Below are positions 1 through 64,000 of a stretch of DNA of 64,000 nucleotides, one piece after another; positions within the stretch are counted from its first letter, which is position 1; every line of letters starts with the position of its first letter. Source of the stretch: Escherichia coli (GTDB lineage: Bacteria; Pseudomonadota; Gammaproteobacteria; Enterobacterales; Enterobacteriaceae). The notes under the pieces were generated by a model that was given only the letters and a program-made list of their open reading frames with translations, was not told the DNA's origin and made no database searches. Both the position numbers and the translations under genes were made by a program. The stretch lies in assembly GCF_017348835.2 (NCBI RefSeq), contig NZ_CP071375.1; one strand, written 5' to 3'.

Positions 1-52
1 TCACGTTATACCCAATGTGCGCATTATCAAACAGACAAAGGGAATCAACGAG

Positions 53-529
53 ATGAAAACGCCCCTGGTTACCCGGGAAGGGTATGAAAAACTCAAACAA
101 GAGCTTAATTATCTCTGGCGTGAAGAACGCCCGGAGGTCACAAAAAAGGTGACCTGGGCCGCAAGTCTGGGCGACCGCAGCGAAAATGCTGACTATCAGT
201 ATAATAAAAAGCGTCTGCGTGAAATCGACCGTCGCGTGCGCTATCTCACTAAATGCATGGAAAATCTCAAAATCGTCGATTACTCCCCTCAGCAGGAAGG
301 CAAAGTCTTTTTTGGCGCGTGGGTGGAGATTGAAAACGACGATGGCGTGACTCACCGTTTCCGTATTGTCGGCTACGATGAAATTTTTGGCCGTAAAGAT
401 TACATCTCTATCGATTCCCCGATGGCCCGCGCATTGCTGAAAAAAGAAGTCGGCGATCTGGCTGTGGTGAATACTCCTGCCGGGGAAGCGAGCTGGTATG
501 TTAATGCTATCGAGTACGTGAAACCGTAA
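53..529 (+). CDS. greB: Transcription elongation factor GreB
   Basis: ORF-track frame 17..529 trimmed to internal Met; product MKTPLVTREGYEKLKQELNYLW... is 158 aa, matching GreB. Confidence 0.9.
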   Translation: MKTPLVTREGYEKLKQELNYLWREERPEVTKKVTWAASLGDRSENADYQYNKKRLREIDRRVRYLTKCMENLKIVDYSPQQEGKVFFGAWVEIENDDGVTHRFRIVGYDEIFGRKDYISIDSPMARALLKKEVGDLAVVNTPAGEASWYVNAIEYVKP

Positions 530-625
530 GGAAGAGTCTTAACCTCCTGCCGATGGCTGGCATTTTTGCCAGCCAGTCCGTATAACTATCCCCTGATTTT
601 TGATCCGAAAAGATGAACTCAAACC

Positions 626-2947
626 ATGATGAATGATTCGTTCTGCCGCATTATTGCGGGTGAAATTCAGGCGCGCCCGGAACAGGTTGACGCTGCCGTT
701 CGCCTGCTTGACGAAGGGAATACCGTGCCGTTTATCGCACGTTATCGTAAGGAAATCACCGGCGGTCTGGATGACACGCAGCTGCGTAATCTGGAAACGC
801 GTCTGAGCTATCTGCGCGAGCTGGAAGAGAGACGTCAGGCGATCCTCAAGTCCATTTCCGAGCAAGGCAAACTCACCGATGATCTGGCGAATGCCATCAA
901 CGCCACCCTAAGCAAAACCGAACTCGAAGACCTCTACCTGCCCTACAAACCTAAACGCCGCACCCGCGGGCAAATCGCCATTGAAGCAGGGCTTGAGCCG
1001 TTGGCTGACCTGCTGTGGAGCGATCCGTCACACACGCCAGAAGTCGCCGCTGCGCAATATATTGATGCAGATAAAGGCGTGGCAGATACCAAAGCCGCGC
1101 TGGACGGCGCGCGCTATATCCTGATGGAACGGTTTGCCGAAGATGCCGCGCTGCTGGCGAAAGTGCGTGATTATCTGTGGAAGAACGCGCATTTGGTTTC
1201 TACGGTGGTGAGCGGTAAAGAAGAGGAAGGGGCGAAATTCCGCGACTATTTCGATCATCACGAACCGTTGTCCACGGTGCCTTCTCACCGCGCGCTGGCG
1301 ATGTTCCGTGGGCGTAACGAAGGCGTACTCCAGCTTTCGCTGAATGCCGATCCGCAGTTCGATGAGCCGCCAAAAGAGAGCTATTGCGAGCAAATCATCA
1401 TGGATCATCTCGGCCTGCGCCTGAACAATGCTCCGGCGGATAGCTGGCGCAAAGGCGTGGTGAGCTGGACCTGGCGCATCAAGGTGCTGATGCATCTAGA
1501 AACCGAACTGATGGGCACCGTGCGCGAACGCGCGGAAGATGAAGCAATCAACGTCTTTGCCCGTAACCTGCACGATCTGCTGATGGCGGCCCCTGCCGGA
1601 CTGCGTGCAACGATGGGCCTCGATCCGGGTCTGCGTACTGGGGTAAAAGTGGCGGTGGTCGATGCCACTGGCAAACTGGTAGCGACCGATACCATTTACC
1701 CGCACACCGGACAAGCCGCAAAAGCAGCGATGACTGTTGCTGCGCTGTGTGAAAAGCATAACGTTGAACTGGTGGCGATCGGCAACGGTACAGCTTCCCG
1801 CGAAACCGAACGTTTCTATCTCGACGTGCAGAAGCAGTTCCCGAAAGTGACCGCACAGAAAGTGATCGTCAGCGAAGCTGGCGCGTCGGTTTACTCGGCT
1901 TCCGAGCTGGCAGCGCAGGAGTTCCCGGATCTCGACGTTTCGCTGCGTGGCGCGGTTTCTATCGCCCGCCGTTTGCAGGATCCGCTGGCGGAGCTGGTGA
2001 AAATCGATCCGAAATCTATCGGCGTAGGTCAGTATCAGCATGACGTTAGCCAGACGCAACTGGCCCGCAAACTGGACGCAGTAGTAGAAGACTGCGTAAA
2101 CGCCGTTGGCGTCGATCTCAACACTGCTTCTGTTCCGCTGTTAACCCGCGTGGCGGGCCTGACGCGCATGATGGCGCAAAACATCGTGGCCTGGCGCGAT
2201 GAGAACGGCCAGTTCCAGAACCGTCAGCAACTGCTGAAAGTCAGCCGTCTGGGGCCGAAAGCCTTCGAGCAGTGCGCGGGCTTCCTGCGCATTAACCACG
2301 GTGATAACCCGCTGGACGCCTCTACCGTTCACCCGGAAGCCTATCCGGTGGTGGAACGCATTCTGGCAGCAACACAGCAGGCACTGAAAGATCTGATGGG
2401 TAACAGCAGCGAACTGCGTAACCTGAAAGCGTCTGACTTTACTGATGAAAAATTCGGTGTGCCGACAGTAACTGACATCATCAAAGAGCTGGAAAAACCG
2501 GGTCGCGATCCGCGTCCGGAATTTAAAACCGCTCAGTTTGCCGATGGCGTCGAGACAATGAACGACCTGCAACCGGGTATGATCCTCGAAGGCGCTGTCA
2601 CCAACGTCACCAACTTTGGCGCGTTTGTCGATATCGGCGTGCATCAGGACGGCCTGGTTCACATCTCTTCATTGTCGAACAAGTTTGTGGAAGATCCGCA
2701 TACCGTGGTGAAAGCGGGCGACATTGTGAAGGTGAAAGTGCTGGAAGTGGATCTTCAGCGTAAACGTATCGCCCTGACTATGCGTCTGGACGAGCAGCCT
2801 GGCGAAACCAACGCCCGTCGCGGCGGCGGTAACGATCGCCCGCAAAACAACCGCCCGGCAGCCAAACCACGCGGTCGTGAAGCGCAGCCTGCCGGTAACA
2901 GCGCGATGATGGACGCGCTGGCGGCAGCAATGGGCAAAAAACGTTAA
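626..2947 (+). CDS. tex: Tex-like transcription accessory protein (YhgF), S1 domain at C-terminus
   Basis: 773-aa ORF; expected position after greB; S1-like C-terminal region and basic tail. Confidence 0.88.
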
Positions 2948-2964
2948 ACGCCCGGACTGGCCCC

Positions 2965-3008
2965 TAAACCTGCGCGATAAGGCGTTCACGCCGCATCTGG
3001 CAACGAAC
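2965..3008. repeat. REP-like extragenic palindrome downstream of tex
   Basis: gataaggcgttcacgccgcatc resembles the REP consensus family (GCCGGATGCGGCGTGAACGCCTTATC, reverse orientation). Confidence 0.45.
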
Positions 3009-3249
3009 GCCTTGTCTGACATAAAAGTGCCGGAGAATATCTCCGGCATATTTATTCCACAGCCAAACTCACAATATATTCCGTTAATATTTATCACTTC
3101 ATTAACAACTGAAACCTTAATTAAACATTAGCCAGTCCTGGTAATTCGCTATTCGAATTATATTTTCGCTGCGATATAACCTTGAGCCACATCAACATTG
3201 AGTCAGATTATTATTCAAACCAACATTCGCACACATTTTAAGTATTGCT

Positions 3250-3276
3250 GATAGAAACCATTCTCATTATCATTGT
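3250..3276. promoter_or_regulatory. Candidate Fur box in the feoABC promoter region
   Basis: AT-rich segment ...attctcattatcattg... resembling the GATAATGATAATCATTATC Fur consensus, about 110 bp upstream of feoA. Confidence 0.4.
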
Positions 3277-3384
3277 ACTGTTGATTATTTAATCTCTCCT
3301 TCGTTGGCAAATCATCTGGTCTCATGTCGCTGTCAAACGCCCCATGAGGTAGTTATCCAGTTAATGAGAAACAAGTAGGCACCT

Positions 3385-3612
3385 ATGCAATACACTCCAG
3401 ATACTGCGTGGAAAATCACTGGCTTTTCCCGTGAAATCAGCCCGGCATATCGCCAAAAACTGCTTTCTCTTGGCATGTTACCTGGCTCCTCTTTTAATGT
3501 GGTGCGCGTCGCTCCACTCGGCGACCCCATTCATATCGAAACCCGTCGTGTGAGCCTGGTATTACGCAAAAAAGATCTGGCCTTATTAGAAGTGGAAGCG
3601 GTTTCCTGTTAA
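3385..3612 (+). CDS. feoA: Ferrous iron transport protein A
   Basis: 75-aa [17 protein letters not shown]..., immediately upstream of feoB. Confidence 0.92.
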
Positions 3613-3628
3613 TACGGTGATAACAACA

Positions 3629-5950
3629 ATGAAAAAATTAACCATAGGCTTAATTGGTAATCCAAATTCTGGCAAGACAACCTTATTTAACCAGCTCACT
3701 GGCGCACGTCAGCGTGTAGGTAACTGGGCTGGCGTTACCGTCGAACGTAAAGAAGGGCAATTCTCCACCACCGATCATCAGGTCACGCTGGTGGACCTGC
3801 CCGGCACCTATTCTCTGACCACCATCTCATCGCAGACCTCGCTCGATGAGCAAATCGCCTGTCACTACATTTTGAGTGGCGACGCCGACCTGCTGATTAA
3901 CGTGGTGGATGCGTCTAACCTTGAGCGTAACCTGTACCTAACGCTACAACTGCTGGAACTCGGCATTCCCTGCATCGTGGCACTGAACATGCTCGACATT
4001 GCCGAGAAGCAAAATATTCGTATTGAAATTGATGCTCTGTCGGCGCGTCTTGGCTGCCCAGTGATCCCGCTGGTTTCAACCCGTGGTCGCGGTATTGAAG
4101 CGCTCAAGCTGGCGATTGATCGCTATAAAGCTAACGAGAATGTGGAACTGGTGCATTACGCACAGCCGCTGCTCAACGAAGCAGATTCACTGGCAAAAGT
4201 GATGCCTTCCGACATCCCGCTGAAACAACGTCGCTGGCTGGGCCTGCAAATGCTGGAAGGCGATATCTACAGCCGCGCCTACGCCGGTGAAGCGTCGCAG
4301 CATCTGGATGCCGCCCTCGCCCGTCTGCGTAATGAGATGGACGATCCGGCGCTGCACATTGCCGATGCGCGTTACCAGTGCATTGCTGCCATCTGTGATG
4401 TGGTAAGCAACACCCTGACGGCAGAACCCAGCCGTTTCACCACTGCGGTAGATAAAATCGTGCTCAACCGTTTCCTCGGTCTGCCGATTTTCCTCTTTGT
4501 GATGTACCTGATGTTCCTGCTGGCTATCAACATCGGCGGGGCGTTACAGCCGCTGTTTGACGTCGGCTCCGTGGCGCTATTTGTGCATGGTATTCAATGG
4601 ATTGGCTACACGCTCCACTTCCCGGACTGGCTGACTATCTTCCTCGCCCAGGGCCTGGGTGGCGGTATTAACACCGTGCTGCCACTGGTGCCGCAGATCG
4701 GCATGATGTACCTGTTCCTCTCCTTCCTTGAGGACTCCGGCTATATGGCGCGTGCGGCGTTTGTGATGGACCGTCTGATGCAGGCGCTGGGCTTGCCGGG
4801 GAAATCCTTTGTACCGCTGATCGTTGGTTTCGGTTGTAACGTACCGTCGGTAATGGGCGCACGTACGCTTGATGCACCGCGTGAACGTCTGATGACCATC
4901 ATGATGGCACCGTTTATGTCCTGCGGTGCGCGTCTGGCTATCTTCGCAGTATTCGCGGCTGCCTTCTTCGGGCAGAACGGTGCGCTGGCGGTCTTCTCGC
5001 TGTATATGCTGGGTATCGTAATGGCGGTGCTGACTGGCCTGATGCTCAAGTACACCATCATGCGCGGTGAAGCGACGCCGTTTGTCATGGAGCTGCCGGT
5101 CTACCATGTACCACACGTTAAAAGCCTGATTATCCAGACCTGGCAGCGCCTGAAAGGCTTCGTTCTGCGTGCTGGTAAAGTGATTATCATCGTCAGCATT
5201 TTCCTGAGCGCTTTCAACAGCTTCTCGTTGAGCGGGAAAATCGTCGATAACATCAACGACTCGGCGCTGGCTTCCGTCAGCCGGGTGATCACCCCGGTCT
5301 TCAAGCCGATTGGCGTGCATGAAGATAACTGGCAGGCAACAGTTGGCCTGTTTACGGGTGCAATGGCGAAAGAAGTGGTGGTGGGTACACTCAACACCCT
5401 CTACACCGCAGAAAATATTCAGGACGAAGAGTTCAATCCGGCGGAATTTAACCTCGGTGAAGAGTTGTTCAGCGCGGTAGATGAAACCTGGCAGAGCCTG
5501 AAAGACACCTTCAGCCTTAGCGTACTGATGAACCCCATTGAAGCTAGCAAAGGCGACGGCGAAATGGGTACCGGGGCGATGGGTGTGATGGATCAGAAAT
5601 TCGGTAGCGCAGCTGCCGCATACAGCTACCTGATTTTCGTCCTGCTGTATGTACCGTGCATCTCGGTGATGGGAGCCATCGCCCGTGAATCAAGCCGTGG
5701 CTGGATGGGCTTCTCCATCCTGTGGGGGTTGAATATCGCTTACTCGCTGGCAACATTGTTCTATCAAGTCGCCAGCTACAGCCAGCATCCAACTTACAGC
5801 CTGGTGTGCATTCTGGCGGTTATCCTGTTTAACATCGTAGTTATCGGACTGCTGCGCCGCGCGCGTAGCCGGGTGGATATCGAACTGCTGGCAACCCGCA
5901 AGTCGGTAAGCAGTTGCTGCGCAGCCAGCACCACCGGTGATTGCCATTAA
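3629..5950 (+). CDS. feoB: Ferrous iron transporter FeoB (GTPase plus permease)
   Basis: ORF-track frame 3617.. trimmed to [25 protein letters not shown] (G-protein P-loop); 773 aa; polytopic C-terminal region. Confidence 0.92.
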
Positions 5951-6186
5951 TGGCTTCACTTATTCAGGTACGTGATTTGCTGGCGTTACGGGGCCGTATG
6001 GAAGCGGCCCAGATAAGCCAGACATTGAACACTCCACAGCCAATGATTAACGCCATGCTGCAACAGCTGGAAAGCATGGGCAAAGCCGTGCGGATTCAGG
6101 AAGAACCTGACGGCTGCCTCTCTGGCAGTTGTAAAAGCTGCCCGGAAGGCAAAGCCTGTCTGCGCGAGTGGTGGGCGCTGCGTTAA
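5950..6186 (+). CDS. feoC: FeoC, small Fe-S dependent regulator
   Basis: Trimmed to [15 protein letters not shown]...; 78 aa; Cys cluster [15 protein letters not shown]; start overlaps feoB stop. Confidence 0.85.
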
Positions 6187-6210
6187 CCATACTCCATCGC
6201 CTGTTTTGAA

Positions 6211-6244
6211 AAGCCCGGTATGCGTTTGCATCCGGGCTTTTTTG
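6211..6244 (+). terminator. Rho-independent terminator after feoC
   Basis: aagcccgg-(12 nt loop)-tccgggctt followed by a T-run. Confidence 0.7.
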
Positions 6245-6388
6245 CGTGCGGCTTTCCATAAAAATGCAATTCTTGCAGCGCGACGTAAGTTCCTCTGAAA
6301 GCGTCTCGCAGGGATGAAAACTGGCTAATGCACAGGTGTGGAGTGGCGCGTAGAGTCGCGGCATTCAAACAACAGGTGAAGGAACGCC

Positions 6389-7267
6389 ATGAGCAAAAAG
6401 CAGAGTTCCACCCCACACGATGCGCTGTTCAAACTCTTTTTACGCCAACCGGACACGGCACGCGATTTTCTTGCGTTTCATTTACCGGCACCCATTCACG
6501 CGCTCTGTGATATGAAAACCCTCAAGCTGGAGTCGAGCAGCTTTATTGATGACGATCTGCGTGAAAGCTATTCCGACGTGCTGTGGTCGGTGAAAACGGA
6601 ACAAGGACCAGGATACATCTATTGTCTGATTGAACATCAAAGCACCTCAAACAAACTGATCGCATTTCGCATGATGCGCTACGCCATTGCCGCAATGCAA
6701 AACCACCTGGATGCCGGACACAAAACGTTGCCGATGGTAGTGCCATTGTTGTTTTATCACGGTATTGAAAGCTCCTATCCCTATTCGCTGTGTTGGCTGG
6801 ATTGTTTCGCCGATCCCAACCTGGCAAGGCAGCTTTATGCCTCTGCATTTCCGCTGATTGATGTCACCGTCATGCCTGATGATGAAATCATGCAGCACCG
6901 ACGCATGGCGCTGCTGGAGTTAATTCAAAAACATATTCGTCAACGCGACCTGATGGGGCTGGTAGAGCAAATGGCCTGCTTATTAAGTAGTGGATACGCT
7001 AATGACAGACAAATCAAAGGGCTGTTTAATTACATCTTGCAAACCGGCGATGCGGTACGTTTTAACGATTTTATCGACGGCGTTGCCGAACGTTCACCGA
7101 AACACAAGGAGAGTTTAATGACTATTGCGGAAAGATTGCGGCAGGAGGGGTTTCAGAAAGGTATACGTGCTATTGCCAAAACCATGCTGGATGCCGGAGT
7201 CCCTCTTGAGGACGTTCTGCGATTTACCGGGCTGTCAGAGGAAGAATTGGCTGCGGCGAACCAGTAG
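6389..7267 (+). CDS. rpnA: Rpn-family recombination-promoting nuclease / transposase-like protein (YhgA)
   Basis: 292-aa ORF at the expected position after feoC; matches recollection of YhgA. Confidence 0.8.
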
Positions 7268-7283
7268 ACACTATCCCCTGCTT

Positions 7284-7329
7284 AAGTGCTACTTTATGCT
7301 ATCTTGCATGTAACACAAAGTAGCACTTA
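7284..7329. promoter_or_regulatory. 13-bp perfect inverted repeat (taagtgctacttt / aaagtagcactta); candidate operator for the downstream toxin-antitoxin pair, or yhgA terminator
   Basis: Arms at 7284-7296 and 7317-7329 separated by 20 bp; sits 10 bp upstream of the antitoxin start codon. Confidence 0.45.
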
Positions 7330-7338
7330 GGAACTGAT

Positions 7339-7608
7339 ATGCAGACAGTGAAATTACGGCAACAAGGAGGAGCCATGATCGTTACTATCCCACGAGATCT
7401 TGCCACCGATCTTGGCTAGTCACCGGGCACAGAGCTTACCGTGGAGAAAAAGGGCGATAGCGTTAATTTACGCGCAACCGGGCACAAACCGCGTGGGCGT
7501 CTTACCGTCGCGCAGTTGTTGAGCCAGATCGATGAAAGCGAAATTACGCAGCTAAATCAGTCCACAGAAGGATGGGCTGAAGGGAAAAAAGGTAATGAAG
7601 CATGGTAA
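7339..7608 (+). pseudogene. PemI/MazE/ChpS-like (AbrB/SpoVT fold) antitoxin interrupted by an in-frame TAG at 7417-7419
   Basis: Hand translation MQTVKLRQQGGAMIVTIPRDLATDLG*SPGTELTVEKKGDSVNLRATGHKPRGRLTVAQLLSQIDESEITQLNQSTEGWAEGKKGNEAW; SD agga upstream of ATG 7339; 3' end overlaps toxin start by 7 nt. Confidence 0.7.
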
Positions 7609-7970
7609 AGGCACGGACGCCACATCGTGGTGAGATCTGGTATTTTAACCCTGATCCGGTTGCCGGGCATGAACTTCGGGGTCCACATCATTGCATTGTG
7701 GTAACGGACAAAAAACTCAACAATGTTTTAAAAGTTGCTATGTGCTGCCCGATTACAACAGAGGCAAATGCAGCACGTTCCACAGGGGTGACGGTGAACG
7801 TCCTCCCCCATGATACGCAAACCGGTAACCTGCATGGCGTTGTGCTCTGTCACCAGCTAAAAGCTGTCGATCTTATTGCCCGTGGCGCTAAATTTCATAC
7901 CGTTGCCGATGAAGCATTGATTAGTGAGGTGATCGGTAAACTGGTGAATTTAATCGACCCACAACAGTAG
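7602..7970 (+). CDS. PemK/MazF/ChpB-family endoribonuclease toxin
   Basis: 122 aa; RGEIWYFNPDPVAGHELRGPHHCIVV...CCPITT...LHGVVLCHQLKAVDLIAR parallels MazF/ChpBK/PemK; no counterpart at this position in my recollection of K-12. Confidence 0.8.
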   Translation: MVKARTPHRGEIWYFNPDPVAGHELRGPHHCIVVTDKKLNNVLKVAMCCPITTEANAARSTGVTVNVLPHDTQTGNLHGVVLCHQLKAVDLIARGAKFHTVADEALISEVIGKLVNLIDPQQ

Positions 7971-7984
7971 CCCTGACTTATCAC

Positions 7985-9476
<1,492 letters not shown>

Positions 9477-9534
9477 AGCCTCGATGATGGGCGTATTATA
9501 ACCAACTAAAATAGTCAACTATTAGGCCATTACT

Positions 9535-10110
9535 ATGATCCGTATTTCCGATGCTGCACAAGCGCACTTTGCCAAACTGCTGGCAAACCAGGAAGAAGGG
9601 ACACAAATCCGCGTATTTGTGATTAACCCTGGCACGCCTAACGCTGAATGTGGTGTTTCTTATTGTCCGCCGGATGCCGTGGAAGCCACCGACACTGCCC
9701 TGAAATTTGACCTGCTGACCGCGTATGTTGATGAGTTAAGCGCACCATACCTGGAAGATGCAGAGATCGATTTTGTTACCGACCAGTTGGGCTCTCAGCT
9801 AACACTGAAAGCGCCTAACGCCAAAATGCGTAAAGTGGCAGACGATGCACCACTGATGGAGCGCGTGGAGTATATGCTGCAGTCGCAGATCAACCCACAG
9901 CTTGCTGGTCACGGTGGCCGCGTTTCACTGATGGAAATCACCGAAGACGGTTACGCCATTCTGCAATTTGGCGGCGGCTGTAACGGTTGTTCCATGGTCG
10001 ATGTGACGCTGAAAGAAGGGATCGAGAAGCAGCTGCTAAACGAATTCCCGGAGCTGAAAGGTGTGCGCGATCTCACCGAACACCAGCGCGGCGAACACTC
10101 CTACTACTAA
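9535..10110 (+). CDS. nfuA: Fe/S biogenesis protein NfuA
   Basis: 191 aa; C-terminal Nfu domain with CNGCS motif. Confidence 0.9.
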
Positions 10111-10168
<58 letters not shown>

Positions 10169-10294
10169 GTTGAACATGTGCCAGACGTTGGCGCAGCATT
10201 GCTTTGGCAAATCCCTCCCTTCGTTTCCCCGCGATAATATGACCAACCTCTCATAATTTAAATTTACCCCGCTCTGGTGATTCTCAAATGCCAG

Positions 10295-10316
10295 ATGTTA
10301 CCCGTATCATTCACAT
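10295..10316. promoter_or_regulatory. Candidate GntR operator in the gntT promoter
   Basis: atgttacccgtatcattcacat shares the ATGTTACCCGTA half-site with the operator-like element upstream of gntK in this window. Confidence 0.4.
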
Positions 10317-10470
10317 GGGTACCAAACATACTCCTGACATCTGACTACAATAATTAGTTTTAGTGGGTATCAGTCGTGGTGCCGCAATATCTCTGTTCCC
10401 GATTGGGATAATTAGAGTTTGTCGTCAGAAAATTGACGTTACCCATAACAAATGAAAGGCCAGGTAAATC

Positions 10471-11787
10471 ATGCCATTAGTCATTGTTGCTATCGGTGTA
10501 ATCTTGTTGTTGCTCCTGATGATCCGCTTCAAAATGAACGGCTTCATCGCTCTCGTCCTCGTGGCGCTTGCTGTTGGATTAATGCAAGGAATGCCGCTGG
10601 ATAAAGTTATTGGCTCCATCAAAGCCGGTGTCGGCGGGACGCTCGGTAGCCTTGCCCTGATCATGGGTTTTGGCGCAATGCTGGGCAAAATGCTGGCAGA
10701 CTGCGGTGGCGCACAACGTATCGCCACCACGCTGATTGCCAAATTTGGTAAAAAACACATCCAGTGGGCGGTGGTACTGACCGGTTTTACCGTTGGTTTT
10801 GCCCTGTTCTATGAAGTGGGCTTTGTGCTGATGCTGCCGCTGGTGTTTACCATCGCGGCTTCCGCGAATATTCCACTGCTGTATGTTGGTGTACCAATGG
10901 CAGCTGCACTGTCTGTGACCCACGGCTTCCTGCCACCGCATCCGGGCCCGACTGCGATTGCCACCATTTTCAATGCCGACATGGGTAAAACCCTGCTGTA
11001 CGGTACTATTCTGGCAATCCCGACCGTGATTCTCGCCGGTCCGGTTTACGCTCGCGTGTTGAAAGGTATCGATAAGCCAATTCCGGAAGGTCTCTACAGC
11101 GCGAAAACCTTCAGCGAAGAAGAGATGCCGAGCTTTGGCGTCAGCGTCTGGACCTCTCTGGTGCCGGTAGTACTGATGGCGATGCGTGCGATTGCCGAAA
11201 TGATCCTGCCGAAAGGTCACGCTTTCCTGCCGGTAGCGGAGTTCCTCGGTGACCCGGTAATGGCTACGCTGATTGCCGTGCTGATTGCGATGTTCACCTT
11301 TGGTCTAAACCGTGGTCGTTCAATGGATCAGATTAACGACACGCTGGTTTCTTCCATCAAAATCATTGCGATGATGCTGTTGATCATCGGTGGTGGCGGT
11401 GCGTTCAAGCAGGTGCTGGTAGACAGCGGCGTGGACAAATACATTGCTTCCATGATGCACGAAACCAACATTTCTCCGCTGCTGATGGCCTGGTCGATTG
11501 CTGCCGTACTGCGTATCGCGCTGGGTTCCGCAACCGTTGCGGCAATCACTGCGGGTGGTATCGCGGCACCGCTGATTGCAACGACGGGTGTTAGCCCGGA
11601 GCTGATGGTTATTGCGGTTGGTTCCGGTAGTGTGATTTTCTCTCATGTGAACGATCCGGGCTTCTGGCTGTTCAAAGAGTACTTTAACCTGACTATCGGC
11701 GAGACCATCAAATCCTGGTCGATGCTGGAAACCATTATCTCGGTGTGCGGTCTGGTAGGCTGTCTGCTGCTGAATATGGTGATTTGA
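10471..11787 (+). CDS. gntT: High-affinity gluconate transporter
   Basis: 438 aa polytopic GntP-family permease at the expected locus. Confidence 0.92.
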   Translation: MPLVIVAIGVILLLLLMIRFKMNGFIALVLVALAVGLMQGMPLDKVIGSIKAGVGGTLGSLALIMGFGAMLGKMLADCGGAQRIATTLIAKFGKKHIQWAVVLTGFTVGFALFYEVGFVLMLPLVFTIAASANIPLLYVGVPMAAALSVTHGFLPPHPGPTAIATIFNADMGKTLLYGTILAIPTVILAGPVYARVLKGIDKPIPEGLYSAKTFSEEEMPSFGVSVWTSLVPVVLMAMRAIAEMILPKGHAFLPVAEFLGDPVMATLIAVLIAMFTFGLNRGRSMDQINDTLVSSIKIIAMMLLIIGGGGAFKQVLVDSGVDKYIASMMHETNISPLLMAWSIAAVLRIALGSATVAAITAGGIAAPLIATTGVSPELMVIAVGSGSVIFSHVNDPGFWLFKEYFNLTIGETIKSWSMLETIISVCGLVGCLLLNMVI

Positions 11788-11797
11788 TAACACTGAC

Positions 11798-11821
11798 TGC
11801 CGGATGCATCGCATCCGGCAT
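11798..11821. terminator. Hairpin between convergent gntT and malQ (bidirectional terminator candidate)
   Basis: gccggatgc-atc-gcatccggc palindrome. Confidence 0.55.
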
Positions 11822-11831
11822 CAACCGCACT

Positions 11832-13916
11832 CTACTTCTTCTTCGCTGCAGCTCTGCGCCGTCTGTCCAAATCCTTCAGCAACTTGTTCACGCCATCATC
11901 GGCAAACATCGTCTCAAGCGTTGCGGAAAGCTTGCGTCGCCAGTTTTTATACTGGTAACTGGTGCCAGGAATATTCACCGGTTCGGCCATATCCAGCCAG
12001 TCTTCCGGCTGTAGTCCTAACAGAGCACTGTTACTGTCGGCAATGTAGCGCTGCAAACCACGGTTCAGCGTCGGCGTCATCGACATCAACGATGCCTTAT
12101 GCCCGGCACGTTTTGGCAGACAACCATATTTATGCAGTGCATCCAGCAGCCCTTGCTTCGCCAGTTCGCGATCCTGATACAGACCGCGCAGTACCACTTC
12201 ATCCGGATACAGCCCCAGGGTTTTGCCCAGAGTTAGATCCCCGCTCTCCCAGTAGCCGCGTAGCGTAGGCAGGTCATGTGTCGCCGCAACCGCCATCGAC
12301 TGCTCCGGATACGCTTTCGGTGCACGGAACGTCTTCTCGTGGTCGTTTTCGAAATAGAGCACTTTGTAGGAGTACACACCGCTGCTGCGCAGCTTACCGA
12401 CAATCTCTACCGGTACGGTACCGAGATCTTCACCAATCACCATACAGCGATGACGTTTACTTTCGAGTGCCAGAATCGAGAGCAGATCATCCACCGGATA
12501 GTGAACATACGCGCCCTGATCCGCCGTCTCGCCATACGGTATCCACCACAAACGCAGCATCGACATCACATGGTCAATTCGTAATGCGCCGCAGTTTTGC
12601 ATATTGGCACGCAACAGCTCGATAAACGGTTCATAAGCACGCGCGGTGATGATATGCGGGTCCATTGGCGGCAATCCCCAGTTCTGCCCCAACGGGCCGA
12701 GGATATCCGGCGGCGCGCCAACCGACGCTTTCAGGCAATACAGTTCACGGTCACACCAGGTTTCCGCCCCACCTTCCGCTACGCCAACCGCCAGATCACG
12801 ATACAAGCCAATCGGCATTTCATAGCCCTGGCTTATCTCCCAGCAGGCGGCAAACTGGCTGTAAGCCAGCCACTGCAACCAGAGATAAAAATCGACGTCA
12901 TCGCGATGTTCTTCGCAGAACTGACGCACTTCTGGTGAATCCACGTTCTGATACATCTCTGGCCATGCAGGCCAGCCCCAGCGCATTTCGTCCTCTTTCA
13001 CTTGCTGGGCATGTAGCGCATCAAAAGCTGCCTGCCAGAACAGGCTGTCGCCTTGATCTGCAACAAACTGGCGAAACGCGGCCATCTGCTCATCATCACG
13101 TTGCGCGAAACCTTTCCACGCCATTCGTAATGCTGTCATTTTTAGGGCGGTAACCGTGGAGTAATCGACCCAGTCGGCATCCCGCGCCTGTTGCAGCGTC
13201 TGTTGCGTGGTCGGCAACTGCCACCAGGCCTGAGCCTCTTCGCTAAGATGGAAATCTTCGACGGCGTTAACGTCGATATAAATCACATTCAGCCAACGGC
13301 GAGAAGACGGGCTGTATGGGCTGGCACTCTCCGGATTTGCCGGATAGAGCGCATGAATCGGGTTCAGGCCGATGAACGACCCGCCACGTTTTGCCACATC
13401 CACCAGCATCGCTTTGAGATCGCCAAAATCCCCAATACCCCAGTTTTTTTCCGATCGCAGCGTATAAAGCTGGACGCAGGCACCCCACAGCTTTTGTTTA
13501 TTCAGCAACGCCTGCGGTTCGTAACAGCGTTTCGGGGCGACAATCACCCGGCAATGCGCGCGCTGGTCGTCCTGGGTGAGTGTCAGCGTGTGATAACCTT
13601 CCGGCAGCTTCGTCGGTAGATTGAACGCTTTGCCCCCCGTTACATGGCCTTTGTACTGCGTTCCTTCTTCGGTGGTCAGCAGCCAGCTATATTCGCCGCT
13701 GCCCTCCACCACCATCGGCATTTTTTTGCCGCTGGTATAAACCATGACATTCGGGACTGGCGTTACCGCCACTTTCGTGGCGGTACGTTGATGCATCGCG
13801 TCAAGCAAACGCCGTTTGGTTTCGGCGCTAATCGACTGCGGTTTACCGTGGGCATTGATGTAATTGGGGCTAATCCCCGCCGCCAGCGCGGCATTATCCA
13901 GACGTTTGCTTTCCAT
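11832..13916 (-). CDS. malQ: 4-alpha-glucanotransferase (amylomaltase)
   Basis: 694 aa, MESKRLDNAALAAGISPNYINAHGKPQ... Confidence 0.93.
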   Translation of the reverse strand: MESKRLDNAALAAGISPNYINAHGKPQSISAETKRRLLDAMHQRTATKVAVTPVPNVMVYTSGKKMPMVVEGSGEYSWLLTTEEGTQYKGHVTGGKAFNLPTKLPEGYHTLTLTQDDQRAHCRVIVAPKRCYEPQALLNKQKLWGACVQLYTLRSEKNWGIGDFGDLKAMLVDVAKRGGSFIGLNPIHALYPANPESASPYSPSSRRWLNVIYIDVNAVEDFHLSEEAQAWWQLPTTQQTLQQARDADWVDYSTVTALKMTALRMAWKGFAQRDDEQMAAFRQFVADQGDSLFWQAAFDALHAQQVKEDEMRWGWPAWPEMYQNVDSPEVRQFCEEHRDDVDFYLWLQWLAYSQFAACWEISQGYEMPIGLYRDLAVGVAEGGAETWCDRELYCLKASVGAPPDILGPLGQNWGLPPMDPHIITARAYEPFIELLRANMQNCGALRIDHVMSMLRLWWIPYGETADQGAYVHYPVDDLLSILALESKRHRCMVIGEDLGTVPVEIVGKLRSSGVYSYKVLYFENDHEKTFRAPKAYPEQSMAVAATHDLPTLRGYWESGDLTLGKTLGLYPDEVVLRGLYQDRELAKQGLLDALHKYGCLPKRAGHKASLMSMTPTLNRGLQRYIADSNSALLGLQPEDWLDMAEPVNIPGTSYQYKNWRRKLSATLETMFADDGVNKLLKDLDRRRRAAAKKK

Positions 13917-13925
13917 CGAGCTTCC

Positions 13926-16343
<2,418 letters not shown>

Positions 16344-16384
16344 TCAACACAACGTTATCGCTAGTTTGCCAGGCTCGATGTTGA

Positions 16385-16445
16385 CCTTCCTCATCCTGCG
16401 GGGGATTAGGCAGGGAGGAGTTGCGGGGATGAGCAAGGAAATGTG
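16385..16445. promoter_or_regulatory. malPQ promoter region with MalT-box-like GGATGA motifs
   Basis: cctcatcc (reverse GGATGAGG) and ggggatgag upstream of malP. Confidence 0.35.
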
Positions 16446-16788
16446 ATCTCAACCACTTAAAGCTAGTGCAAACCACAGGATTAGCAGCAAATCAATGCCA
16501 TACAGCGCAGAAAATCTGTATCTAAGTGCAAAAAATGGCCGTTGCGTATTTTCAAAAAGCGGAAGGTAACTCTATAAATTAAGTAAAGGAGTGAAACAGT
16601 TTCACAAGTAAAATATCCAGTGTGCTCCATCTCATTCTTAATAGATTTATTAAGATCATCTTTTTAGATAGCACTTTCATCAGGAATGAAGAAGAAACCC
16701 TTGCTTAAATGAATCTGATGAACATAAGGGAAACCAGTATTCACGCTGGATCAGCGTCGTTTTAGGTGAGTTGTTAATAAAGATTTGG

Positions 16789-16812
16789 AATTGTGACACA
16801 GTGCAAATTCAG
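16789..16812 (+). promoter_or_regulatory. Candidate CRP site of the malT promoter
   Basis: aattgtgacacagtgcaaattcag contains a TGTGA half-site about 120 bp upstream of the malT start. Confidence 0.4.
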
Positions 16813-16924
16813 ACACATAAAAAAACGTCATCGCTTGCATTAGAAAGGTTTCTGGCCGACCTTATAACCATTAATTACGAAGCGCAAAAAAAATAATATT
16901 TCCTCATTTTCCACAGTGAAGTGA

Positions 16925-19636
<2,712 letters not shown>

Positions 19637-19696
19637 GTTTGTATAGCGTTTTTATGTACACTCTTTATACTGTATATAAAATCGCACTACAGGCTC

Positions 19697-19981
19697 ATGA
19701 ATATGAAACCGGAAAGCAAAGAAGCGCCAATCAATATCAGAGCGAAAGCCTCACAGCGTGACCTGATTGATATGGCAGCGAATCTGGTCGCAAAATCGCG
19801 CACTGATTTTATGCTGGATGCCGCATGCCGTGAAGCGCAAGACATCTTATTAGATCAACGACTATTCATCGTTGATGACGAGCAATACGATGCGTTTCTG
19901 GCTGCCCTGGACGCCCCCATCACTGCTGAGCGTCAGGCCAAAATTAACGCATTGATGAATCGTAAATCGCCATGGGAATAA
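19697..19981 (+). CDS. DUF1778-type antitoxin (TacA/AtaR-like)
   Basis: 94 aa; ...INIRAKASQRDLIDMAANLVAKSRTDFMLDAA...KSPWE; overlaps downstream GNAT gene by 10 nt. Confidence 0.75.
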   Translation: MNMKPESKEAPINIRAKASQRDLIDMAANLVAKSRTDFMLDAACREAQDILLDQRLFIVDDEQYDAFLAALDAPITAERQAKINALMNRKSPWE

Positions 19982-20457
19982 CGGCTCCTACTCCCCTAAC
20001 GTCTGAACATAATCTGGCTGACTTTTGCTGTTCCGATCACGGGATGAATGAATGGCTAAAAAAGAAAGCGTTAAAAAATCACAGCTCCGGTCTGTCTCGT
20101 GTTTACGTTATCTGTATTGCCAATACCCGCCAGGTAATCGGCTATTACTGCCTTTCTACAGGCAGTATTCAACGTAATTTGGCTCCTGGAGCCATGCGAC
20201 GTAATGCTCCCGAATCGTTGCCTGTTGTCGTATTAGGCAGACTGGCAATTGATCAAGCCTGGGCAGGTAAAGGGTTGGGCGTCGCATTGTTGAAAGATGC
20301 AGTCTATCGCACAATGTCCATAGCTCAACAGGTAGGGGTTCGTGCGCTCATTGTTCATGCCTTAGACGATTCAGTACGCAATTTCTATCTGAAGTATGCC
20401 TTTGTACCTTCACCATTCCAGTCACTTACCTTACTGTATCCCATTACTCTGGAGTAA
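19972..20457 (+). CDS. GNAT acetyltransferase toxin (TacT/AtaT/ItaT-like)
   Basis: 161 aa; acetyl-CoA binding motif AWAGKGLGVALL; paired with the DUF1778 gene; no counterpart here in my recollection of K-12. Confidence 0.75.
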   Translation: MGITAPTPLTSEHNLADFCCSDHGMNEWLKKKALKNHSSGLSRVYVICIANTRQVIGYYCLSTGSIQRNLAPGAMRRNAPESLPVVVLGRLAIDQAWAGKGLGVALLKDAVYRTMSIAQQVGVRALIVHALDDSVRNFYLKYAFVPSPFQSLTLLYPITLE

Positions 20458-20506
20458 TTTACCTCTACCGGATAGTCACACTGATGAGTCTGATCCGGCA
20501 GGGATT

Positions 20507-21538
<1,032 letters not shown>

Positions 21539-22766
21539 TTATCCTTTTACGCACACCACCTGACGTAGGGTGTAGATAACTTCCACCAGATCGCTTTGTG
21601 CCGCCATCACCGCATCAATATCTTTATACGCCATCGGGATTTCGTCGATCACTTCGGCATCTTTACGGCATTCCACATGCGCGGTGGCACGAATTTGGTC
21701 TTCCACGCTGAACAGTTTTTTCGCTTTAGTTCGGCTCATTACCCGCCCGGCACCGTGGCTGCACGAACAGAACGACTCTTCATTTCCCAGTCCACGAACG
21801 ATAAAGCTTTTTGCCCCCATCGAACCGGGAATAATTCCATATTGACCAGCACGCGCAGACACCGCGCCTTTACGCGTCACGTAGATCTCTTCACCAAAGT
21901 GCTGTTCTTTTTGCACATAGTTGTGGTGACAGTTGATCTCTTCCATCGCCAGCGTTTGTGGCTGTCTGACCGTTTTCTGCGTAATGCTCTGCAACGCCGT
22001 TACCACGTTTTCCATCATCGCATCGCGGTTAAGGCTGGCGAAAAGCTGCGCCCAGGCCACGGCTCTTAGGTAATCATCAAAGTATTCCGTACCTTCCATA
22101 AAGTACGCCAGATCACGCGACGGCAACGTCTCAAGTTGGTCCTGCATCTCTATTTTGCGCCAGATCGATAAAGTAAGTCCCGATGGCATTACCAATTCCG
22201 CGTGAACCGGAGTGCAGCATAATCCACACCTGGTCCGACTCATCAAGGCAGATTTCAATAAAGTGGTTACCCGTTCCCAGCGTTCCCAGGTGTTTATAGT
22301 TGTTAGTGTTAAGGAAACGCGGATATTTTTGCGTTAACCACTGATAACCGGCTTCCAGCTCAGCCCATTTCGCATCGACGTTAACAGGCGGATTTTCCCA
22401 TGCACCTTTATCACGTTTACAACGTCCGGTAGTACGCCCGTGCGGCACCGCAGTTTCAATCGCCTGACGCAGCTCCGCCAGGTTTTCCGGCAGGTCAGCC
22501 GCCGTTAAAGCGGTACGTAGTGCGTTCATTCCACAGCCAATATCCACGCCCACCGCCGCCGGAATAATCGCCCCTTTGGTCGGGATCACGCTACCAATGG
22601 TGGAACCTTTACCCAGGTGTACATCAGGCATTACCGCAATATGTTTGAAAATAAACGGCATCTTCGCCGTATTAATAAGTTGCTGACGCGCATCGGCTTC
22701 TACCGGCACGCCTTTGGTCCACATTTTTACCGGGGCATTTTCAGTGGTCAGTAATTCGTAATTCAT
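21539..22766 (-). pseudogene. rtcB: RNA ligase RtcB, frameshifted
   Basis: Two overlapping minus-strand ORFs (22131..22766, RtcB N-terminus ending ...IDLAQ then 7 out-of-frame codons; 21539..22258, continuing in another frame from ...IEMQDQLETLPSRDLAYF to ...VVCVKG); frame switch at the T4 run at 22153-22156. Confidence 0.8.
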
Positions 22767-22802
22767 TTTGTTTTTCTCTTTTCGTTGGTATGTCCTGATA
22801 AT

Positions 22803-22818
22803 TGCAACCGTCGTGCCA
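22803..22818 (-). promoter_or_regulatory. Sigma-54 promoter of rtcBA
   Basis: Minus-strand TGGCAC-N5-TTGCA (ctggcacgacggttgcaa) upstream of rtcB; the divergent rtcR encodes a sigma-54 activator. Confidence 0.75.
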
Positions 22819-22952
22819 GAAAATCAAATAAGCAGATTAATTTTTTAATTCATTGTTTTAAAAAAGATTATATCTTTACGTCCGTAACCGGAGATTTCCC
22901 GCAAAGCCGATTTACCGATAATGAAATATCGTCTTTTATAAGGATATCTAAG

Positions 22953-24551
22953 ATGCGTAAAACAGTGGCTTTTGGCTTTGTCGGAACGGTGCTGGATTAT
23001 GCCGGGCGCGGCAGTCAGCGCTGGTCGAAATGGCGTCCGACGCTTTGTTTATGCCAGCAAGAATCGTTGGTCATCGATCGACTGGAATTATTGCATGACG
23101 CCCGCTCGCGCTCGCTATTTGAAACGCTTAAACGCGATATCGCCAGCGTTTCGCCAGAAACAGAAGTGGTGAGCGTTGAGATTGAACTGCATAACCCGTG
23201 GGATTTCGAAGAGGTTTACGCCTGCCTGCATGATTTCGCCCGTGGTTACGAGTTTCAGCCAGAAAAAGAAGACTATTTAATTCACATCACCACCGGCACC
23301 CACGTCGCGCAGATTTGCTGGTTTCTGCTGGCGGAAGCGCGTTACCTGCCCGCCCGGTTGATACAATCTTCACCTCCGCGCAAAAAAGAACAACCGCGCG
23401 GCCTAGGTGAAGTGACGATTATCGATCTCGATTTAAGCCGTTATAACGCCATCGCCAGCCGCTTTGCCGAGGAACGCCAGCAAACGCTTGATTTTCTTAA
23501 GTCCGGTATTGCCACGCGTAACCCCCACTTCAACCGCATGATTGAGCAGATTGAAAAAGTGGCGATTAAATCCCGCGCACCGATCCTGCTAAACGGCCCA
23601 ACCGGTGCGGGCAAGTCATTTCTGGCGCGACGTATATTTGAATTAAAACAGGCGCGGCATCAGTTTAGCGGCGCGTTTGTGGAAGTGAACTGCGCAACCC
23701 TGCGCGGCGATACCGCCATGTCGACGCTGTTTGGTCATGTGAAAGGCGCGTTTACCGGGGCGCGGGAATCTCGTGAAGGATTATTACGCAGCGCCAACGG
23801 CGGAATGTTGTTTCTTGATGAGATTGGCGAACTGGGCGCAGACGAACAGGCAATGCTGCTTAAAGCCATTGAAGAAAAAACCTTTTATCCGTTTGGCAGC
23901 GATCGCCAGGTGAGCAGTGATTTTCAGCTTATCGCCGGAACGGTGCGTGATTTGCGCCAGCTGGTTGCCGAAGGAAAATTTCGCGAAGACCTGTACGCGC
24001 GGATCAATCTCTGGACCTTCACCCTGCCGGGGCTACGCCAGCGCCAGGAAGATATTGAACCTAACCTGGATTATGAAGTGGAGCGTCACGCCGGGCTTAC
24101 CGGCGACAGCGTGCGTTTTAACACCGAAGCGCGGCGCGCCTGGCTGGCCTTTGCGACATCTCCCCAGGCAACATGGCGCGGTAACTTTCGTGAACTTTCT
24201 GCCAGCGTCACGCGGATGGCGACGTTTGCCACGAGCGGACGCATTACTCTGGAAGTGGTTGAAGATGAGATAAACCGTCTGCGCTATAACTGGCAGGAGA
24301 GCCGCCCCTCCGCGCTTACGCAGCTACTGGGCGCAGAGGCAGAAAACATCGATCTCTTCGACCGTATGCAACTGGAACACGTTATCGCAATCTGCCGCCA
24401 GGCAAAGTCGCTTTCCGCAGCCGGACGCCAGCTTTTTGACGTTTCGCGCCAGGGCAAAGCCAGCGTCAATGACGCGGATCGGCTACGCAAATACCTGGCG
24501 CGTTTTGGTCTGACGTGGGAAGCCGTGCAGGATCAGCACAGCTCCAGTTGA
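22953..24551 (+). CDS. rtcR: Sigma-54-dependent transcriptional activator RtcR
   Basis: ORF-track frame trimmed to [18 protein letters not shown]...; 532 aa; AAA+ motifs GPTGAGKS and GAFTGA. Confidence 0.9.
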
Positions 24552-25291
24552 ATATGGTGGTCCGTCAGCACCTGCATCACGCTTACTGGCGGCGGGGCGT
24601 CGGTGTAGACGGCATCTACCATGCTGATGCTGCCCATATTGACCATCGCGTTACGGCCAAATTTCGAGTGGTCGACCACCAGCATAACGTGGCGCGAGTT
24701 CTCAATAATGGCGCGCTTGGTGCGAACTTCGTGGTAATCGAACTCCAGCAGCGAGCCGTCGCTATCGATGCCGCTTATCCCCAGAATGCCGAAATCAAGG
24801 CGGAACTGGGAGATAAAATCGAGCGTCGCTTCGCCAATGATCCCGCCATCGCGGCTGCGTAATTCGCCACCGGCGAGAATAATGCGGAAATCTTCTTTTA
24901 CCATCAACGTGTTAGCAACATTGAGATTGTTGGTGACAATACGCAAATTGCTGTGATTAAGCAGCGCGTGCGCCACCGCTTCCGGCGTGGTGCCAATATC
25001 GATAAACAGCGTCGAGCCGTTGGGGATTTGCTCCGCCACTTTACGGGCGATGCGCTCTTTTTCTTCGGTCTGGGTGGCCTTGCGATCGTGCCACGGCGTG
25101 TTAACCGAACTGGAAGGCAGCGCCGCACCGCCGTGATGGCGCAGGATCAGGTTTTGCTCCGCCAGTTCGTTAAGGTCGCGGCGAATAGTCTGCGGGCTGA
25201 CGGAGAAATGCTCTACCAGCTCTTCGGTACTGACATAACCCTGCTGTTTAACCAGTTCGATAATACCGTTGTGACGTTGTGTTTGTTTCAT
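24533..25291 (-). CDS. glpR: Glycerol-3-phosphate regulon repressor (DeoR family)
   Basis: Trimmed to MKQTQRHNGIIELVKQQGYVSTEELVEHF...; 252 aa. Confidence 0.9.
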   Translation of the reverse strand: MKQTQRHNGIIELVKQQGYVSTEELVEHFSVSPQTIRRDLNELAEQNLILRHHGGAALPSSSVNTPWHDRKATQTEEKERIARKVAEQIPNGSTLFIDIGTTPEAVAHALLNHSNLRIVTNNLNVANTLMVKEDFRIILAGGELRSRDGGIIGEATLDFISQFRLDFGILGISGIDSDGSLLEFDYHEVRTKRAIIENSRHVMLVVDHSKFGRNAMVNMGSISMVDAVYTDAPPPVSVMQVLTDHHIQLELC

Positions 25292-25307
25292 TTCTAAATC
25301 CCTGGAA

Positions 25308-26150
<843 letters not shown>

Positions 26151-26182
26151 TTATTCCACACAAAAGGGGACAGTATAAAGCG

Positions 26183-26587
<405 letters not shown>

Positions 26588-26647
26588 TTATACATATCAC
26601 TCTAAAATGTTTTTTCAATGTTACCTAAAGCGCGATTCTTTGCTAAC

Positions 26648-26665
26648 ATGTTCGATAACGAACAT
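26648..26665. promoter_or_regulatory. GlpR operator in the glpD/glpE divergent promoter
   Basis: atgttcgataacgaacat, a near-perfect palindrome resembling the glp operator consensus TGTTCGATAACGAACA. Confidence 0.55.
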
Positions 26666-26698
26666 TTATGAGCTTTAACGAAAGTGAATGAGGGCAGC

Positions 26699-28204
26699 AT
26701 GGAAACCAAAGATCTGATTGTGATAGGGGGCGGCATCAATGGTGCTGGTATCGCGGCAGACGCCGCTGGACGCGGTTTATCCGTGCTGATGCTGGAGGCG
26801 CAGGATCTCGCTTGCGCGACCTCTTCCGCCAGTTCAAAACTCATTCACGGTGGCCTGCGCTACCTTGAGCACTATGAATTCCGCCTGGTCAGCGAGGCGC
26901 TGGCTGAACGTGAAGTGCTGCTGAAAATGGCCCCGCATATCGCCTTCCCGATGCGTTTTCGCCTGCCGCATCGTCCGCATCTGCGCCCGGCGTGGATGAT
27001 TCGGATTGGTCTGTTTATGTACGATCATCTGGGTAAACGCACCAGCCTGCCGGGATCAACCGGTTTGCGTTTTGGCGCAAATTCAGTGTTAAAACCGGAA
27101 ATTAAGCGCGGATTCGAATATTCCGACTGTTGGGTAGACGATGCCCGTCTGGTGCTCGCCAACGCCCAGATGGTGGTGCGTAAAGGCGGCGAAGTGCTTA
27201 CTCGTACTCGTGCTACTTCTGCTCGTCGCGAAAACGGCCTGTGGATTGTGGAAGCGGAAGATATCGATACCGGCAAAAAATATAGCTGGCAAGCGCGCGG
27301 CCTGGTTAACGCCACCGGCCCGTGGGTGAAACAGTTCTTCGACGACGGGATGCATCTGCCTTCGCCTTATGGCATTCGCCTGATCAAAGGCAGCCATATT
27401 GTGGTGCCGCGCGTGCATACCCAAAAGCAGGCCTACATTCTGCAAAACGAAGATAAACGCATTGTGTTCGTGATCCCGTGGATGGACGAGTTTTCCATCA
27501 TCGGCACCACCGATGTGGAATACAAAGGTGATCCGAAAGCAGTGAAGATTGAAGAGAGTGAAATCAATTACCTGCTGAAAGTGTATAACGCGCACTTTAA
27601 AAAACAACTTAGCCGTGACGATATCGTCTGGACCTACTCCGGTGTGCGTCCGCTGTGTGATGATGAGTCCGACTCGCCGCAGGCTATTACCCGTGATTAC
27701 ACCCTTGATATCCATGATGAAAACGGCAAAGCACCGCTGCTGTCGGTATTCGGCGGTAAGTTGACCACCTACCGCAAACTGGCGGAACATGCGCTGGAAA
27801 AACTGACGCCGTATTATCAGGGCATTGGCCCGGCATGGACGAAAGAGAGCGTGCTGCCGGGTGGTGCCATTGAAGGCGACCGCGACGATTACGCAGCTCG
27901 TCTGCGCCGTCGCTATCCATTCCTGACTGAATCGCTGGCGCGTCATTACGCACGCACTTACGGCAGCAACAGCGAGCTGCTGCTCGGCAATGCGGGGGCG
28001 ATAAGCGACCTCGGGGAGGATTTCGGTCATGAGTTCTACGAAGCGGAACTGAAATACCTGGTGGATCACGAATGGGTCCGCCGCGCCGACGATGCCCTGT
28101 GGCGTCGCACAAAACAAGGCATGTGGCTGAATGCGGATCAACAATCTCGTGTGAGTCAGTGGCTGGTGGAATATACGCAGCAGAAGTTGTCGCTGGCGTC
28201 GTAA
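26699..28204 (+). CDS. glpD: Aerobic glycerol-3-phosphate dehydrogenase
   Basis: Trimmed to METKDLIVIGGGINGAGIAADAAGRG (FAD-binding GxGxxG); 501 aa. Confidence 0.92.
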   Translation: METKDLIVIGGGINGAGIAADAAGRGLSVLMLEAQDLACATSSASSKLIHGGLRYLEHYEFRLVSEALAEREVLLKMAPHIAFPMRFRLPHRPHLRPAWMIRIGLFMYDHLGKRTSLPGSTGLRFGANSVLKPEIKRGFEYSDCWVDDARLVLANAQMVVRKGGEVLTRTRATSARRENGLWIVEAEDIDTGKKYSWQARGLVNATGPWVKQFFDDGMHLPSPYGIRLIKGSHIVVPRVHTQKQAYILQNEDKRIVFVIPWMDEFSIIGTTDVEYKGDPKAVKIEESEINYLLKVYNAHFKKQLSRDDIVWTYSGVRPLCDDESDSPQAITRDYTLDIHDENGKAPLLSVFGGKLTTYRKLAEHALEKLTPYYQGIGPAWTKESVLPGGAIEGDRDDYAARLRRRYPFLTESLARHYARTYGSNSELLLGNAGAISDLGEDFGHEFYEAELKYLVDHEWVRRADDALWRRTKQGMWLNADQQSRVSQWLVEYTQQKLSLAS

Positions 28205-28267
28205 ATTAACGTAAGGTGATCAGGTCAGATTTCAATCTGGCCTGAGACTGATGACAAACACAAAATT

Positions 28268-28365
28268 GCCTGATGCGCTACGCTTATCAGGCCTACGTGG
28301 TTTATGCAATATATTGAATTTGCATGATTTTGTAGGCCTGAGAAGGCGTTCACGCCGCATCAGGC
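28268..28365. repeat. BIME-like pair of REP elements downstream of glpD
   Basis: gcctgatgcgctacgcttatcaggcctac (28268-28296) and gtaggcctgagaaggcgttcacgccgcatcaggc (28332-28365). Confidence 0.65.
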
Positions 28366-28417
28366 ATGAACAACGTGCACTTTGTCAACAATCTGACCTA
28401 CTTTTTGAGTCAGAGAA

Positions 28418-29020
28418 TTACCGTAAAGCCCACGCCATCATACCCAACGTAACAAAACTCAGGCACGTTCCCCACTCACTCCACTTCCGTATCTGGCTTC
28501 TATTTTTGCTACGCCACTGGCAATAATATCCCAACGCAAAACCAAGCTGTGCGCTTATTGGACCGATAAAATCCGTCCACGGCTGAGGCCAAAATGGCGA
28601 AAAATTCAGGGGTAGCCAGACAACAAGCAGAAAGAAATTGCGGATACTTTCCAGCAACGCAATTTTCGCTGGCGCGATGTAAAAAATGATATTCCAGAGG
28701 ATCAACCATAAATAGACCGGTGCGAATACCAACCAACAATGGAGCCTGCTTTTCAATTCAGATTGAGTTCTACGAGTAAATTGCCAACCGACACAACATA
28801 TTACACAGAAAAAAAGCGCATATTCAGCCGATAACCAAAGTTGTAATTGCAGAAGTGAAATACGCCTGATCATGAGCGAGATTGAGAACAGCATTTCCCC
28901 CAGAAAACTCAGCGTGATAATACAAGCAGCCAGTGCAACCACCGTCGGCCACACCAACAACGGTACAATAACAAAGCCGAGAAATAACGGATAAATATAA
29001 AGTCTGATTATATTCATCAT
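28418..29020 (-). CDS. Small polytopic membrane protein, function unknown
   Basis: 200 aa, hydrophobic throughout (5-6 predicted TM segments); start overlaps the stop of the upstream gene (TAATG). Confidence 0.6.
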   Translation of the reverse strand: MMNIIRLYIYPLFLGFVIVPLLVWPTVVALAACIITLSFLGEMLFSISLMIRRISLLQLQLWLSAEYALFFCVICCVGWQFTRRTQSELKSRLHCWLVFAPVYLWLILWNIIFYIAPAKIALLESIRNFFLLVVWLPLNFSPFWPQPWTDFIGPISAQLGFALGYYCQWRSKNRSQIRKWSEWGTCLSFVTLGMMAWALR

Positions 29021-30552
29021 TATTGTCCTGATGATTCGGGGGATGCTTCATACAGCGGCACATACCCCACATCCTCTACCAACTGTTGCCCCTGCGGACT
29101 TAAAAACCAGTCAACAAATTTCTGCGTTTCCGGCGTGGCATTTTCACGCGTCACCATAAATGCATCGACGATGTACGCATATTTGCCGTTGCGAATGTTT
29201 TCCGCCGTCGGTGTAATATCGTTAATCGCTAGCAATTTTATATTTTTATCAGCATTCATTTGCGTCGCGTAATAGCGGAAGGTATAGCCTATTGCGTTGT
29301 TTGTATTACGATATTCGGCAACGACTTTAATCATTCCCTCCATTACGCTTGCCACTTCGGTTTCCTGCGGCGAGATCATACGGACATTTTTCATGACCTG
29401 TGATTGCATCACCGTCTGGCTGCCAGAGTCTTCCGGGCGTTGCCAGGTCTGGATCTCCTGATCGTTACCGTCAACAGTACGCCAGTTGGTAATTGCACCA
29501 CTGAAAATGTCACGCACCTGTTGTTCAGTCAGAGAATTAACCGGATTATCCGCATTGACGATGAAAACGAATGCTTCACGGGCAAATGGCGTGTATAGCA
29601 AAGTGACGCCCGATTCCTCTGCGCGTTTTTTCTGCCCACCGGAGGGTTGCGCCACAAAAATAATATCGGCATCACCTTTAACAATCCGGTTATATGCATC
29701 GGGGGTACGAGAGTTCTCCAGATATTCCCAGATGTGGAAATCTTCCGGTATAACGCTCAACGCATAAAAGGCAGAGGCATAAATTGGGTACGCCGCCGTA
29801 GCACCATCGAGTCGCGGCCAGTTTTGCGTAAACTGAATTTGCGGTTTACCACGCAGTGGTGTCAGTTGATTATTGAGTTTATCGGGTCGCCAGGCCCAGG
29901 TATCAATATTTTCACGGACACCGACGCCGGGATTAAGCTGTTTATATAAATAAGCCTGGTAACCGGCGACAAAACCAAGCATGAGAAGGATAAACAAGAG
30001 GGAATTACGGCAACGTAACCCGGACGTGCCCGTTAAAAGATGTCTGGTCGGCCAACCGTACCCCAGCGAAAAACTGATATGCGCGCCAACGGGTATAATG
30101 ACTATCCACCAGTACTCACCACCAACTAATGAGACTAACAAAACACCCAGCCAGGGAAGCATAAGATCAGCCAACCAACCCGATCCCATCTGGCGAAATT
30201 GATAATCTGCCAGATGCAGCGCGATTATCCAGCCAATCAGGGTTAATAGTGCGGGTAAGAGAAAAAAGCATTGTCGCCAGGCGGCTATTTCTCTTTTTTC
30301 TGGTGCACTATCGCCCGCCCATACTCGCCCCGAGAAAAATAGCATTATCGCACCCAGCGCCAACATAAAAATGTTAAGCAGAAGGTAAATTGTTGGCGTG
30401 AAGAGTAAATTGCAAACTTCAAGAATGGCGGCAAGCCCGCCCCCCAGCATAGCAACAACCGCTGCCAAAAATTGCGTCAGTATGGGGAGGCCGAAAAAAG
30501 TCATTACCAGCGAGGACAAAATCCATTTTCTGTTTTGCATTATTCTTTCCAT
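29020..30552 (-). CDS. Polytopic membrane domain fused to a PstS-like (phosphate-binding, PBP type 2) periplasmic domain
   Basis: 510 aa; N-terminal ~200 aa hydrophobic; C-terminal region has PstS-like motifs LDGATAAYPIY, RPEDSGSQTVM, NAIGYTFRYYA, KFVDWFLSPQG; likely the intact form of what K-12 keeps as the yzgL remnant. Confidence 0.65.
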   Translation of the reverse strand: MERIMQNRKWILSSLVMTFFGLPILTQFLAAVVAMLGGGLAAILEVCNLLFTPTIYLLLNIFMLALGAIMLFFSGRVWAGDSAPEKREIAAWRQCFFLLPALLTLIGWIIALHLADYQFRQMGSGWLADLMLPWLGVLLVSLVGGEYWWIVIIPVGAHISFSLGYGWPTRHLLTGTSGLRCRNSLLFILLMLGFVAGYQAYLYKQLNPGVGVRENIDTWAWRPDKLNNQLTPLRGKPQIQFTQNWPRLDGATAAYPIYASAFYALSVIPEDFHIWEYLENSRTPDAYNRIVKGDADIIFVAQPSGGQKKRAEESGVTLLYTPFAREAFVFIVNADNPVNSLTEQQVRDIFSGAITNWRTVDGNDQEIQTWQRPEDSGSQTVMQSQVMKNVRMISPQETEVASVMEGMIKVVAEYRNTNNAIGYTFRYYATQMNADKNIKLLAINDITPTAENIRNGKYAYIVDAFMVTRENATPETQKFVDWFLSPQGQQLVEDVGYVPLYEASPESSGQ

Positions 30553-30623
30553 TCTTTCTGAATGGCGAAATTATACTCCCCGAGTCCCCTTGCCCCTTCT
30601 GGACACTTTTCCGAAATGATGGC

Positions 30624-30651
30624 GAAAAAAACGGGACCCTTTGGCCCCGTT
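30624..30651 (-). terminator. Rho-independent terminator downstream of glgP
   Basis: Minus strand: GC-rich hairpin (aacggg...cccgtt) followed by T7. Confidence 0.6.
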
Positions 30652-30667
30652 CTATTTATTGGTGAAA

Positions 30668-33133
<2,466 letters not shown>

Positions 33134-34567
33134 CTATTTCAAGCGATAGTAAAGCTCACGGTACGACTTCGCCGCGACCTGCCAGCTAAAATCCATTGCC
33201 ATAGCCTGACGTTGCACAAACCGCCACAGTGAAGGACGGGACCACAGTACAAAAGCACGTCGAATAGCCCGTAACAGCGACCAGGCATTACTATCTTCAA
33301 AGACAAACCCACTGGCGACGCCATCTGCAAGGTTCTCAAGAGAACAGTCAGAAACCGTATCAGCAAGCCCACCGGTGCGCCGCACTAACGGCAGCGTACC
33401 GTACTTCAATCCATAAAGTTGCGTTAAGCCGCACGGTTCAAAACGGCTGGGCACCAGAATGACGTCCGCGCCGCCCATAATGCGATGCGAAAATGCTTCG
33501 TGATAGCCAATCTGAACGCCCACCTGGCCGGGGTATTCCGCTGCCGCCGCAAGGAAACCTTCCTGCAGCACCGGATCGCCCGCGCCGAGTAGCGCCAGCT
33601 GCCCGCCCTGCTCCAGAAGGCCCGGTAAGGCTTCCAGCACCAGGTCGAGACCTTTCTGGCTGGTCAGACGGCTCACCACTGCAAAAAGCGGCACTTTATC
33701 GTCAACCTTAAGCCCCATTGCGATTTGTAACTGGCGCTTATTTTCCGCTTTATCTTCCAACGTATCGCGGGTGTAACGCGAGGCCAACAGTAAGTCCGTC
33801 TCTGGACTCCAGATTTTCTCGTCCACGCCGTTCAGTACGCCGGAAAGACGCCCTTCACGGTGACGCTGTTGCAACAGACCTTCCATACCGTAGGCAAACT
33901 GCGGTTCGGTGATCTCGCGAGCGTAGGTTGGACTGACCGCCGTAATGTGATCGGCATAGTACAGACCGGCCTTCAGGAAAGAGATTTGTCCGTTGAATTC
34001 CAGCCCATGAATATTAAAGAATGACCATGGCAATTGGATGTCATTCATGTGATGTGCATAAAACATGCCTTGATAGGCCAGGTTGTGCACAGTAAACACC
34101 GACTTCGCCGGACGCCCGCGCGCCGCCAGATACGCAGGCGCAAGGCCTGCATGCCAGTCGTGCGCATGCACCACATCAGGACGCCAGAATGGGTCAAGCC
34201 CACTGGCCATTTCTGCCCCAACCCACCCCAGTAGCGCAAAACGCAATACGTTGTCGGTATAGGCAAATAAGTTGGTATCGTGATACGGGCTTCCCGGACG
34301 ATCATAGAGATGCGGCGCGTCAATCAGGTATATGCCAACCCCGTTGTAATGACCGAACAACAGCGTGATATGCCCGGCGAAGGTATCACGACGGGATACT
34401 ACCTGCGCATCGGTCACGCCACGGCGAATATCGGGAAATGCAGGCAACAGTACGCGAGCGTCAACGCCGTCTGCGATTTGTGCTGCGGGTAATGCCCCAA
34501 TAACATCAGCCAGACCGCCGGTTTTAAGCAGCGGGAACATCTCTGAACATACATGTAAAACCTGCAT
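33134..34567 (-). CDS. glgA: Glycogen synthase
   Basis: 477 aa; [22 protein letters not shown]... Confidence 0.93.
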
Positions 34568-35862
34568 TATCGCTCCTGTTTATGCCCTAACTTCCGTAGC
34601 ATTTCGCGCGTTACCAGCACGATGCCTTCTTCTGAACGATAGAAACGACGTGCATCTTCCTCTGCGTTTTCACCAATCACCATGCCTTCCGGAATAACAC
34701 AAGCACGATCGATGACGCAGCGGCGCAGACGGCACGAGCGACCTACCCATACTTCCGGTAACAATACGGCGGAATCAATGTTGCAGAATGAATTCACGCG
34801 AACGCGCGAGAACAGAACGGACTGCACCACCACCGAACCGGAGATCACACAACCGCCGGAAACCAGTGAGTTAAGGGTCATCCCGTGGCTACCGGAGCGA
34901 TCCTGCACGAATTTCGCTGGCGGTAATGATTCATTGTAGGTGCGAATTGGCCAATTGCGATCGTACATATCCAGTTCCGGCACCACAGAGGCCAGATCGA
35001 GGTTCGCTTTCCAGTAAGCTTCCAGCGTACCCACATCGCGCCAGTACGGCTCGGCATCCGGGTCGGATTGTACGCAAGAGAGCGGGAACGGGTGCGCATA
35101 GGCCAGACCGGCTTCGGTGATCTTGGGAATCAAATCTTTGCCAAAGTCGTGGCTGGAGTTCTCATCGCGATCGTCTTCTTCCAGCAGTTCATACAGATAG
35201 TCGGCGTCAAAGACGTAGATACCCATACTCGCCAGAGATTTGCTCGGATCGTTCGGCATTGACGGCGGGTTAGCAGGTTTTTCAACGAATTCGATAATTT
35301 TATCGTTCTCATCAACCGCCATAACGCCAAATGCGGAGGCTTCTTCAATCGGTACTGGCATACAAGCAACAGTGCAACGTGCGCCTTTTTCGACGTGATC
35401 GATAAGCATACGCGAGTAGTCTTGCTTGTAGATATGGTCGCCCGCCAGGATCACCACGTATTCCGCTTTATAACGGCGGATAATGTCGAGGTTTTGGGTG
35501 ACCGCATCTGCGGTGCCGCGATACCAGTTTTCCCCTTTCATTCTCTGCTGTGCTGGCAGCAGATCGACAAACTCGTTCATTTCTTCATTGAAGAATGACC
35601 AGCCGCGCTGAATGTGCTGCACCAGAGTGTGGGACTGGTACTGGGTGATCACGCCCATACGACGGATCCCGGAGTTGATGCAGTTAGACAGCGCAAAGTC
35701 AATAATGCGGAACTTACCGCCGAAGTGTACGGCCGGTTTTGCTCGCTTATTGGTTAAATCCTTCAGGCGGGTACCACGTCCTCCCGCCAGTATCAGGGCA
35801 ACAGATTTCAATGGCAGCTGGCGCGCCAACATTAAGTGATCGTTCTTCTCTAAACTAACCAT
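34567..35862 (-). CDS. glgC: Glucose-1-phosphate adenylyltransferase
   Basis: Trimmed to [33 protein letters not shown]; 431 aa. Confidence 0.92.
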
Positions 35863-35879
35863 GACTAACTCCTTTTTTA

Positions 35880-37853
35880 TCATCTCTGGAACACACACAA
35901 TCCGTGTGCAGGTCCCTGCCAGACAGCCGTAATCACTGGGTTATCCTCTCCAGCGAATGGGGGAATGGCGTGCCACTCCCCAGCAGGTAAAACAATCTCT
36001 GTTACCTCAAGCGTGGCGTTAATTGCGATCAAAAAGCGATCCGAGAGCAGAATTTGCAGCTGTTTCGGCCCGTTTTGCCACTCATCCGTGCTTAAAGGTT
36101 GAGCATATCGATTTAGCCAACGGACATTGCCGTCGCCTTCTTCCCACCAGCGATTCTCCACCAAAGCGGGAATACGCTTGCGCAGATGGATTAACGCGGC
36201 GGTAAATGCGGTTAAACCACTGCTTGCCTGCGACCAGTCCAACCAGGTTAATTGGTTATCCTGACAGTAGGCATTGTTATTGCCATGCTGGCTGTGACCA
36301 TGTTCGTCACCGGCCAGTAACATCGGCGTACCCTGGGAGAGCAACAACGTTGTTAACAGGGCATGAATGCTGTCGCGCCGCCGTTCAACCAGGTCAAGAG
36401 AACCGCCTAACCCTTCTTTACCATGATTGTTACTGTAATTGTTGTTGGTCCCGTCGCGATTTTCTTCTCCGTTTGCTTCATTGTGTTTATGGTTGAAACA
36501 AACGCAGTCGCGAAGCGTAAAACCGTCATGCGCGGTGACGAGATTAATCGCGGCACTCGGCAGACGACCATTACGTTTAAAAACATCGCTGGAGGCAGCA
36601 AAACGCCCGGCAAACGCCCCCAGAGGCAAATCATAATGTAGCCAGAAACGACGGGCAGCATCGCGGAAATGATCGTTCCACTCGGCAAACAGCGGCGGGA
36701 AATTTCCCACCTGATAACCACCAGGAGCGATATCCCACGGTTCAGCAATTAACTTCACCTGCGAGAGCACCGGGCAGTTCTGGATAGCGGTAAACAACGG
36801 CGCATCCTGACGGAACTCAGGCGTACGGCCCATGACTGCCGCCAGATCAAAGCGGAAACCATCGACGTGGCAGGTTTCTACCCAATAACGCAGGCAGGCG
36901 CAGGCATAATCCACCACCGCCGGATGACTCAAATTGAGCGTGTTGCCACAACCGGTCCAGTTGTGATAATCGCCGTCTTCTCTTATCCAATAATAGCTAC
37001 GGTTGTCGATCCCACGCAGCGAGAATAACGGGCCGTCGAGGTCCAGTTCCGCACTATGGTTGAGCACGATATCAAGAATGACTTCGATACCCGCTTTATG
37101 CAGTGCTTTGATTGCATCGCGAAACTCATCCAGCGCCGTTTCTGGCGAGCAGGCATACGCCGGATACAGCGCAAACATCGCCACCGGGTTGTAACCCCAG
37201 TAGTTACTTAGTCCCATGCGTTGCAGACGTGGTTCACTGGCAAACTGCGCCACCGGCAGCAGTTCCAGCGCGGTAATGCCCAACTGTTTCAAATAGTTGA
37301 TCATCACCGGATGCCCGAGGGCTTTATAAGTGCCACGGATCTCGACCGGGATCTCCGGGTGCAGGTACGTTAATCCTTTGACATGGGCTTCATAAATGAT
37401 GGTGCTGCCCCACGGCGTGCGCGGCGGAGCATCATCTTCCCAGTCATAGTGATCAACCACCACTACGCATTTCGGCGCAATGGCGGCGTTGTTGCGATAG
37501 TCAGGTTCATTATGACCGGCGTGCAGCAGCGGGTTATCTTTAAACTCCCCGTCAATTTGCCGCGCGCAAGGATCAATCAACAACTTCGCCGGGTTAAAGC
37601 GATGCCCCTCGGCGGGTTGCCAGGGGCCATGAACGCGATAACCATAACGTAAACCCGGGCGCGCATCCGGCAGATAACCGTGCCAAATGTCGCCACTGTG
37701 CCCTGGCAAGTCATAGCGATGTTCCTGGCCATTGGCGTCAAAGACACACAGCTCTACCCGCTCGGCATGAGCGGAGAAAAGTGTGAAGTTGACGCCCTGA
37801 CCGTCGTAATGCGCGCCGAGGGGAGCGGGTTTGCCAATGGCGAGTTGTGTCAT
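35880..37853 (-). CDS. glgX: Glycogen debranching enzyme
   Basis: 657 aa; GH13 family. Confidence 0.92.
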
Positions 37854-40036
37854 TCTGCCTCCCGAACCAGCCAGATAGTGGCCAGCGGTGGTAGCGTCAG
37901 GCTTAGTGAATGCTGACGACCGTGGCTGGCAATCTCATCGCTGTGTACCGTGCCGCCATTGCCTGCATTACTGCCGTGATAGTGCATGGAATCGGTATTG
38001 AGGATCTCACGCCATTTGCCTGGCTGATTAATGCCGAAGCGATAATCATGACGCGGCACCGGCGTAAAGTTACTGGCAACGATGATTTCGTTACCCTCTT
38101 TATCGCGACGCACAAAGATAAGCACCGAGCGTTCTTTGTCATCCACCACCAGCCATTCAAAGCCGTACGGGTCAAAATCCAGTTCATGCATCGCTTTATG
38201 GTGGCGGTAGGTGAGGTTCAGATCGCGCACCAGACGCTGGACACCGTGGTGCCAGTTATCGCCGCCTTCCAACAGATGCCAGTCGAGGCTGGCGTCATGG
38301 TTCCACTCGCGGCCCTGGGCAAATTCGTTCCCCATGAACAGCAGTTTCTTGCCCGGGAATGCCCACATCCAGCCATAGTAGGCGCGCAGGTTAGCGAATT
38401 TCTGCCATGCGTCGCCCGGCATCCGGTCGAGAATCGATTTTTTACCGTGGACCACTTCATCATGCGACAACGGCAGGACGAAGTTTTCAGTGTAGTTGTA
38501 GAGCATCCCGAAGGTCAGTTTATCGTGATGATACTGACGATAAATCGGGTCGAGTTTCATGTAGTCCAGGGTGTCATGCATCCAGCCGAGGTTCCACTTG
38601 TACCAGAAGCCCAGACCGCCCATATCCTGCGGACGAGAAACGCCAGGGAAATCGGTAGACTCCTCAGCCATTGTCACCGCACCGGAAACCTGCTCACCAA
38701 GAATACGGTTGGTATTACGCAAGAATTCAATCGCTTCAAGATTCTCGCGCCCGCCAAATTCGTTCGGGATCCACTCCCCCTCTTTACGGCTGTAGTCGCG
38801 ATAAATCATTGACGCCACCGCATCGACGCGCAGCGCATCAATACCAAAACGTTCAATCCAGTAAAGCGCGTTACCGACAAGGAAGTTACTGACTTCACGG
38901 CGACCATAGTTGTAGATTAGCGTGTTCCAGTCCTGATGATAGCCTTCACGCGGATCGCTGTGTTCATACAAGTTCGTGCCATCAAATTCGGCAAGCGCAA
39001 AGTCATCAGTCGGGAAGTGGCCTGGCACCCAGTCGAGAATCACGTTCAGACCAGCTGCGTGTGCGGCATCAATGAAATAACGGAAGTCGTCGCGAGTACC
39101 AAAACGGCGGGTCGGTGCATACAGGCCGGTTGGCTGATAACCCCAACTGCCATCGAAGGGATGCTCGTTAATGGGCAGTAGTTCGAGGTGGGTAAAGCCC
39201 ATCCATTTAGCATAAGGCACCAGTTGATCGGCCAGCTCGCGGTAGCTCAACCAGAAATTGTTGTCGGTGTGGCGACGCCAGGAGCCCAGGTGAACTTCAT
39301 AAATAGAGATTGGCGCATCAAACTGATTCGCTTTTTTGCGCTCTTCAGTCTGTACAACCTTTTCCGGCAGCCCGCAAATAAGAGACGCGGTTTCCGGGCG
39401 CATTTGCGCTTCGAAGGCATAAGGGTCGGACTTCAGACGCAAGTTGCCATTGGCATCAATCATCTCGTATTTATAGAGCTGACCGTTATGCGCCCCAGGG
39501 ATAAACAGTTCCCAGATGCCGCTCTCTTTACGCAGACGCATCGGGTGACGGCGACCGTCCCAGTAGTTGAATTGCCCAACCACCGAGACCCGACGGGCGT
39601 TTGGAGCCCAGACAGAGAAACGCGTACCTGTGACGCCATCCATAGTATCTGCATGCGCGCCTAAGGTTTCATACGGGCGCAGGTGAGTACCTTCAGATAA
39701 TAGCCAGGCATCCATTTCCTGGATTAGCGGACCAAAACGGTAAGGATCATCAATCAGGTTTTGCTGACCATGCCAGACAACAGCCAACTGATAGCGGAAA
39801 AAATTCTTACGTCGCGGAATGACGCCGCTAAAGAATCCCCGTGAGTCGAGACACTCCAGTTTTGCGAGTTTGCGCCCGGTTTTCGGTTCAATCACCCACA
39901 CATCGGTAGCGTCGGGTAAAAGGGCACGGACTTCCAGTCCCGCGGTGGTTTTATGCATTCCCAGTACGGAAAAAGGATCCGCAAAATGGCCTGCAATTAG
40001 CGCGTTAATCACGTCTCTATCGATACGATCGGACAT
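37850..40036 (-). CDS. glgB: 1,4-alpha-glucan branching enzyme
   Basis: 728 aa; start overlaps the glgX end. Confidence 0.93.
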
Positions 40037-40308
40037 GCTTGTCTTCCTGTTTTATTGTGTCACCCCATCCAATTGGATTTTTGACTTCTGGTTGTGACAT
40101 TTTTTTGACCTGAACGGCGCAGCACTCTGTGCATCCTCTCTGCGTCGTCCTCACTTCAGGTAAGGCTGTGAATACTCATGTATTCAGCCACCCTTAAAGA
40201 ATAGCCAATGCTCTATTTAACTCCCGGTAAATCATGAAACATCTGCGCTTACTCCTGTATTACGCACTAACAGGGGCGGCATCGCGCCCCAGATTTAATG
40301 AATAAAGA

Positions 40309-41412
40309 TTACGCCAGTTGACGAAGCATCCGACGCAGCGGCTCCGCGGCCCCCCACAGCAGCTGGTCGCCCACGGTAAAGGCTGACAGGAACTCTGGTC
40401 CCATATTCAGCTTACGCAGGCGGCCTACCGGCGTGGTCAGCGTGCCGGTAACGGCAGCTGGGGTTAGCTCACGCATAGTGATTTCCCGATCGTTCGGAAC
40501 GACTTTCGCCCACGGATTGTGCGCAGCCAGCAGTTCTTCCACGGTCGGAATAGACACATCTTTTTTCAATTTAATAGTGAATGCCTGGCTGTGGCAGCGC
40601 AATGCACCGACACGCACACATAAACCATCTACCGGAATTACGGAAGATGTGTTGAGGATCTTGTTGGTTTCCGCCTGCCCTTTCCACTCTTCGCGGCTCT
40701 GACCGTTATCGAGCTGTTTGTCGATCCACGGAATCAGGCTACCCGCCAGTGGCACGCCAAAGTTATCCACCGGCAGCTCACCGCTACGGGTTAAGGTTGT
40801 GACTTTGCGTTCGATATCGAGAATAGCAGAGGACGGGGTCGCGAGTTCATCTGCTACATGGCCATACAGATGGCCCATCTGGGTTAATAACTCACGCATA
40901 TGTCGCGCACCACCGCCGGAAGCGGCCTGGTAGGTTGCAACGGACACCCAATCAACAAGATCATTGGCGAATAAACCACCCAACGACATCAACATCAGGC
41001 TTACGGTACAGTTACCGCCAACAAAAGTCCTGATGCCATTATTTAATCCGTCGGTAATGACTTCCTGATTGACGGGGTCAAGAATGATGATGGCGTCATC
41101 TTTCATGCGCAGAGACGATGCTGCGTCAATCCAGTAACCCTGCCATCCGCTTTCACGAAGCTTTGGATAGATTTCGTTGGTATAATCGCCGCCCTGACAG
41201 GTCACAATGATATCGAGGGCCTTTAGCGCCTCCAGATCAAAGGCATCCTGAAGTGTGCCAGTGGTTCCGCCAAAAGACGGCGCAGCCTGACCAAGCTGAG
41301 AAGTAGAAAAGAAGACAGGGCGAATGGCGTCGAAGTCGCGCTCTTCAACCATGCGTTGCATGAGAACGGAGCCGACCATACCGCGCCAGCCGATAAAACC
41401 AACATTTTTCAT
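40309..41412 (-). CDS. asd: Aspartate-semialdehyde dehydrogenase
   Basis: Trimmed to [21 protein letters not shown]...; 367 aa. Confidence 0.92.
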
Positions 41413-41603
41413 AAGCGTTTTTTCCTGCAAAGATGTGTGCTGTATAAATGTGCCGGTCTCCTCTTGGCACATCTTTCACCATACAAAAAGCAGCCAAAGT
41501 CGCAAGTGAAATTAATCAATGATAGCGAAGCCATCAGTAATGCGACTTATCCTGCTTTGTTAGCACGCAGAAAGTCCGCGGCAATTATCAGGGAATTTGA
41601 GTT

Positions 41604-42197
41604 ATGAATGAAATCATTTCTGCAGCAGTTTTATTGATCCTGATTATGGATCCGCTCGGAAACCTACCTATTTTCATGTCCGTACTGAAACATACTGAAC
41701 CGAAAAGACGGCGGGCAATCATGGTGCGAGAGTTGCTTATTGCTCTCCTGGTGATGCTGGTGTTCCTGTTTGCGGGTGAGAAAATTCTGGCATTTCTCAG
41801 CCTGCGAGCAGAAACCGTCTCCATTTCTGGCGGCATCATTCTGTTTCTGATCGCCATTAAGATGATTTTCCCCAGCGCTTCAGGAAATAGCAGCGGGCTT
41901 CCGGCAGGTGAAGAGCCGTTTATCGTGCCGTTGGCAATTCCGTTAGTCGCCGGGCCGACTATTCTCGCCACGCTGATGTTGTTGTCTCATCAGTACCCGA
42001 ATCAGATGGGACATCTGGTGATTGCTCTGCTGCTGGCCTGGGGCGGCACCTTTGTCATTCTGCTACAGTCTTCGCTATTTTTACGTCTGCTGGGCGAGAA
42101 AGGGGTGAACGCACTTGAACGCCTGATGGGATTGATTCTGGTGATGATGGCAACCCAGATGTTCCTCGACGGCATTCGAATGTGGATGAAGGGGTAA
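41604..42197 (+). CDS. yhgN: MarC-family inner membrane protein YhgN
   Basis: 197-aa polytopic membrane protein at the expected position. Confidence 0.85.
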   Translation: MNEIISAAVLLILIMDPLGNLPIFMSVLKHTEPKRRRAIMVRELLIALLVMLVFLFAGEKILAFLSLRAETVSISGGIILFLIAIKMIFPSASGNSSGLPAGEEPFIVPLAIPLVAGPTILATLMLLSHQYPNQMGHLVIALLLAWGGTFVILLQSSLFLRLLGEKGVNALERLMGLILVMMATQMFLDGIRMWMKG

Positions 42198-42202
42198 GGT
42201 TC

Positions 42203-42240
42203 AAACAGGTGCTGCACACAACCAGACGCGGCACCTGTTT
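42203..42240. terminator. Hairpin between convergent yhgN and the DprA-like gene
   Basis: 10-bp arms aaacaggtgc / gcacctgttt with an 18-nt loop, then ttatt. Confidence 0.5.
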
Positions 42241-42242
42241 TA

Positions 42243-43445
42243 TTACCTGAACTGATAATGACCTTCGCCCAATCGGATAACCCTTCCCTCTTCTTCTGCG
42301 CGGTTCAGCCACACACTAATTTGTTCGATGGTTAAACCAGTACAAGACGCCAGCCTTTCAATACTTATCGATTCCTTTGCAAGGATCGCCAGTTCCGCCA
42401 CAAAGAGTTGATAAAAATCGACAGGCGTATACGCGGGCATTACTGCGTAATTTGCGTCATCTTCATGCAGCGAAAACAGTTCTGGTTGAGCGTTACGGAG
42501 TGCTCTGTCATACATCAGCCCAGGAACGTCTGGCAGTCTGATCGTCACATTCTCAGCCTGTTCAGCACTCCATGACGCCCCATTTTCTACTAATCGTGAA
42601 TTGGCTGATTGCATATCCTGATTTGGTTTAACCTGCACAGGCAGCCACTGATGTTTTAATGCCTCCATCGCCCCGGTTATCGTTCCACCGGTCATTCCCG
42701 CACGTACAACCATTGCGCTTTCAGCAAGGCAATAAATATATTTATTTCGCGCCATCGCATTGCCGACGGTGAAACGTACCTCTGGGTAAAACGGCGAAAT
42801 CAACACCAGGTTGCCTGCTATAAGCCCTTCACGCCATTTCACTAACGTACTCGTTTTTAACAAGCTATCAGCTAATACGCCAACGGCAGTTCCCCCGGCC
42901 TCCAGTGCCGACGCCATTGCACATTCATCAATACCTCGCGCACCACCAGAGATAACGCAAATCCCCTGTTGGGCCAGTTTCGCGGCCAGTTGTTGGGTAT
43001 AGCGCAAATCGTCAGTCGGAGCATCTCGCGAGCCAACAATCGCCATACCTTCCGCTTGCAGTAATGCTTTATTCCCGCAGCCAAATAAAACGGGAGGTGC
43101 ATCCGTTCGCAATCGGTTTTTCAAGCGAACGGGATAATCGGCATCTCCGCGGGTTAAGATCCATAAACCGGCGCGTTGCCACTTATCTACCGCCAACGCC
43201 AGACTATGACCGCGCGCCAGCAAGCCAAGAATACGCTCCTGAGAAATACGCGGATCGCTCCAGCCTGTAAGTTTATCTTGCGGTTGCGGCACCAGAAGCT
43301 CGGCGGGACTGATACGTTGGTGCTTCAGCCATAATGCAAACTTCCCCCATTCACTATTACTAAGAGGTTTATACTCACTCGCCGCCGCGCGAGAAAAATC
43401 GCTGGTTAGCAGGAGAGTTGCTTGTGCATTGGCTGAAAGATTCAT
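42243..43445 (-). CDS. DprA/Smf-like (Rossmann/SLOG) protein; candidate antitoxin/partner of the upstream helicase
   Basis: Motif GMAIVGSRDAPTDDLRYTQQLAAKLAQQGICVISGGARGIDECAMASALEAGGTAVGVLADSL is typical of the DprA core; start set at Met overlapping the helicase stop (TGATG); an alternative upstream Met at 43538 would give 431 aa. Confidence 0.75.
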   Translation of the reverse strand: MNLSANAQATLLLTSDFSRAAASEYKPLSNSEWGKFALWLKHQRISPAELLVPQPQDKLTGWSDPRISQERILGLLARGHSLALAVDKWQRAGLWILTRGDADYPVRLKNRLRTDAPPVLFGCGNKALLQAEGMAIVGSRDAPTDDLRYTQQLAAKLAQQGICVISGGARGIDECAMASALEAGGTAVGVLADSLLKTSTLVKWREGLIAGNLVLISPFYPEVRFTVGNAMARNKYIYCLAESAMVVRAGMTGGTITGAMEALKHQWLPVQVKPNQDMQSANSRLVENGASWSAEQAENVTIRLPDVPGLMYDRALRNAQPELFSLHEDDANYAVMPAYTPVDFYQLFVAELAILAKESISIERLASCTGLTIEQISVWLNRAEEEGRVIRLGEGHYQFR

Positions 43446-45541
43446 CAATTTTTTACCGAGGTAGAAGCAAGGGCAAGAGGATAAACCGTCGGGCAACCTG
43501 CCTGGCCTAACAGTGCTGTCAGAACTGTCAGCGTCCATGCAGAATCCACGATATCGTCAACCAGCAACGCCGGACCAGGCATCAAAGGAGGGGTAATCAC
43601 AAACGCCCCGTCGAGATTTTGACACTGGTGGAAACGGTTTTGCTGCATTTTCTGCGGTGGATTGTCCACGACTTTTTCAATGGCATCAATAAAAGGTAAG
43701 CCAAGTTTCGCCGCCAGTCGCCGGGCAAAATCAGGAACCAGGTCGAGGTGCTTTAATGAAGGAACGCAGCATACCCAGGTTGGTTCAGGATGCGGATTCC
43801 AGCGTTGGCGAACCATTTCCGCACATGCCTCCACCAGTTCATCACTGAATCGCCCCGTTTTTTTCTCCTGTGCTACCTGCTTTCCCCACCCGGAATCTCC
43901 CCAACGAGAAAGGATTCGCCCCGTAGATCCTTGTAAACTCGCAGGCAAGTTCCCTTTAAATCCGTATTGCGTAAAAGCCCCAGCTGCCACCTGTTTATTG
44001 AGATTTAATGGCAGGTCAGCGTGTTTAATAAATAAGTTTGCCGCATGGAGTAAGCCGCTATCAATGTCGGGCGACAACAACGGATGCTGAAGACAACTGC
44101 TACATTTACCACAATGTTCGGCACCTGGCTCATCGAGTGCGCGGCGCAGAAATTGCATTTTGCACTCCTTGGTCGTGATATAGCTTTCAACGTCTGCCAG
44201 CTCACTTTTTCTCTGATTCATCAAATGGTTAATTCGTTCATGGTCAGGAGAAAAACTGACAATTGTTCTGCGCCATAATTTCTCGGTATACACCACAGGC
44301 GATGGATTTTCAGCTACCAATAATTTCAGTGCTTTTTCTATTTGCCCGTAACGGAGATTCGTCCGTTGTTCAATGCCTCGTAAGGTAAGACCGTCATTCA
44401 CGCTAAGTACGTTGAGTATTTCATGAATTTGCGCCTCCGCAGGAAAGGCGCTTTCACGGAAGAATTTATGAATAGCACGGTCTTCACTGCCGCAAAGCAG
44501 TATGCCAACAGCAGAATCGATACCGCGACCGGCACGCCCCACCTGTTGGTAGTAACCAACTATCGAACCTGGCATCTGGTAATGAATAACAAACCCCAAA
44601 TCCGGTTTGTCAAAGCCCATTCCCAGCGCCGTTGTCGCAACCAGCACTTTAATTTTATTTGCCAGCAACGCCTGCTCCAGATATTCCCTGGCAGTATTAG
44701 AATCTTCCGCGCCTTCACAAGTCACGCCGCTGTAGTAAGCAAATGCACTGATACCATTTTTCCTTAACCACTCGGCGACAAGTTCGGCATCGCGAGTAGT
44801 CAGGGTATAAACAATTCCCGATTTGGAAAACTGAGGGATAACTGTTGCTAACCATGCCAGACGGGATGACTGTTCACCTAAGACTAAGGCATCAAGCGCC
44901 AAACTTTCGCGAGCCAGCGTTCCACGCTGAATCACAATGTCACCCAATTGCTGACGGATATCCTCAACGACACGGTTATTCGCTGTCGCGGTTGTACCCA
45001 GAACAGGGGTATTCGCAGGTAGTTGGCGCAAAATATCTAATATACGTCGGTAATCCGGGCGAAAATCGTGGCCCCAATCAGAGATGCAGTGCGCCTCGTC
45101 GACCACAAGCAAGCCAATACGATCGGCTATAGGATATAAAACCGTTTCGATAAAGTCCTGGTTTGCCAAACGTTCCGGGGAAACCAGCAAGCAATCGACC
45201 TCACCTTGCAGCAACTTATCGCTAATGCGCTGCCATTCTTCTCTGTTTGTAGAATTCAACGTTTCAGCCGTAATACCTAACCGTTCAGCGGCGGCAACCT
45301 GGTTACGCATCAGGGCAAGCAAAGGAGAGATGATAATTGTCGGGCCAGCGCCGCGATCGCGGAAGATTTTACTGGCGATGAAGTACACAGCACTTTTCCC
45401 CCAGCCAGTGCGTTGGACAACCAGCAGTTTTCGCCGTTGGTTCACCACCGCGTCTATGGCTTCCCATTGCCCTTCCCTGAAAGTAGCGGTGGTATTTCCT
45501 AACATCCGCTGTAAAAGCAATTCAGCTGCGTGCTTTTCCAT
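43445..45541 (-). CDS. RecQ-like SF2 DNA helicase fused to a C-terminal ComF/PRTase-like domain; candidate toxin/effector
   Basis: 698 aa; Walker A TGWGKSAV, DEAH box VVDEAHCISDWGHDFRPDY, motif VI QQVGRAGR, Cys cluster CGKCSSC, C-terminal PRTase motif ALLVDDIVDSAWTL; strong SD aggag upstream of ATG. Confidence 0.8.
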   Translation of the reverse strand: MEKHAAELLLQRMLGNTTATFREGQWEAIDAVVNQRRKLLVVQRTGWGKSAVYFIASKIFRDRGAGPTIIISPLLALMRNQVAAAERLGITAETLNSTNREEWQRISDKLLQGEVDCLLVSPERLANQDFIETVLYPIADRIGLLVVDEAHCISDWGHDFRPDYRRILDILRQLPANTPVLGTTATANNRVVEDIRQQLGDIVIQRGTLARESLALDALVLGEQSSRLAWLATVIPQFSKSGIVYTLTTRDAELVAEWLRKNGISAFAYYSGVTCEGAEDSNTAREYLEQALLANKIKVLVATTALGMGFDKPDLGFVIHYQMPGSIVGYYQQVGRAGRGIDSAVGILLCGSEDRAIHKFFRESAFPAEAQIHEILNVLSVNDGLTLRGIEQRTNLRYGQIEKALKLLVAENPSPVVYTEKLWRRTIVSFSPDHERINHLMNQRKSELADVESYITTKECKMQFLRRALDEPGAEHCGKCSSCLQHPLLSPDIDSGLLHAANLFIKHADLPLNLNKQVAAGAFTQYGFKGNLPASLQGSTGRILSRWGDSGWGKQVAQEKKTGRFSDELVEACAEMVRQRWNPHPEPTWVCCVPSLKHLDLVPDFARRLAAKLGLPFIDAIEKVVDNPPQKMQQNRFHQCQNLDGAFVITPPLMPGPALLVDDIVDSAWTLTVLTALLGQAGCPTVYPLALASTSVKN

Positions 45542-45643
45542 CTTTATCTCCTGCGATCTTTAGGCAGTGATTAGAACGGATTATTTGCAGGTAAATTTGC
45601 GAGAGAGATCAAAAAGATGAAGAGAGGAGAAAAGAGAAATGAA

Positions 45644-45667
45644 TTACTGCGAGCAAGCTCGCAGTAA
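45644..45667 (-). terminator. Hairpin downstream of gntU
   Basis: ttactgcgagc-aa-gctcgcagtaa palindrome followed on the minus strand by a T-rich tract. Confidence 0.5.
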
Positions 45668-45680
45668 TTTGTCGCAGTAA

Positions 45681-47021
45681 TTAACTCAACAGCTGGAACG
45701 CAATCATCCCAACGATGGCACCAACAGTGCCGAGGATGGTTTCCATCATGGTCCAGGTTTTCAGCGTTTCGGCTTCGGTCGCGCCGGTAAATTTACCGAA
45801 CAACCAGAAACCGGCGTCGTTAACGTGGCTGACAACAATCGAACCACCGGCGATACAAATCGACAGCGCCGCCATTTGCGCACCGGAATAGTTCAGTTGT
45901 TCAATGACCGGCATCACCAGCCCCACCGCCGTTAAACAGGCAACGGTGGCAGACCCCTGAATGATGCGCACTGCAGCTGCCAGCACGAAGCAGGTGATAG
46001 CAATCGGCAGGCCCATGCCGGTTAACGCTTCGCCCAGTGCCGGACCTACGCCAGAGTCAACCAGCACCTGTTTGAACACGCCGCCCGCACCAATCACCAG
46101 CAGAATGATCCCCGCCGGTTGCAGCGCGTGACCGCAAATCTCCATCACTTTGTCTTTTGGCATGCCCTGACGCATTGCCAGACCGTAAATCGCCACCAGA
46201 CAAGCAACCAGAATCGCGGTAAACGGATGACCAATAAACTCGAACCATTCGTAAGCGGTAGAGCCTTCCGGCACAAAACGCGCGGCAATGGTTTTCAGCC
46301 CCACCAGCACCAGCGGCAGCAGGATCAGCGACAGGCTGAATCCGAAGGACGGCATTTTGCCTTCGCCGAGATGCGGCTCGCTGATGTCGTCAGGAATATG
46401 CAGCTCAACGTAACGGCTGATGAAGTTACCCCACAGCGGCCCGGCAATAATCATTCCCGGAATTGCCGCACACAGGCCAATCAGGATCATCCAGCCAAAA
46501 TCGGCGTTCATCTGCGATGCCAGCAGCATTGGCGCTGGCCCTGGCACCAGGAACGCCGCCGCTGCCGCCACGCCTGCGAATAATGGGATTACCAGCTTCA
46601 CCAGGTTCGTACCGGTGTGGCGCGCCATTGAAAAAGCAACGCTAATCAGCAGAACAATCGCCACTTCAAAGAACAGCGGTAGCGCACAGACCAGCCCCGC
46701 AAGGCCGATGGCATAATGCGCGCGGCTGTGACCGAAGGATTTGAGCATTTTGACGGCAATCTGATCGACTGCGCCGGTTTCATGTAAGATCTTGCCAAAC
46801 ATAGCTCCCAGGGCGACAACCACCGCCAGGAAGCCGAGGGTGCCTCCCATCCCTTTTTCCATCGTCGCTGCGATTTTATCGAGCGGCATACCGGAAAAAA
46901 GGCCAGCCCCCATGGACACCACCATCAAAGCCAGGAAAGCGTGCATACGCGCCTTCATGACTAAAAACAGCAGCAGTAAAACAGACCCTACTGCTGTTAA
47001 AACAAGCGTTAATGTAGTCAC
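45681..47021 (-). CDS. gntU: Low-affinity gluconate transporter
   Basis: 446 aa GntP-family permease, paralogous to gntT. Confidence 0.92.
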   Translation of the reverse strand: MTTLTLVLTAVGSVLLLLFLVMKARMHAFLALMVVSMGAGLFSGMPLDKIAATMEKGMGGTLGFLAVVVALGAMFGKILHETGAVDQIAVKMLKSFGHSRAHYAIGLAGLVCALPLFFEVAIVLLISVAFSMARHTGTNLVKLVIPLFAGVAAAAAFLVPGPAPMLLASQMNADFGWMILIGLCAAIPGMIIAGPLWGNFISRYVELHIPDDISEPHLGEGKMPSFGFSLSLILLPLVLVGLKTIAARFVPEGSTAYEWFEFIGHPFTAILVACLVAIYGLAMRQGMPKDKVMEICGHALQPAGIILLVIGAGGVFKQVLVDSGVGPALGEALTGMGLPIAITCFVLAAAVRIIQGSATVACLTAVGLVMPVIEQLNYSGAQMAALSICIAGGSIVVSHVNDAGFWLFGKFTGATEAETLKTWTMMETILGTVGAIVGMIAFQLLS

Positions 47022-47024
47022 TAC

Positions 47025-47552
47025 TTATTTGCCTTTTTTAATAACCTCAATGGTGCTTGCCACAACACCTTCCAGCGGTTGATCGATATCCACCACCAGT
47101 ACATCGGTTTCGTCCGCACCCGGCTCCTGCAGCGTTTCAAACTGCGTCACCAACATTTGGGTTTTAAAGAAATGGCCTTTGCGCGCTTTCAGGCGGCTTT
47201 CAATCACATCAAAATCGCCTTTCAGGTAGATGAAAGAGAGATTCGGATTACCTTCACGCAGCAAGTCGCGATAGTGTTTTTTCAATGCAGAACAGACGAT
47301 CAGTGACACTTTATTAGTGCGCTGCATAGCAAACGCGGCGTCGTTCAGCGCCTGCAACCACGGTTTGCGATCATCGTCATTCAGCGGTTCGCCAGACGCC
47401 ATTTTTTCGATATTGCGCCGTGGATGGAGGAAATCGCCATCAAGAAACGCGGCATGAAGTTGATGCGCCACTTCACTGGCGACCGCAGATTTGCCGCTGC
47501 CCGATACGCCCATCAAGACGTAAATGTGGTGATCATGGTTAGTCGTGCTCAA
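47025..47552 (-). CDS. gntK: Gluconokinase (thermoresistant)
   Basis: 175 aa if started at the TTG codon giving (M)STTNHDHHIYVLMGVSGSGKSAV; ORF-track frame is longer. Confidence 0.88.
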   Translation of the reverse strand: MSTTNHDHHIYVLMGVSGSGKSAVASEVAHQLHAAFLDGDFLHPRRNIEKMASGEPLNDDDRKPWLQALNDAAFAMQRTNKVSLIVCSALKKHYRDLLREGNPNLSFIYLKGDFDVIESRLKARKGHFFKTQMLVTQFETLQEPGADETDVLVVDIDQPLEGVVASTIEVIKKGK

Positions 47553-47582
47553 AGTGGTGCCCCCACAATACAAGAATTAAAA

Positions 47583-47611
47583 ATGTTACGGGTAACTGTT
47601 ATCGGTAACAT
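47583..47611. promoter_or_regulatory. GntR operator(s) upstream of gntK
   Basis: atgttacgggtaactgttatcggtaacat matches my recollection of the gnt operator consensus. Confidence 0.6.
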
Positions 47612-47690
47612 TGTCCGGCCGGACAATATCAGAAGCAATATCCATCCGTGCCTTAAGTGTATAAGTGTGAGCTACTTCAAATTTGTGGGC

Positions 47691-48686
47691 TTAAATAGAT
47701 CCACCCGGTGACAAGGTGAAACCTAAATCTAACATTTTCGGTGTCACAGATTCGCCACGAATACGCGCCAGCAGGCGTTCAGCGCCAATACTGCCCATCC
47801 GCTCACGCGGCGTCAGCACGCTCGCAAGTCGTGGCTCCATCACCTGACCAATGTCATGACCGTGGAAACCGGCAATCGCCATATCGTCAGGAACTTTTAA
47901 CCCCAGACGCTGACATTCAAACGCCGCACCGACCGCCAGATCATCATTAGTACAGAACACGCCATCCAGCTGCGGATATTCCCGCCGCGCCTGGCGAATC
48001 AGTTCAATACCGGAAGAGTAAGAAGAAGATTGCTCAACCATCACGCTATACGGCACCAGGCCTGCATCCCGCATCGCCTGTTCGTATCCCTTCTGTTTGA
48101 TGATAGTACGTTCGTCGAGACGTGCGCCGAGATAGGCAATATGGCGATGCCCGCGAGCAATAATGGCGGCGGTCATCTGGCGTGCCGCTTCAAAGTTATC
48201 AAAACCGACGGCGATATCGAGACACGGCGACTGGCTGTCCATCAACTCCACCACCGGGATCCCCGCCACTTCAATCATCTTTAAGGTGCGCGGCGTGTGG
48301 GTACGTTCGGTGAGGATCAGTCCGTCGATATTCCATGAGAGCATTGATTCGAGACGTTCTTGCTCCATTTCCGGTTTATAACCGTAGTGGGCCAGCATGG
48401 TCTGATAACCGTGCGCGTCGGTGACGCTTTCGATTCCGCGTAATACTTCCGCAAAAACCTGGTTGGTGAGAGAAGGTAACAGGACGCCAATCGCCCGGCT
48501 GGTGGCGTTAGAGAGGATATCGGGCGCACGATTGGGAATATAGCCCAGTTCATCAAGAGCCGCGGCAATCTTGCCGCGTAGAGCGACGGAAACCTGATCC
48601 GGGTTGCGTAAAAAACGGCTGACCGTCATTTTGGTCACGCCTACACGGTCAGCCACATCCTGAAGTACGGGTCTTTTCTTTTTCAT
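47691..48686 (-). CDS. gntR: Gluconate repressor GntR (LacI family)
   Basis: 331 aa; N-terminal HTH ...VLQDVADRVGVTKMTVSRFLRN... Confidence 0.92.
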   Translation of the reverse strand: MKKKRPVLQDVADRVGVTKMTVSRFLRNPDQVSVALRGKIAAALDELGYIPNRAPDILSNATSRAIGVLLPSLTNQVFAEVLRGIESVTDAHGYQTMLAHYGYKPEMEQERLESMLSWNIDGLILTERTHTPRTLKMIEVAGIPVVELMDSQSPCLDIAVGFDNFEAARQMTAAIIARGHRHIAYLGARLDERTIIKQKGYEQAMRDAGLVPYSVMVEQSSSYSSGIELIRQARREYPQLDGVFCTNDDLAVGAAFECQRLGLKVPDDMAIAGFHGHDIGQVMEPRLASVLTPRERMGSIGAERLLARIRGESVTPKMLDLGFTLSPGGSI

Positions 48687-48909
48687 CGTCCTGAAGGTAC
48701 AAAAGAGATAGATTCTCTTAGTTTAACACGGACGCATCAGAACCTTCCCGGGGAAAACAGTGCTTGTTTACAATTATTAGATATACACTAAATCAATTGC
48801 ATCGCATTGTGCTAACGACGCGGCAAAACCCCGGAAGCGTACATCAGCACGCGACCAGAGCGAGCGAGGAAGCCTGCAAAAAGGCAGGCTTCAAAGATGC
48901 TGTTGAGTT

Positions 48910-49605
48910 TTAAACCGGCGGCAGATCGAACAGTAACACTTCGCTGTCGCTATCCGCATGGATGGAGATTGCCTGCTCATCCCAGATTGCCAGACCATCG
49001 CTGGTCGAGGCTTTCGCGCCGTTAATGGTGACATTGCCTTTCACCACCTGGATCCAGACGCGGCGTTCAGCGGCAATCTGATGCACCGACTGCTCATCTT
49101 TCAGCAACGCCCAGCGGTACAGTTCCATATCCTGATGCACTTTCAATGAACCATCTCGCGCATCTGGCGAAAGCACCAGTTGTTTGCCCTGCACGGCATC
49201 GAAGCGACGCTGTTCATAACGCGGCGTAATACCGTTTTCTTCAGGCATGATCCAGATCTGATACAGATGCAGACGCTCGGTGCTGCTTGGGTTGTACTCT
49301 GAGTGACGAATACCCGTACCCGCACTCATAATCTGGAACTCGCCCGCCGGAACCTGCTCTTTATTGCCCATGCTGTCCTGGTGCTCAACAGTACCTTCCA
49401 GCACGTAGGTCAAAATTTCCATATCTTTATGCGGGTGAGTGCCGAAGCCCTGCCCTGCTTCAATCACGTCGTCGTTAATCACGCGCAGCGCGGAGAAGCC
49501 CATAAAGTTCGGATCGTAATAGTTGGCAAAAGAGAAAGTATGCCAGGAGTCCAGCCAGCCATGATTTGCATGACCACGTTCATTTGCTTTGCGTAAGTAG
49601 ATCAT
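48910..49605 (-). CDS. yhhW: Pirin-like quercetin 2,3-dioxygenase YhhW
   Basis: 231 aa; cupin His motifs. Confidence 0.88.
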   Translation of the reverse strand: MIYLRKANERGHANHGWLDSWHTFSFANYYDPNFMGFSALRVINDDVIEAGQGFGTHPHKDMEILTYVLEGTVEHQDSMGNKEQVPAGEFQIMSAGTGIRHSEYNPSSTERLHLYQIWIMPEENGITPRYEQRRFDAVQGKQLVLSPDARDGSLKVHQDMELYRWALLKDEQSVHQIAAERRVWIQVVKGNVTINGAKASTSDGLAIWDEQAISIHADSDSEVLLFDLPPV

Positions 49606-49727
49606 TTGTATTCGCCCCCTGAATGATTTCGATGGGCTTAGTGTGGACCCGATCTGCCTGGGATGATAGAGGGTGAAAATTGACCCCTCTGTTCAAAAAA
49701 ATTGAACTATTTAAGGGGCCATCAAAC

Positions 49728-50765
49728 TTACTTCGCGAGAGTCACGGTGGAGGGAGAGGCTTGCTCAAATCCGCGTTCAAGGATTTCCAGATTGGTAAGA
49801 ACTTCAGATTCCTTGACGTAATTTGGCGCACCGTGGGTGATGGTTTGATACAACGCATCATAAACGCACCCGTAATCGCCCATCTCCGGCTTCATCTCTT
49901 CTCTGACCGTCACGCCCTCGTCATTGACATACTCCAGCACACCGACCGAATCATCCGCTGCGAATCCCGGTTCGCCCGGCATAATATTAGCCTTCAGGCT
50001 GGTTTCCTGCTGGTCGATACCGTATTTAATAAACGAACCTTTCTTACCGTGAACGATAAATTTCGGATAATCGATTTTCACCAGATGGCTGGTTTTGACG
50101 ATGGCTTTCAGGTCACCATAAAACAACTGCGCTTCGAAGGTGTCGTCAGGATTGGCTTTATCACGCAGGCTGCGGATGTCATAAGCGACGTGATCCGGGC
50201 GACCGAACAGAGAAATAATCTGGTCCATCGTATGCACACCAAGGCCATAGAATGCGCCATCCTGCGGCAACCCAGGTTTGGTTTCTGCGACCGGGCGGTA
50301 ATAGTCAAAATGGCTTTCCACTTCAACAATCTCTCCCAGCTTGCCGCTTTCAATCGCTTTTTTCGCCGTCAGGAAGCAGGAATCAAAGCGACGATTCTGA
50401 TACGGCGTGACGGTCAGCCCTTTGCTTTTCGCCAACGCAAACAGCTCCTTCGCCTGGGCAAGCGTCGGGGTGAACGGTTTTTCGACCAGCACATTTTTCC
50501 CGGCTTCCAGCGCGCGTTTCGCGTACTCGAAATGGCTGTCCGCGTGGGTGCAGACAACAACCAGCTTAACATCGGGATCGTTTAGTACTTCGTCGAGATC
50601 GCTGGTGAAATGGATATGGGAATAAATGGGAGCCTGTTCTTCCGGCTTCGCATGGCGACGAAAAATATGCGCGACATGCCAGCTATCCTTGCGGTTAAGT
50701 ACATACGGCAGATGGTAACGGGTGGTGCTTTTGCCGAAGCCAATAAAGGCGCAGTTGATGACCAT
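49728..50765 (-). CDS. yhhX: Gfo/Idh/MocA-family NAD(P)-dependent oxidoreductase YhhX
   Basis: 345 aa; N-terminal Rossmann fold. Confidence 0.88.
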   Translation of the reverse strand: MVINCAFIGFGKSTTRYHLPYVLNRKDSWHVAHIFRRHAKPEEQAPIYSHIHFTSDLDEVLNDPDVKLVVVCTHADSHFEYAKRALEAGKNVLVEKPFTPTLAQAKELFALAKSKGLTVTPYQNRRFDSCFLTAKKAIESGKLGEIVEVESHFDYYRPVAETKPGLPQDGAFYGLGVHTMDQIISLFGRPDHVAYDIRSLRDKANPDDTFEAQLFYGDLKAIVKTSHLVKIDYPKFIVHGKKGSFIKYGIDQQETSLKANIMPGEPGFAADDSVGVLEYVNDEGVTVREEMKPEMGDYGCVYDALYQTITHGAPNYVKESEVLTNLEILERGFEQASPSTVTLAK

Positions 50766-50881
50766 GATTTCGTCCTTTTTAAGGTGGTTATTTACACCTT
50801 AGCGCAAAGCGGACGTGGTTCCTACTGGAGTGCGCATAACGAACACAAGCACTCCCGTGGATAAATTGAGAACGAAAGATC

Positions 50882-50976
50882 AAAAAAAAAGCCAGCACCC
50901 GGCTGGCTAAGTAATACTGGAAGCAATGTGAGCAATGTCGTGCTTTCAGGTTCTCCGCGAGGGTCTTCCTGATCGC
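50882..50976 (-). ncRNA. ryhB: Fur-repressed small RNA RyhB
   Basis: Minus strand reads GCGATCAGGAAGACCCTCGCGGAGAACCTGAAAGCACGACATTGCTCACATTGCTTCCAGTATTACTTAGCCAGCCGGGTGCTGGCTTTTTTTTT, matching RyhB including the terminator hairpin and U-run. Confidence 0.9.
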
Positions 50977-50978
50977 GA

Positions 50979-51012
50979 GACAATAATAATCATTCTCATT
51001 CGCACTTGTCCA
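50979..51012 (-). promoter_or_regulatory. ryhB promoter with overlapping Fur box
   Basis: Minus strand ttggacaagtgcgaatgagaatgattattattgtctc just upstream of the RyhB +1; Fur-box-like gaatgagaatgattattatt. Confidence 0.6.
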
Positions 51013-51098
51013 ACACTTTTTGCAAAAAAATGCATTTGACTCGTATTTGAAAGTCAATGATGTTGAAAGGGACATTTACCCCAAATGAGGACAAAGGA

Positions 51099-51587
51099 AT
51101 GAGTGAGATAGTGATACGCCATGCTGAAACGCGCGATTACGAGGCCATCAGGCAGATTCACGCCCAGCCGGAGGTGTATTGCAACACGCTACAAGTGCCT
51201 CATCCTTCCGATTATATGTGGCAGGAGCGACTCGCCGATCGTCCCGGCATCAAGCAACTCGTCGCCTGTATTGATGGAGACGTCGTGGGCCATCTCACCA
51301 TTGACGTGCAACAGCGCCCACGCCGCAGTCATGTTGCCGATTTTGGTATCTGTGTCGACTCCCGTTGGAAGAATCGCGGCGTCGCCAGCGCCTTTATGCG
51401 AGAGATGATTGAAATGTGCGACAACTGGTTGCGGGTAGATCGTATCGAGCTAACGGTGTTCGTCGATAACGCGCCAGCAATTAAGGTCTATAAAAAATAC
51501 GGCTTTGAAATTGAAGGGACTGGTAAGAAGTACGCATTGCGTAATGGTGAATATGTTGATGCGTATTATATGGCGCGGGTGAAATAA
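51099..51587 (+). CDS. yhhY: GNAT family N-acetyltransferase YhhY
   Basis: Trimmed to MSEIVIRHAETRDYEAI...; 162 aa. Confidence 0.88.
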   Translation: MSEIVIRHAETRDYEAIRQIHAQPEVYCNTLQVPHPSDYMWQERLADRPGIKQLVACIDGDVVGHLTIDVQQRPRRSHVADFGICVDSRWKNRGVASAFMREMIEMCDNWLRVDRIELTVFVDNAPAIKVYKKYGFEIEGTGKKYALRNGEYVDAYYMARVK

Positions 51588-51647
51588 AGAATTTGCAATC
51601 TAAGTTTGCCATTTAAGCCCTCACCTACCGGGAGAGGGCTTAAGATA

Positions 51648-53381
51648 TTAATAACCCGCCGTTAAATCATCCACCGAGCGCGGATCGGATGCGCCGTACA
51701 ACTCACCGTCCGGCCCAACCATAATGCTTTGTGTACTGCCCATCGCCTCTTTCAGCGCCACTTTCTGACCTTTTGCTTCCAGCAGCTTGAGCGTATCCGG
51801 GCTAAACCCTTTTTCGACACGCAGCTCGTCCGGCAACCACTGATGGTGGAAACGCGGCGCATTGGTCGCTTCGGCGACGTTCATGCCATAATCGATGCTA
51901 TTCACCACCATTTGAAGCACTGTAGTGATGATCCGGCTCCCGCCAGGGCTACCGGTGACCAGCCAGGTTTTACCGTCTTTCACCAAAATGGTGGGTGACA
52001 TCGACGACAGCGGGCGTTTATTCGGCCCGACCGCGTTGGCATCACCGCCCACCAGCCCGTAAACGTTCGGTACGCCCGGTTTGGCGGAGAAATCATCCAT
52101 CTGGTTATTAAGCAGAATACCGCTCTCGCCCGCGACAATACCCGTACCGAAGGTGGTGTTCAGCGTATAGGTCACCGCCACGGCGTTACCGTCTTTATCC
52201 ACCACTGAGTAATGGGTAGTTTGATTACTCTCATAAGGCGCAAGCTTGCCAGGGCGAATCTCGCTGGACGGTTTCGCTTTATTGATATCGATTTGCTCGG
52301 CAATAGATTTGGCATAGGCTTTATTGGTCAGCGCCTGCCACGGGACTTTCATAAAATCCGGGTCGCCAAGATATTCCGAGCGGTCAGCGTAGGCATATTT
52401 CTCCGCTTCTGCCATGATCTGCATCGCATCGGCGCTGCCAAAGCCGTATTTCTTCATATCGAAGTTTTCCAGAATATTGAGGATTTGTACGATATGGATC
52501 CCGCCGGAGGATGGCGGTGGCATGGAGTAAACCTGATACCCGCGATAATCGCCGCTTATCGGTGTGCGTTCGACCGCTTTATACGCCGCTAAATCTTCTT
52601 TAGTGATCAGGCCACCGTTTTTCTGCATCTCCTGGGCAATCTGTTCCGCTATCGTGCCTTTGTAGAATTCGTCCGGGCCGTTTTCGGCAATCATCTCCAG
52701 GCTCTTTGCCAGGTTCGCCTGCACCAGCTTGTCGCCCTTTTTCAGCGGCTCGCCCTCTTTCCAGAAGATAGCCTTGCTGTTTTCGTGATTCGGCAGCACT
52801 TCGCTCCCGTAGGTTTTGAGATCGTCAGCCAGCGCGTCGTTAACGATAAAACCATCGCGTGCCAGTTTAAACGCTGGCTGCACCACTTTGTTCAACGGCA
52901 TTGTGCCGTATTTATCCAACGCCAGCGAGAAACCAGCGACCGTACCGGGCGTGCCGGAAGCCAGATGCGAAGTGAGTGATTTTTTGCTGTCCGGGTTACC
53001 CTGATCATCAAGGAACATATCGCGGGTCGCTTTGGCGGGTGCCATTTCGCGGAAATCGATAGCGGTGGTATTGCCATTTTTCGAGCGGATCAGCATAAAA
53101 CCACCACCGCCCAGATTCCCTGCCTGCGGATGCGTTACCGCCAGCGCGTAGCCCACAGCCACGGCGGCATCAACGGCATTCCCGCCCTCCTTGAGGATAT
53201 CCACCCCCACCTGAGTGGCAGTAGCATCTACAGATGCCACCATCCCCTGTTTCGCGCGTACCGGATGGAAGACATCTTCCTCCACGCCGTAAGAAACAGG
53301 AGGCGCAGCGGCGGCGCTAAAACAACTTCCTGAGAGCAGAGCAGCAATGGCCACCCGGCGTAAAAACGTCGGTTTTATCAT
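51648..53381 (-). CDS. ggt: Gamma-glutamyltranspeptidase
   Basis: Trimmed to MIKPTFLRRVAIAALLSGSCFSAAAA (signal peptide); 577 aa; catalytic Thr in ...NQTTHYSVVD... Confidence 0.9.
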   Translation of the reverse strand: MIKPTFLRRVAIAALLSGSCFSAAAAPPVSYGVEEDVFHPVRAKQGMVASVDATATQVGVDILKEGGNAVDAAVAVGYALAVTHPQAGNLGGGGFMLIRSKNGNTTAIDFREMAPAKATRDMFLDDQGNPDSKKSLTSHLASGTPGTVAGFSLALDKYGTMPLNKVVQPAFKLARDGFIVNDALADDLKTYGSEVLPNHENSKAIFWKEGEPLKKGDKLVQANLAKSLEMIAENGPDEFYKGTIAEQIAQEMQKNGGLITKEDLAAYKAVERTPISGDYRGYQVYSMPPPSSGGIHIVQILNILENFDMKKYGFGSADAMQIMAEAEKYAYADRSEYLGDPDFMKVPWQALTNKAYAKSIAEQIDINKAKPSSEIRPGKLAPYESNQTTHYSVVDKDGNAVAVTYTLNTTFGTGIVAGESGILLNNQMDDFSAKPGVPNVYGLVGGDANAVGPNKRPLSSMSPTILVKDGKTWLVTGSPGGSRIITTVLQMVVNSIDYGMNVAEATNAPRFHHQWLPDELRVEKGFSPDTLKLLEAKGQKVALKEAMGSTQSIMVGPDGELYGASDPRSVDDLTAGY

Positions 53382-53500
53382 CGTTATTCTCCAGAGATTA
53401 ATGGGCAACCCCAGCTAAGCCTGGTATATAACTCTGAATTAATCCTGATGATTGCAGGAAAGGAGTAAACTTAAAGAATATCTTCAGAGGAGGATACGCG

Positions 53501-53941
53501 ATGAAACGACTTCTGATTCTTACGGCACTCCTGCCGTTTGTCGGCTTTGCACAGCCCATTAATACTCTGAATAACCCTAACCAGCCGGGGTATCAGATCC
53601 CCAGTCAGCAGCGGATGCAAACCCAAATGCAAACGCAGCAAATCCAGCCAAAAGGGATGCTGAATCAGCAACTGAAAACGCAAACTCAGTTGCAACAGCA
53701 GCATTTAGAAAACCAGATAAACAATAATTCTCAGCGGGTGTTGCAGTCACAGCCGGGGGAGCGAAATCCCGCCCGGCAGCAAATGCTGCCCAACACCAAC
53801 GGCGGGATGTTAAACAGCAACCGTAATCCGGATAGTTCGTTGAATCAGCAGCATATGCTGCCGGAGAGGAGAAACGGCGACATGCTGAATCAGCCCAGCA
53901 CGCCGCAGCCTGATATACCGTTGAAAACTATTGGGCCGTAA
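53501..53941 (+). CDS. yhhA: Gln-rich secreted protein YhhA (DUF2756)
   Basis: 146 aa; signal peptide then Q-rich low-complexity sequence. Confidence 0.85.
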
Positions 53942-54671
53942 AGTTCGGACCTATCACGTCAATGGCATCGGTACAGATGCAATCCACGCCCCAGCGCAGC
54001 AACTCTGCCGCGCGCTGGGGTTTATTGACGGTATAAACCAGAATCCGTAATCCGGCGTCTTTTAACTGCATCACTCGCGCTTTATCGAGCAACTTATGAT
54101 TGAGATGAATAGAGACGCAGCCCAGCCGCGTGGTCAGTTCGCGCCAGTCGTCGCGCCATTCATCCAGCAACAAACCGCGCGGCAGTTCTGGTACTGCCTG
54201 TTGTGCGGCTTCTAAAGCATCAATCTCAAACGATGACAGCAGCGGCGGCGTCATTCCGGCCCACAGTTCGCGTGCCGCCAGCGCCACCATTTTGCCCGTT
54301 AATGGCCCAGTGCCAGTGGTGGGTTTGATTTCGATATTCGCCATCATCCCATGTTCGCGACAGCGTTCCGCCACCTGCGAAAGCAACGGCAGCGGCTCAC
54401 CTTTAAACGCTTTGCTGTACCAACTGCCCGCATCCACGCGCAGTAAATCCTGCCAGTTCAGTTCACCCGCGACGCCCCAGCCGTTGCTGGTGCGTTCGAG
54501 GTTGTCATCATGGAGCAGAAAGATCTCGCCATCTTTCGATAACTTCGCGTCAAATTCGATCATCTTATGACCGTATTTTGCCCCAACGTCGATTGCCGCC
54601 AGGGTGTTTTCCGGGGCCAGCTTACCGCCGCCACGATGAGCGACGATGCGGGGATAAGGCCAGTTACTCAT
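53928..54671 (-). CDS. ugpQ: Glycerophosphodiester phosphodiesterase (cytoplasmic)
   Basis: 247 aa; [16 protein letters not shown]... Confidence 0.9.
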
Positions 54672-55738
54672 ACTCGTTGTCCTGTTTCACCATCAAAAAG
54701 ATGCAGCTGATTTTCCGCCAGATGCAGCCACAGCGTGCTGCCTGCCGTCGGGCGCTCCTGATGCGCCAGTCGCACCACCAGCTTCTGTTCGCCCCAGCGT
54801 CCGTGCGCCAGGTTATCTGCGCCGAGGATCTCCAGCGTGTCCATCACCAGCGGAACGCCACCTTCTGCCTGCGAGCTTAGCGCAATATGTTCCGGGCGAA
54901 TGCCGAGAGTCATTTTACGCCCGGCATACTGACGGTAGCCACCGTTTAGCGGCAGCACAATACCGCCGTCCAGTTCGAAATGCGTGCCTTCGTTATTCAC
55001 GCGGCCTGTCAGCAGGTTCATCGCCGGGCTACCGATAAAACTCGCCACAAACAGACTGGCGGGCTTTTCGTAGACTTCAACTGGCGTGCCAATCTGTTCA
55101 GCAACGCCGCCGTTCATCACCATTACTCGCTGGGCGAGGGTCATCGCCTCAACCTGATCGTGAGTAACGTAGAGTGAAGTCGTTTTCAGGCGACGGTGCA
55201 GCTGTTGCAGTTCAAGACGCATCTGTACGCGCAGCTTGGCATCGAGGTTAGAGAGCGGCTCATCAAACAGGAACACCGCCGGATCGCGCACAATTGCGCG
55301 GCCCATCGCCACACGCTGACGCTGACCACCGGAAAGCTCGCGTGGGCGACGTTTGAGCAGGCCGTCCAGCTCCAGAATGCGCGCCGCTTCTTTAACGCGC
55401 TCGGCAATTTGCTGCTTGCCCATGCCGCGAATTTTCAGCCCCCACGCCATGTTTTCTTCAACACTCATATGCGGATAAAGCGCGTAGTTCTGGAACACCA
55501 TCGCAATCCCGCGATCTTTCGGCTCCATTTCGGTCACCCGCTGGTCGTTGATCCAGATATCGCCTTCCGTCACCCGCTCCAGCCCAGCAACCATGCGCAG
55601 CAGCGTCGATTTCCCGCAGCCTGACGGCCCGACCATCACGATAAATTCGCCATCCGCCACATCAAGGGTCAGCGGTTTAATCACCTGGGTTTTGCCATCC
55701 CAGCTTTTAGTTACTGCCTGTAATTTCAGTCCTGCCAT
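54668..55738 (-). CDS. ugpC: sn-glycerol-3-phosphate ABC transporter ATPase
   Basis: Trimmed to [15 protein letters not shown]...; 356 aa; Walker [10 protein letters not shown]. Confidence 0.9.
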
Positions 55739-55739
55739 C

Positions 55740-56585
55740 TTATTTCTCACTATCGACCAGGCCGCGCACGAAGGCACGCTGCATCACTAAAACAATCACT
55801 ACTGGTGGGATCAGGGTTAACAACATCGCAGCCATCACCGAGTTCCATTCTGTGGTGCCTTCGCCAGTGGCGATCATCCCTTTGATCCCTGCCACGGTGG
55901 TGCCGAGATCCACGTCGGTAATAATCAACAACGGCCACAAATACTGGTTCCAGCCGTAAATAAAGGTGATCACAAACAACGCCGCCAGATTAGTTTTGGA
56001 CAACGGAAAAACGATGTCGCAAAAGAAGCGCATTGGCGACGCGCCGTCGATCCGCGCGGCTTCCACCAGTTCATCCGGTAGGGTCATAAAGAACTGGCGG
56101 AAAAGAAACGTCGCGGTCGCCGAGGCCATCAGCGGCAGCGTTAAACCTGCGTAGCTGTCGAGCATCTTCAGGTTGGCGATGACTTCCACCGTCGGGAAGA
56201 TACGTACTTCAACCGGCAACATCAGGGTGATAAAAATCATCCAGAAAAAGAGGTTACGCAGCGGAAAACGAAACCAGACAATGGCGAATGCCGAGAGCAT
56301 CGAGACGGTAATTTTGCCGAGCGTAATGCTGAACGCCATCACGAAGCTGTTAAGCAACATCCGCCAGAACGGCGCACTATTTGTGCCTACCCCGTTTACC
56401 CAGATGTTGTGGATGTTTTCCAGCAGATGCGTGCCGGGGATGAGCGTCATCGGCGCGGCGTAGACGGCCTGTTTATCCAGCGTCGCCGCGACAAACGCCA
56501 CGTACAGCGGGAAGAGGATCACCGCGATCCCGAGGATCAGCATGGTATGGCTGAATATCGTCAGCCACGGACGGTTCTCAATCAT
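55740..56585 (-). CDS. ugpE: sn-glycerol-3-phosphate ABC transporter permease
   Basis: 281 aa polytopic. Confidence 0.9.
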
Positions 56586-57469
56586 TGGTAACGCACCTTG
56601 CTTTCAACATAGCGGAACTGCACCACCGTCAGCACGATGACGAGGAACATCAACACCACCGACTGTGCGGCAGACGAAGCCAGATCCAGTCCGGTAAAGC
56701 CTTCGCGGTAGATCTTATAAATCAGCGTCGTGGTGGCCTGAACCGGCCCGCCGGACGTGGCGGCGTCGATCACCGGGAAGGTGTCGAAGAAGGCATACAC
56801 CAGGTTCACTACCAGCAGGAAGAAACTCACCGGGGCGATAAGCGGCAGCGCAATCTTAAAGAAGCGGCGAATCGGCCCTGCACCGTCGATGGCTGCGGCT
56901 TCGATCAACGAACGGGGAATGGATTGCAGCGCGGCATAGAAGAACAGGAAGTTGTAGCTGATTTGCTTCCACACCGAGGCAAACACCACCAGAAACATTG
57001 CCTGACCGCTGTTTTGTGCGTGGTTCCAGTCGTAGCCGAACTCAGCGAGAAAATGGGTGATCAGCCCGCGACCGGGGTTAAACAGGAAGATCCACAATAC
57101 GGCGGCAACGGCGGGAGCCACGGCATACGGCAGCAGCATCAAGGTTTGATAGAAACGACTGCCGCGCACGATGTACTCCACCAGCGCCGCAAAGAACAGC
57201 GATACCAGCAAACCGCTGACGGTGACAAAGGTGCTGAATTTAATCGTCGTCCAGAAGGAGTCGATATAGTAGCTGTCATGAAACAGCGCGACGAAGTTAT
57301 CCAGGCCGACAAACTGGCTGGAGAAACCAAACGGATCGACGCTTTGCAGCGAGTACCACAACGCTTCGCCCGCAGGCCAGATAAAAAAGATAACGGTGAT
57401 GATGAGCTGCGGCGCGACCAGCAAATAAGGCAGCCAGCGCGAGCGGAACACCAGACGGGATGATGACAT
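56582..57469 (-). CDS. ugpA: sn-glycerol-3-phosphate ABC transporter permease
   Basis: 295 aa polytopic; overlaps the ugpE start. Confidence 0.9.
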
Positions 57470-57490
57470 TACGGTTAATTCCTGAACTGT

Positions 57491-57560
57491 GCCGGATGCG
57501 CTTCGCTTATCCGGCCTACACGCGATGCCAGGTCAGATAAGCGAAACGCATCCGACATTA
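57491..57560. repeat. REP/BIME elements between ugpB and ugpA
   Basis: gccggatgcgcttcgcttatccggcctaca plus an inverted REP-like copy (gataagcgaaacgcatccg). Confidence 0.6.
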
Positions 57561-57566
57561 CACTGA

Positions 57567-58883
57567 TTAAGACTTCGTCGATTTCTCAAAGCGGCGCAGC
57601 AACTGATTTCCACGCTCAACGGCGGTATCCAGTGCCTGCTGTGGTGTCTTCTTACCGGTCCACACGCTCTCCAGCTCTTCATCCACAATCACGCGGATCT
57701 GCGGCATGTTGCCCAGACGCAGACCTTTGGTGAACGGCAACGGCGGCTTGTTCAGCATCTGACGCGTCGCGGTATCCGCCCCTGGGTTTTTCTCGTAAAA
57801 GCCCTGCTCACGAGTCAGGTCATACGCCGCTTTGGTGATTGGCAGATAACCGGTTTTCTGATGCCACTCGGCAGCATTTTCTGGCTTCGCGAGGAAGTCG
57901 AGGAACTTCGCCACACCTGTATACGTTTCTTTATCTTTGCCCTGCATCACCCACAGGCTGGCTCCGCCGATAATGGCATTTTGTGGCGCATCTTTCGCAT
58001 CAGCGTCGTAAGGCATCATGCCTACGCCGTAGTTAAATTTGGCGTACTCGCGAATGTTGGCAAGAGAACCGGAAGAGGCGGTCGTCATCGCGCAATCACC
58101 GTTATAGAACTTCTCGGTGGATTCATCCTTACGCCCGACGTAGCTGAAATCGCCCTTCTTGTTCATATCTTCGAGCATGGCGATGTGTTTCACCTGCTCC
58201 GGCTTGTTGAACTCCAGCACCGCATCCGTGCCGTCAAAGCCGTTGTTTTTGCTGGCAAACGGCAGACCGTTCCAGGCGCTAAAGTTTTCCAGTTGGATCC
58301 AGCCCTGCCAGCCGCTGGCGTAGCCGCACTTCATTCCGGAGGCTTTCAGTTTTGCAGAATAGTCCGCCAGATCCTGCCAGGTTTTCGGCGGCTGTTCCGG
58401 GTCTAATCCTGCTTTCTTGAAGGCGTCTTTGTTGTAATAGAGAACGGGGGTCGAGCTGTTGAATGGCTGGGAGAGTAAGTGGCCCGTTTTGCTGTCGGAG
58501 TAGTAACCGGAAACCGTCGGCACAAACTGCGACTCATCGAATTGAATCCCCGCCTCTTTAAACACGTCATATACCGGTTTAATGGCATTCGACGCCATCA
58601 TGGTGGCGGTGCCAACTTCATAAACCTGCAAAATAGCCGGAGCATTGCCGGTACGAAATGCGGCAATCCCCGCGCTTAAATTCTGTTCGTAGTTGCCTTT
58701 ATAGGTCGGTACAATTTTGTAATCCGGGTTTTCGGCGTTAAAACGTTGGGCCAGAGAATCCACCTCTTTACCCAGTTCCCCTTCCATAGAATGCCAGAAC
58801 GGAATGGTTGTCACTGCCTGTGCATTCCCCATTAACGCCAGTCCGAGCGCCAGTGCTGAAGCTGTATAATGTAACGGTTTCAT
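57567..58883 (-). CDS. ugpB: sn-glycerol-3-phosphate periplasmic binding protein
   Basis: 438 aa with signal peptide. Confidence 0.92.
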
Positions 58884-59001
58884 CGTTTATCTCTCTTGTT
58901 GTACCGAATGCGCGAATTCACGCGTTTTATGCTCGCGGGGTAACATGAAATGCTCGAATTACAGAAAAATAACTTTTTTGTTACATTTGTAAGATAGTAA
59001 G

Positions 59002-59030
59002 GTGTCAGAAAGATGACAAGGCGGTGACGG
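59002..59030 (-). promoter_or_regulatory. Candidate Pho boxes of the ugpB promoter
   Basis: Minus strand ccgtcaccgccttgtcatctttctgacac, repeated (C/T)TGTCA(T/C)-type half-sites. Confidence 0.45.
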
Positions 59031-59242
59031 TACGGGTGAGGGAAAATGGGAGAAGGGGCACGGATATCCCGAGAATGCACTGAAAAGAGGCGATTAACGG
59101 CCAGCTAATCGCCAGAACTCCTTACCATGAAGAGCAAAAATGGCAGCAAATTCTGCGTCCAGTTTTGCTGCCCGATGAGAGCTACATTTTTCAATTTTAA
59201 CAAAAGATTGCCGCGACACTGGTCTAACGGCAAAGAAGATTT

Positions 59243-59989
59243 TCATTGCACCACACTCTGCTTCAACCATTCATTGGCGGTCTTAATCCATTCCCGGTGG
59301 TGTTTTCTATAATGAGGTCTTGAGCGTTTAGCCGTATCAACTACAGCAACATACTGCTCGTTGGCTTCACGTAACCGACTCATTTTCGCCAACATTTCCG
59401 CATAGTAAATACGCGCCTGCGGGCCGGGGTAATAAGAAATCAATACTTCAAACTCGCTTTCCGCATCAGCGTATTTTTCTTGTGCGGCTAACGTTCTGGC
59501 AAATAACAAATGCCCGTCTGCCGACTGAAAATCAGGGTTATAACGCATCACATCTTCCAGCGTCTGCTGACAGGCGGCGAACTCCTGAATAGCAAACTGT
59601 GCCTGCGCCAGGCTTAGCATCATTGCCGCTTCATGGGCGAATATCCCGCTTAACGCCTGCTGATAATGGGGAACAGCTTCGTGATAACGCCCCAGGCGCG
59701 CCAGTTCATTAGCCAACGCATAATGGTTTTGATTCGTCTCGGCAATCGCCAGTTCTTCGGTTAATTTGCGCAGGTGGCGCTCAGGGTTGAGTTTGTCCTG
59801 CAGGCGCATCAGCAAAGTATGCCCGTGACGGTCAGCGCCCGTTTCAGGCAGCATCACTATGACGAAATACGCCACGCAGCCAATCACCGGAAAACAGAAA
59901 ATGATAAAAATCCAGTACCGCTCTTGTCCGGTACGGTAAGCGTGAATACAGCAAAGCAGTTCAAGCATGACAACAACGGCATAATGCAT
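59243..59989 (-). CDS. Membrane protein with PLDc_N-like N-terminal hairpin and TPR-like repeats, function unknown
   Basis: 248 aa; N-terminus ...RYWIFIIFCFPVIGCVAYFVIVM...; helical repeat region (ALANELARLGRYHEAVPHYQQAL...); not expected between ugpB and livF from my recollection of K-12. Confidence 0.55.
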   Translation of the reverse strand: MHYAVVVMLELLCCIHAYRTGQERYWIFIIFCFPVIGCVAYFVIVMLPETGADRHGHTLLMRLQDKLNPERHLRKLTEELAIAETNQNHYALANELARLGRYHEAVPHYQQALSGIFAHEAAMMLSLAQAQFAIQEFAACQQTLEDVMRYNPDFQSADGHLLFARTLAAQEKYADAESEFEVLISYYPGPQARIYYAEMLAKMSRLREANEQYVAVVDTAKRSRPHYRKHHREWIKTANEWLKQSVVQ

Positions 59990-60107
59990 GGGAGGGAACC
60001 TTTCCGTGGCAAATAAGTGGTCTGGTTTTAATCCTCCCGGTCAGTTGAAACAAGTCTGTATACGGACGAATAACCCGGCAGAACTTAGCTGCCGGGTTAT
60101 CGATAAT

Positions 60108-60821
60108 TTACCCGCCTAAATACGCACTTCTCACTGCTTCGTTCGCCAGCAGCGCATCGCCGGTATCGGAGAGCACAACATGGCCGTTTTCCAGCACGTA
60201 GCCGCGATCAGCGAGCTTCAGCGCCTGGTTGGCGTTCTGCTCGACGAGGAAGATAGTCATCCCCTGCTCGCGCAGCTGCTCGATGGTGTCGAAAATTTGC
60301 TGGATGATAATCGGCGCAAGACCGAGCGATGGCTCATCAAGCAACAACAAACGCGGGTTGCTCATCAGCGCGCGACCAATCGCCAGCATCTGCTGTTCAC
60401 CGCCGGACATGGTGCCTGCCCGCTGAACACGGCGCTCATGCAGACGCGGGAACAGTTCATACACCCACTTTATGCGCTCCTGGAACTGGTCGCGTTCGGC
60501 AAAGAAGCCGCCCATCGCCAGGTTCTCTTCCACCGTCATCCGCGAGAAGACGCGACGCCCTTCCGGGACAATCGCTACCGCTTCGCGCATGATTTTCGCC
60601 GTCTGCCAGTCGGTAATGTCTTTATCATCAAACACAATTCGCCCGCTGGTGGCGCGTGGATCGCCGCATAATGTGCCAAGCAAGGTGGTTTTCCCCGCCC
60701 CGTTCGCGCCAATGAGGGTGACAATCTCACCCTGATTGATATGCAGGCTCACCTCATGCAGCGCCTGGATTTTGCCGTAGTGGGCGCTGACTTTGTCAAA
60801 GGACAACATGACTTTTTCCAT
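60108..60821 (-). CDS. livF: Branched-chain amino acid ABC transporter ATPase
   Basis: Trimmed to MEKVMLSFDKVSAHYGKIQAL...; 237 aa; Walker A GANGAGKTT. Confidence 0.9.
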   Translation of the reverse strand: MEKVMLSFDKVSAHYGKIQALHEVSLHINQGEIVTLIGANGAGKTTLLGTLCGDPRATSGRIVFDDKDITDWQTAKIMREAVAIVPEGRRVFSRMTVEENLAMGGFFAERDQFQERIKWVYELFPRLHERRVQRAGTMSGGEQQMLAIGRALMSNPRLLLLDEPSLGLAPIIIQQIFDTIEQLREQGMTIFLVEQNANQALKLADRGYVLENGHVVLSDTGDALLANEAVRSAYLGG

Positions 60822-60822
60822 C

Positions 60823-61590
60823 TTATGCCTCACCTAAATAGGCACGGATCACGTCCGGGTTATTACGGATTTGCTCCGGCGTACCGTTTGCCAGCGGCGT
60901 CCCCTGATTGACCACGTAAATTCGGTCCGAAATTCCCATCACCAGCTTCATATCGTGTTCAATCAACAAGATAGTGGTGTTGTGATGATTGCGCAGTTCG
61001 GCAATCAGCTCATCCAGCTCTTTCGTTTCTTTCGGGTTAAGACCTGCCGCAGGTTCGTCGAGCATTAAAATCTCCGGCTGCGTCACCATGCAGCGGGCGA
61101 TCTCCAGACGGCGCTGGTCACCGTAGGCCAGGTTACTCGCCTGACGGTTGGCGTGTTCCAGCAAACCAATGCGCTCAAGCCAGGTGGCGGCGCGGTCGAG
61201 CGCTTCACTTTGGGCGCGACGGAAAGACGGCGTTTTCAACAGGCCTGAGAACAGCCCGGTTTTCAGTTGCTGATGCTGCGCCACCAGCAGGTTTTCAATT
61301 ACTGTCATTTCACGGAACAGACGCACATGCTGGAAGGTACGCACCACGCCCATGCGGGCGATTTGCTGCCCCGGCAAACCCTCCAGATGCTGATCGCGCA
61401 GTAAAATAGTGCCGCCGGTGGGTTTGTAGAATCCGGTCAGGCAGTTGAAGACCGTCGTTTTTCCGGCACCGTTAGGGCCGATTAACGAGACGATCTCCTG
61501 CGGGTACAGTTCGAGATTGACGTTGTTCACCGCCAGCAGGCCGCCGAAGCGCATCATCAGGCCGTTAACAGATAATAATGGCTGACTCAT
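60823..61590 (-). CDS. livG: Branched-chain amino acid ABC transporter ATPase
   Basis: 255 aa; Walker [10 protein letters not shown]. Confidence 0.9.
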
Positions 61591-62864
61591 GCCTGCTCTC
61601 CTTTCGCTGCGCCGTTTTTCAGCTTCAGTTGCGGGCGCGTCATGGGCAGCAAGCCCTGCGGACGCCAGATCATCATCAGCACCATCAAACCACCGAGCAT
61701 TAACATGCTGTATTCGTTGAAATCACGCATCAACTCGCGCGATACCACCAGCAGAACAGCCGCCAGAATCACTGCAAATTGCGAGCCCATACCGCCGAGC
61801 ACCACTATCGCCAGTACAAAGGCTGATTCGGCAAAGGTGAAGGATTCCGGGCTGACAAAGCCCTGGCGCGCAGCAAACAGCGTTCCGGCAAAACCGGCAA
61901 ACGCGGCGCTGATGGTAAAGGCAGTCAGCTTGATACGACGCGGGCTTAAGCCCAGCGAACGGCAGGCGATCTCGTCTTCACGCAACGCTTCCCACGCACG
62001 CCCCAGCGGCATCCGCAGCAGGCGGTTAATGACAAACAGGCTTAACACCACCAGCAGCAACGCCACCAGGTAGAGGAAGATGACGCGATCGGAGGGATCG
62101 TATTTCAGGCCAAAGAAATTACTGAACGTGTCCCAGCCGCCTTCGCGGGCGGTACGGCTGAACTCAAGGCCGAAGAAAGTCGGTTTCGGGATCTGACTGA
62201 TACCGTTCGGGCCGCCGGTAATTTCGGTGTTATTGAGCAGCAATATGCGCACAATTTCGCCGAAACCGAGGGTAACGATCGCCAGATAGTCACCGCGCAG
62301 ACGCAGCACCGGAAAGCCGAGCAGGAAGCCCGCCGCCGCCGCCATTAACCCGGCAATCGGCAGACAGGTCCAGAAGCCCAAACCGTAATAGTGATTGAGC
62401 AGCGCAAAAGTGTAAGCGCCGATGGCGTAAAAGCCGCCGTACCCCAGCACCAGCAGACCAGAAAGACCAACAACCACGTTCAGCCCGAGTCCGAGGATAA
62501 TGTAGATCATGGTCAGGGTGGCGATATCCACCGTCCCGCGTGAGACCATAAACGGCCACGCCACCGCAAGCACCAGCAGCGCCACGAGAAACAGCTTTTG
62601 CTTCACCGTGGAGCCATCAATGGCGGGCAGAATAAACTTCGGTCCGGAAACGCTTTTCAACCCTTTCTGGAAAGCCGGTCGCAAAAGCTGGAAGAAAAAG
62701 ACCACCGCCGTGCCGATAAACACCCACTGCCAACGGATGTCTGAAGCCGTGTCGACCACCAGTTTGGTGCCATCCAGCTCCAGTTGTACGCCCATAAAGA
62801 CGCCCGCCAGGACAAAAAACATCGCGGCAGAGAGCAACGCCATTGCAATATGCATCGGTTTCAT
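61587..62864 (-). CDS. livM: Branched-chain amino acid ABC transporter permease
   Basis: 425 aa polytopic. Confidence 0.9.
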
Positions 62865-63787
62865 ACTTTCTCTACCTCCGGGCGACCCAGAATACCGGTC
62901 GGCATCACCAGCAGCACCAGAATCAGCAAGGCGAATGAGACCACATCTTTATATTCCGTACTCAGATAGGCAGAAGAGAGCGCCTCCGCAATCCCCAGGA
63001 TCAGCCCGCCAATCATCGCTCCCGGAATGCTGCCAATCCCACCGAGCACCGCCGCGGTAAAGGCTTTCATCCCGGCCATAAAGCCGATATAGGGGTTAAT
63101 GACGCCGTAGAACTGACCGAGCAGTACACCGGCCACCGCCGCCATCGCTGCGCCAATTACAAAGGTCAGCGCAATCACCCGGTCGGTGTTAATGCCAAGC
63201 AGACTCGCCATTTTCAGATCTTCGGCGCAGGCACGACACGCGCGCCCCATGCGGGAATAGCGAATGAAAATCGTCAGCGCCAGCATGGCGAGGAAGGTGA
63301 CAATCCAGATCACCGCCTGCATGGTGGTAATAGAGGCAGAGAAGTTTTCGCTATGACCCACTACCCACTGACCATTAAACAAGCTGGGCAGCGCCACGTC
63401 GCGCGAACCTTCAGTCAGGCTGACGTAGTTTTGCAGGAAGATGGACATACCGATTGCCGAGATGAGTGCAATCAGGCGCTTAGAGTTACGCACCGGGCGG
63501 TAAGCCACCCGTTCGATACTCCAGCCGTAGGCGCTGGCAATGACGATTGCGCCGACGAATCCCGCCGCTACCAGCAGCCAGCCGGTATCAATGCCCATCA
63601 TCATCAGTGCGGCGATGATCATAAATGAGACGTAGCTGCCGATCATGTAAACCTCGCCGTGGGCGAAGTTGATCATGCCGATAATGCCGTAAACCATGGT
63701 GTAGCCGATGGCAATCAGCGCGTAAGTACTGCCCAGCGTGACGCCGTTAAACATCTGCTGCAAGAAATACAAAAACTGCTCAGACAT
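62861..63787 (-). CDS. livH: Branched-chain amino acid ABC transporter permease
   Basis: 308 aa polytopic. Confidence 0.9.
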
Positions 63788-63800
63788 AAGGTAACCTTTC

Positions 63801-63830
63801 TAAACCCGCCCGCATTTCACGGGCGGTGGG
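63801..63830 (-). terminator. GC-rich hairpin between livK and livH
   Basis: cccgcccg-catttca-cgggcgg inverted repeat in the intergenic space. Confidence 0.4.
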
Positions 63831-63834
63831 ATTT

Positions 63835-64000
63835 TCACTTGGCTGCCGTGGATGAACCGTCGGCGTGCCACTGGAAGACACCAAAATCAAATCCCTTAAG
63901 ATCGCCTTTTTCATCCCAGTTCAGCGGCCCAATCACGGTGTTTGCACCGTTAGCTTTTAAATCTTTCACCAGCGCCAGCGGCTCATCGCTGCCGGTACGC
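63835..64000 (-). CDS. livK: Leu/Ile/Val-binding protein LivK, 3' end only (truncated by the window edge)
   Basis: Minus-strand translation ends ...[12 protein letters not shown]; gene continues beyond position 64000. Confidence 0.8.

What the first reader, a model, noticed from the sequence alone, without database searches (positions are those of the whole stretch)
7268..7984. PemIK/MazEF-like toxin-antitoxin cassette inserted between yhgA and bioH
About 700 bp lies between yhgA and bioH, which are nearly abutting in K-12 as I recall. It encodes a PemI/MazE-like antitoxin frame overlapping (ATGgtaA, 7 nt) a 122-aa PemK/MazF-family toxin, preceded by a 13-bp perfect inverted repeat. The toxin ends only 14 bp from the bioH stop codon.
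Basis: partly seen in the sequence, partly recalled or inferred. Interest (0 to 1): 0.6.

Follow-up and report, generated by a model that had tools for sequence, protein, structure and literature searches.

The report
Decaying Kid/MazF-type toxin-antitoxin cassette
Between rpnA (yhgA) and bioH this E. coli strain carries a rare but already annotated Kid/MazF-type toxin-antitoxin gene pair whose antitoxin gene is broken by a stop codon while the toxin gene is still whole, so it is an ordinary module caught in an unusual state of decay.

Summary
Window 7268-7984 carries a two-gene type II toxin-antitoxin cassette between rpnA/yhgA and bioH. It has a 13-bp perfect palindrome, a 7-nt ATGGTAA gene overlap, a 122-aa PemK/MazF-family toxin (Pfam 4e-19; predicted fold closest to Kid) and a 14-nt gap to bioH.

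RefSeq annotates it as a pseudogene in the identical strain PE164.

The cassette occurs in 43 of 5426 complete E. coli genomes, always at this site. It is also at this site in Shigella flexneri and in a 92%-identical Escherichia locus, probably E. marmotae. Relatives lie at other sites and on plasmids in Pantoea, Pectobacterium, Rahnella, Serratia and Arsenophonus.

The nonsense allele is real. It appears in at least eight independent assemblies and on several flank haplotypes. It was seen only on one toxin allele, which carries Y30H next to the residue aligned with the catalytic Arg of MazF; His was found at that position in none of 142 relatives.

Best reading: a defused, decaying module, with an attenuated and translationally uncoupled toxin that is tolerated without its antitoxin. 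It is a new member of a known kind, and interest is low to moderate.

The parts
6389..7267 (+). rpnA (yhgA), recombination-promoting nuclease and left neighbour. Its last ~250 nt encode the intragenic antitoxin RpnA_S (internal ATG at 7118) and are haplotype-linked to the cassette.
   Evidence: ORF list; RefSeq annotation of the identical locus. Identity to K-12/O157 is 82-90% over 6968-7267, against 99-100% to other cassette carriers. SD dG is -8.5 before ATG 7118. RpnS biology: PMC10400941.
7283..7329 (.). Palindromic candidate operator: 13-bp perfect arms at 7283-7295 and 7317-7329. Other alleles have 16-bp perfect arms; here G7296A shortens them.
   Evidence: The shuffle maximum was 10 in 2000 trials. 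The same half-site, AGTGCTAC..GTAGCACT, lies upstream of the Pectobacterium homologue. Operator function is inferred.
7339..7608 (+). MazE/AbrB-type antitoxin pseudogene: an 89-codon frame interrupted at codon 27.
   Evidence: Translation. PF04014 E=3.1e-5 on the read-through product. RefSeq pseudogene note 'internal stop'. Intact in O145:H28, A35, S. flexneri and L018.
7417..7419 (+). In-frame TAG (W27*). Base 7418 is A here and G (TGG) in all intact alleles.
   Evidence: The same base is present in PE164, F2_81 and loci L014-L017, L019 and L020.
7441..7608 (+). Possible restart ORF (GTG, 55 aa). It would contain the conserved C-terminal part of the antitoxin, which is presumed to bind the toxin. 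There is no evidence that it is expressed.
   Evidence: ORF list. The SD is weak, dG -2.5, which about 40% of random positions match or beat.
7602..7970 (+). PemK/MazF-family (Kid-like) toxin ORF, 122 aa and intact. It carries the lineage-specific changes Y30H (7689 C) and S52T (7755 A), plus E54.
7602..7608 (+). ATGGTAA overlap of the toxin start codon with the antitoxin stop codon (translational coupling signal).
   Evidence: Sequence. The toxin's own SD is weak, dG -4.5.
7985..8755 (-). bioH, the convergent right neighbour, 14 nt from the toxin stop codon.

Best explanation
The locus is a chromosomal type II toxin-antitoxin operon of the Kid/ChpBK/MazF type.

In its intact form (inferred by homology):
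- A MazE/AbrB-fold antitoxin binds the palindrome upstream and represses the operon.
- The antitoxin's C-terminal tail neutralises the toxin.
- The toxin is a sequence-specific endoribonuclease translated by coupling through the ATGGTAA overlap.

The module is an old, patchily retained accessory element of Escherichia at the rpnA-bioH junction.

In this strain it is decaying in an unusual order. The antitoxin gene is knocked out by a W27* nonsense mutation, while the toxin ORF is still whole.

The most likely reason the cells tolerate this is that the toxin was already weakened by Y30H, which sits next to the residue aligned with the catalytic Arg of MazF and Kid. In addition, the premature stop uncouples toxin translation from antitoxin translation, and the toxin has only a weak ribosome-binding site of its own. 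The cassette is therefore a defused remnant here, not a working addiction or stress module.

Shown: the anatomy, the family and fold, the nonsense mutation and its spread, and the order of mutations. Inferred: RNase activity, operator function, attenuation by Y30H and reduced toxin translation.
For: Family and fold:
- PemK_toxin, E=4.3e-19.
- Kid is the best solved relative by sequence and by predicted fold.
- MazE_antitoxin, E=3.1e-5.

Operator:
- The 13-bp perfect inverted repeat exceeds anything in 2000 shuffles.
- It is 16 bp in other alleles, and the half-site is shared with the Pectobacterium homologue.

The nonsense allele is real and circulating:
- It is identical in PE164 and F2_81.
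- It is also in six further assemblies (L014-L017, L019, L020), including one from an ENA metagenome sample.
- These six differ from the window by 1 to 37 SNPs over the 3.4-kb locus, all outside the cassette except one intergenic base (7981).

Order of events:
- L018 carries the same cassette with TGG at codon 27. It differs inside the cassette only at 7418 and at the intergenic base 7981.
- L013 also pairs this toxin allele with an intact antitoxin.
- The toxin changes therefore predate the stop.

Specificity:
- All 85 contigs read for three other toxin alleles (O145:H28, P0025, S. flexneri) have an intact 89-aa antitoxin gene.
- In 21 subfamily homologues (55-94% identity), 40 of 122 columns are invariant. 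The window departs at only two of them, Y30H and S52T.
- Among 121 wider representatives, position 30 is P, Y, F, R or L and never H. Position 29 (R 82, H 34) aligns with MazF R29 and Kid R23. Catalytic roles are taken from PMC8887465.

Translation:
- The toxin's SD is weak, dG -4.5.

Decay of the module in other lineages:
- The toxin is frameshifted in O145 strain RM12275-C1.
- Truncated toxins are recorded in S. flexneri.
Against: - No activity data exist for any member of this subfamily, so attenuation by Y30H is a guess based on conservation.
- S52T changes to the commonest residue in the wider family (T in 96 of 121) and is probably neutral. Only one substitution is therefore suspicious.
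- With two lineage-specific replacements, the chance that both fall in invariant columns is about 0.1 even with no constraint.
- About half of the carriers of this toxin allele keep an intact antitoxin. That could mean the toxin is still dangerous.
- Losing the repressor should raise transcription of the operon, which works against the idea of low toxin expression.
- W27* is one mutational event, so its link to the H30 allele has no statistical weight.
Confidence: 0.5

Rival explanations
1. The toxin is still active but is neutralised by an N-terminally truncated antitoxin. After termination at TAG 7417-7419, ribosomes would reinitiate at the in-frame GTG at 7441, 21 nt downstream. The 55-aa product would lack the DNA-binding and dimerisation strands but keep the C-terminal toxin-binding tail. 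The module would then have lost autoregulation but kept neutralisation.
For: - The in-frame GTG ORF 7441-7608 is intact.
- Its C-terminal segment (PRG..TV..LL..ID..EI..LN...G.E.W) is conserved in the E. coli, Pantoea and Pectobacterium antitoxins.
- No further disruptive mutation lies downstream of the TAG in any carrier.
- From established knowledge of MazE and Kis (my recollection, not tested here), the C-terminal region is what contacts and inhibits the toxin.
Against: - The SD before GTG 7441 is weak, dG -2.5; about 40% of random positions are as good or better.
- The W27* cassettes are all identical, so the absence of further mutations says nothing about selection.
- Monomeric tails usually neutralise poorly.
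- No gene caller predicted this ORF in L014-L020.
Confidence: 0.15
2. The toxin is active but is kept harmless in trans. A paralogous antitoxin encoded elsewhere in the genome or on a plasmid (ChpS/ChpBI, MazE or PemI/Kis) would cross-neutralise it, possibly together with low expression.
For: - The toxin is a clear relative of Kid (34-36% identical) and of ChpBK (34% identical; NF007320 E=6.5e-17).
- PemK-family genes lie on thousands of Escherichia plasmids.
- Cross-talk between Kis/Kid and the chromosomal Chp systems has been reported (my recollection). Reviews on cross-interaction turned up, but I did not read them.
Against: - The read-through antitoxin matches no solved MazE or Kis chain, even at E<=10.
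- It scores only 16 bits against the PemI/MazE model, so cognate-like recognition by those antitoxins is doubtful.
- The rest of the genome is outside the window and was not examined.
Confidence: 0.15
3. The TAG is not a true knockout. It could be a sequencing or assembly error, or it could be read through by a suppressor, so that a full-length antitoxin is still made and the cassette is a normal working toxin-antitoxin pair.
For: The rest of the antitoxin frame is undamaged.
Against: - The same A at 7418 is present in two complete genomes and six further independent assemblies from NCBI and ENA.
- RefSeq flags it as an internal stop.
- Natural amber suppressors are rare in wild E. coli (general knowledge), and none was looked for outside the window.
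Confidence: 0.03
4. The orphan toxin is retained because it is useful on its own. Freed from its antitoxin and repressor, it could serve as a constitutively expressed, low-activity RNase, or as a phage-triggered abortive-infection effector alongside the neighbouring RpnA defence nuclease.
For: - The toxin ORF is intact in all W27* carriers, and the allele occurs on several flank haplotypes.
- The neighbour rpnA encodes a toxic nuclease with an intragenic antitoxin, and a plasmid-encoded relative of it protects E. coli against phages (PMC10400941).
- Homologues sit inside a CRISPR-Cas locus in Pectobacterium.
Against: - There are no PADLOC defence-model hits for the toxin, the antitoxin or RpnA.
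- The W27* cassettes are identical, so their retention may simply reflect youth.
- Within Escherichia the toxin evolves under weak constraint, with pairwise dN/dS of 0.35-1.26 on very few sites.
Confidence: 0.07

Closest known systems
Kis-Kid (parD of plasmid R1) / PemI-PemK (R100)
   Same: - Kid is the best solved relative of the toxin: phmmer E=1.6e-16 and Foldseek TM 0.78/0.89 at 34% identity.
- The operon grammar is the same: antitoxin first, overlapping genes and an upstream palindrome.
- Kid His17 is conserved as H23.
   Different: - Identity is only about 35%.
- Kid's catalytic Arg73 and Asp75 align with L83 and H85 (roles from PMC8887465).
- This module is chromosomal, not plasmid-borne.
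- The antitoxin is not detectably similar to any solved Kis or MazE chain.
- The antitoxin is a pseudogene here.
ChpBI-ChpBK (chpSB) of E. coli K-12
   Same: - Both are chromosomal Kid-like toxins, 34% identical.
- Both have Leu at the position of Kid Arg73, within the shared GVVL motif.
   Different: - The NCBIfam ChpB equivalog scores 61.7 bits against a cut-off of 129, so this is not an orthologue.
- It lies at a different chromosomal site.
- It has H29-Y30 (H29-H30 in this allele) where ChpBK has Arg-Pro.
MazE-MazF (chpA) of E. coli
   Same: - Same fold (5cr2, TM about 0.8).
- The numbering happens to coincide: MazF R29 and T52 align with H29 and S/T52 here.
- The antitoxin has the AbrB/MazE N-terminal domain.
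   Different: - Identity is 28% in the MAFFT alignment and 22-24% in the fold alignments.
- NF007386 scores 43 bits against a cut-off of 120.
- The catalytic Arg is replaced by His, as in 34 of 121 wider relatives.
Uncharacterised PemK/MazF subfamily of Enterobacterales (RefSeq WP_000237584.1 in O145:H28, WP_053883633.1 in PE164, and relatives in E. marmotae, S. flexneri, Pantoea, Pectobacterium, Serratia, Rahnella, Rouxiella, Gallibacterium and Arsenophonus)
   Same: - This is the group the window toxin actually belongs to, at 55-94% identity.
- The group has invariant H29, Y30 and S52 and the motif VVLCHQ.
- The partner antitoxin is the same length, 89-91 aa.
   Different: - The window allele has Y30H and S52T.
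- Its antitoxin is truncated by W27*.
- No member has been studied experimentally as far as my searches show.

Membership tests
PemK/MazF toxin family (Pfam PF02452) | Significant match to the family profile over most of its length | tested here: met
   E=4.3e-19, residues 9-114 matched to model positions 2-105 of 109.
PemK/MazF toxin family (Pfam PF02452) | SH3-like beta-barrel fold of Kid/MazF/CcdB | tested here: met
   AlphaFold2 model with pLDDT 87.5 and pTM 0.82. The top 50 Foldseek PDB hits are all Kid, MazF, PemK or MoxT chains, with TM 0.7-0.9.
PemK/MazF toxin family (Pfam PF02452) | Catalytic pair equivalent to MazF Arg29 and Thr52 (B. subtilis Arg25 and Thr48) | tested here: inconclusive
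   Thr52 is present (Ser in sister alleles). Arg is replaced by His29 in the whole subfamily and in 34 of 121 wider relatives. Whether His can substitute is unknown.
PemK/MazF toxin family (Pfam PF02452) | Endoribonuclease activity and growth inhibition when expressed without antitoxin | not testable with these tools
   Needs expression and RNA-cleavage assays.
MazE/AbrB/SpoVT-type antitoxin (Pfam PF04014) | Profile match of the N-terminal swapped-hairpin DNA-binding domain | tested here: met
   PF04014 E=3.1e-5 over residues 9-41 of the read-through translation. TIGR01439 (AbrB) E=1.7e-4, below its cut-off.
MazE/AbrB/SpoVT-type antitoxin (Pfam PF04014) | Uninterrupted reading frame that encodes both the DNA-binding and the toxin-binding parts | tested here: not met
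   TAG at codon 27 (7417-7419). The frame is intact in sister alleles.
Type II toxin-antitoxin operon | Two small co-directional genes, antitoxin first, with overlapping or abutting stop and start codons | tested here: met
   7339-7608 and 7602-7970, with the ATGGTAA overlap.
Type II toxin-antitoxin operon | Palindromic operator at the promoter, bound by the antitoxin or the complex (autoregulation) | tested here: inconclusive
   The palindrome is significant and its half-site is conserved in Pectobacterium. However, the consensus scan found no sigma-70 promoter, and binding cannot be tested here.
ChpBK / MazF / Agrobacterium MazF equivalogs (NCBIfam NF007320, NF007386, NF052489) | Score above the curated equivalog cut-off | tested here: not met
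   61.7 bits against 129, 43 against 120 and 91.7 against 150. It is not an orthologue of any named E. coli or Agrobacterium MazF-type toxin.
Kid (R1 parD) orthologue | Kid catalytic residues His17, Arg73 and Asp75 | tested here: not met
   H23 aligns with His17, but L83 and H85 replace Arg73 and Asp75 (roles from PMC8887465).
Known anti-phage defence systems (PADLOC-DB) | Match to any defence-system protein model | tested here: not met
   No hits at E<=0.01 for the toxin, the antitoxin or RpnA.

The most novel reading that the evidence does not exclude
A natural, circulating E. coli allele in which a still-active MazF/Kid-type toxin persists without its cognate full-length antitoxin. It would be held in check by a reinitiated C-terminal antitoxin fragment or by cross-talk with another antitoxin. 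That would make it a natural experiment on how toxin-antitoxin pairs can lose autoregulation or rewire partners. It sits next to the RpnA toxin with its intragenic antitoxin RpnA_S; in the E. marmotae-like locus the MazE-like antitoxin has even captured the RpnA_S translation start.
Probability: 0.2. Interest if true: 0.5.

Novelty: new member of a known kind. Interest (0 to 1): 0.27.

Why it matters
- The locus adds an uncharacterised Kid-like subfamily, with His-Tyr where MazF, Kid and ChpBK have Arg-Pro, to the E. coli and Shigella accessory toxin-antitoxin repertoire. Its carriers include STEC O145:H28 and S. flexneri.
- It offers matched natural alleles that differ by a single base: L018 with TGG and this window with TAG. 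These could be used to test how a cell survives loss of an antitoxin.
- Otherwise it is a routine accessory module that automated annotation already recognises.

Tried and rejected
- Mobile-element insertion: rejected. There are no direct repeats at the junctions and no similarity between the 26-28-nt empty-site spacer and the cassette ends apart from the final CAC.
- Sigma-70 promoter and intrinsic terminator scan of 7150-8100: nothing found. The promoter remains unassigned.
- S52T and G54E as inactivating changes: rejected. Thr is the commonest residue at position 52 in the wider family. Position 54 is variable and is Glu in the E. marmotae-type sequences.
- His-Tyr motif as a novel active site: rejected as a novelty claim. 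His occupies position 29 in 34 of 121 representatives.
- Solved-structure search with the antitoxin: no hit even at E<=10.
- PADLOC defence models: no hit.
- Phage collection: only two distant Paenibacillus phage hits.
- Literature searches for this locus (bioH/yhgA/toxin-antitoxin, and E. coli toxin-antitoxin surveys): no description found.
- Pairwise dN/dS: too few sites to be informative.
- Not attempted: a genome-contig scan for species distribution, because source names already gave the distribution; and a check of the rest of the PE164 genome for paralogous antitoxins or amber suppressors.

Full report
**1. What is in the sequence**

The window is E. coli. Region 7268-7984 is 100% identical to the pig isolates PE164 and F2_81.

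The gene order is as follows:

| Feature | Coordinates | Strand |
|---|---|---|
| feoB | 3617-5950 | + |
| feoC | annotated after feoB in the identical PE164 locus | + |
| rpnA/yhgA | 6389-7267 | + |
| spacer (71 nt) | 7268-7338 | |
| antitoxin-like frame (89 codons) | 7339-7608 | + |
| toxin ORF (122 codons) | 7602-7970 | + |
| gap (14 nt) | 7971-7984 | |
| bioH | 7985-8755 | - |

The start of the toxin ORF overlaps the stop of the upstream frame as ATGGTAA (7602-7608).

The spacer holds a perfect 13-bp inverted repeat, TAAGTGCTACTTT, at 7283-7295 and 7317-7329. In 2000 shuffles of the spacer the longest arm was 10 bp.

The antitoxin frame contains an in-frame TAG at 7417-7419. Its translation reads MQTVKLRQQGGAMIVTIPRDLATDLG*SPGTEL.... 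RefSeq annotates this gene in PE164 as a pseudogene with an 'internal stop' and annotates the toxin as intact.

**2. Family**

Toxin:
- It matches Pfam PemK_toxin at E=4.3e-19.
- Its best solved relative is Kid of plasmid R1 (phmmer E=1.6e-16).
- An AlphaFold2 model (pLDDT 87.5) superposes best on Kid 1m1f (TM 0.78/0.89). Klebsiella, E. coli, Deinococcus and S. aureus MazF/PemK chains follow.
- It falls well below the NCBIfam equivalog cut-offs for ChpBK, MazF and the Agrobacterium MazF. It is therefore not an orthologue of a named toxin.

Antitoxin, translated through the stop:
- It matches MazE_antitoxin (PF04014) at E=3.1e-5.
- It matches no solved chain by sequence.

**3. Distribution and history**

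Only 43 of 5426 complete E. coli genomes carry the cassette. It is always a single chromosomal copy at rpnA-bioH. More than half of the 43 carriers are STEC O145:H28 or its close relatives.

A K-12-like genome and an O157:H7 genome have just 26-28 nt of unrelated sequence between the two stop codons. I saw no target-site duplication and no mobility gene.

The cassette is also at this site in two other places:
- Shigella flexneri (L029).
- An Escherichia locus that is 92% identical to the window across both flanks and cassette (L007). This is probably E. marmotae, because cluster members are named that way.

The cassette is therefore an old presence/absence polymorphism of the genus rather than a recent insertion.

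More distant members (55-74% identity) occur elsewhere:
- Inside a type III secretion cluster next to YefM/YoeB in a contig that encodes the Pantoea sp. toxin.
- Between cse1 and cas3 of a type I-E CRISPR-Cas locus in Pectobacterium.
- On plasmids of Rahnella, Serratia and Arsenophonus.

This is the usual behaviour of a small mobile toxin-antitoxin module.

The Pectobacterium copy has the same half-site upstream (AGTGCTAC ... GTAGCACT). The other E. coli alleles have a 16-bp perfect palindrome, and G7296A shortens it to 13 bp in the window's allele group. This supports an operator role for the palindrome, but that role remains inferred. The simple scan found no consensus sigma-70 promoter.

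**4. The broken antitoxin**

The TAG is not an assembly artefact. The same A at 7418 is present in PE164, F2_81 and six further independent assemblies (L014-L017, L019, L020). These differ from the window by 1 to 37 SNPs over 3.4 kb, all outside the cassette except one intergenic base (7981).

The exact toxin protein of the window is recorded on at least 159 contigs. Among the places read, roughly half carry W27*. The rest carry an intact antitoxin:
- L018 has the same cassette with TGG at codon 27. Inside the cassette it differs from the window only at 7418 and at the intergenic base 7981.
- L013 pairs the same toxin with an O145-like antitoxin.

The toxin's lineage-specific changes therefore arose before the nonsense mutation.

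As a control, every one of 85 contigs read for three other toxin alleles has an intact 89-aa antitoxin gene.

Decay in the usual direction, toxin first, is seen in O145 strain RM12275-C1, where the toxin is frameshifted. It is also seen in truncated S. flexneri toxin records.

**5. Why an intact toxin ORF is tolerated**

I aligned the window toxin with 21 subfamily homologues at 55-94% identity. Forty of the 122 columns are invariant, and the window departs at exactly two of them, Y30H and S52T. Both are derived relative to all other Escherichia alleles. E54 is shared with the E. marmotae-type sequences and lies in a variable column.

- Position 29 (His) aligns with the catalytic Arg of MazF (R29) and its equivalent in Kid (R23).
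- Position 52 aligns with MazF Thr52. Catalytic roles are as summarised in PMC8887465.

I also checked 121 representatives of the wider family:

| Position | Residues observed |
|---|---|
| 29 | R 82, H 34 |
| 30 | P 69, Y 19, F 13, R 9, L 4; never H |
| 52 | T 96, S 20 |

S52T is therefore probably harmless. Y30H is unprecedented and sits next to the presumed catalytic residue.

The toxin's own Shine-Dalgarno pairing is weak (dG -4.5). Its translation therefore probably depends on ribosomes arriving through the ATGGTAA overlap. In the W27* allele those ribosomes stop 185 nt upstream.

My preferred explanation (confidence about 0.5) is that the toxin was weakened first. That allowed the antitoxin knockout to arise and spread, and the polarity of the nonsense mutation lowers toxin synthesis further.

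Rival explanations:
- Reinitiation at the in-frame GTG 7441 could produce a 55-aa C-terminal antitoxin fragment. The SD there is only dG -2.5.
- Another antitoxin such as ChpS, MazE or PemI could neutralise the toxin in trans. This could not be tested from the window.
- The orphan toxin could be useful on its own.
- The stop codon could be an error or could be read through. The independent assemblies effectively exclude an error.

None of these can be settled without experiments.

**6. Comparison with known systems and verdict**

The cassette works like Kis-Kid, PemIK and ChpSB. It has an AbrB-fold antitoxin and repressor, a Kid-fold RNase, overlapping genes and a palindromic operator.

It is not an orthologue of any of them:
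- Identity to Kid and ChpBK is about 35%.
- Kid's Arg73 and Asp75 are not conserved.
- It scores below every equivalog cut-off.

It belongs to an uncharacterised Enterobacterales subfamily that PGAP already labels generically. I found no paper on this locus.

It is a new member of a known kind. The only unusual feature is the natural antitoxin-null, toxin-intact allele. Interest is low to moderate (0.27).

**7. Side observation that explains the divergent left flank**

The last ~250 nt of rpnA are only 82-90% identical to K-12 and O157, but 99-100% identical among cassette carriers. This segment encodes RpnA_S, the intragenic antitoxin of the RpnA nuclease. RpnA_S starts at ATG 7118 behind a strong SD and is known to be hypervariable (PMC10400941).

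In the E. marmotae-like locus, the MazE-like antitoxin begins MTIAERLRQ|QGG. It has acquired the RpnA_S ribosome-binding site and first nine codons by recombination at a short shared sequence (ATTACGGCA), and it has no palindrome of its own.

Noticed in passing
window 6968-7267 (rpnA 3' end; internal ATG at 7118): The last ~250 nt of rpnA are 82-90% identical to K-12 and O157 but 99-100% identical to other cassette carriers. This is the RpnA_S intragenic-antitoxin region (SD AAGGAG plus ATG 7118), which PMC10400941 reports as hypervariable. Two toxin-antitoxin-like systems therefore sit side by side.
   Followed up: partly
L007 3716-4007 (Escherichia locus 92% identical to the window, probably E. 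marmotae): The MazE-like antitoxin starts MTIAERLRQ|QGGAMIV. The RpnA_S ribosome-binding site and first nine codons are fused to it at the shared sequence ATTACGGCA. Only about 19 nt separate it from the rpnA stop codon and there is no palindrome. RpnA in this locus has a (GVQQ)x3 four-residue repeat.
   Followed up: partly
L005 3016-3234 (E. coli strain 746): A third haplotype at the rpnA-bioH junction. An alternative RpnA C-terminus is followed by about 220 bp. This stretch holds a degenerate second RpnS-like ORF (MTDAEREYLISYLIGYLLDRRLEALDIAKRML*) and a remnant of the K-12-type rpnA 3' end.
   Followed up: partly
L010, L011, L012 (Pectobacterium): The homologous toxin-antitoxin pair (64% toxin identity) lies between cse1 and cas3 of a type I-E CRISPR-Cas locus. 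The same AGTGCTAC/GTAGCACT half-sites are upstream.
   Followed up: no
L009 3732-5470 (contig from sequencing run SRR10136595 that encodes the Pantoea sp. toxin P0009): The homologous pair sits inside a type III secretion gene cluster, followed by a YefM/YoeB pair. This looks like a small toxin-antitoxin islet.
   Followed up: no
L021 635-1002 (E. coli O145 RM12275-C1); L002 1-1683 (O145:H28 RM13514): In RM12275-C1 the toxin gene is frameshifted while the antitoxin is intact, which is the opposite order of decay. In RM13514 feoB is annotated as frameshifted.
   Followed up: no
window 7361-7377: A strong Shine-Dalgarno-like AAGGAGGA (dG -11.4) lies 6 nt before the in-frame ATG 7375 (Met13 of the antitoxin). 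A product starting there would lack the first beta-strand of the AbrB fold. It may be incidental, since it encodes the conserved QGG.
   Followed up: no
window 7296: G-to-A change, specific to this allele group, inside the palindrome. It shortens the perfect arms from 16 to 13 bp and turns TGTGCT into TATGCT, which resembles a -10 hexamer more closely. It could alter repression or promoter strength.
   Followed up: no
L029 1867-2655 (Shigella flexneri): bioH is called as 262 aa instead of 256. Its reading frame abuts the toxin stop codon, so the bioH 3' end differs in this lineage.
   Followed up: no

Follow-up and report, generated by a model that had tools for sequence, protein, structure and literature searches.

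The window analysed here is a stretch of 64,000 nucleotides from an Escherichia coli chromosome, the segment 7200–8020 of which shows 100% identity to two strains from pigs, PE164 and F2_81. The genes of the region are, in order, feoB, feoC, yhgA/rpnA, the two genes of a toxin–antitoxin cassette, and bioH. The yhgA/rpnA gene (6389–7267, plus strand), which encodes the recombination-promoting nuclease RpnA, was identified by its open reading frame, by a match to the Pfam family Transposase_31 with an E-value of 8e-92, and by the RefSeq annotation of the identical strain PE164. It is the upstream neighbour of the regulatory element described below and lies outside it. The 716-bp cassette (7268–7983, plus strand) was delimited by alignment with the empty site of strain GF4-3, and spans the whole gap between the stop codons of yhgA and bioH, the latter of which is located on the minus strand (7985–8755).

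The cassette is formed by a small antitoxin gene positioned directly upstream of a toxin gene, and the stop codon of the former overlaps the start codon of the latter in the sequence ATGGTAA. The AbrB/MazE-type antitoxin gene (7339–7608, plus strand) begins with an ATG at 7339–7341, ends with a TAA at 7606–7608, and is a pseudogene in the window. RefSeq labels it AbrB/MazE/SpoVT, and the repaired protein contains an AbrB/MazE swapped-hairpin domain, the match to which is marginal (PF04014, 25.1 bits versus a cut-off of 24.7). The PemK/MazF-family toxin gene (7602–7970, plus strand) is an intact open reading frame of 122 amino acids with a PemK/MazF (CcdB/MazF-fold) domain (PF02452, E-value 3.9e-19, 69.3 bits versus a cut-off of 23.1). 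The nearest solved structure to the toxin is that of Kid from plasmid R1 (1m1f, E-value 1.6e-16), and the antitoxin has no match among solved structures at E-values of up to 1. As judged from these sequences, the module is a type II toxin–antitoxin system composed of a PemK/MazF toxin, a putative endoribonuclease, and an AbrB/MazE antitoxin. The toxin scores below the NCBIfam equivalog cut-offs of ChpB (61.7 versus 129), MazF (43 versus 120), and Agrobacterium MazF (91.7 versus 150), and the antitoxin below those of MazE_PemI (16.1 versus 50) and Agrobacterium MazE (35.8 versus 130). Because the cut-off of no named equivalog (PemI/PemK, ChpS/ChpB, MazE/MazF) is reached, the pair represents a separate, unnamed subfamily. 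Literature searches for this cassette using yhgA/bioH, O145/PemK, and PemIK/Xenorhabdus returned no relevant paper.

A perfect 13-nucleotide inverted repeat is located upstream of the antitoxin start, as had been reported in the first-pass annotation of the window. The left arm, TAAGTGCTACTTT, occupies positions 7283–7295, and its exact reverse complement, AAAGTAGCACTTA, positions 7317–7329. The annotation had placed the right end correctly at 7329, but the left arm starts at 7283 rather than at 7284. The spacer between the arms is 21 nucleotides long instead of 20, and the repeat ends nine rather than ten nucleotides (7330–7338) before the ATG. The motif ttgcat, described as part of the spacer, is indeed there, at 7304–7309. 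When two mismatches are allowed, the arms extend to 19 nucleotides (7283–7301 and 7311–7329) and are 89% complementary. In dinucleotide-shuffled windows, perfect inverted repeats that combine arms of 13 nucleotides or more with a spacer of at most 40 nucleotides are expected 0.03 times per window and occurred in 3 of 100 shuffles, while the real window contains two of them. The rarity of such repeats in the shuffled sequences makes a chance origin unlikely, and we consider the repeat real. A search for a third copy of the arm across the window returned a single match with two mismatches, at position 25468, which is at chance level. The other perfect inverted repeat of at least 13 nucleotides in the window is located at approximately 45640–45668 (AATTACTGCGAGC aa GCTCGCAGTAATT). 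An incomplete third copy, TGTCGCAGTAATT, adjoins it at 45669–45681, and no T-run follows.

At a query coverage of at least 80%, 43 of the 5426 complete E. coli genomes carry the cassette, and many of the carriers belong to the Shiga-toxin lineage O145:H28. The remaining E. coli genomes match only the yhgA and bioH ends. In GF4-3, the closest strain with an empty site, 26 unrelated bases separate the yhgA stop from the bioH stop, and the repeat is absent. In contrast, the repeat is present in all eight cassette alleles that were read, that of the window and seven others from O145:H28 and other strains. These seven alleles are 95–97% identical and encode an intact antitoxin of 89 amino acids. 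They have G at position 7296, where the window has A, and the second of the heptamers described below reads GTGCTAT in them; the G7296A change is specific to the window lineage. The arms of the alleles with G7296 are perfect over 16 nucleotides (TAAGTGCTACTTTGTG at positions equivalent to 7283–7298 and CACAAAGTAGCACTTA at 7314–7329) and enclose a spacer of 15 nucleotides, with strain A35 differing at one outer base. Comparison of the alleles identifies the 13-nucleotide repeat of the window as a one-base-degraded copy of the ancestral 16-nucleotide repeat. The repeat belongs to the cassette and not to yhgA. The alleles are 95–100% identical to one another, and conservation within E. coli is by itself uninformative, for which reason distant homologues were needed. 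The sequence CAGTAG occurs at both ends of the cassette, in the yhgA stop region and in the toxin stop region. The yhgA/rpnA allele beside the cassette is approximately 94% identical to that of most E. coli (90–95% in 4513 records, at least 99% in 3), which suggests that the whole segment is a divergent or imported haplotype.

Relatives of the cassette are distributed across the Enterobacterales. A tblastn search of plasmids with the antitoxin returned 48 records with 39–57% identity, from Pantoea, Rahnella, Serratia, Erwinia, Arsenophonus, and others, and a scan of one genome per species added 35 further loci with antitoxin identities of 37–74%. Nearly all of about 40 plasmid and chromosomal loci share a common layout, positioned at a fixed distance from the antitoxin ATG. 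The layout can be divided into two GTNNNAC heptamers 10 bp apart, which form site L, a TGnTAnnnT element, another two heptamers 10 bp apart, which form site R, and the sequence GGAGG followed by the ATG. The family consensus is AAAGTGTGACTTTGTGTnACTTnGTGnTAnnnTnnGTGTnACTAAGTTACACnnnGGAGGnnnTATG, the parts of which are GTGTGACTTTGTGTnAC, TGnTAnnnT, GTGTnACTAAGTTACAC, GGAGG, and ATG. The element between the sites is TGnTAnnnT in 26 of 32 loci, and its shorter form TAnnnT is found in 31 of the 32. In four loci (L010, L011, L013, and L033) exactly one promoter was called in the 500-bp segment of each locus, at the homologous position. These promoters have a 16-bp spacer, a TG before the -10 hexamer located between the sites, and a -35 hexamer in or beside site L. 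The homologous -35 sequence is TTGACT in Serratia, TTGCCA in Rahnella, and GTGACT in Erwiniaceae. Equivalent paired sites around a TG-extended -10 element accompany homologous cassettes of other genera with antitoxin identities of 40–74%, among them those carried by Serratia, Rahnella, Pantoea, and Erwiniaceae plasmids. The gene upstream of the sites varies: it may be co-directional, divergent (L010 and L018), or not annotated within 500 bp (L011 and L012). The occurrence of the element in all three of these contexts excludes a role tied to the upstream gene.

Three loci deviate from the common organisation and look like decayed or rearranged copies. The Pantoea dispersa plasmid pLsch (L017, 501–773) carries an antitoxin homologue that has neither heptamers upstream nor an annotated PemK toxin downstream, and a RelE/ParE toxin gene is located approximately 230 bp downstream of it. 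In Ca. Pantoea varia (L050) the antitoxin has 82 amino acids and no toxin open reading frame was found, and Ca. Fukatsuia symbiotica (L053) retains a 37-amino-acid antitoxin stub, also with no toxin open reading frame.

In the window, site L (7286–7302) is composed of the heptamers GTGCTAC (7286–7292) and ATGCTAT (7296–7302), which are 10 bp apart and correspond to GTGTGACTTTGTGTnAC of the family consensus. Site R (7310–7326) is inverted relative to site L and is composed of GTAACAC (7310–7316) and GTAGCAC (7320–7326), with the same 10-bp distance. A TG-extended -10 element, TGCTATCTT, is predicted at 7297–7305 of the plus strand, with the hexamer TATCTT at 7300–7305, and overlaps the inner-left heptamer. 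Symmetric and repeated sites, the four heptamers around TGCTATCTT, thus overlap the predicted promoter directly upstream of the antitoxin gene, as expected for an operator. The position homologous to the -35 hexamer (7278–7283, plus strand), 16 bp upstream of the -10 hexamer, reads CTGCTT and matches the consensus at two of six bases. Transcription is predicted to start at 7311–7313 of the plus strand, approximately 7 nucleotides past the -10 hexamer, from the position of which it was derived. With a start at approximately 7312, the cassette mRNA would carry the right arm of the repeat only. The Shine-Dalgarno sequence AGGA (7329–7332, plus strand) is positioned 6 nucleotides before the ATG and overlaps the final base of the right arm with its initial A; the homologues have GGAGG there.

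A scan of positions 6900–8100 for consensus promoters and terminators called nothing. The promoter of the window was missed because CTGCTT at the -35 position is too poor for the 9-of-12 rule of the scan, and was placed by homology to the loci in which the scan does call a promoter. Promoters with a TG-extended -10 element can function with a poor -35 hexamer. The motif ttgcat was considered as an alternative -35 hexamer and rejected. The candidates for the -10 hexamer 16–18 bp downstream of it (TTAGGA, CTTAGG, and TAGGAA) are poor, transcription from there would strip the Shine-Dalgarno sequence from the transcript, and the region is the most variable part of the family alignment. The predicted promoter element is TGCTATCTT at 7297–7305 and not ttgcat.

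Covariation was found between the outer 12 bp of site L and those of site R: among 26 distinct site pairs, 84.8% of cells are paired. The covariation score of 0.247 compares with 0.130 in column shuffles, none of 500 of which reached 0.247, and with at most 0.105 in controls with slid partners. The main switch in the arms is between CT/AG, found in E. coli, Klebsiella, Serratia, and Rahnella, and TG/CA, found in Pantoea and most others. Such covariation of the arms is expected both for an operator and for an RNA stem. The arms also track the N-terminus of the antitoxin. The N-terminus MQTVK.RQQGGAMIVTIPR is paired with the heptamers GTGCTAC/GTAGCAC, whereas ..T[KR]LRQQGGAVVLTIPS is paired with GTGTGAC/GT[CT]ACAC. 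[quoted passage not shown] Furthermore, site R is a direct rather than inverted copy of site L in Pseudocitrobacter (L022/L023) and Erwinia typographi (L027/L034). In these loci, the sites are located at about -65 to -15 from the antitoxin ATG, both genes are intact, and the would-be arms are complementary at only 10 of 17 and 9 of 17 positions. Because site R is direct, no stem can form there, while the protein site is preserved.

The suggestion of the first-pass annotation that the repeat is a candidate autoregulatory operator is supported by its linkage to the cassette, the homologous paired sites, the covariation, and the tracking of the antitoxin N-terminus. The anatomy of the element, its conservation, its covariation, and its independence of genomic context are direct observations, and the binding of proteins, the repression, the transcription start, and the co-repression by the toxin are inferred. 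With considerable confidence, we interpret the inverted repeat as the operator of the cassette's own promoter, in which paired antitoxin sites would bracket the -10 element. Two heptamers in direct orientation (site L) and two in the opposite orientation (site R) would bracket and partly overlap the -10 element. In intact cassettes, dimers of the AbrB/MazE-type antitoxin most likely bind to both sites, with each heptamer presumably contacted by one dimer. Toxin dimers that bridge the antitoxin dimers probably strengthen the binding, as in the Kis-Kid and MazE-MazF systems. The bound complexes would mask the segment between the -35 and -10 hexamers and the start site, exclude RNA polymerase, and thus enable negative autoregulation. 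The cassette mRNA, starting at approximately 7312, would contain the right arm only, and no hairpin would be involved.

The repeat could instead act in RNA. A stem-loop formed in yhgA read-through transcripts, or in a cassette leader that is longer, would influence how stable the mRNA is, how it is processed, or how the antitoxin is translated. Transcripts carrying both arms are plausible, since there is no terminator between yhgA and the cassette, and the Shine-Dalgarno sequence of the antitoxin abuts the right arm. The segment 7262–7345 folds with -25.1 kcal/mol (z-score of -3.0 relative to shuffles), as any long inverted repeat would, and the covariation of the arms is compatible with a stem. 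The commonest arm mismatches are G.T and T.G (37 of 104), which an RNA stem would tolerate, and the excess of which could also be explained by a G/T-rich motif. However, with a conserved TG-extended -10 element located between the arms, the left arm is expected to be missing from RNA that the cassette transcribes from its own promoter. Conservation across genera is strong for the arm sequences themselves and not only for their pairing, and the inner heptamers are mostly unpaired: two of their pairs lack pairing in 16 and 21 of the 26 cells, respectively. The flipped site R of Pseudocitrobacter and E. typographi also argues against a stem. Rfam searches at permissive thresholds returned only models of eukaryotic miRNA hairpins, with 17–19 bits versus gathering scores of 47–90. 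We regard a function as an RNA stem-loop as unlikely.

The first-pass annotation had also offered an intrinsic (Rho-independent) terminator of yhgA/rpnA as the alternative to an operator. The repeat is located just past yhgA, the stop codon of which is 16 nucleotides upstream, and the RNA can fold as described above. Nevertheless, the alternative is not borne out: the stem is AT-rich, with 4 G/C pairs in 13, the loop has 21 nucleotides, the tail is GGAACTGATATG instead of a T-run, and the scan called no terminator. Cassette-free E. coli strains have yhgA and lack the repeat, some of the homologous repeats have a divergent gene upstream or none annotated within 500 bp, and the sites are direct in two lineages. 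These properties make a terminator highly improbable. The position of the repeat 16 bp inside the left cassette junction, beside the gene of a recombination-promoting nuclease, could also mark it as an insertion relic, a terminal repeat or recombination site with no regulatory role. We give this explanation next to no credence: neither the right junction nor any other part of the window has a matching copy, the match with two mismatches being at chance level, and the same architecture is maintained at a fixed distance from the antitoxin ATG on plasmids and chromosomes with unrelated flanks. The operator of the cassette promoter is the reading that we retain.

Type II toxin–antitoxin operons are as a rule preceded by palindromic operators, and the element described here is an ordinary, uncharacterised example of a well-known operator class. 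The closest system is parD (kis-kid)/pem (pemI-pemK) of plasmids R1/R100, in which an antitoxin of the AbrB/MazE fold likewise accompanies a toxin of the PemK fold. The parD system of R1 has two symmetric regions of approximately 18 bp to which Kis dimers bind; one of them overlaps the extended -10 element, and the other is located upstream near the -35 hexamer (PMC1865072). Kid does not bind DNA itself, but enhances the binding of Kis to an extent that depends on the ratio between Kis and Kid (PMC1865072). Here, a TG-extended -10 element is similarly surrounded by two sites of 17 bp, each composed of two heptamers, and region I of parD, GTTATAT-TTAA-ATATAAC, is also composed of two GTnnnAY-type heptamers. 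The systems differ in their motifs, which are GTGCTAC/GTGTGAC here and GTTATAT in parD, and in the distance between the sites, which is 7–19 bp here and 33 bp in parD. Furthermore, the -10 element is positioned between the sites or overlaps the inner-left heptamer here, whereas that of parD is inside one palindrome.

The mazEF operator contains three adjacent sites for MazE dimers (PMC4333400). Like this "cab" operator of E. coli, the element, with its predicted binding, has several adjacent sites for AbrB-type dimers that overlap a promoter and a toxin that would modulate the affinity (PMC4333400). The three sites of mazEF form a 47-bp operator centred on ATATAT with two promoters, whereas here four heptamers in two pairs are arranged with twofold symmetry, and the toxin, as noted above, scores well below the MazF equivalog cut-off (43 versus 120 bits). 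In a survey of MazF-family modules, Chopra et al. (2013) described a conserved two-block motif, a gapped repeat of approximately 10–12 bases with a 4-base palindrome, immediately before 76 of 79 modules of the AbrB type (PMC3879964). Going by that description, their motif represents the same general phenomenon as the heptamers phased by 10 bp. It is portrayed there as a logo of the generic AbrB set, and the portrayal does not include the four-heptamer layout, the position of the -10 element, the specificity classes, or the flipped sites (PMC3879964).

A more far-reaching proposal, which we put forward tentatively as plausible rather than probable, is that the cassettes form an uncharacterised PemK/MazF subfamily, distributed over plasmids and chromosomes of the Enterobacterales, with a modular operator of four GTNNNAC heptamers phased by 10 bp. 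Its two specificity classes, the CTAC type and the TGAC type, would have co-evolved with a few N-terminal residues of their antitoxins, inversion of the downstream site would be tolerated, and in the E. coli, Klebsiella, and Serratia branch the operator would be compacted, with one heptamer doubling as the TG-extended -10 element. If this is true, the repressor and sigma-70 would read the same bases in that branch, and the family would provide a natural system for studying the DNA-recognition code of AbrB-type antitoxins. The impact on general biology is small, and the element behaved as expected in every computational test run. The value of the analysis is in documenting the control region of a rare chromosomal cassette and in assembling about 40 operators of two specificity classes for the recognition of DNA by AbrB-type antitoxins, which is structurally poorly understood.

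In the strain of the window, the antitoxin gene is interrupted by an in-frame TAG (7417–7419) at codon 27, which leaves 26 residues, and RefSeq records an "internal stop" in PE164. The stop codon replaces Trp27, which is invariant in ten homologues, and the antitoxin is truncated, the case that the first-pass annotation had considered. Its corollary, that the occupancy of the operator would be altered, is sound, because the AbrB-type DNA-binding domain cannot form from a stub of 26 residues. In this strain the operator is probably empty, the weak, -35-poor promoter would be unrepressed, and the element cannot perform its presumed function in this genome because its cognate repressor is truncated. 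PE164 contains a single match to the cassette in megablast, a near-identity search that is blind to diverged homologues, so that the repressor cannot come from a second, near-identical copy. The change G7296A affects the base of the inner-left heptamer that immediately precedes the TG of the -10 element. It was considered as a disabling mutation of the operator, which is not supported: A is found at this position in three other natural operators among the 26 distinct ones aligned.

The strain represents a natural case of an intact-looking toxin gene combined with a dead antitoxin and a presumably unrepressed promoter, which raises the question of how the toxin is tolerated. The toxin of the window differs from those of all other E. 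coli alleles read by the substitutions Y30H, S52T, and G54E. Tyr30 is present in all 41 other toxins of the family that were extracted, and the neighbouring His29 would align with Arg29 of E. coli MazF, a catalytic residue. The toxin of the window may be attenuated, with Y30H as a candidate cause. Toxin expression could also be lowered by the early stop codon, through polarity or because translational coupling is lost. The C-terminal part of MazE/Kis-type antitoxins is the region that neutralises the toxin. An in-frame, GTG-initiated open reading frame of 55 amino acids (7441–7608), located past the premature TAG and with no obvious Shine-Dalgarno sequence, would encode this part of the antitoxin, and its product, if made, could neutralise the toxin without binding DNA.

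What the first reader, a model, noticed from the sequence alone, without database searches (positions are those of the whole stretch)
7417..7419. In-frame amber (TAG) codon at codon 27 of the antitoxin while the toxin gene is intact
The antitoxin reads ...TDLG*SPGTEL...; family members have Leu or Asn at this position, so a single TTG-to-TAG change is plausible. An intact MazF-like toxin with a truncated antitoxin is normally not tolerated, which raises several possibilities: the toxin is inactive; the C-terminal neutralising segment is expressed from the internal in-frame GTG at 7441; the host carries an amber suppressor; another antitoxin cross-protects; or it is a sequencing error.
Basis: seen in the sequence. 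Interest (0 to 1): 0.7.

Follow-up and report, generated by a model that had tools for sequence, protein, structure and literature searches.

The report
Amber-knocked-out antitoxin in decaying toxin-antitoxin cassette
The stop codon is a real, inherited single-base mutation (TGG to TAG) that disables the antitoxin of a small E. coli toxin-antitoxin cassette; databases already flag it as a pseudogene, and it looks like ordinary gene decay.

Summary
The TAG at 7417-7419 is real. It is codon 27 of an 89-codon AbrB/MazE-type antitoxin gene (7339-7608) that overlaps an intact 122-aa PemK/MazF-type toxin gene (7602-7970), between rpnA and bioH of E. coli.

All intact orthologous alleles read TGG (Trp), so the change is G-to-A at 7418, not TTG-to-TAG. 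RefSeq already marks this gene "pseudo, internal stop" in two pig isolates from China and Australia.

It is not a sequencing error. The same haplotype occurs in many assemblies and in at least four chromosomal backgrounds. It differs from an intact haplotype by this one base within the two genes. One host, PE164, has wild-type glnV/glnX, so there is no supE.

The toxin allele carries Y30H, at a position where His is almost never seen in relatives. A large TAG sub-lineage has since gained G10V at a superfamily-invariant glycine.

Best reading: a chromosomal toxin-antitoxin cassette in mutational decay, tolerated because this toxin is no longer lethal by itself. Rescue by a 55-aa restart fragment from GTG 7441 is not excluded. 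Low interest.

The parts
7283..7329 (.). Imperfect 19-nt inverted repeat (arms 7283-7301 and 7311-7329) just upstream of the antitoxin start. It is the presumed operator or promoter region. The window-lineage A at 7296 (G in the other alleles) breaks one pair.
   Evidence: the repeat finder; allele comparison; palindrome check. The promoter scan found no consensus sigma-70 site. Antitoxin binding is inferred by analogy with MazE and Kis, as described in PMC4803016.
7339..7608 (+). AbrB/MazE/SpoVT-type antitoxin gene of 89 codons, now a pseudogene. It can only yield a 26-aa N-terminal peptide.
   Evidence: PGAP annotates it 'pseudo, internal stop'. The NCBIfam and Pfam matches are weak.
7417..7419 (+). 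Amber codon TAG at codon 27. It derives from TGG (Trp27) by G-to-A at 7418.
   Evidence: The intact sister haplotype L015/L031 differs within the two genes only at 7418.
7441..7608 (+). In-frame GTG-initiated 55-aa ORF, 21 nt after the TAG. It covers the last beta-strand and the whole C-terminal region, which aligns with the toxin-binding tails of MazE, ChpS and Kis. It is a candidate restart product.
   Evidence: The ORF is listed and the alignment is. It is deposited as 'Antitoxin [E. coli D6-113.11]' CDU34619.1. Only GAG lies 6 nt upstream as a Shine-Dalgarno sequence. Expression is untested.
7602..7970 (+). Intact 122-aa PemK/MazF-superfamily toxin gene (Kid/ChpB-like). Its start overlaps the antitoxin stop, and its own Shine-Dalgarno AAGGT lies 8 nt upstream.
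   Evidence: Pfam PF02452. Kid structure 1m1f matches at E=1.6e-16. NCBIfam scores are below all equivalog cut-offs.
7689..7691 (+). Toxin codon 30, CAT (His). The other six E. coli alleles have TAT (Tyr). It lies next to invariant H29, which aligns with the catalytic Arg of MazF (R29) and with Kid R23.
   Evidence: His at this column occurs in 0 of 21 close relatives and 1 of 126 superfamily representatives.
7755..7764 (+). Toxin codons 52-54 (T-T-E). S52T aligns with MazF T52 and Kid T46. G54E is the other change specific to this allele.
   Evidence: Thr is the superfamily majority at 52 (100 of 126), so S52T is probably harmless. Position 54 is variable within the family, and E is also found in P0002.

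Best explanation
The TAG is a genuine, heritable G-to-A transition (TGG Trp27 to TAG). It abolishes the full-length antitoxin of a small chromosomal type II toxin-antitoxin cassette inserted between rpnA and bioH. The toxin belongs to the PemK/MazF superfamily and is Kid/ChpB-like. The antitoxin is of the AbrB/MazE type. The cassette is in mutational decay.

The 26-aa product cannot form the AbrB-type dimer, so DNA binding and full-length neutralisation are lost.

The mutation is tolerated, and has spread by homologous recombination into several E. coli lineages, because the toxin made from this allele is not lethal on its own at native expression. The most likely reason is that the toxin was already weakened before the TAG arose; Y30H next to the presumed catalytic His29 is the candidate change. 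Loss of translational coupling to the upstream reading frame may reduce toxin synthesis further.

Shown: the mutation, its ancestry, its spread, and later toxin changes. Inferred: that the toxin is weak.
For: **Real and inherited**
- The cassette is identical in PE164 (China) and F2_81 (Australia).
- All 24 contigs read that share the window's rpnA allele have the same layout.
- The TAG is present in every locus retrieved through the 55-aa ORF.

**Single-step origin**
- Haplotype L015/L031 has the same toxin and the same antitoxin allele but reads TGG. In the 717-bp cassette it differs only at 7418 and at intergenic 7981.
- So no cis compensation followed the TAG, and the toxin changes came before it.

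**Several backgrounds**
- TAG loci differ from the window by 1-1.7% over 18 kb, but by only 1-3 bases in the kilobase that holds the cassette.
- A fourth flank type appears.

**Frequency**
- This toxin allele was seen on 159 contigs. Its intact cognate antitoxin was seen on only 8.

**Toxin oddities**
- All 21 close relatives, down to 55% identity, have Tyr at position 30.
- His at this column is found in 1 of 126 superfamily representatives.

**Continuing decay**
- A TAG sub-lineage (85 index blocks, against 348 for the window's toxin allele) carries toxin G10V.
- G10 is invariant in the family, is kept in the Kid, ChpBK and MazF sequences aligned with it, and is Gly in 120 of 126 representatives.
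- None of the 24 contigs read with the G10V toxin has an antitoxin call. The three sequenced loci read TAG.

**Selection**
- Among intact alleles the antitoxin is constrained (dN/dS 0-0.39). The toxin is only weakly constrained (0.2-1.9).

**Literature**
- Decay of E. coli chromosomal toxin-antitoxin systems through nonsense mutations, and through inactive-toxin mutants arising by drift, is described in PMC7167474.
- Kis-Kid translation is coupled (PMC3920265 and PMC7167474).
Against: - No activity data exist for any allele of this toxin.
- Y30H could be a specificity or co-evolution change. The antitoxin changed too on the same branch (E48G, E71Q).
- S52T restores the superfamily consensus, and E54 occurs in another allele, so only one of the three toxin changes is unusual.
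- The toxin ORF remains intact in every TAG locus seen.
- The post-TAG changes are too few for a selection test: two non-synonymous, one synonymous and one intergenic.
- From my own recollection, not checked here: a kis amber mutant of plasmid R1 kills without suppression, and chpS and mazE could not be deleted in the Keio collection. So lost coupling alone is unlikely to be enough.
Confidence: 0.55

Rival explanations
1. Headless antitoxin. Ribosomes that terminate at TAG 7417-7419 re-initiate 21 nt downstream at GTG 7441. They make a 55-aa fragment that keeps the whole C-terminal toxin-binding tail. The toxin is active but neutralised, and the cassette persists as a working toxin-antitoxin pair without autoregulation.
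For: GTG 7441 is the first in-frame start after the TAG. Residues 35-89 align with the C-terminal toxin-binding regions of MazE, ChpS and Kis, including the conserved LAELL-like helix and the terminal Trp. MazE's C-terminal domain is the toxin-binding part and its N-terminal domain binds DNA (PMC4803016). Some annotators already call this ORF 'Antitoxin'. From my own knowledge, not checked here: restart after nonsense codons is classical in lacI and T4 rIIB, and the C-terminal 41 residues of CcdA are enough to neutralise CcdB. The toxin ORF is intact in all TAG loci.
Against: The Shine-Dalgarno sequence is weak, with only GAG. GTG 7441 is an ancestral Val codon, and no mutation improving a start site arose with or after the TAG. 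The fragment lacks the dimerisation domain, which gives bivalent binding. A large TAG sub-lineage has acquired G10V at an invariant toxin glycine. That fits decay, or relief of residual toxicity, better than a stably balanced pair.
Confidence: 0.2
2. Cross-protection. A related resident antitoxin, such as MazE, ChpS or a plasmid PemI/Kis, neutralises the orphan toxin in trans.
For: The C-terminal tail of this antitoxin shares motifs with MazE, ChpS and Kis. mazEF and chpSB are near-universal in E. coli (my own knowledge), which would fit tolerance in several backgrounds. Antitoxin cross-interaction is the subject of reviews PMC7354431 and PMC10305079 (listed; not read).
Against: Identity to MazE, ChpS and Kis is only 21-23%, and cognate specificity is the rule. 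The toxin scores below the ChpB and MazF equivalog cut-offs. The presence of mazE and chpS in PE164 was not checked here.
Confidence: 0.1
3. The TAG is read through, either by an amber-suppressor tRNA in the host or by high natural readthrough, so full-length antitoxin is still made.
For: Any inserted amino acid might be accepted, because this column is Trp or Leu in relatives.
Against: In PE164 both tRNA-Gln(CUG) genes keep the CTG anticodon. The window holds no tRNA genes. The first 60 listed of the 155 genomes with a perfect supE-type glnV are almost all named laboratory or K-12-derived strains. The allele occurs in at least four unrelated backgrounds, which a rare suppressor cannot explain. 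The other tRNA genes were not scanned.
Confidence: 0.03
4. Sequencing or assembly error: the true codon is TGG.
For: None beyond the fact that it is a single-base difference.
Against: The base is the same in two complete genomes from different laboratories and continents, in more than 20 draft assemblies, and in independent metagenome and Logan contigs.
Confidence: 0.01

Closest known systems
parD (kis-kid / pemI-pemK) of plasmids R1 and R100
   Same: Kid is the closest solved structure to the toxin (1m1f, E=1.6e-16; 36% identity in alignment A2). The gene order is the same: the antitoxin comes first, the reading frames overlap, a palindrome lies upstream, and the antitoxin has an AbrB-type N-terminal domain with a C-terminal toxin-binding tail. 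Kis-Kid translation is coupled.
   Different: This locus is chromosomal and sits between rpnA and bioH. Kid's catalytic R73 and D75 are L82 and H84 here, and Kid R23 is His29. The antitoxin is only 23% identical to Kis. Here the antitoxin carries a fixed nonsense mutation.
chpSB (chpBI-chpBK) and mazEF of E. coli K-12
   Same: Same superfamily and the same operon architecture. At the Kid R73/D75 columns the toxin resembles ChpBK (L and N in ChpBK, L and H here). S/T52 aligns with MazF T52.
   Different: The NCBIfam ChpB model scores 61.7 bits against a cut-off of 129, and the MazF model 43 against 120, so this is not an orthologue. It forms a narrow clade of its own: only three 50%-identity cluster representatives reach E<=1e-30, and the named relatives are Enterobacterales genera plus Gallibacterium. 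The catalytic Arg29 of MazF is His in every member.
Decaying chromosomal toxin-antitoxin systems of E. coli (ccdO157; the Fiedoruk 2015 inventory)
   Same: A chromosomal islet with patchy distribution (43 of 5,426 complete genomes), a conserved insertion site, and degeneration by nonsense mutation. This matches the description in PMC7167474 and PMC2654758.
   Different: In the usual picture the toxin is visibly inactivated first. Here the first overt lesion is in the antitoxin, while the toxin ORF stays open. The disabled haplotype has also moved between lineages.

Membership tests
Type II toxin-antitoxin module, PemK/MazF toxin with AbrB/MazE antitoxin | The toxin has the PemK/MazF (SH3-like barrel) domain. 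| tested here: met
   PF02452 is precomputed on this exact protein. Kid 1m1f matches at E=1.6e-16 and MazF structures at 1e-5 to 1e-7.
Type II toxin-antitoxin module, PemK/MazF toxin with AbrB/MazE antitoxin | A small antitoxin gene lies immediately upstream in the same orientation, with overlapping reading frames. | tested here: met
   The antitoxin stop is TAA 7606-7608 and the toxin start is ATG 7602. The layout is the same in Pantoea, Pectobacterium and Gallibacterium.
Type II toxin-antitoxin module, PemK/MazF toxin with AbrB/MazE antitoxin | The antitoxin N-terminus is an AbrB/SpoVT/MazE swapped-hairpin domain. | tested here: inconclusive
   PF04014 hits are only faint or weak. TIGR01439 scores 21.2 against a cut-off of 28.3. 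It aligns with MazE, ChpS and Kis at 21-23% identity. PGAP names it AbrB/MazE/SpoVT.
Type II toxin-antitoxin module, PemK/MazF toxin with AbrB/MazE antitoxin | A full-length functional antitoxin is encoded. | tested here: not met
   An amber codon sits at codon 27 of 89. In this window the module is a remnant, not an intact pair.
Type II toxin-antitoxin module, PemK/MazF toxin with AbrB/MazE antitoxin | The toxin is growth-inhibitory and is neutralised by the cognate antitoxin. | not testable with these tools
   No experimental data were found for this locus.
Kid/PemK, ChpBK or MazF equivalogs | The score reaches the NCBIfam equivalog cut-off, and the catalytic residues are conserved (Kid H17/R73/D75; MazF R29/T52). 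| tested here: not met
   Scores are 91.7<150 (Agrobacterium-type MazF), 61.7<129 (ChpB) and 43<120 (MazF). H23 aligns with Kid H17 and is kept. R73 and D75 are L82 and H84, and R29 is H29. This is a separate subfamily.
Pseudogene by nonsense mutation | An in-frame stop interrupts a frame that is uninterrupted in close orthologues, and the change is a single-base substitution. | tested here: met
   TGG in six other alleles, and in an otherwise identical haplotype. PGAP flags 'internal stop'.
Amber suppression (supE/glnV type) | The host carries a tRNA with a CUA anticodon. | tested here: not met
   In PE164 the tRNA-Gln genes at the metT-glnV locus have anticodons ttg, ttg, ctg and ctg. Only this locus and this host were examined.

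The most novel reading that the evidence does not exclude
The TAG allele is not a dead remnant. It is a re-wired, still addictive module. A restart product from GTG 7441, a headless antitoxin without its DNA-binding domain, neutralises a still-active toxin from a now de-repressed operon. This selfish pair has spread between E. coli lineages by recombination. G10V then marks lineages that later escaped it.
Probability: 0.15. Interest if true: 0.5.

Novelty: already known. Interest (0 to 1): 0.22.

Why it matters
It matters little beyond annotation. The locus is an uncharacterised Kid/ChpB-like subfamily, and the nonsense allele is already flagged as a pseudogene in RefSeq.

The case does give a tidy natural series for studying how toxin-antitoxin cassettes die:
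- the intact pair;
- the same pair with one amber mutation;
- that pair plus toxin G10V.

If the toxin proved to be active, the allele would be a natural example of neutralisation by a restart-made antitoxin fragment. It would also show a disabled-looking cassette still spreading by recombination.

Tried and rejected
- **Promoter and terminator scan of 7200-8050.** No consensus sites were found, so I make no claim about the effect of the A7296 operator variant on transcription.
- **RNA fold of 7420-7640.** The aim was to see whether the toxin ribosome-binding site is sequestered once upstream translation stops. The z-score was -0.48, no different from shuffled sequence, so there is no structural argument for or against coupling.
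- **Genome-wide supE search with a CTA-anticodon glnV query.** It found 155 perfect matches, but only 60 rows are listed, almost all named laboratory or K-12-derived strains. That was inconclusive for PE164, so I read the PE164 locus directly.
- **Literature search for this locus** (bioH, yhgA, toxin-antitoxin). Nothing relevant was found.
- **Mine et al. 2009 (PMC2666520).** The paper is not held. I cite it only through reviews.
- **CcdA41 precedent.** No usable paper was found. It rests on my own knowledge.
- **dN/dS after the TAG.** There are only four mutations, so the test has no power.
- **An alternative true start at ATG 7375 (M13).** It is preceded by a strong AAGGAGG and is used in Shigella flexneri annotations (77 aa). 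I rejected it because the preceding KLRQQGG is conserved as protein across genera, and M13 is Ile or Leu elsewhere.
- **Structure prediction.** Not run. The tool returns no coordinates, so burial of Y30 could not be assessed.

Full report
**Observation**

The window is E. coli chromosome in the order feoC, rpnA (yhgA, 6389-7267), a two-gene cassette, bioH (7985-8755, minus strand), gntX. The cassette is a toxin-antitoxin (TA) pair.

From ATG 7339 the frame reads 26 codons, then TAG at 7417-7419, then 62 more sense codons to TAA 7606-7608. The next gene, ATG 7602 to 7970, is an intact 122-aa PemK/MazF-superfamily protein. Its start overlaps the upstream stop (ATGGTAA).

**Ancestral codon**

Megablast finds the 717-bp cassette in only 43 of 5,426 complete E. 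coli genomes, always between rpnA and bioH. Two of them are 100% identical to the window: PE164 (pig, China) and F2_81 (pig, Australia).

The other alleles are 95.8-96.7% identical and encode an uninterrupted 89-aa protein with Trp at codon 27 (TGG). The lesion is therefore G-to-A at 7418, not TTG-to-TAG. Orthologues in Pectobacterium and Gallibacterium also have Trp. Pantoea, and the MazE, ChpS and Kis sequences that I entered from memory, have Leu.

**Not an error, and not private to one strain**

- A look-up of the exact toxin protein shows it on 159 contigs. The intact version of its own antitoxin allele is on only 8.
- Reading the loci shows that haplotype L015/L031 has the same toxin and the same antitoxin allele with TGG. 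Across the cassette it differs from the window only at 7418 and at intergenic 7981.
- TAG-bearing loci fall into at least four flank types.
- Over 18 kb, three of them differ from the window by 1-1.7%, while the kilobase holding the cassette differs by 1-3 bases. A fourth type appears.
- All 24 contigs read that share the window's rpnA allele have the TAG layout.

Three things follow. The allele is real. It arose once by a single step, without cis compensation. It has since been carried into different lineages, most simply by homologous recombination through rpnA and bioH. Tolerance therefore cannot depend on a rare trans factor of one strain.

**Suppressor**

The window has no tRNA genes. In PE164 I located the metT-leuW-glnUW-metU-glnVX cluster. 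The four tRNA-Gln anticodons there are ttg, ttg, ctg and ctg, so there is no supE.

**What the module is**

The toxin's closest solved relative is Kid of plasmid R1 (E=1.6e-16); MazF structures follow. It scores below the NCBIfam cut-offs for ChpB, MazF and the Agrobacterium-type MazF.

It belongs to a narrow clade. Only three 50%-identity cluster representatives reach E<=1e-30 among 1.84 billion proteins. The named relatives are Enterobacterales genera plus Gallibacterium.

In this clade H29 is invariant where MazF and Kid have the catalytic Arg. S52 sits where they have Thr. Kid R73 and D75 are L82 and H84.

The antitoxin aligns with MazE, ChpS and Kis over both the N-terminal AbrB-like part and the C-terminal tail. 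In MazE that tail is the toxin-binding segment (PMC4803016). A 19-nt inverted repeat at 7283-7329 lies upstream.

**Why the amber allele is tolerated**

Compared with the other six E. coli alleles, the window's toxin has three changes, all non-synonymous: Y30H, S52T and G54E. All three predate the TAG.

| Change | Close family (21 relatives) | Superfamily (126 representatives) | Assessment |
|---|---|---|---|
| Y30H | all Tyr | mainly Pro, Tyr or Phe; His in 1 | unusual |
| S52T | all Ser | Thr in 100 | restores the consensus; probably harmless |
| G54E | variable; Glu also in P0002 | Gly in 65; Glu in 1 | probably tolerated |

Only Y30H stands out, and it sits next to the presumed catalytic His29.

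Loci retrieved through the 55-aa ORF were chosen without regard to the toxin. All of them read TAG. Of the eight that cover the toxin gene, five have the same toxin, and three carry G10V plus a synonymous change; one of those three also has V67I.

G10 is invariant in the family, is kept in the Kid, ChpBK and MazF sequences aligned with it, and is Gly in 120 of 126 representatives. The G10V allele is listed in 85 index blocks, against 348 for the window's toxin allele. None of the 24 contigs read has an antitoxin call, and the three sequenced loci read TAG. So the toxin is now being hit at conserved residues after the loss of the antitoxin.

Among intact alleles the antitoxin is well constrained (dN/dS 0-0.39). 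The toxin is only weakly constrained (0.2-1.9).

Reviews describe exactly this process for E. coli chromosomal TA loci: decay by nonsense mutations, and inactive-toxin mutants arising by drift (PMC7167474; PMC2654758).

My best reading, at about 0.55, is a TA islet in decay. Its toxin allele was already too weak to kill at native expression. Synthesis may be lowered further because translation of the toxin gene is no longer coupled to an upstream reading frame; coupling is documented for Kis-Kid.

**Rivals**

- **Restart at GTG 7441 (about 0.2).** It is the first in-frame start, 21 nt after the stop, and the 55-aa product keeps the whole toxin-binding tail. Against it, the Shine-Dalgarno sequence is weak, no start-improving mutation accompanied the TAG, and G10V points to decay or escape rather than a balanced pair.
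- **Cross-protection by MazE, ChpS or a plasmid PemI (about 0.1).** Not tested.
- **Suppression (about 0.03) and sequencing error (about 0.01).** Both are effectively excluded.

**Verdict**

The interpretation list is partly right. The biology is ordinary TA decay, with a modestly interesting population history.

Noticed in passing
L047:1484-1545 (Escherichia marmotae CP025979.1), compared with window 7106-7150 and 7339-7380: In E. marmotae the antitoxin gene starts 20 nt after the rpnA stop, with AAGGAGAGTTTAATGACTATTGCAGAAAGATTACGGCAACAAGGAGG. This is a second copy of an internal rpnA segment (protein MTIAERLRQ...) fused to the antitoxin at the shared LRQ(Q/E)G motif. The palindromic operator seen in E. 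coli is absent there. The chimeric 90-aa antitoxin (P0038) is listed in 608 index blocks. It may mark the original insertion or recombination junction of the cassette.
   Followed up: partly
window 7364-7377: A strong internal ribosome-binding site (AAGGAGG, then ATG 7375 = Met13) lies inside the antitoxin gene. Shigella flexneri annotations start the protein there (77 aa, on at least 1,000 contigs). Conservation of the upstream KLRQQGG residues argues that ATG 7339 is the real start.
   Followed up: partly
window 7296: The window allele has A where the six other E. coli alleles compared have G; the intact TGG sister haplotype shares the A. This breaks one pair of the 19-nt inverted repeat upstream of the antitoxin, which would otherwise match at 18 of 19 positions. 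The change predates the TAG. Its effect on repression or promoter strength is unknown.
   Followed up: partly
L021/L022 (Pectobacterium) 1229-1866: The orthologous TA pair in Pectobacterium sits between a CRISPR cse1 gene and a cas3 gene, inside a type I-E cas locus. In Pantoea it lies next to a YefM-YoeB pair.
   Followed up: no
window 50883-50947 (-) and 28289-28331 (-): Rfam matches above the gathering score: RyhB sRNA (83.1 bits) and ES036/CssrF sRNA (43.6 bits). Both are expected features of this E. coli region.
   Followed up: no
L003 1-183 (E. coli O145:H28 RM12581): feoB is annotated as frameshifted in this one O145:H28 genome. This is unrelated to the TA cassette.
   Followed up: no

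What the first reader, a model, noticed from the sequence alone, without database searches (positions are those of the whole stretch)
19637..20506. DUF1778 antitoxin plus GNAT toxin pair (AtaRT/TacAT-type) inserted between malT and rtcA
malT is followed directly by rtcA in K-12 as I recall. Here a 94-aa DUF1778/RHH-type antitoxin and a 161-aa GNAT acetyltransferase overlap by 10 nt, the classic arrangement of tRNA-acetylating toxin systems such as AtaT-AtaR, ItaT-ItaR and TacT-TacA. The window therefore carries two unrelated type II toxin-antitoxin cassettes in otherwise core intergenic spaces.
Basis: partly seen in the sequence, partly recalled or inferred. Interest (0 to 1): 0.55.

Follow-up and report, generated by a model that had tools for sequence, protein, structure and literature searches.

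The report
Known AtaR2-AtaT2 toxin-antitoxin pair

Summary
Two overlapping genes, 19697/19703..19981 (94/92 aa) and 19972..20457 (161 aa, 10-nt overlap), lie between malT and the convergent rtcA. The interpretation also holds, and the pair can be named exactly.

- **Identity:** The 161-aa protein is 161/161 identical to PDB 7F37 chain B and to ECs_4262 of E. coli O157:H7 Sakai. The antitoxin differs from 7F37 chain C / ECs_4261 by one conservative residue (V59L). In Sakai, ECs_4261-4262 lie between malT and rtcA.
- **Published function:** These tags are the published ataRT2 module (Ovchinnikov et al. 2020, PMC7470980). AtaT2 acetylates Gly-tRNAGly, stalls ribosomes at Gly codons and needs Tyr139. 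The glycine-free antitoxin AtaR2 neutralises it.
- **Origin:** The module is an 889-bp, low-GC (46%) segment that replaces 49 bp of the K-12-type junction and rewrites the last codons of rtcA. It occurs in 394 of 5,426 complete E. coli genomes, always single-copy, chromosomal and at this site. Homologues with 64-73% identical toxins sit on enterobacterial plasmids, and the homology includes the upstream control region.

Verdict: a real feature, correctly read and already known, so low interest. The physiological role, autoregulation and any link to rtc remain open.

The parts
19641..20529 (.). Lineage-specific 889-bp segment (the ataRT2 cassette plus its 3' tail) that replaces 49 bp of the K-12-type malT-rtcA junction
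   Evidence: Alignments to junctions without the cassette. Homology to empty-site genomes stops at 19640 and resumes at 20530. GC of the intergenic interval 19637-20506 is 46%, against 54% for malT and 59% for rtcA.
19638..19696 (+). Upstream control region: promoter-like site (TGTACA 19655-19660, 16-nt spacer, TAAAAT 19677-19682) and short palindromes (TGTACA 19655-19660; TATAC-T-GTATA 19666-19676; GTATA 19641-19645). Putative operator for the ribbon-helix-helix (RHH) antitoxin; this is inferred.
   Evidence: Promoter scan (not above chance on its own, 3 sites found against 1.6 +/- 1.4 expected). Inverted repeats. Blocks TTTGTATAGCGTTT and TATA.CTGTATATA are conserved in Citrobacter and Klebsiella plasmid cassettes that are only 68-72% identical overall.
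DUF1778/TacA domain, contains no glycine.
   Evidence: 91/92 identical to PDB 7F37_C; PF08681, E 3e-19; RefSeq start; single difference V59L against O157; start conserved in plasmid homologues; 0 Gly.
19972..20457 (+). ataT2 toxin gene, 161 aa, a GNAT aminoacyl-tRNA N-acetyltransferase. Tyr139 and the G99-K-G-L-G103 loop are present.
   Evidence: 161/161 identical to PDB 7F37_B; 44% identical to TacT; GNAT Pfam families; identical to O157:H7 WP_001301452; Y139; = ECs_4262.
20465..20501 (.). Hairpin (arms CTACCGGAT / ATCCGGCAG) between the convergent ataT2 and rtcA genes. Possible bidirectional terminator. It takes the place of the K-12 GCCGGAT...ATCCGGC hairpin.
   Evidence: The minus-strand fold is -20.3 kcal/mol (z -3.8) and the plus-strand fold is -16.7 kcal/mol (z -1.3). 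The simple terminator scan did not call it, so its function is inferred.
20507..20529 (-). Altered 3' end of rtcA. The last codons are supplied by the inserted segment (...[10 protein letters not shown], 342 aa, instead of the K-12-type ...TRVSIE*, 338 aa).
   Evidence: translations of the window, O157, K-12-like and TW10573 rtcA. (annotated lengths).

Best explanation
The locus is the chromosomal type II toxin-antitoxin module ataR2-ataT2 (AtaRT2), first described in E. coli O157:H7 Sakai as ECs4261-ECs4262.

How it works:
- The two genes are co-transcribed with the antitoxin first and are translationally coupled through a 10-nt overlap.
- AtaT2 is a dimeric GNAT enzyme. [quoted passage not shown]
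- The blocked aminoacyl-tRNA cannot take part in elongation, so ribosomes stall at Gly codons and growth stops without a ppGpp response.
- AtaR2 binds the toxin in a T2:R4 hetero-hexamer and neutralises it.
- AtaR2 contains no glycine, so it can still be made while the toxin is active. This favours recovery.

What is shown and what is inferred:
- Shown here: gene anatomy, sequence identity, domains, catalytic residues, the locus, the insertion boundaries, the distribution and the plasmid relatives.
- Shown in the literature for the identical toxin: toxicity, dependence on Y139 and acetyl-CoA, rescue by AtaR2, complex stoichiometry, the Gly-tRNAGly target in vitro and in vivo, and the absence of a ppGpp response.
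- Inferred: transcription from the conserved region at 19638-19696; autorepression there by the RHH domain of AtaR2 in complex with AtaT2, as in AtaRT, TacAT and KacAT; release of the toxin by antitoxin loss; acquisition from a plasmid-type cassette; and full function of the V59 antitoxin allele.
For: - **Identity:** The toxin is 161/161 identical to PDB 7F37_B and to the O157:H7 protein. The antitoxin is 91/92 identical to 7F37_C.
- **Locus:** Sakai ECs_4261/ECs_4262 lie between malT (ECs_4260) and rtcA (ECs_4263). PMC7470980 names ECs4261-ECs4262 as ataRT2.
- **Published function (PMC7470980):** Y139A abolishes toxicity. Co-expression of AtaR2 rescues growth. The complex runs at 99 kDa (T2:R4). 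Inhibition of translation depends on acetyl-CoA. Ribo-seq shows pausing at all four Gly codons, and there is no ppGpp response. The glycyl moiety is acetylated, and AtaR2 is glycine-free.
- **Independent LC/MS:** AtaT2 acetylates Gly-tRNAGly exclusively in vivo and belongs to clade D of the GNAT toxins.
- **In this window:** Y139 is present. The KGLG loop aligns with that of TacT. The antitoxin has 0 Gly in 92 aa. Pfam gives TacA1 at 3e-19 and GNAT families at 1e-4.
- **Accessory, intact and fixed in place:** 394 of 5,426 genomes carry it, one copy each and all chromosomal. Both genes are intact even in the most divergent carrier listed (98.3% identity).
- **Plasmid relatives:** Homologous cassettes with a conserved upstream region lie on plasmids, for example between traD and traT of a Citrobacter IncF plasmid.
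Against: Nothing contradicts the identification. The caveats are these:
- The antitoxin allele here (V59; the same protein accession is annotated in PE164 and D8) is not the one tested experimentally (L59). The change is conservative, and the strains carrying it are viable with an intact toxin.
- The promoter-like hit is no better than chance by the scan's own control, and no simple intrinsic terminator was called.
- Autoregulation and the trigger for toxin release have not been shown for AtaRT2 in the papers I could read.
- The physiological role of the chromosomal module is stated to be unclear.
- I could not read the paper behind PDB 7F37. The depositors name its chains only as 'GNAT family N-acetyltransferase' and 'DUF1778 domain-containing protein'.
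Confidence: 0.95

Rival explanations
1. The pair is a conserved housekeeping acetyltransferase operon (for example a metabolic or protein N-acetyltransferase with a small regulator), not a toxin-antitoxin system.
For: GNAT is a very large and mostly non-toxic superfamily. The Pfam GNAT matches are weak (E 1e-4). The only NCBIfam hit is a generic GNAT equivalog at 16.7 bits.
Against: That NCBIfam hit is far below its 171-bit cut-off. The pair is absent from about 93% of complete E. coli genomes, including K-12-like strains. The identical protein is toxic, and its partner neutralises it. The partner carries the DUF1778/TacA antitoxin domain.
Confidence: 0.01
2. The module in this strain is an inactive or decaying remnant: toxin or antitoxin no longer functional, promoter lost, a fossil of an old insertion.
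For: Chromosomal TA modules often decay. The neighbouring rtcB is frameshifted in this strain. The antitoxin carries one substitution relative to the tested allele. The promoter scan is not significant.
Against: Both ORFs are full length. The toxin is identical to the active protein and keeps Y139. The substitution is conservative (V for L). The upstream region is identical to that of O157 and is conserved in plasmid cassettes. Both genes are annotated as intact in every carrier listed or fetched.
Confidence: 0.03
3. This rival concerns the biological role, not the biochemistry. The chromosomal copy persists mainly as an anti-addiction module against related plasmid-borne GNAT toxins, or purely as a selfish addictive element, rather than as a stress, persistence or translation-tuning regulator.
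For: Close homologues (toxin 64-73% and antitoxin 77-83% identical) sit on conjugative or mobilizable enterobacterial plasmids. An anti-addiction role for AtaRT and AtaRT2 has been proposed in the literature, as cited in PMC7470980. The cassette is low in GC and looks horizontally acquired.
Against: The authors of PMC7470980 consider it redundant to keep a toxin solely for anti-addiction. Cross-neutralisation was reported for AtaR against a plasmid AtaT, not for AtaR2, as far as I could read. PMC9431474 reports low similarity between clades in the residues involved in neutralisation.
Confidence: 0.25
4. This rival also concerns the role. The module acts as an abortive-infection anti-phage defence system.
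For: Several type II TA systems, including tRNA-targeting ones, defend against phage (general knowledge). The cassette is an accessory, horizontally acquired island-like insert.
Against: Neither protein matches any PADLOC defence model. No neighbouring defence genes are present, since the flanks are core malT and rtcA. The papers I read give no phage phenotype.
Confidence: 0.05

Closest known systems
AtaR2-AtaT2 (AtaRT2) of E. coli O157:H7 Sakai, ECs4261-ECs4262 (Ovchinnikov et al. 2020, NAR, PMC7470980); complex structure PDB 7F37
   Same: The toxin is identical (161/161) and the antitoxin is 91/92 identical. The chromosomal site (malT-rtcA), the 10-nt overlap, the upstream region, Tyr139 and the glycine-free antitoxin are all the same.
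   Different: There is one conservative antitoxin substitution (V59 here, L in Sakai) and six single-nucleotide differences over 1,151 bp. The host strain is different: the window is 100% identical to pig isolate PE164, in which rtcB is frameshifted.
TacA-TacT of Salmonella Typhimurium (PDB 5FVJ, 7F36, 7AK8), with TacAT2 and TacAT3
   Same: Same family, and per PMC9177977 the same clade D of Gly-tRNAGly-specific GNAT toxins. The toxin is 44% identical over 153 aa (E 7e-44). The antitoxin matches DUF1778/TacA chains, best 46% identical to 7ZG6_A. The KGLG loop and the catalytic-Tyr position align; the TacT crystal sequences have F where Y139 aligns.
   Different: It is a paralogous module in another genus and, by my recollection, at other loci. 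The sequence is only about 44-46% identical. The persister phenotypes described for TacT in macrophages (my recollection) have not been shown for AtaT2.
Plasmid-borne homologues: K. pneumoniae KacAT3-type cassettes, and Citrobacter and Enterobacter IncF plasmid cassettes
   Same: Same gene order and overlap. Toxins are 64-73% and antitoxins 77-83% identical, and the upstream control motifs are conserved. PMC9431474 reports 66% identity between AtaT2 and KacT3.
   Different: They are on plasmids, for example between traD and traT, so they are plausibly addiction modules. They diverge at the toxin C-terminus, and the Citrobacter antitoxin has one Gly.
AtaR-AtaT of E. coli O157:H7 (ECs4308-ECs4307; PDB 6AJM, 6GTP)
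   Same: Same architecture and chemistry: a DUF1778 antitoxin, a GNAT toxin that acetylates aminoacyl-tRNA, and a T2:R4 complex.
   Different: It is a distant paralogue (E about 5e-20; 29% identity according to PMC7470980). The target was first reported as Met-tRNAfMet and was later shown to be broader, with a bias to Gly-tRNAGly in vivo. It is a clade A toxin under different locus tags, and no copy was found in this window.
ItaR-ItaT of E. coli HS (PDB 7BYY) and KacA-KacT of K. pneumoniae (PDB 5XUN, 5ZGN)
   Same: Same GNAT/RHH TA superfamily.
   Different: ItaT is barely detectable by sequence (E 0.012) and prefers Ile/Leu-tRNA. KacT scores E 3e-17 to 7e-18 and groups with AtaT, not AtaT2.

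Membership tests
GNAT / DUF1778(RHH) type II toxin-antitoxin family (TacAT / AtaRT / KacAT type) | Two-gene operon, antitoxin upstream of toxin, with the genes adjacent or overlapping | tested here: met
   ORFs 19703(19697)..19981 and 19972..20457 are on the same strand with a 10-nt overlap.
GNAT / DUF1778(RHH) type II toxin-antitoxin family (TacAT / AtaRT / KacAT type) | Antitoxin carries the DUF1778/TacA domain (N-terminal RHH, C-terminal toxin-binding region) | tested here: met
   Pfam TacA1 PF08681, E 3.1e-19, residues 12-87. It matches solved TacA, AtaR and KacA chains.
GNAT / DUF1778(RHH) type II toxin-antitoxin family (TacAT / AtaRT / KacAT type) | Toxin has a GNAT fold with an acetyl-CoA-binding loop | tested here: met
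   Pfam Acetyltransf_7, Acetyltransf_1 and Acetyltransf_10 (E 1e-4 to 1e-3). The sequence is identical to a solved GNAT chain, 7F37_B. G99-K-G-L-G103 aligns with the same loop in TacT.
GNAT / DUF1778(RHH) type II toxin-antitoxin family (TacAT / AtaRT / KacAT type) | Conserved catalytic tyrosine (general acid) | tested here: met
   Residue 139 is Tyr. Y139A abolishes toxicity of the identical protein.
GNAT / DUF1778(RHH) type II toxin-antitoxin family (TacAT / AtaRT / KacAT type) | Toxin arrests growth and the cognate antitoxin neutralises it by direct binding | not testable with these tools
   Shown experimentally for the identical toxin with the L59 antitoxin allele (PMC7470980). It is inferred for the V59 allele.
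GNAT / DUF1778(RHH) type II toxin-antitoxin family (TacAT / AtaRT / KacAT type) | Toxin N-acetylates the aminoacyl moiety of charged tRNA | not testable with these tools
   Shown for AtaT2 in vitro (MALDI) and in vivo (Ribo-seq, LC/MS). The target is Gly-tRNAGly.
GNAT / DUF1778(RHH) type II toxin-antitoxin family (TacAT / AtaRT / KacAT type) | Autorepression of the operon by the antitoxin or the complex binding an upstream operator | tested here: inconclusive
   Palindromes and a promoter-like site lie in 19638-19696, and the motifs are conserved in diverged plasmid cassettes. No binding data were found, and the promoter scan is not above chance.
AtaRT2 orthologue group (ECs4261-ECs4262) | Near-identity to the characterised AtaT2 and AtaR2 sequences | tested here: met
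   161/161 and 91/92 identical.
AtaRT2 orthologue group (ECs4261-ECs4262) | Same chromosomal position (malT-rtcA junction) | tested here: met
   The Sakai record has malT ECs_4260, ECs_4261, ECs_4262 and rtcA ECs_4263 in that order. All 394 carriers have a single chromosomal copy, and every carrier listed or fetched has it at this junction.
AtaRT2 orthologue group (ECs4261-ECs4262) | Glycine-free antitoxin | tested here: met
   0 Gly in 92 aa, while the toxin has 11 Gly in 161 aa. The same feature is noted in PMC7470980.
AtaRT (ECs4308-ECs4307) / ItaRT orthologue groups | Close sequence similarity to AtaT or ItaT | tested here: not met
   AtaT chains score only E about 5e-20 and ItaT scores E 0.012. 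PMC7470980 gives 29.2% identity to AtaT. It belongs to the same superfamily but is a different module.
Known anti-phage defence systems (PADLOC-DB v2) | Match to a defence-system protein model | tested here: not met
   No family at E <= 0.01 for either protein.
Housekeeping GNAT acetyltransferase (NCBIfam PRK10314 equivalog) | Score at or above the curated cut-off | tested here: not met
   16.7 bits against a cut-off of 171.

The most novel reading that the evidence does not exclude
The position of ataRT2 may not be neutral. The cassette is transcribed convergently into the 3' end of the rtcBA RNA-repair operon, it replaced the shared terminator, and it rewrote the last codons of RtcA (...SIE* to ...MITKLTD*). 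A tRNA-poisoning toxin and the Rtc RNA-repair and stress system could therefore be functionally or regulatorily coupled in carrier lineages. One route would be transcriptional interference. Another would be Rtc responding to AtaT2-induced translation stress. The evidence gathered here does not exclude this, but nothing supports it beyond adjacency. RtcB is a pseudogene in this very strain, and acetylated Gly-tRNA is not, to my knowledge, an RtcA or RtcB substrate.
Probability: 0.03. Interest if true: 0.5.

Novelty: already known. Interest (0 to 1): 0.1.

Why it matters
Biologically, AtaT2 is a clean example of a toxin that silences one amino acid's tRNA pool. Its presence marks this chromosome as belonging to the roughly 7% of complete E. 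coli genomes that carry the module, including O157:H7, O55:H7 and some O145 and O78 strains. For the scan, the value is calibration. A reader working from raw sequence identified the gene pair, its family and its accessory status correctly. The tool-based check shows that the pair has already been characterised biochemically and structurally, so it should not be promoted as a discovery. The small new details are the exact insertion boundaries, the remodelled RtcA C-terminus and the control region shared with plasmid cassettes. They are descriptive.

Tried and rejected
- **Paper behind PDB 7F37:** A full-text search for '7F37' returned only unrelated papers. The likely source, Yashiro et al. 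2021, Cell Rep 37:110130 (cited in PMC9177977), is not held. Attributing 7F37 to that paper is my recollection only.
- **NCBIfam:** No family matched the antitoxin, and the toxin gave only a sub-threshold generic GNAT hit.
- **PADLOC:** No hits, so the defence-system reading is unsupported.
- **Second GNAT or DUF1778 module in the window (AtaRT):** tblastn gave only chance hits. The best antitoxin-like hit, at 61549-61677, lies inside liv transporter genes.
- **Promoter and terminator scans:** The promoter-like sites are no more frequent than in shuffled sequence, and no intrinsic terminator was called after ataT2. The hairpin at 20465-20501 is significantly stable only on the minus (rtcA) strand.
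- **Rfam over the whole window:** Nothing in or near the cassette.
- **Not run, because the protein is identical to a characterised one with a solved structure:** large protein-database searches, structure prediction, and metagenome or genome-collection scans.

Full report
**1. Observation**

- malT occupies 16931..19636 on the plus strand, and rtcA occupies 20507..21538 on the minus strand.
- Between them lie two plus-strand ORFs: 19697..19981 (94 aa) and 19972..20457 (161 aa). They overlap by 10 nt.
- One refinement concerns the antitoxin start. RefSeq annotations, the crystallised construct and the plasmid homologues all begin at the second in-frame ATG, 19703. That gives 92 aa.

**2. What the proteins are**

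The small protein matches Pfam TacA1/DUF1778 (PF08681, E 3.1e-19). The larger one matches three GNAT families weakly (E 1e-4 to 1e-3).

The decisive result came from the search of solved structures.
- The 161-aa protein is identical over all 161 residues to PDB 7F37 chain B (E 9.5e-107).
- The small protein is 91/92 identical to 7F37 chain C.
- The next-best toxin hits are Salmonella TacT (5FVJ, 7F36, 7AK8; E about 7e-44; 44% identity).
- Two further TacT-like acetyltransferase chains follow (7AK7 at 4e-42; 6G96 at 1e-20), then AtaT (about 5e-20), KacT (about 1e-17) and, barely, ItaT (0.012).

**3. Identity with a characterised system**

- The O157:H7 proteins at the same position are identical to the window's toxin. 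They differ from the antitoxin only at V59L, in 94-aa numbering.
- The Sakai reference record places ECs_4261 (279 nt) and ECs_4262 (486 nt) between malT (ECs_4260) and rtcA (ECs_4263).
- Ovchinnikov et al. 2020 (PMC7470980) name exactly these locus tags as the ataRT2 module.

That paper reports the following for AtaT2:
- A 30-minute induction kills BW25113 cells. Y139A, or co-expression of AtaR2, abolishes the effect.
- The two proteins co-purify as a 99-kDa complex consistent with T2:R4.
- In vitro translation is blocked only when acetyl-CoA is present.
- Ribo-seq shows pausing at all four Gly codons, without ppGpp accumulation.

An independent LC/MS study (PMC9177977) found that AtaT2 acetylates Gly-tRNAGly exclusively in vivo. 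It places AtaT2 in clade D of the GNAT toxins, the glycine-specific clade that also holds the three Salmonella TacT toxins and GmvT.

In the window, Tyr139 is present, the G99-K-G-L-G103 loop aligns with that of TacT, and the antitoxin contains no glycine. The authors link this last property to continued antitoxin synthesis during intoxication.

**4. Anatomy of the insertion**

- Alignment with genomes that lack the pair shows that similarity ends four bases after the malT stop codon (19640) and resumes at 20530.
- An 889-bp segment (19641-20529) therefore replaces 49 bp of the K-12-type junction. Those 49 bp include the GCCGGAT...ATCCGGC hairpin.
- The segment extends into rtcA. RtcA ends ...[10 protein letters not shown] (342 aa) in carriers and ...TRVSIE (338 aa) in non-carriers.
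- The gap between malT and rtcA (19637-20506), which holds the cassette, is 46% GC, against 54% for malT and 59% for rtcA.
- A hairpin at 20465-20501 separates the convergent ataT2 and rtcA. It is significantly stable only as the minus-strand transcript, and the simple terminator scan did not call it.

**5. Control region**

The 60 bp upstream of ataR2 hold these elements:
- a promoter-like pair, TGTACA, a 16-nt spacer, then TAAAAT;
- short palindromes: TGTACA, and TATAC-T-GTATA lying between the two hexamers;
- a further GTATA.

By the scan's own control the promoter hit is not above chance. However, the blocks TTTGTATAGCGTTT and TATA.CTGTATATA are conserved in Citrobacter and Klebsiella plasmid cassettes whose overall DNA identity is only 68-72%. 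That argues for constraint. It also shows that the control region came in with the cassette, because the homology begins immediately after the malT stop. Assigning these motifs as the operator of the RHH antitoxin is an inference by analogy with AtaRT, TacAT and KacAT. I found no binding data for AtaR2.

**6. Distribution**

- The cassette alone matches 394 of 5,426 complete E. coli genomes. Each has one copy, all are chromosomal, and none is on a plasmid. Identity is at least 99% in 369 genomes and 95-99% in 25.
- With flanks included, the same 394 genomes cover the full query, and nearly all the others match only the malT and rtcA ends.
- Listed carriers include O157:H7, O55:H7, O145 and O78 strains, the pig isolate PE164 (100% identical to the window) and an environmental strain.
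- The most divergent carrier listed (D8, 98.3%) has both genes intact at the same junction.
- More distant homologues (toxin 64-73% and antitoxin 77-83% identical) occur on about 1,075 plasmid records, mostly Klebsiella and Yersinia. In one Citrobacter farmeri IncF plasmid the cassette lies between traD and traT.
- The Klebsiella form corresponds to what PMC9431474 calls KacT3, which that paper reports as 66% identical to AtaT2.
- The most economical reading is acquisition of a plasmid-type addiction cassette into the malT-rtcA junction of an ancestor. That is an inference.

**7. Rivals**

- A housekeeping acetyltransferase operon is excluded by the accessory distribution, the sub-threshold NCBIfam score (16.7 against 171 bits) and the published toxicity.
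- A decayed remnant is unlikely, because both ORFs are intact and the toxin is identical to the active enzyme.
- The open question is the biological role. An anti-addiction role has been proposed, and the AtaT2 authors doubt it.
- A phage-defence role has no support here (no PADLOC hit).
- Persistence or translation tuning is speculative.

**8. Comparison and novelty**

This is not a new member or a variant. It is the characterised AtaRT2 module itself, with one conservative antitoxin substitution. All the sequence-testable defining features of the GNAT/DUF1778 family, and of the AtaRT2 orthologue group, were met. The biochemical features cannot be tested here, but they are published for the identical toxin. 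Novelty: already known. Interest: low (0.1).

The least ordinary reading still open is a functional or regulatory link with the adjacent rtc RNA-repair operon, whose 3' end the cassette remodelled. I give that about 3%.

**9. Noticed along the way**

- rtcB is frameshifted in this window.
- A 717-bp insert between yhgA and bioH encodes a MazF/ChpB-like toxin preceded by a small overlapping ORF.
- Rfam finds RyhB and ES036 elsewhere in the window.
- The window lacks about 1 kb relative to Sakai in the ABC-transporter island between glpD and glgP.

Noticed in passing
window 21539-22766 (minus strand): rtcB, the RNA ligase gene next to rtcA, is split into two overlapping ORFs (21539..22258 and 22131..22766). 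The identical region in strain PE164 is annotated 'frameshifted', whereas O157:H7 Sakai and Z1816 have an intact 408-aa rtcB. The RNA-repair operon beside the toxin module is therefore probably defective in this strain.
   Followed up: partly
window 7267-7983: A 717-bp segment between yhgA and bioH is absent from O157:H7 Sakai. It encodes a 122-aa protein (7602..7970) that matches MazF/ChpB toxin models below their cut-offs (best E 2.7e-26). A small ORF (7441..7608) precedes it and overlaps it by 7 nt.
   Followed up: partly
window 20507-20529 (minus strand): Carriers of the cassette have an RtcA with a different and longer C-terminus (...[10 protein letters not shown], 342 aa) than non-carriers (...TRVSIE, 338 aa), because the inserted segment supplies the last codons. 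The consequence for RtcA activity is unknown.
   Followed up: partly
window 29020-30552, compared with L004 27412-29938: Relative to Sakai, the window lacks about 1 kb in the three-gene island between glpD and glgP. The blastn pieces overlap by 154 bp at window 29050-29203. One 510-aa ORF stands where Sakai has an ABC ATP-binding gene (ECs_4271) followed by a membrane-protein gene (ECs_4272).
   Followed up: no
window 50883-50947 (-) and 28289-28331 (-): Rfam matches above the gathering score: the sRNA RyhB (83 bits) and the sRNA ES036/CssrF (43.6 bits). Both are expected for E. coli and unrelated to the finding.
   Followed up: no
L003 (strain TW10573) 1001-1311: This genome has a malT 3' end identical to the window's in the part aligned and encodes the same MalT protein as O157 strain Z1816, yet it lacks the cassette. 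The empty and occupied states therefore coexist on very similar flanks. That fits recombination-mediated gain or loss rather than strict vertical inheritance.
   Followed up: no

Follow-up and report, generated by a model that had tools for sequence, protein, structure and literature searches.

The stretch of DNA analyzed here, the window, is 64 kb (64,000 nucleotides) of an E. coli chromosome. The genes in and around the rtc locus lie in the order malT, a TacA/GNAT toxin-antitoxin pair, rtcA, rtcB, rtcR, glpR, glpG, glpE and glpD. The locus resembles the rtcR/rtcBA operon of K-12 in that it is located between malT and glpR and has an identical sigma-54 promoter element. It differs from K-12 in two ways. 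The TacA/GNAT pair between malT and rtcA is absent from K-12, and the rtcB of the window, with one extra base after codon 204, is unable to encode the complete enzyme. The pair consists of a TacA (DUF1778) antitoxin and a GNAT-family (TacT-like) acetyltransferase toxin (19697-20457, plus strand), and is also present in O157:H7 TR01. The features of the rtc locus in the window are:

20507..21535, minus strand: rtcA, intact in the window, 342 aa; its start abuts the rtcB stop
22766..21539, minus strand: rtcB pseudogene, 1228 nt compared to 1227 nt in intact alleles
22131..22766, minus strand: N-terminal open reading frame of 211 aa, consisting of RtcB residues 1-204 plus NRDAGPT; TGA at 22133-22131
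22152, minus strand: inserted base, T on the coding strand (A on the plus strand), between codons 204 and 206
21539..22150, minus strand: RtcB codons 206-408 plus stop, out of frame with the native start; contains His281 and His337
22803..22818, minus strand: sigma-54 type -24/-12 promoter element of rtcBA, TGGCACGACGGTTGCA (TGGCAC-N5-TTGCA), identical to K-12
22953..24551, plus strand: rtcR, intact, 532 aa, 5 aa differences from K-12 (527/532 identical), no internal stops

The first-pass annotation of this DNA described an N-terminal RtcB frame that terminates at 22131 after seven aberrant codons, with the rest of RtcB continuing in a different frame. Both statements are borne out by the list of open reading frames and the sequence itself. 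The N-terminal open reading frame ends with ...GTYFIDLAQ followed by the seven aberrant codons NRDAGPT, and a second open reading frame, which reads ...RKIEMQDQLETLPSRDL...VVCVKG, ends at the native rtcB stop at 21539. The C-terminal part is reported by gene callers as a 216-aa open reading frame, and both halves match PF01139 (RtcB RNA ligase). The length of 408 aa given for the intact RtcB frame is also correct (intact rtcB is 1227 nt). There is no such uninterrupted frame of ~408 aa in the window, where the stop comes after 211 codons.

Alignment to an intact rtcB had been suggested as a way to tell a +1 from a -2 indel. Alignments to the alleles of O157:H7 TR01 and K-12 identify the lesion as a +1 insertion, which turns GCGCAAAAAGAG into GCGCAAAATAGAG. 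A deletion of two bases is ruled out, since intact alleles are 1227 nt and the window allele is 1228 nt. On the coding strand, the window reads GCGCAAAA-T-AGAGATG and intact alleles, including that of K-12, read GC(G/A)CAAAAAGAGATG. The A5 run of the intact alleles (coding strand) is interrupted by the T, giving A4-T-A, and positions 22153-22156 correspond to the four As that precede the inserted T on that strand. The shift had been mapped to a T4 run at 22153-22156. This location is off by no more than one base, in that 22152 adjoins the run, but the lesion is not a change in run length; it is a T that interrupts A5.

The break separates residues of the enzyme that are normally in one polypeptide. 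Asp75, Cys78, His168 and His185, which are N-terminal metal ligands, are encoded before the break, and His281, His337 and Arg341 after it. The sole product of the native ATG contains 204 native residues, and in the window allele the N-terminal metal ligands and His337 are no longer part of a single polypeptide. E. coli RtcB is covalently guanylylated at His337 (the GMP acceptor), and the substitution H337A abolishes ligation (PMC3458531). Because His337 is encoded downstream of the break, the 211-aa N-terminal fragment is predicted to be incapable of ligating RNA.

Distribution and age of the insertion allele

The insertion allele is rare among complete E. coli genomes. A megablast search with the 1228-nt rtcB against 5426 such genomes gave an rtcB match in 4857 (near full-length in 4850), and the insertion was found in only two of the 4857. 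One is F2_81 (pig rectal swab, Australia; NZ_CP043542.1), with an rtcB that is 100% identical to that of the window. The other is PE164 (pig with diarrhoea, Nanjing, China; NZ_CP114128.1), with a single synonymous difference at codon 365. These two genomes come from different countries and different laboratories. In both, PGAP, the annotation pipeline of NCBI, has labeled the gene (CPH39_RS01550 in F2_81, LZG51_RS01575 in PE164) 'RNA-splicing ligase RtcB, frameshifted', and the insertion allele of these pseudogenes is the same as that of the window. Over the 64 kb, the window differs from F2_81 by 10 SNPs and from PE164 by 3 SNPs, with no indels, and it is identical to neither record. Because the differences are so few, we conclude from the sequences that the window represents a third isolate of the F2_81/PE164 clone.

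The allele is also present beyond the complete genomes. The exact 211-aa truncated product, including its aberrant tail, is encoded on 29 contigs (NCBI, ENA and Logan assemblies), and the insertion is in all six of the further assemblies that were retrieved (SRR17729764, ERR279342, SRR11949069, SRR13992753, GCA_900196605.1 and GCA_900195445.1). With the window, F2_81 and PE164, this makes nine sequences with the insertion, the six assemblies being from separate runs or projects. Thus, related strains with the same allele, which the first-pass annotation had proposed to look for, do exist.

Most other alleles have the normal length. In a sample of 60 records taken at even steps down the ranking of matches, 57 of the 59 full-coverage rtcB matches have a length of exactly 1227 nt. 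The other two are F2_81 (1228 nt) and one allele with nine additional nucleotides; one further record is a remnant only. The rtcB match in O157:H7 strain Show KS 470-1 (NZ_CP038309.1, 448354-449589) is 1236 nt, 9 nt longer than normal, which suggests an in-frame insertion allele. No rtcB match was found in 569 of the 5426 complete genomes (~10%). Loss or variation of rtcB is not unusual, given these genomes without a match and the +9-nt allele and the remnant in the sample. The rtcR/rtcBA locus of the window is canonical apart from a loss-of-function allele that is specific to one lineage and is already annotated as a pseudogene in RefSeq, and nothing in it is categorically new.

Removal of the inserted T from the window sequence restores a 408-aa protein that is identical to a common "MULTISPECIES" RtcB found on at least 1000 contigs, and that differs from K-12 RtcB at 4 residues. 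The nearest intact DNA allele, that of O157 TR01 (98.6% identity), differs from the repaired rtcB at 14 synonymous and 2 nonsynonymous sites, and at both of the latter (positions 156 and 228) the window residue is that of K-12. There is no second lesion in rtcB in any clone member compared. Because the repaired protein is identical to a very common RtcB and there is no second rtcB lesion, the pseudogene appears to be young and recently inactivated. A long-decayed pseudogene is ruled out by the identity of the repaired protein to the common RtcB and by the differences from the O157 TR01 allele, of which 14 are synonymous and 2 nonsynonymous. The differences of F2_81 and PE164 from the window are at 13 non-overlapping sites in 64 kb, or ~2 x 10^-4 per site between F2_81 and PE164. 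At clock rates typical of E. coli, such a divergence would have taken decades to a few centuries.

One clone member has a lesion in rtcA as well. In the Logan assembly of SRR11949069 (4232-5167), rtcA has a +1 insertion of an A that turns GACCAGC into GACACAGC (equivalent to window ~20678) and limits the product to 311 aa, and it also has a C-to-T SNP (equivalent to window ~20603). The frameshift is in this single Logan assembly only. It is possibly a secondary decay of the rtc operon, as expected if selection on the operon has ceased. Two other clone members have private changes near the locus. In SRR17729764, malT is split by the loss of 1 nt from a C4 run (position ~6302; window 19465), and in SRR13992753 (1-730; window ~25150-25766) a deletion has taken out glpE and glpG and left glpD joined to a truncated glpR.

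Origin of the broken frame

We are confident that rtcB in this clone is a genuine and recent pseudogene, made by a spontaneous single-base insertion in the ancestor of this pig-associated clone, a single event that has been inherited vertically since. The same lesion is found in independently sequenced relatives and the orthologue is intact in most strains, as is the case for inherited pseudogenes. The T inserted after codon 204 (coding strand, window 22152) shifts the frame and brings a stop 7 codons later. The resulting 211-aa product, without the C-terminal half that includes His337, would have lost 3'-phosphate/5'-OH RNA ligation. The clone in which the insertion is inherited is present in pigs in at least Australia and China. 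rtcR, the sigma-54 promoter and rtcA are intact in the window, and the rest of the system is probably functionally orphaned. The operon might now be starting to decay, as the rtcA frameshift in one clone member could indicate.

Loss of RtcB could be adaptive rather than neutral in the clone, through a link to a MazEF-like module, or the 204-residue N-terminal fragment could bind the CARF domain of RtcR and alter how the intact rtcA is regulated. We find this reading improbable. The window has a MazE/MazF-like module (7339-7970) that is rare, being in 43 of the 5426 complete E. coli genomes. Its MazE/AbrB-family antitoxin gene (7339-7608, plus strand) has a nonsense mutation compared to the intact O145:H28 homologue (TGG to TAG, codon 27, window 7418). 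The PemK/MazF-family toxin open reading frame (7602-7970, plus strand) overlaps the antitoxin gene and is intact, with 6 aa changes. RtcB can re-ligate MazF-type cuts, and it is a speculation that the apparently antitoxin-defective MazF-type module and the loss of RtcB in the same clone are functionally linked. In the clone, which lacks RtcB, RNAs cut by a MazF-type toxin would no longer be re-ligated.

The allele could also have retained some function, either by recoding (a +1 ribosomal frameshift near CAA-AAU-AGA), by reassembly of a split enzyme, or through a regulatory role of the N-terminal fragment that is exerted via the CARF domain of RtcR. AGA is a rare codon, and it would be in the A site right after the insertion. 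This is reminiscent of the programmed +1 frameshifting of prfB (RF2), in that a +1 shift is needed for read-through and a slow AGA codon follows the candidate site. However, the prfB site is conserved, has a slippery P-site codon and is preceded by a Shine-Dalgarno stimulator, and the window allele has none of these. It occurs in a single clone (2 of the 4857 genomes) and is not conserved across lineages as a programmed signal, the P-site codons would re-pair poorly in the +1 frame (CAA to AAA and AAU to AUA), and no upstream Shine-Dalgarno-like stimulator was seen on inspection of the sequence. Of the elements of such a site, the slow AGA codon in the A site is the sole one found here. Reassembly of a split enzyme would fit with two halves that are otherwise undamaged and that both match PF01139, and with the start codons in the C-terminal frame shortly after the premature stop. 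However, no good ribosome-binding site precedes these candidate starts, and an intact second half is equally expected of a young pseudogene. The loss of rtcA in one clone member also argues against a retained function. For a regulatory role of the fragment, there is the finding that RtcB binds the CARF domain of RtcR independently of catalysis (PMC9650030). We consider it highly improbable that the allele has kept a function in any of these three ways.

The first-pass annotation had left two options, an rtcB pseudogene or a homopolymer sequencing error in a gene that is really intact. Some features of the data are those expected of a sequencing or assembly artefact: the insertion site adjoins a short A/T run, and complete genomes are often from long reads, which are prone to indels. 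However, the change is a T put into a run of As and not a change in run length, and the identical lesion is in all nine sequences, which include Illumina HiSeq/MiSeq A5 drafts, Logan assemblies and two complete genomes. In addition, the surrounding 64 kb of both complete genomes is without another frameshift. Among the ~55 genes in this region of F2_81, rtcB is the only one with a frameshift, and the same is true of PE164; the sole other pseudogene in the region in these genomes is due to a nonsense mutation. Thus, neither assembly is riddled with indels. The Australian drafts (GCA_9001959xx/9001965xx) are Illumina HiSeq/MiSeq A5 assemblies with ~37-68x coverage (Reid et al. 2017 supplement, PMC5761274). 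We used the table of Reid et al. 2017 (PMC5761274) for platform and coverage only, as its mapping of accessions to strains is ambiguous: GCA_900196535 is beside F2_4A/F2_17 in the table and has the RefSeq name F2_81. A literature search under the strain name F2_81 found nothing relevant. Because a non-homopolymer insertion is reproduced across platforms, laboratories and continents, it is not a sequencing error; of the two options the pseudogene stands, and the chance that rtcB is really intact is negligible.

A lesion at a short mononucleotide run might point to phase variation, with rtcB switched ON and OFF through a simple-sequence tract. This can be dismissed with near certainty: tracts that slip at useful rates are much longer than 5 nucleotides, the run has been broken up (A4-T-A) and not made longer or shorter, nine of nine clone sequences are OFF, and there is no ON variant of the DNA allele among the complete genomes. 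The broken frame is biology rather than sequencing error, and has little import beyond correct annotation.

The rest of the Rtc system and neighboring elements

Comparison with K-12 confirms for the window the earlier impression that the RtcR-sigma54 promoter and rtcA look intact. The regulatory consequences of losing RtcB are less clear. In E. coli K-12, RtcR-dependent induction of rtcBA does not occur unless RtcB is catalytically active (PMC9650030), and by analogy the Rtc system may be uninducible, or functionally orphaned, in the clone. In Salmonella, however, insertions in rtcB raise rather than abolish expression of the operon (PMC7790460). Because this result opposes the K-12 model, it is uncertain in which direction rtcA would be affected.

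The insertion might also affect rtcA through translation or transcription of the operon. The rtcB-rtcA junction is TAA-ATG-ATG, and rtcA has its own AAGGA Shine-Dalgarno-like motif. Because the rtcA start abuts the rtcB stop, translational coupling of rtcA to rtcB would probably be lost. No C-rich, G-poor stretch was found in the ~590 untranslated nucleotides after the premature stop, where G is at least as frequent as C in all 100-nt windows. A signal for Rho-dependent polarity is not supported, there being no rut-like composition downstream of the premature stop, and strong polarity on rtcA does not seem to be indicated, although we regard this as uncertain.

According to earlier reports, the Rtc system helps cells to recover from ribosome-targeting antibiotics and from toxin-mediated RNA damage. 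We have here an E. coli clone, in pigs on two continents, without the RtcB RNA-repair ligase. The clone is a natural rtcB-null background in which rtcR and rtcA are intact. As such, it could be used to test the disagreement between K-12, in which RtcB is needed for activation of RtcR, and Salmonella, in which loss of rtcB raises operon expression.

Two other gene pairs in the window are located outside the rtc locus. A gene for a PstS-family substrate-binding protein and a gene for a 200-aa hypothetical protein (28418-30543, minus strand) are between glgP and glpD, and neither has a PADLOC match. Overlapping genes for a RecQ-family helicase and a DprA-like protein (42243-45541, minus strand) are between gntU and yhgN. 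This RecQ-like/DprA-like pair matches PADLOC PsyrT (E = 0) and PsyrA (E = 4e-202), that is, the PsyrTA anti-phage / toxin-antitoxin system.

Follow-up and report, generated by a model that had tools for sequence, protein, structure and literature searches.

In Gram-positives and mycobacteria a lipid anchor holds PstS to the membrane, and the presence of several PstS paralogues in one bacterium is well known. PstS of the PstSCAB ABC importer (TIGR02136/TIGR00975; PDB codes 4gd5, 4omb and 1twy; E. coli PstS) is among the closest known systems to the locus described here. Lipid-anchored forms (M. tuberculosis PstS-1 and PstS-3, Gram-positive lipoproteins) keep a phosphate-binding domain tethered to the outside of the cytoplasmic membrane, as is predicted for the product of gene 1 below, and SBD-fused ABC importers of the OpuA and GlnPQ type share with it the covalent connection between binding domain and polytopic membrane domain. 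The TRAP system DctPQM and the tripartite tricarboxylate system TctABC offer a functional precedent for a binding protein that feeds a non-ABC membrane component.

Here we describe two minus-strand genes located between glgP and glpD in a 64,000-nucleotide stretch of E. coli DNA (the window). Gene 1 (29020..30552, minus strand, 510 aa) is a mosaic reading frame in which a polytopic membrane domain (TMD) precedes a PstS-type periplasmic-binding-protein (PBP) domain, and gene 2 (28418..29020, minus strand, 200 aa) is, by profile comparison, a stand-alone paralogue of that membrane domain. We agree with the first-pass annotation that both proteins are uncharacterised.

Gene arrangement and locus boundaries

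Both reading frames are intact, and the gene 1 stop and gene 2 start share a TAATG overlap, in line with the initial description of two coupled minus-strand genes. Strain PE164 is 100% identical in this region and its RefSeq annotation has the same two genes: WP_122986156.1 (507 aa), named 'PstS family phosphate ABC transporter substrate-binding protein', corresponds to gene 1, and WP_122986155.1 (200 aa), labeled hypothetical, to gene 2. The start options for gene 1 are ATG at 30552 (510 aa), the RefSeq ATA at 30543 (507 aa) and ATG at 30540 (506 aa). The last of these, served by a Shine-Dalgarno-like GGAAAG read from the sequence at 30545–30550 (minus strand), is the likeliest true start. 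A −10-like TATAAT hexamer without a good −35 element is likewise read at 30570..30575 (minus strand), and the promoter scan returned no full promoter upstream of gene 1.

The upstream operon boundary is the intrinsic terminator of glgP (30625..30653, minus strand), a hairpin followed by a run of U; glgP itself stops at 30668. The terminator was missed by the promoter/terminator scan and was confirmed by folding (−17.1 kcal/mol, z −3.7). On the downstream side, glpD ends at 28204 and is followed by an inverted REP pair (28225..28400, no strand assigned) in the interval to gene 2, identified by direct reading, by an Rfam match to the REP-derived ES036 (28289–28331, 43.6 bits) and by BLAST, where the query matches a median of 21 places per genome. 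Between E. coli alleles, dN/dS for genes 1 and 2 is 0.10–0.21, and because this indicates purifying selection we regard both as real genes and not as chance reading frames. The proposed association with glycerol-3-phosphate and glycogen metabolism is correct with respect to position, but does not extend beyond it, since homologues outside Enterobacteriaceae sit elsewhere.

A deletion-derived allele of a variable accessory locus

The locus is a deletion-derived, rare allele of the variable glgP–glpD accessory locus of Escherichia, a hypervariable, cassette-like site with at least six arrangements and a dS between alleles of 0.2–0.7. The exact gene 1–gene 2 arrangement is present in 3 of 5426 complete genomes, all three from pigs. 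A full-length TMD-PBP gene occurs in other arrangements in about 3340 genomes; it is found in about 60% of complete E. coli genomes, O157:H7 and BL21(DE3) included, and in many Salmonella and Klebsiella genomes. A second, 95%-identical allele of the same arrangement has both reading frames intact; seven genomes with the same junction have lost the C-terminus, sister strains carry further deletions, and frameshifted alleles and complete loss are common.

Gene 1 is a three-part mosaic built by at least two deletions. Codons 1–465 derive from a TMD-PBP gene. At gene nucleotides 1395–1404 (codons 465–468; 29149..29158, minus strand) the informative sites switch cleanly from the TMD-PBP gene upstream to a lipoprotein PBP paralogue downstream, the reference for the latter being that of the three-gene strains, relative to which gene 1 carries a 1003-bp deletion. 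The following segment (codons ~468–501; 29050..29148, minus strand) stems from the 3′ end of this 330-aa paralogue, which is present at the O157 and BL21 locus, has the lipobox LLAGC and is 60% identical to the binding domain of gene 1. The last nine codons (EASPESSGQ) and the stop (29020..29049, minus strand) are taken from the tail of a 255-aa gene (DASSESSGH), with the junction at a TATGTGCC microhomology; the 255-aa gene itself, which natively precedes the TMD-only gene, is deleted here. In this way the gene's original last 44 codons were exchanged through recombination with the lipoprotein PBP paralogue next to it, and the final tail came from a third gene. The crossover is in-frame and falls within conserved sequence, so that the PBP fold stays complete. 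The window allele also carries substitutions at near-invariant positions, namely G361D (glycine in 76 of 76 others), G445D and P459A, and in view of these three changes and the chimeric C-terminus its function may be weakened. This origin, together with the rarity of the arrangement, reverses the earlier view of the site as the ancestral intact locus.

K-12 keeps only yzgL (b3427), and yzgL aligns to the locus, as had been expected, but not as a solute-binding part. The pseudogene comprises the first 74 codons (membrane helices 1–2) of the TMD-PBP gene, 98% identical to another E. coli allele, and an out-of-frame tail of about 20 codons that the final 60 nt of the 200-aa gene supply; it differs from gene 1 in being a deletion product with these two elements only, the K-12 deletion spanning window positions 28478–30322. 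That K-12 retains only this stub is why the TMD-PBP protein has escaped study. The locus illustrates clearly how deletions at microhomologies, acting on tandem paralogues, give rise to in-frame hybrid genes and finally to pseudogenes such as yzgL.

Membrane domain, gene 2 and ligand pocket

TMD-PBP proteins (~500 aa) are a small, self-contained family consisting of a 5–6-helix TMD not described before, a linker of about 40 residues and a PstS-type domain. In gene 1 the TMD covers residues 1–206 (29935..30552, minus strand), as delimited by AF2, hydropathy and conservation, and the linker, placed by model and conservation, covers residues 207–247 (29812..29934, minus strand) from the last helix to the binding domain at residues 248–500 (29053..29811, minus strand). 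The polytopic N-terminal half noted initially is borne out by six AF2-predicted helices and five hydropathy peaks; the six AF2 helices are at odds with an N-in, PBP-out topology, which requires five crossings. The K+R count is 9.3 on the N-terminus, loop 2–3 and loop 5–6 compared with 0.9 on the remaining loops, a distribution that supports an N-in orientation. P23, G75, R93, W108, P133, W148, P154 and Q199 are conserved in the TMD, no conserved charged intramembrane residues are present in it, and a search for an internal 3+3 repeat gave an hhalign score of 27, which is at the level of shuffled controls and not significant. The linker is mostly unstructured in the model, with E214, P223 and an LTPL motif conserved. 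Pfam and NCBIfam searches with residues 1–240 gave no match. The N-terminus shows no signal peptide of the exported or lipoprotein PstS type, its place being taken by the 5–6-helix membrane domain, and there is no cytoplasmic output domain of the kinase, GGDEF or chemoreceptor type: nothing follows the PBP domain in gene 1, and no cytoplasmic loop exceeds 20 residues. A search with the N-domain profile recovered only 141 cluster representatives among 1.84 billion, most of them fusions of 470–540 aa and some of them stand-alone TMDs of 180–215 aa.

The assignment of gene 2 to this TMD family is based on a collinear whole-domain profile match and a MAFFT alignment. With hhalign, gene 2 and the gene 1 TMD align at a probability of 97–98% (E 1e-11), with a score of 77 against 19 for the reversed and 27–48 for block-shuffled controls, and an independent N-domain profile (hmmsearch) matches the W_200-family member P0142 over its full length (E 4.7e-4) and the bridging protein P0267 (E 2.8e-10). 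Pairwise BLASTP of the gene 1 N-domain against the 200-aa protein is not significant (E 0.13), and the homology is visible only with profiles and controls; gene 2 has no Pfam match. The helix pattern in AF2 is the same for gene 2 and the gene 1 TMD, which agrees with the original reading of the 200-aa product as polytopic, and Foldseek gives TM-scores of 0.60–0.72 between gene 2 and the TMDs of 'PstS family' proteins. The collinear match takes in two motifs, VP(L/I)L of helix 1 and, in helix 5, P-x-(G/S)-A-Q-x-x-F-x-L-G-Y.

The suggestion that the 200-aa protein is a dedicated membrane partner of the binding protein does not hold: it is a paralogue of gene 1's own TMD, and its family normally sits after the cytoplasmic-looking 255-aa gene, the native upstream partner. 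Pfam and NCBIfam searches with the 255-aa and 236-aa cassette genes returned no match. The adjacency of genes 1 and 2 is a deletion scar and therefore no evidence of cooperation. A 'Rosetta-stone' argument for cooperation, from the coupling of the lipoprotein PBP with the TMD-only gene in three-gene strains, was likewise rejected; there it is the 255-aa gene that supplied both the start/stop junction and the PBP's last nine codons. The locus thus cautions against taking gene adjacency and start/stop overlap for functional partnership. TMD-only genes are found at ≥80% coverage in 3829 of 5426 E. coli genomes, some of which have no TMD-PBP gene, and stand-alone TMDs also occur in unrelated bacteria, which argues that the TMD is an autonomous module and not only an anchor.

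The C-terminal half has the type-2 periplasmic-binding-protein fold (PBP_like_2) that the first-pass annotation had assigned to it. The AF2 model has a pLDDT of 86, with values above 90 over most of this domain, and PstS chains are the domain's best structural and sequence matches. The TIGR02136 score of 128.6 bits is below the curated NCBIfam cut-off of 206.6 bits; the 330-aa paralogue scores 119.1 bits. Pocket residues were compared with T10, F11, S38, D56, R135, S139, G140 and T141 of E. coli PstS, in a sequence whose numbering fits the published ligand residues. The conserved QRPEDSGSQ motif (residues 371–379; 29416..29442, minus strand) is the equivalent of the anion-binding R135...S139-G140-T141 in PstS; Q371, R372, P373, S376, S378 and Q379 are invariant in 77 of 77 homologues, G377 is found in 76 of the 77, and T252 and T283 are each conserved in 75. 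PstS T10 aligns, depending on register, with A254 or T252, S38 with P284, which adjoins T283, and D56 with Q302 (Glu in 7/77 homologues). Since the Asp56 and Ser38 equivalents are Gln302 and Pro284, the ligand may not be phosphate. Further invariant motifs of the binding domain, GY-x-FR-x-Y, E326 and Y414, go beyond those of PstS.

The flanks of nine TMD-PBP loci contain no ABC genes, pstC, pstA and pstB included, and no ABC or signaling neighbors were found in E. coli, Salmonella, Klebsiella, Jinshanibacter, Brachymonas and two other lineages. In a scan of nine upstream regions the best Pho-box matches were no better than those in shuffled sequence. A DctP- or TctC-type binding protein with DctQM or TctAB membrane proteins is absent from the locus. 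In distant taxa the TMD-PBP homologue stands alone amid core genes, e.g., in the ruvB–rpmE interval.

Proposed function and comparison with known systems

From sequence and predicted structure we infer that the gene 1 product is a membrane-tethered periplasmic oxyanion receptor that works via its own membrane domain. The TMD would reside in the inner membrane with a cytoplasmic N-terminus, and the binding domain would face the periplasm, an orientation supported by the lipoprotein signal peptide of the 60%-identical paralogue. The binding domain is expected to close around a small oxyanion (phosphate, a compound resembling it or a phosphorylated one being probable), held by Arg372 and the Ser376-Gly377-Ser378 motif together with Thr252 and Thr283. 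In the ligand-bound state it would act on the protein's own TMD, perhaps within a homo-oligomer or jointly with the TMD paralogue; this step is suggested because no ABC permease or ATPase, kinase or output gene travels along in any lineage. The result would be a binding-protein-dependent, ATP-independent uptake or gating device and not a component of PstSCAB. The sensor or non-ABC uptake role suggested in the first-pass annotation may likewise apply. For this deletion-derived allele, a TMD-PBP that binds oxyanions and acts on its own TMD is the best explanation, which we hold tentatively and at somewhat less than even odds.

A more conventional view is that gene 1 encodes a tethered PstS paralogue that delivers bound phosphate to a transporter already present, the housekeeping PstCAB or another one, with the TMD as a mere anchor and gene 2 as unrelated cargo. 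The closest matches to PstS chains, the invariant Arg/Ser-Gly-Ser motif, the PGAP name of PstS family, the lack of own transporter genes nearby and the familiar multiplicity of PstS paralogues in bacteria are all consistent with this, yet a conserved 5–6-helix TMD with invariant residues of its own and free-standing paralogues goes far beyond what anchoring requires, and a plain lipoprotein anchor suffices for the sister paralogue; with the score under the curated PstS cut-off, the loss of the Asp56 equivalent and the lack of an upstream Pho box, this view appears unlikely. It is quite improbable that the two genes of this strain are a decaying remnant, their frames open only by chance after in-frame deletions, the family function gone and the allele a step toward K-12 yzgL. 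Assembly by two successive deletions, the substitutions G361D, G445D and P459A at positions (nearly) invariant in 76 homologues, the lost C-terminus in the seven genomes with this junction, the frequency of frameshifts and full loss and the weak promoter would fit such decay, but both frames remain intact over 2.1 kb, also in the 95%-identical second allele, and the in-frame crossover in a conserved stretch leaves a complete PBP fold (AF2 pLDDT 86).

The glgP–glpD interval could also be an envelope immunity or defense island, in which PBP-like and TMD proteins keep a toxin or phage from harming the periplasm or inner membrane and do not serve nutrient uptake. The hypervariability of the locus with its at least six arrangements and the between-allele dS of 0.2–0.7 agree with this, as does a Salmonella array that holds lipoprotein PBP paralogues 57–63% identical to the gene 1 PBP domain; the same array contains fragments of Ntox34 and of a Peptidase_M91 effector, along with small lipoproteins and a HEAT protein. 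In Klebsiella and Salmonella the genes further downstream show YbbD_head and a faint match to DUF4279, which has been reported as an immunity family (PMC9424270, PMC13304343). However, E. coli hyp236 has no DUF4279 match, a toxin gene is absent from the E. coli locus, and PADLOC returned no family for either protein at E values up to 0.1. The ligand pocket is invariant across distant taxa, unlike in fast-evolving immunity proteins, dN/dS is low, and distant TMD-PBP homologues are single genes amid core genes, all of which makes a conflict-system cassette a distinctly doubtful interpretation. A bolder extension of the favored reading, an oxyanion-binding TMD-PBP acting on its own TMD, would make this TMD the first representative of a new class of small membrane modules, each coupling to a soluble partner, either a fused periplasmic PstS-like receptor or a translationally coupled 255-aa cytoplasmic protein. 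TMD-PBP would then be a hitherto unrecognised, binding-protein-dependent but ATP-independent single polypeptide by which Enterobacterales and some Betaproteobacteria transport or gate phosphate-like anions; we consider this speculative and rather unlikely. Should the TMD prove to be a translocator or gate, phosphate-like anions would be taken up or sensed with the help of a binding protein in a way that is new.

Annotation pipelines label TMD-PBP as an ABC-transporter phosphate-binding protein despite the lack of an ABC partner and a Pho box, the different N-terminus and the sub-threshold score. Compared with PstS, gene 1 begins with a polytopic membrane domain of 206 residues and not with a signal peptide, scores below the family cut-off, has changed Asp56 and Ser38 equivalents and additional invariant motifs, and has neither pstCAB genes nor a Pho box nearby. 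In contrast to OpuA and GlnPQ, its TMD matches no ABC permease family, no ATPase gene is nearby, and the SBD comes after the TMD, separated from it by a long linker. With respect to the TRAP and tripartite tricarboxylate systems, the binding protein is of the PstS type and not DctP or TctC, and the TMD, with 5–6 helices, is much smaller and without sequence or fold similarity to their membrane components. Lipid-anchored PstS is exactly the type represented by the 330-aa lipobox paralogue in O157 and BL21, whereas gene 1 is tethered by a conserved domain of several helices, which occurs on its own as a separate protein as well.

Origin and variants of the glgP–glpD locus

Gene 1 (29020–30552, minus strand, 510 aa), which joins an N-terminal membrane domain (TMD) to a C-terminal PstS-type binding domain (PBP), and gene 2 (28418–29020, minus strand, 200 aa) are both present as ORFs where the first-pass annotation had placed them. 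Their existence is not new, as both are annotated in strain PE164, to which a 2.5-kb region of the E. coli window is 100% identical; RefSeq names the gene 1 product there 'PstS family phosphate ABC transporter substrate-binding protein' (507 aa) and lists that of gene 2 as hypothetical (200 aa). RefSeq starts gene 1 at an ATA (30543); translation most likely begins at the ATG of 30540, which follows a GGAAAG. The flanks are also as described. glpD ends at 28204, and two inverted REP units come after it; these were read directly in the sequence and are supported by a median of 21 places per genome matching the query and by an Rfam match. Downstream of the glgP stop (30668), a hairpin (−17.1 kcal/mol, z −3.7) precedes a run of U. 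Two matches fall within the REP pair: the supporting one, to the REP-derived Rfam ES036 (CssrF), at 28289–28331 (minus strand; 43.6 bits, gathering score 37.6), and a sub-threshold naRNA4 match at 28335–28371 (plus strand).

At least six arrangements occupy the glgP–glpD interval in E. coli. The three-gene form of O157:H7 and BL21 carries a TMD-PBP gene, a 330-aa lipoprotein PBP gene and a 200-aa TMD gene; a second form has TMD-PBP, 255-aa and 201-aa TMD genes; a third has TMD-PBP (frameshifted in the example examined), 236-aa, 255-aa and 201-aa TMD genes. In the fourth (strains examined: A4, EV36, 2012C-4502), the 236-, 255- and 201-aa genes have a fimbrial operon on their glgP-facing side (L006:5720–7609 in A4), and no TMD-PBP gene is detectable, glgP itself being beyond the stretch viewed. 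The K-12 stub and the window form complete the set.

Compared with the three-gene form, 1003 bp are missing from the window. Informative sites match the TMD-PBP gene up to gene nucleotides 1395–1404 (window 29149–29158) and the lipoprotein PBP gene beyond, a clean switch. Homology to the tail of the 255-aa gene (DASSESSGH) covers both the last nine codons of gene 1 (EASPESSGQ) and the junction with gene 2, with a TATGTGCC microhomology where these meet the PBP. The locus, first taken for the ancestral intact form, is thus a deletion-made mosaic, a history not described before. Since the 255-aa and TMD-only genes form a conserved overlapping pair, found also in an unrelated metagenomic contig (50% and 36% identity), and gene 1 has inherited the tail of the former, the TAATG overlap between the gene 1 stop and the gene 2 start is a deletion scar and no evidence of partnership; the native predecessor of gene 2 is the 255-aa gene, and the proposed role of gene 2 as dedicated, translationally coupled partner of gene 1 falls away. 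The exact window arrangement recurs in PE164 and F2_81 (both 100%) and Res13-Sevr-PER07-33 (95%), all pig isolates, and seven more genomes share the crossover with the C-terminus lost.

At three comparison loci (L023:121–1499, L004:1458–2833, L006:3458–4833) a 255–278-aa protein with neither Pfam match nor signal peptide is encoded immediately before a TMD-only gene, which it overlaps in L023, suggesting a two-protein module. Another in-frame deletion hybrid is seen when a Salmonella 181-aa gene (L007:7564–8109) is compared with K. oxytoca (L008:7838–8958): residues 1–44 derive from the 234/236-aa family and what follows from a YbbD_head lipoprotein, 69% identical to a Klebsiella 139-aa gene.

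K-12 indeed keeps only a fragment, the exact nature of which can now be given. yzgL aligns to the locus as the first 74 codons of TMD-PBP (98% identical to the 2014C-3655 allele), continuing out of frame into the final 60 nt of the TMD-only gene, and window 28478–30322 is absent. Its description as solute-binding-like is not borne out, as the fragment is membrane N-terminus and contains no solute-binding part.

Binding and membrane domains

Q371-R372-P373 and S376-G377-S378-Q379 of gene 1 correspond to R135 and S139-G140-T141 of PstS, a canonical anion-binding motif that is invariant in the family, as are E326, Y414 and GY-x-FR-x-Y at 422–428; T252 and T283 are conserved in 75/77 sequences. 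Asp56 and Ser38 of PstS align with Gln302 (Glu in 7/77) and Pro284, and the TIGR02136 score of 128.6 bits is below the curated cut-off of 206.6. The C-terminal domain thus has the PstS-like fold initially proposed, but is not a certified PstS; judged by its motifs, it probably binds an oxyanion.

Residues 1–206 have no Pfam or NCBIfam match, and a membrane-domain profile matched only 141 proteins among 1.84 billion cluster representatives, most of them 470–540-aa fusions and some 180–215-aa stand-alone proteins. This domain is a distinct, previously unrecognized family without a name. It is polytopic as anticipated, with six helices by AF2 and five hydropathy peaks. The Lys+Arg distribution over 77 homologues (9.3 residues in the N-terminus and loops 2-3 and 5-6, versus 0.9 in other loops) speaks for an N-in orientation, five net crossings and a binding domain in the periplasm. 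The six AF2 helices conflict with this topology; the lipoprotein signal peptide (LLAGC) on the 60%-identical 330-aa PBP paralogue agrees with the periplasmic location.

The gene 2 product has no match in Pfam, PDB or PADLOC, and close homologues of it occur in Escherichia only. Pairwise BLAST against the gene 1 N-domain is not significant (E 0.13); profile–profile comparison gives a collinear full-length alignment (probability 97–98%, E 1e-11, score 77, against 19 for reversed and 27–48 for block-shuffled controls). Independently, an N-domain profile containing no gene 2 relative retrieved both P0142, representative of the gene 2 family W_200, over its full length (E 4.7e-4), and a bridging protein, P0267 (E 2.8e-10). 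Gene 2 is therefore a stand-alone paralogue of the gene 1 membrane domain, a relationship not recorded before. The membrane domain is autonomous, as TMD-only genes persist where the PBP gene is absent. Among 5426 complete genomes, 3829 carry a TMD-only gene (coverage ≥ 80%), 3340 a full-length TMD-PBP gene and 888 the lipoprotein PBP gene.

In an enterobacterial genome or metagenome (L012:5001–6868), the glgP–glpD position holds a gene for a 207-aa TMD-only protein, the second-best stand-alone match of the N-domain profile, followed by 166-aa and 140-aa ORFs without Pfam match. Two longer fusions, P0013 (685 aa; an AI-2E transporter N-terminus, PF01594, joined to TMD-PBP from about residue 45) and AFDB A0A1X3IUT8 (E. 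coli TA447, 679 aa; an apparent read-through from a PBP gene into a TMD-only gene), may each reflect either a genuine rearrangement or faulty assembly.

Function and relation to known systems

Full-length homologues of about 500 aa occur in Escherichia, Salmonella, Klebsiella, Intestinirhabdus, Phytobacter, Leclercia, Budviciaceae and Brachymonas. The Salmonella and K. oxytoca genes share the glgP–glpD position; those of Jinshanibacter, Brachymonas and two further lineages stand alone among unrelated neighbours. No ABC permease, ATPase, kinase or other recurrent partner adjoins it at any locus viewed, and no Pho box was found upstream at the nine loci scanned.

Our tentative preference is that the binding domain, in the periplasm, would close on a phosphate-like anion and work via the membrane domain of the same protein, the whole forming an uptake or gating device that is ATP-independent and possibly oligomeric. 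That the protein is instead a tethered PstS feeding PstCAB is distinctly less probable. Less probable again is a conflict or immunity cassette, a reading suggested by the hypervariability of the locus and by an array in Salmonella enterica GCA_049351835.1 (L026:1383–16181). This array, about 15 kb of small same-strand ORFs adjoining a Peptidase_U32 gene, encodes two PstS-like lipoprotein PBPs of 318 and 330 aa, interspersed with several small lipoproteins, a HEAT_2 protein and fragments of Ntox34 and Peptidase_M91 (HExxH), and looks like an orphan toxin/immunity island. An immunity role has been reported for DUF4279 (PMC9424270, PMC13304343) and bears on this reading, but the DUF4279 match here is faint.

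We consider it equally improbable that the allele of the window strain is decaying and non-functional. It carries G361D (codon first base approximately at 29471; G in 76/76 homologues), G445D (29219, likewise approximate; G in 73/76) and P459A (approximately 29177; P in 75/76), all absent from both parental paralogues. Comparison of window 28418–30552 with the E. coli alleles of L003, L004 and L006 gives, for both genes, dN/dS of 0.10–0.21, which marks them as under selection, at a dS of 0.2–0.7, far above the core-genome divergence typical within the species. Such high dS with dN/dS still at 0.1–0.2 points to old balanced alleles or to repeated import from other Escherichia species.

Among known systems, the gene 1 product belongs neither to the SBD-fused ABC importers nor to the TRAP or TTT systems, and is not a PBP-type sensor. 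It differs from the PstS family in its sub-cut-off score and in lacking a signal peptide, a pstCAB operon and a Pho box, whereas its binding domain is PstS-like in fold.
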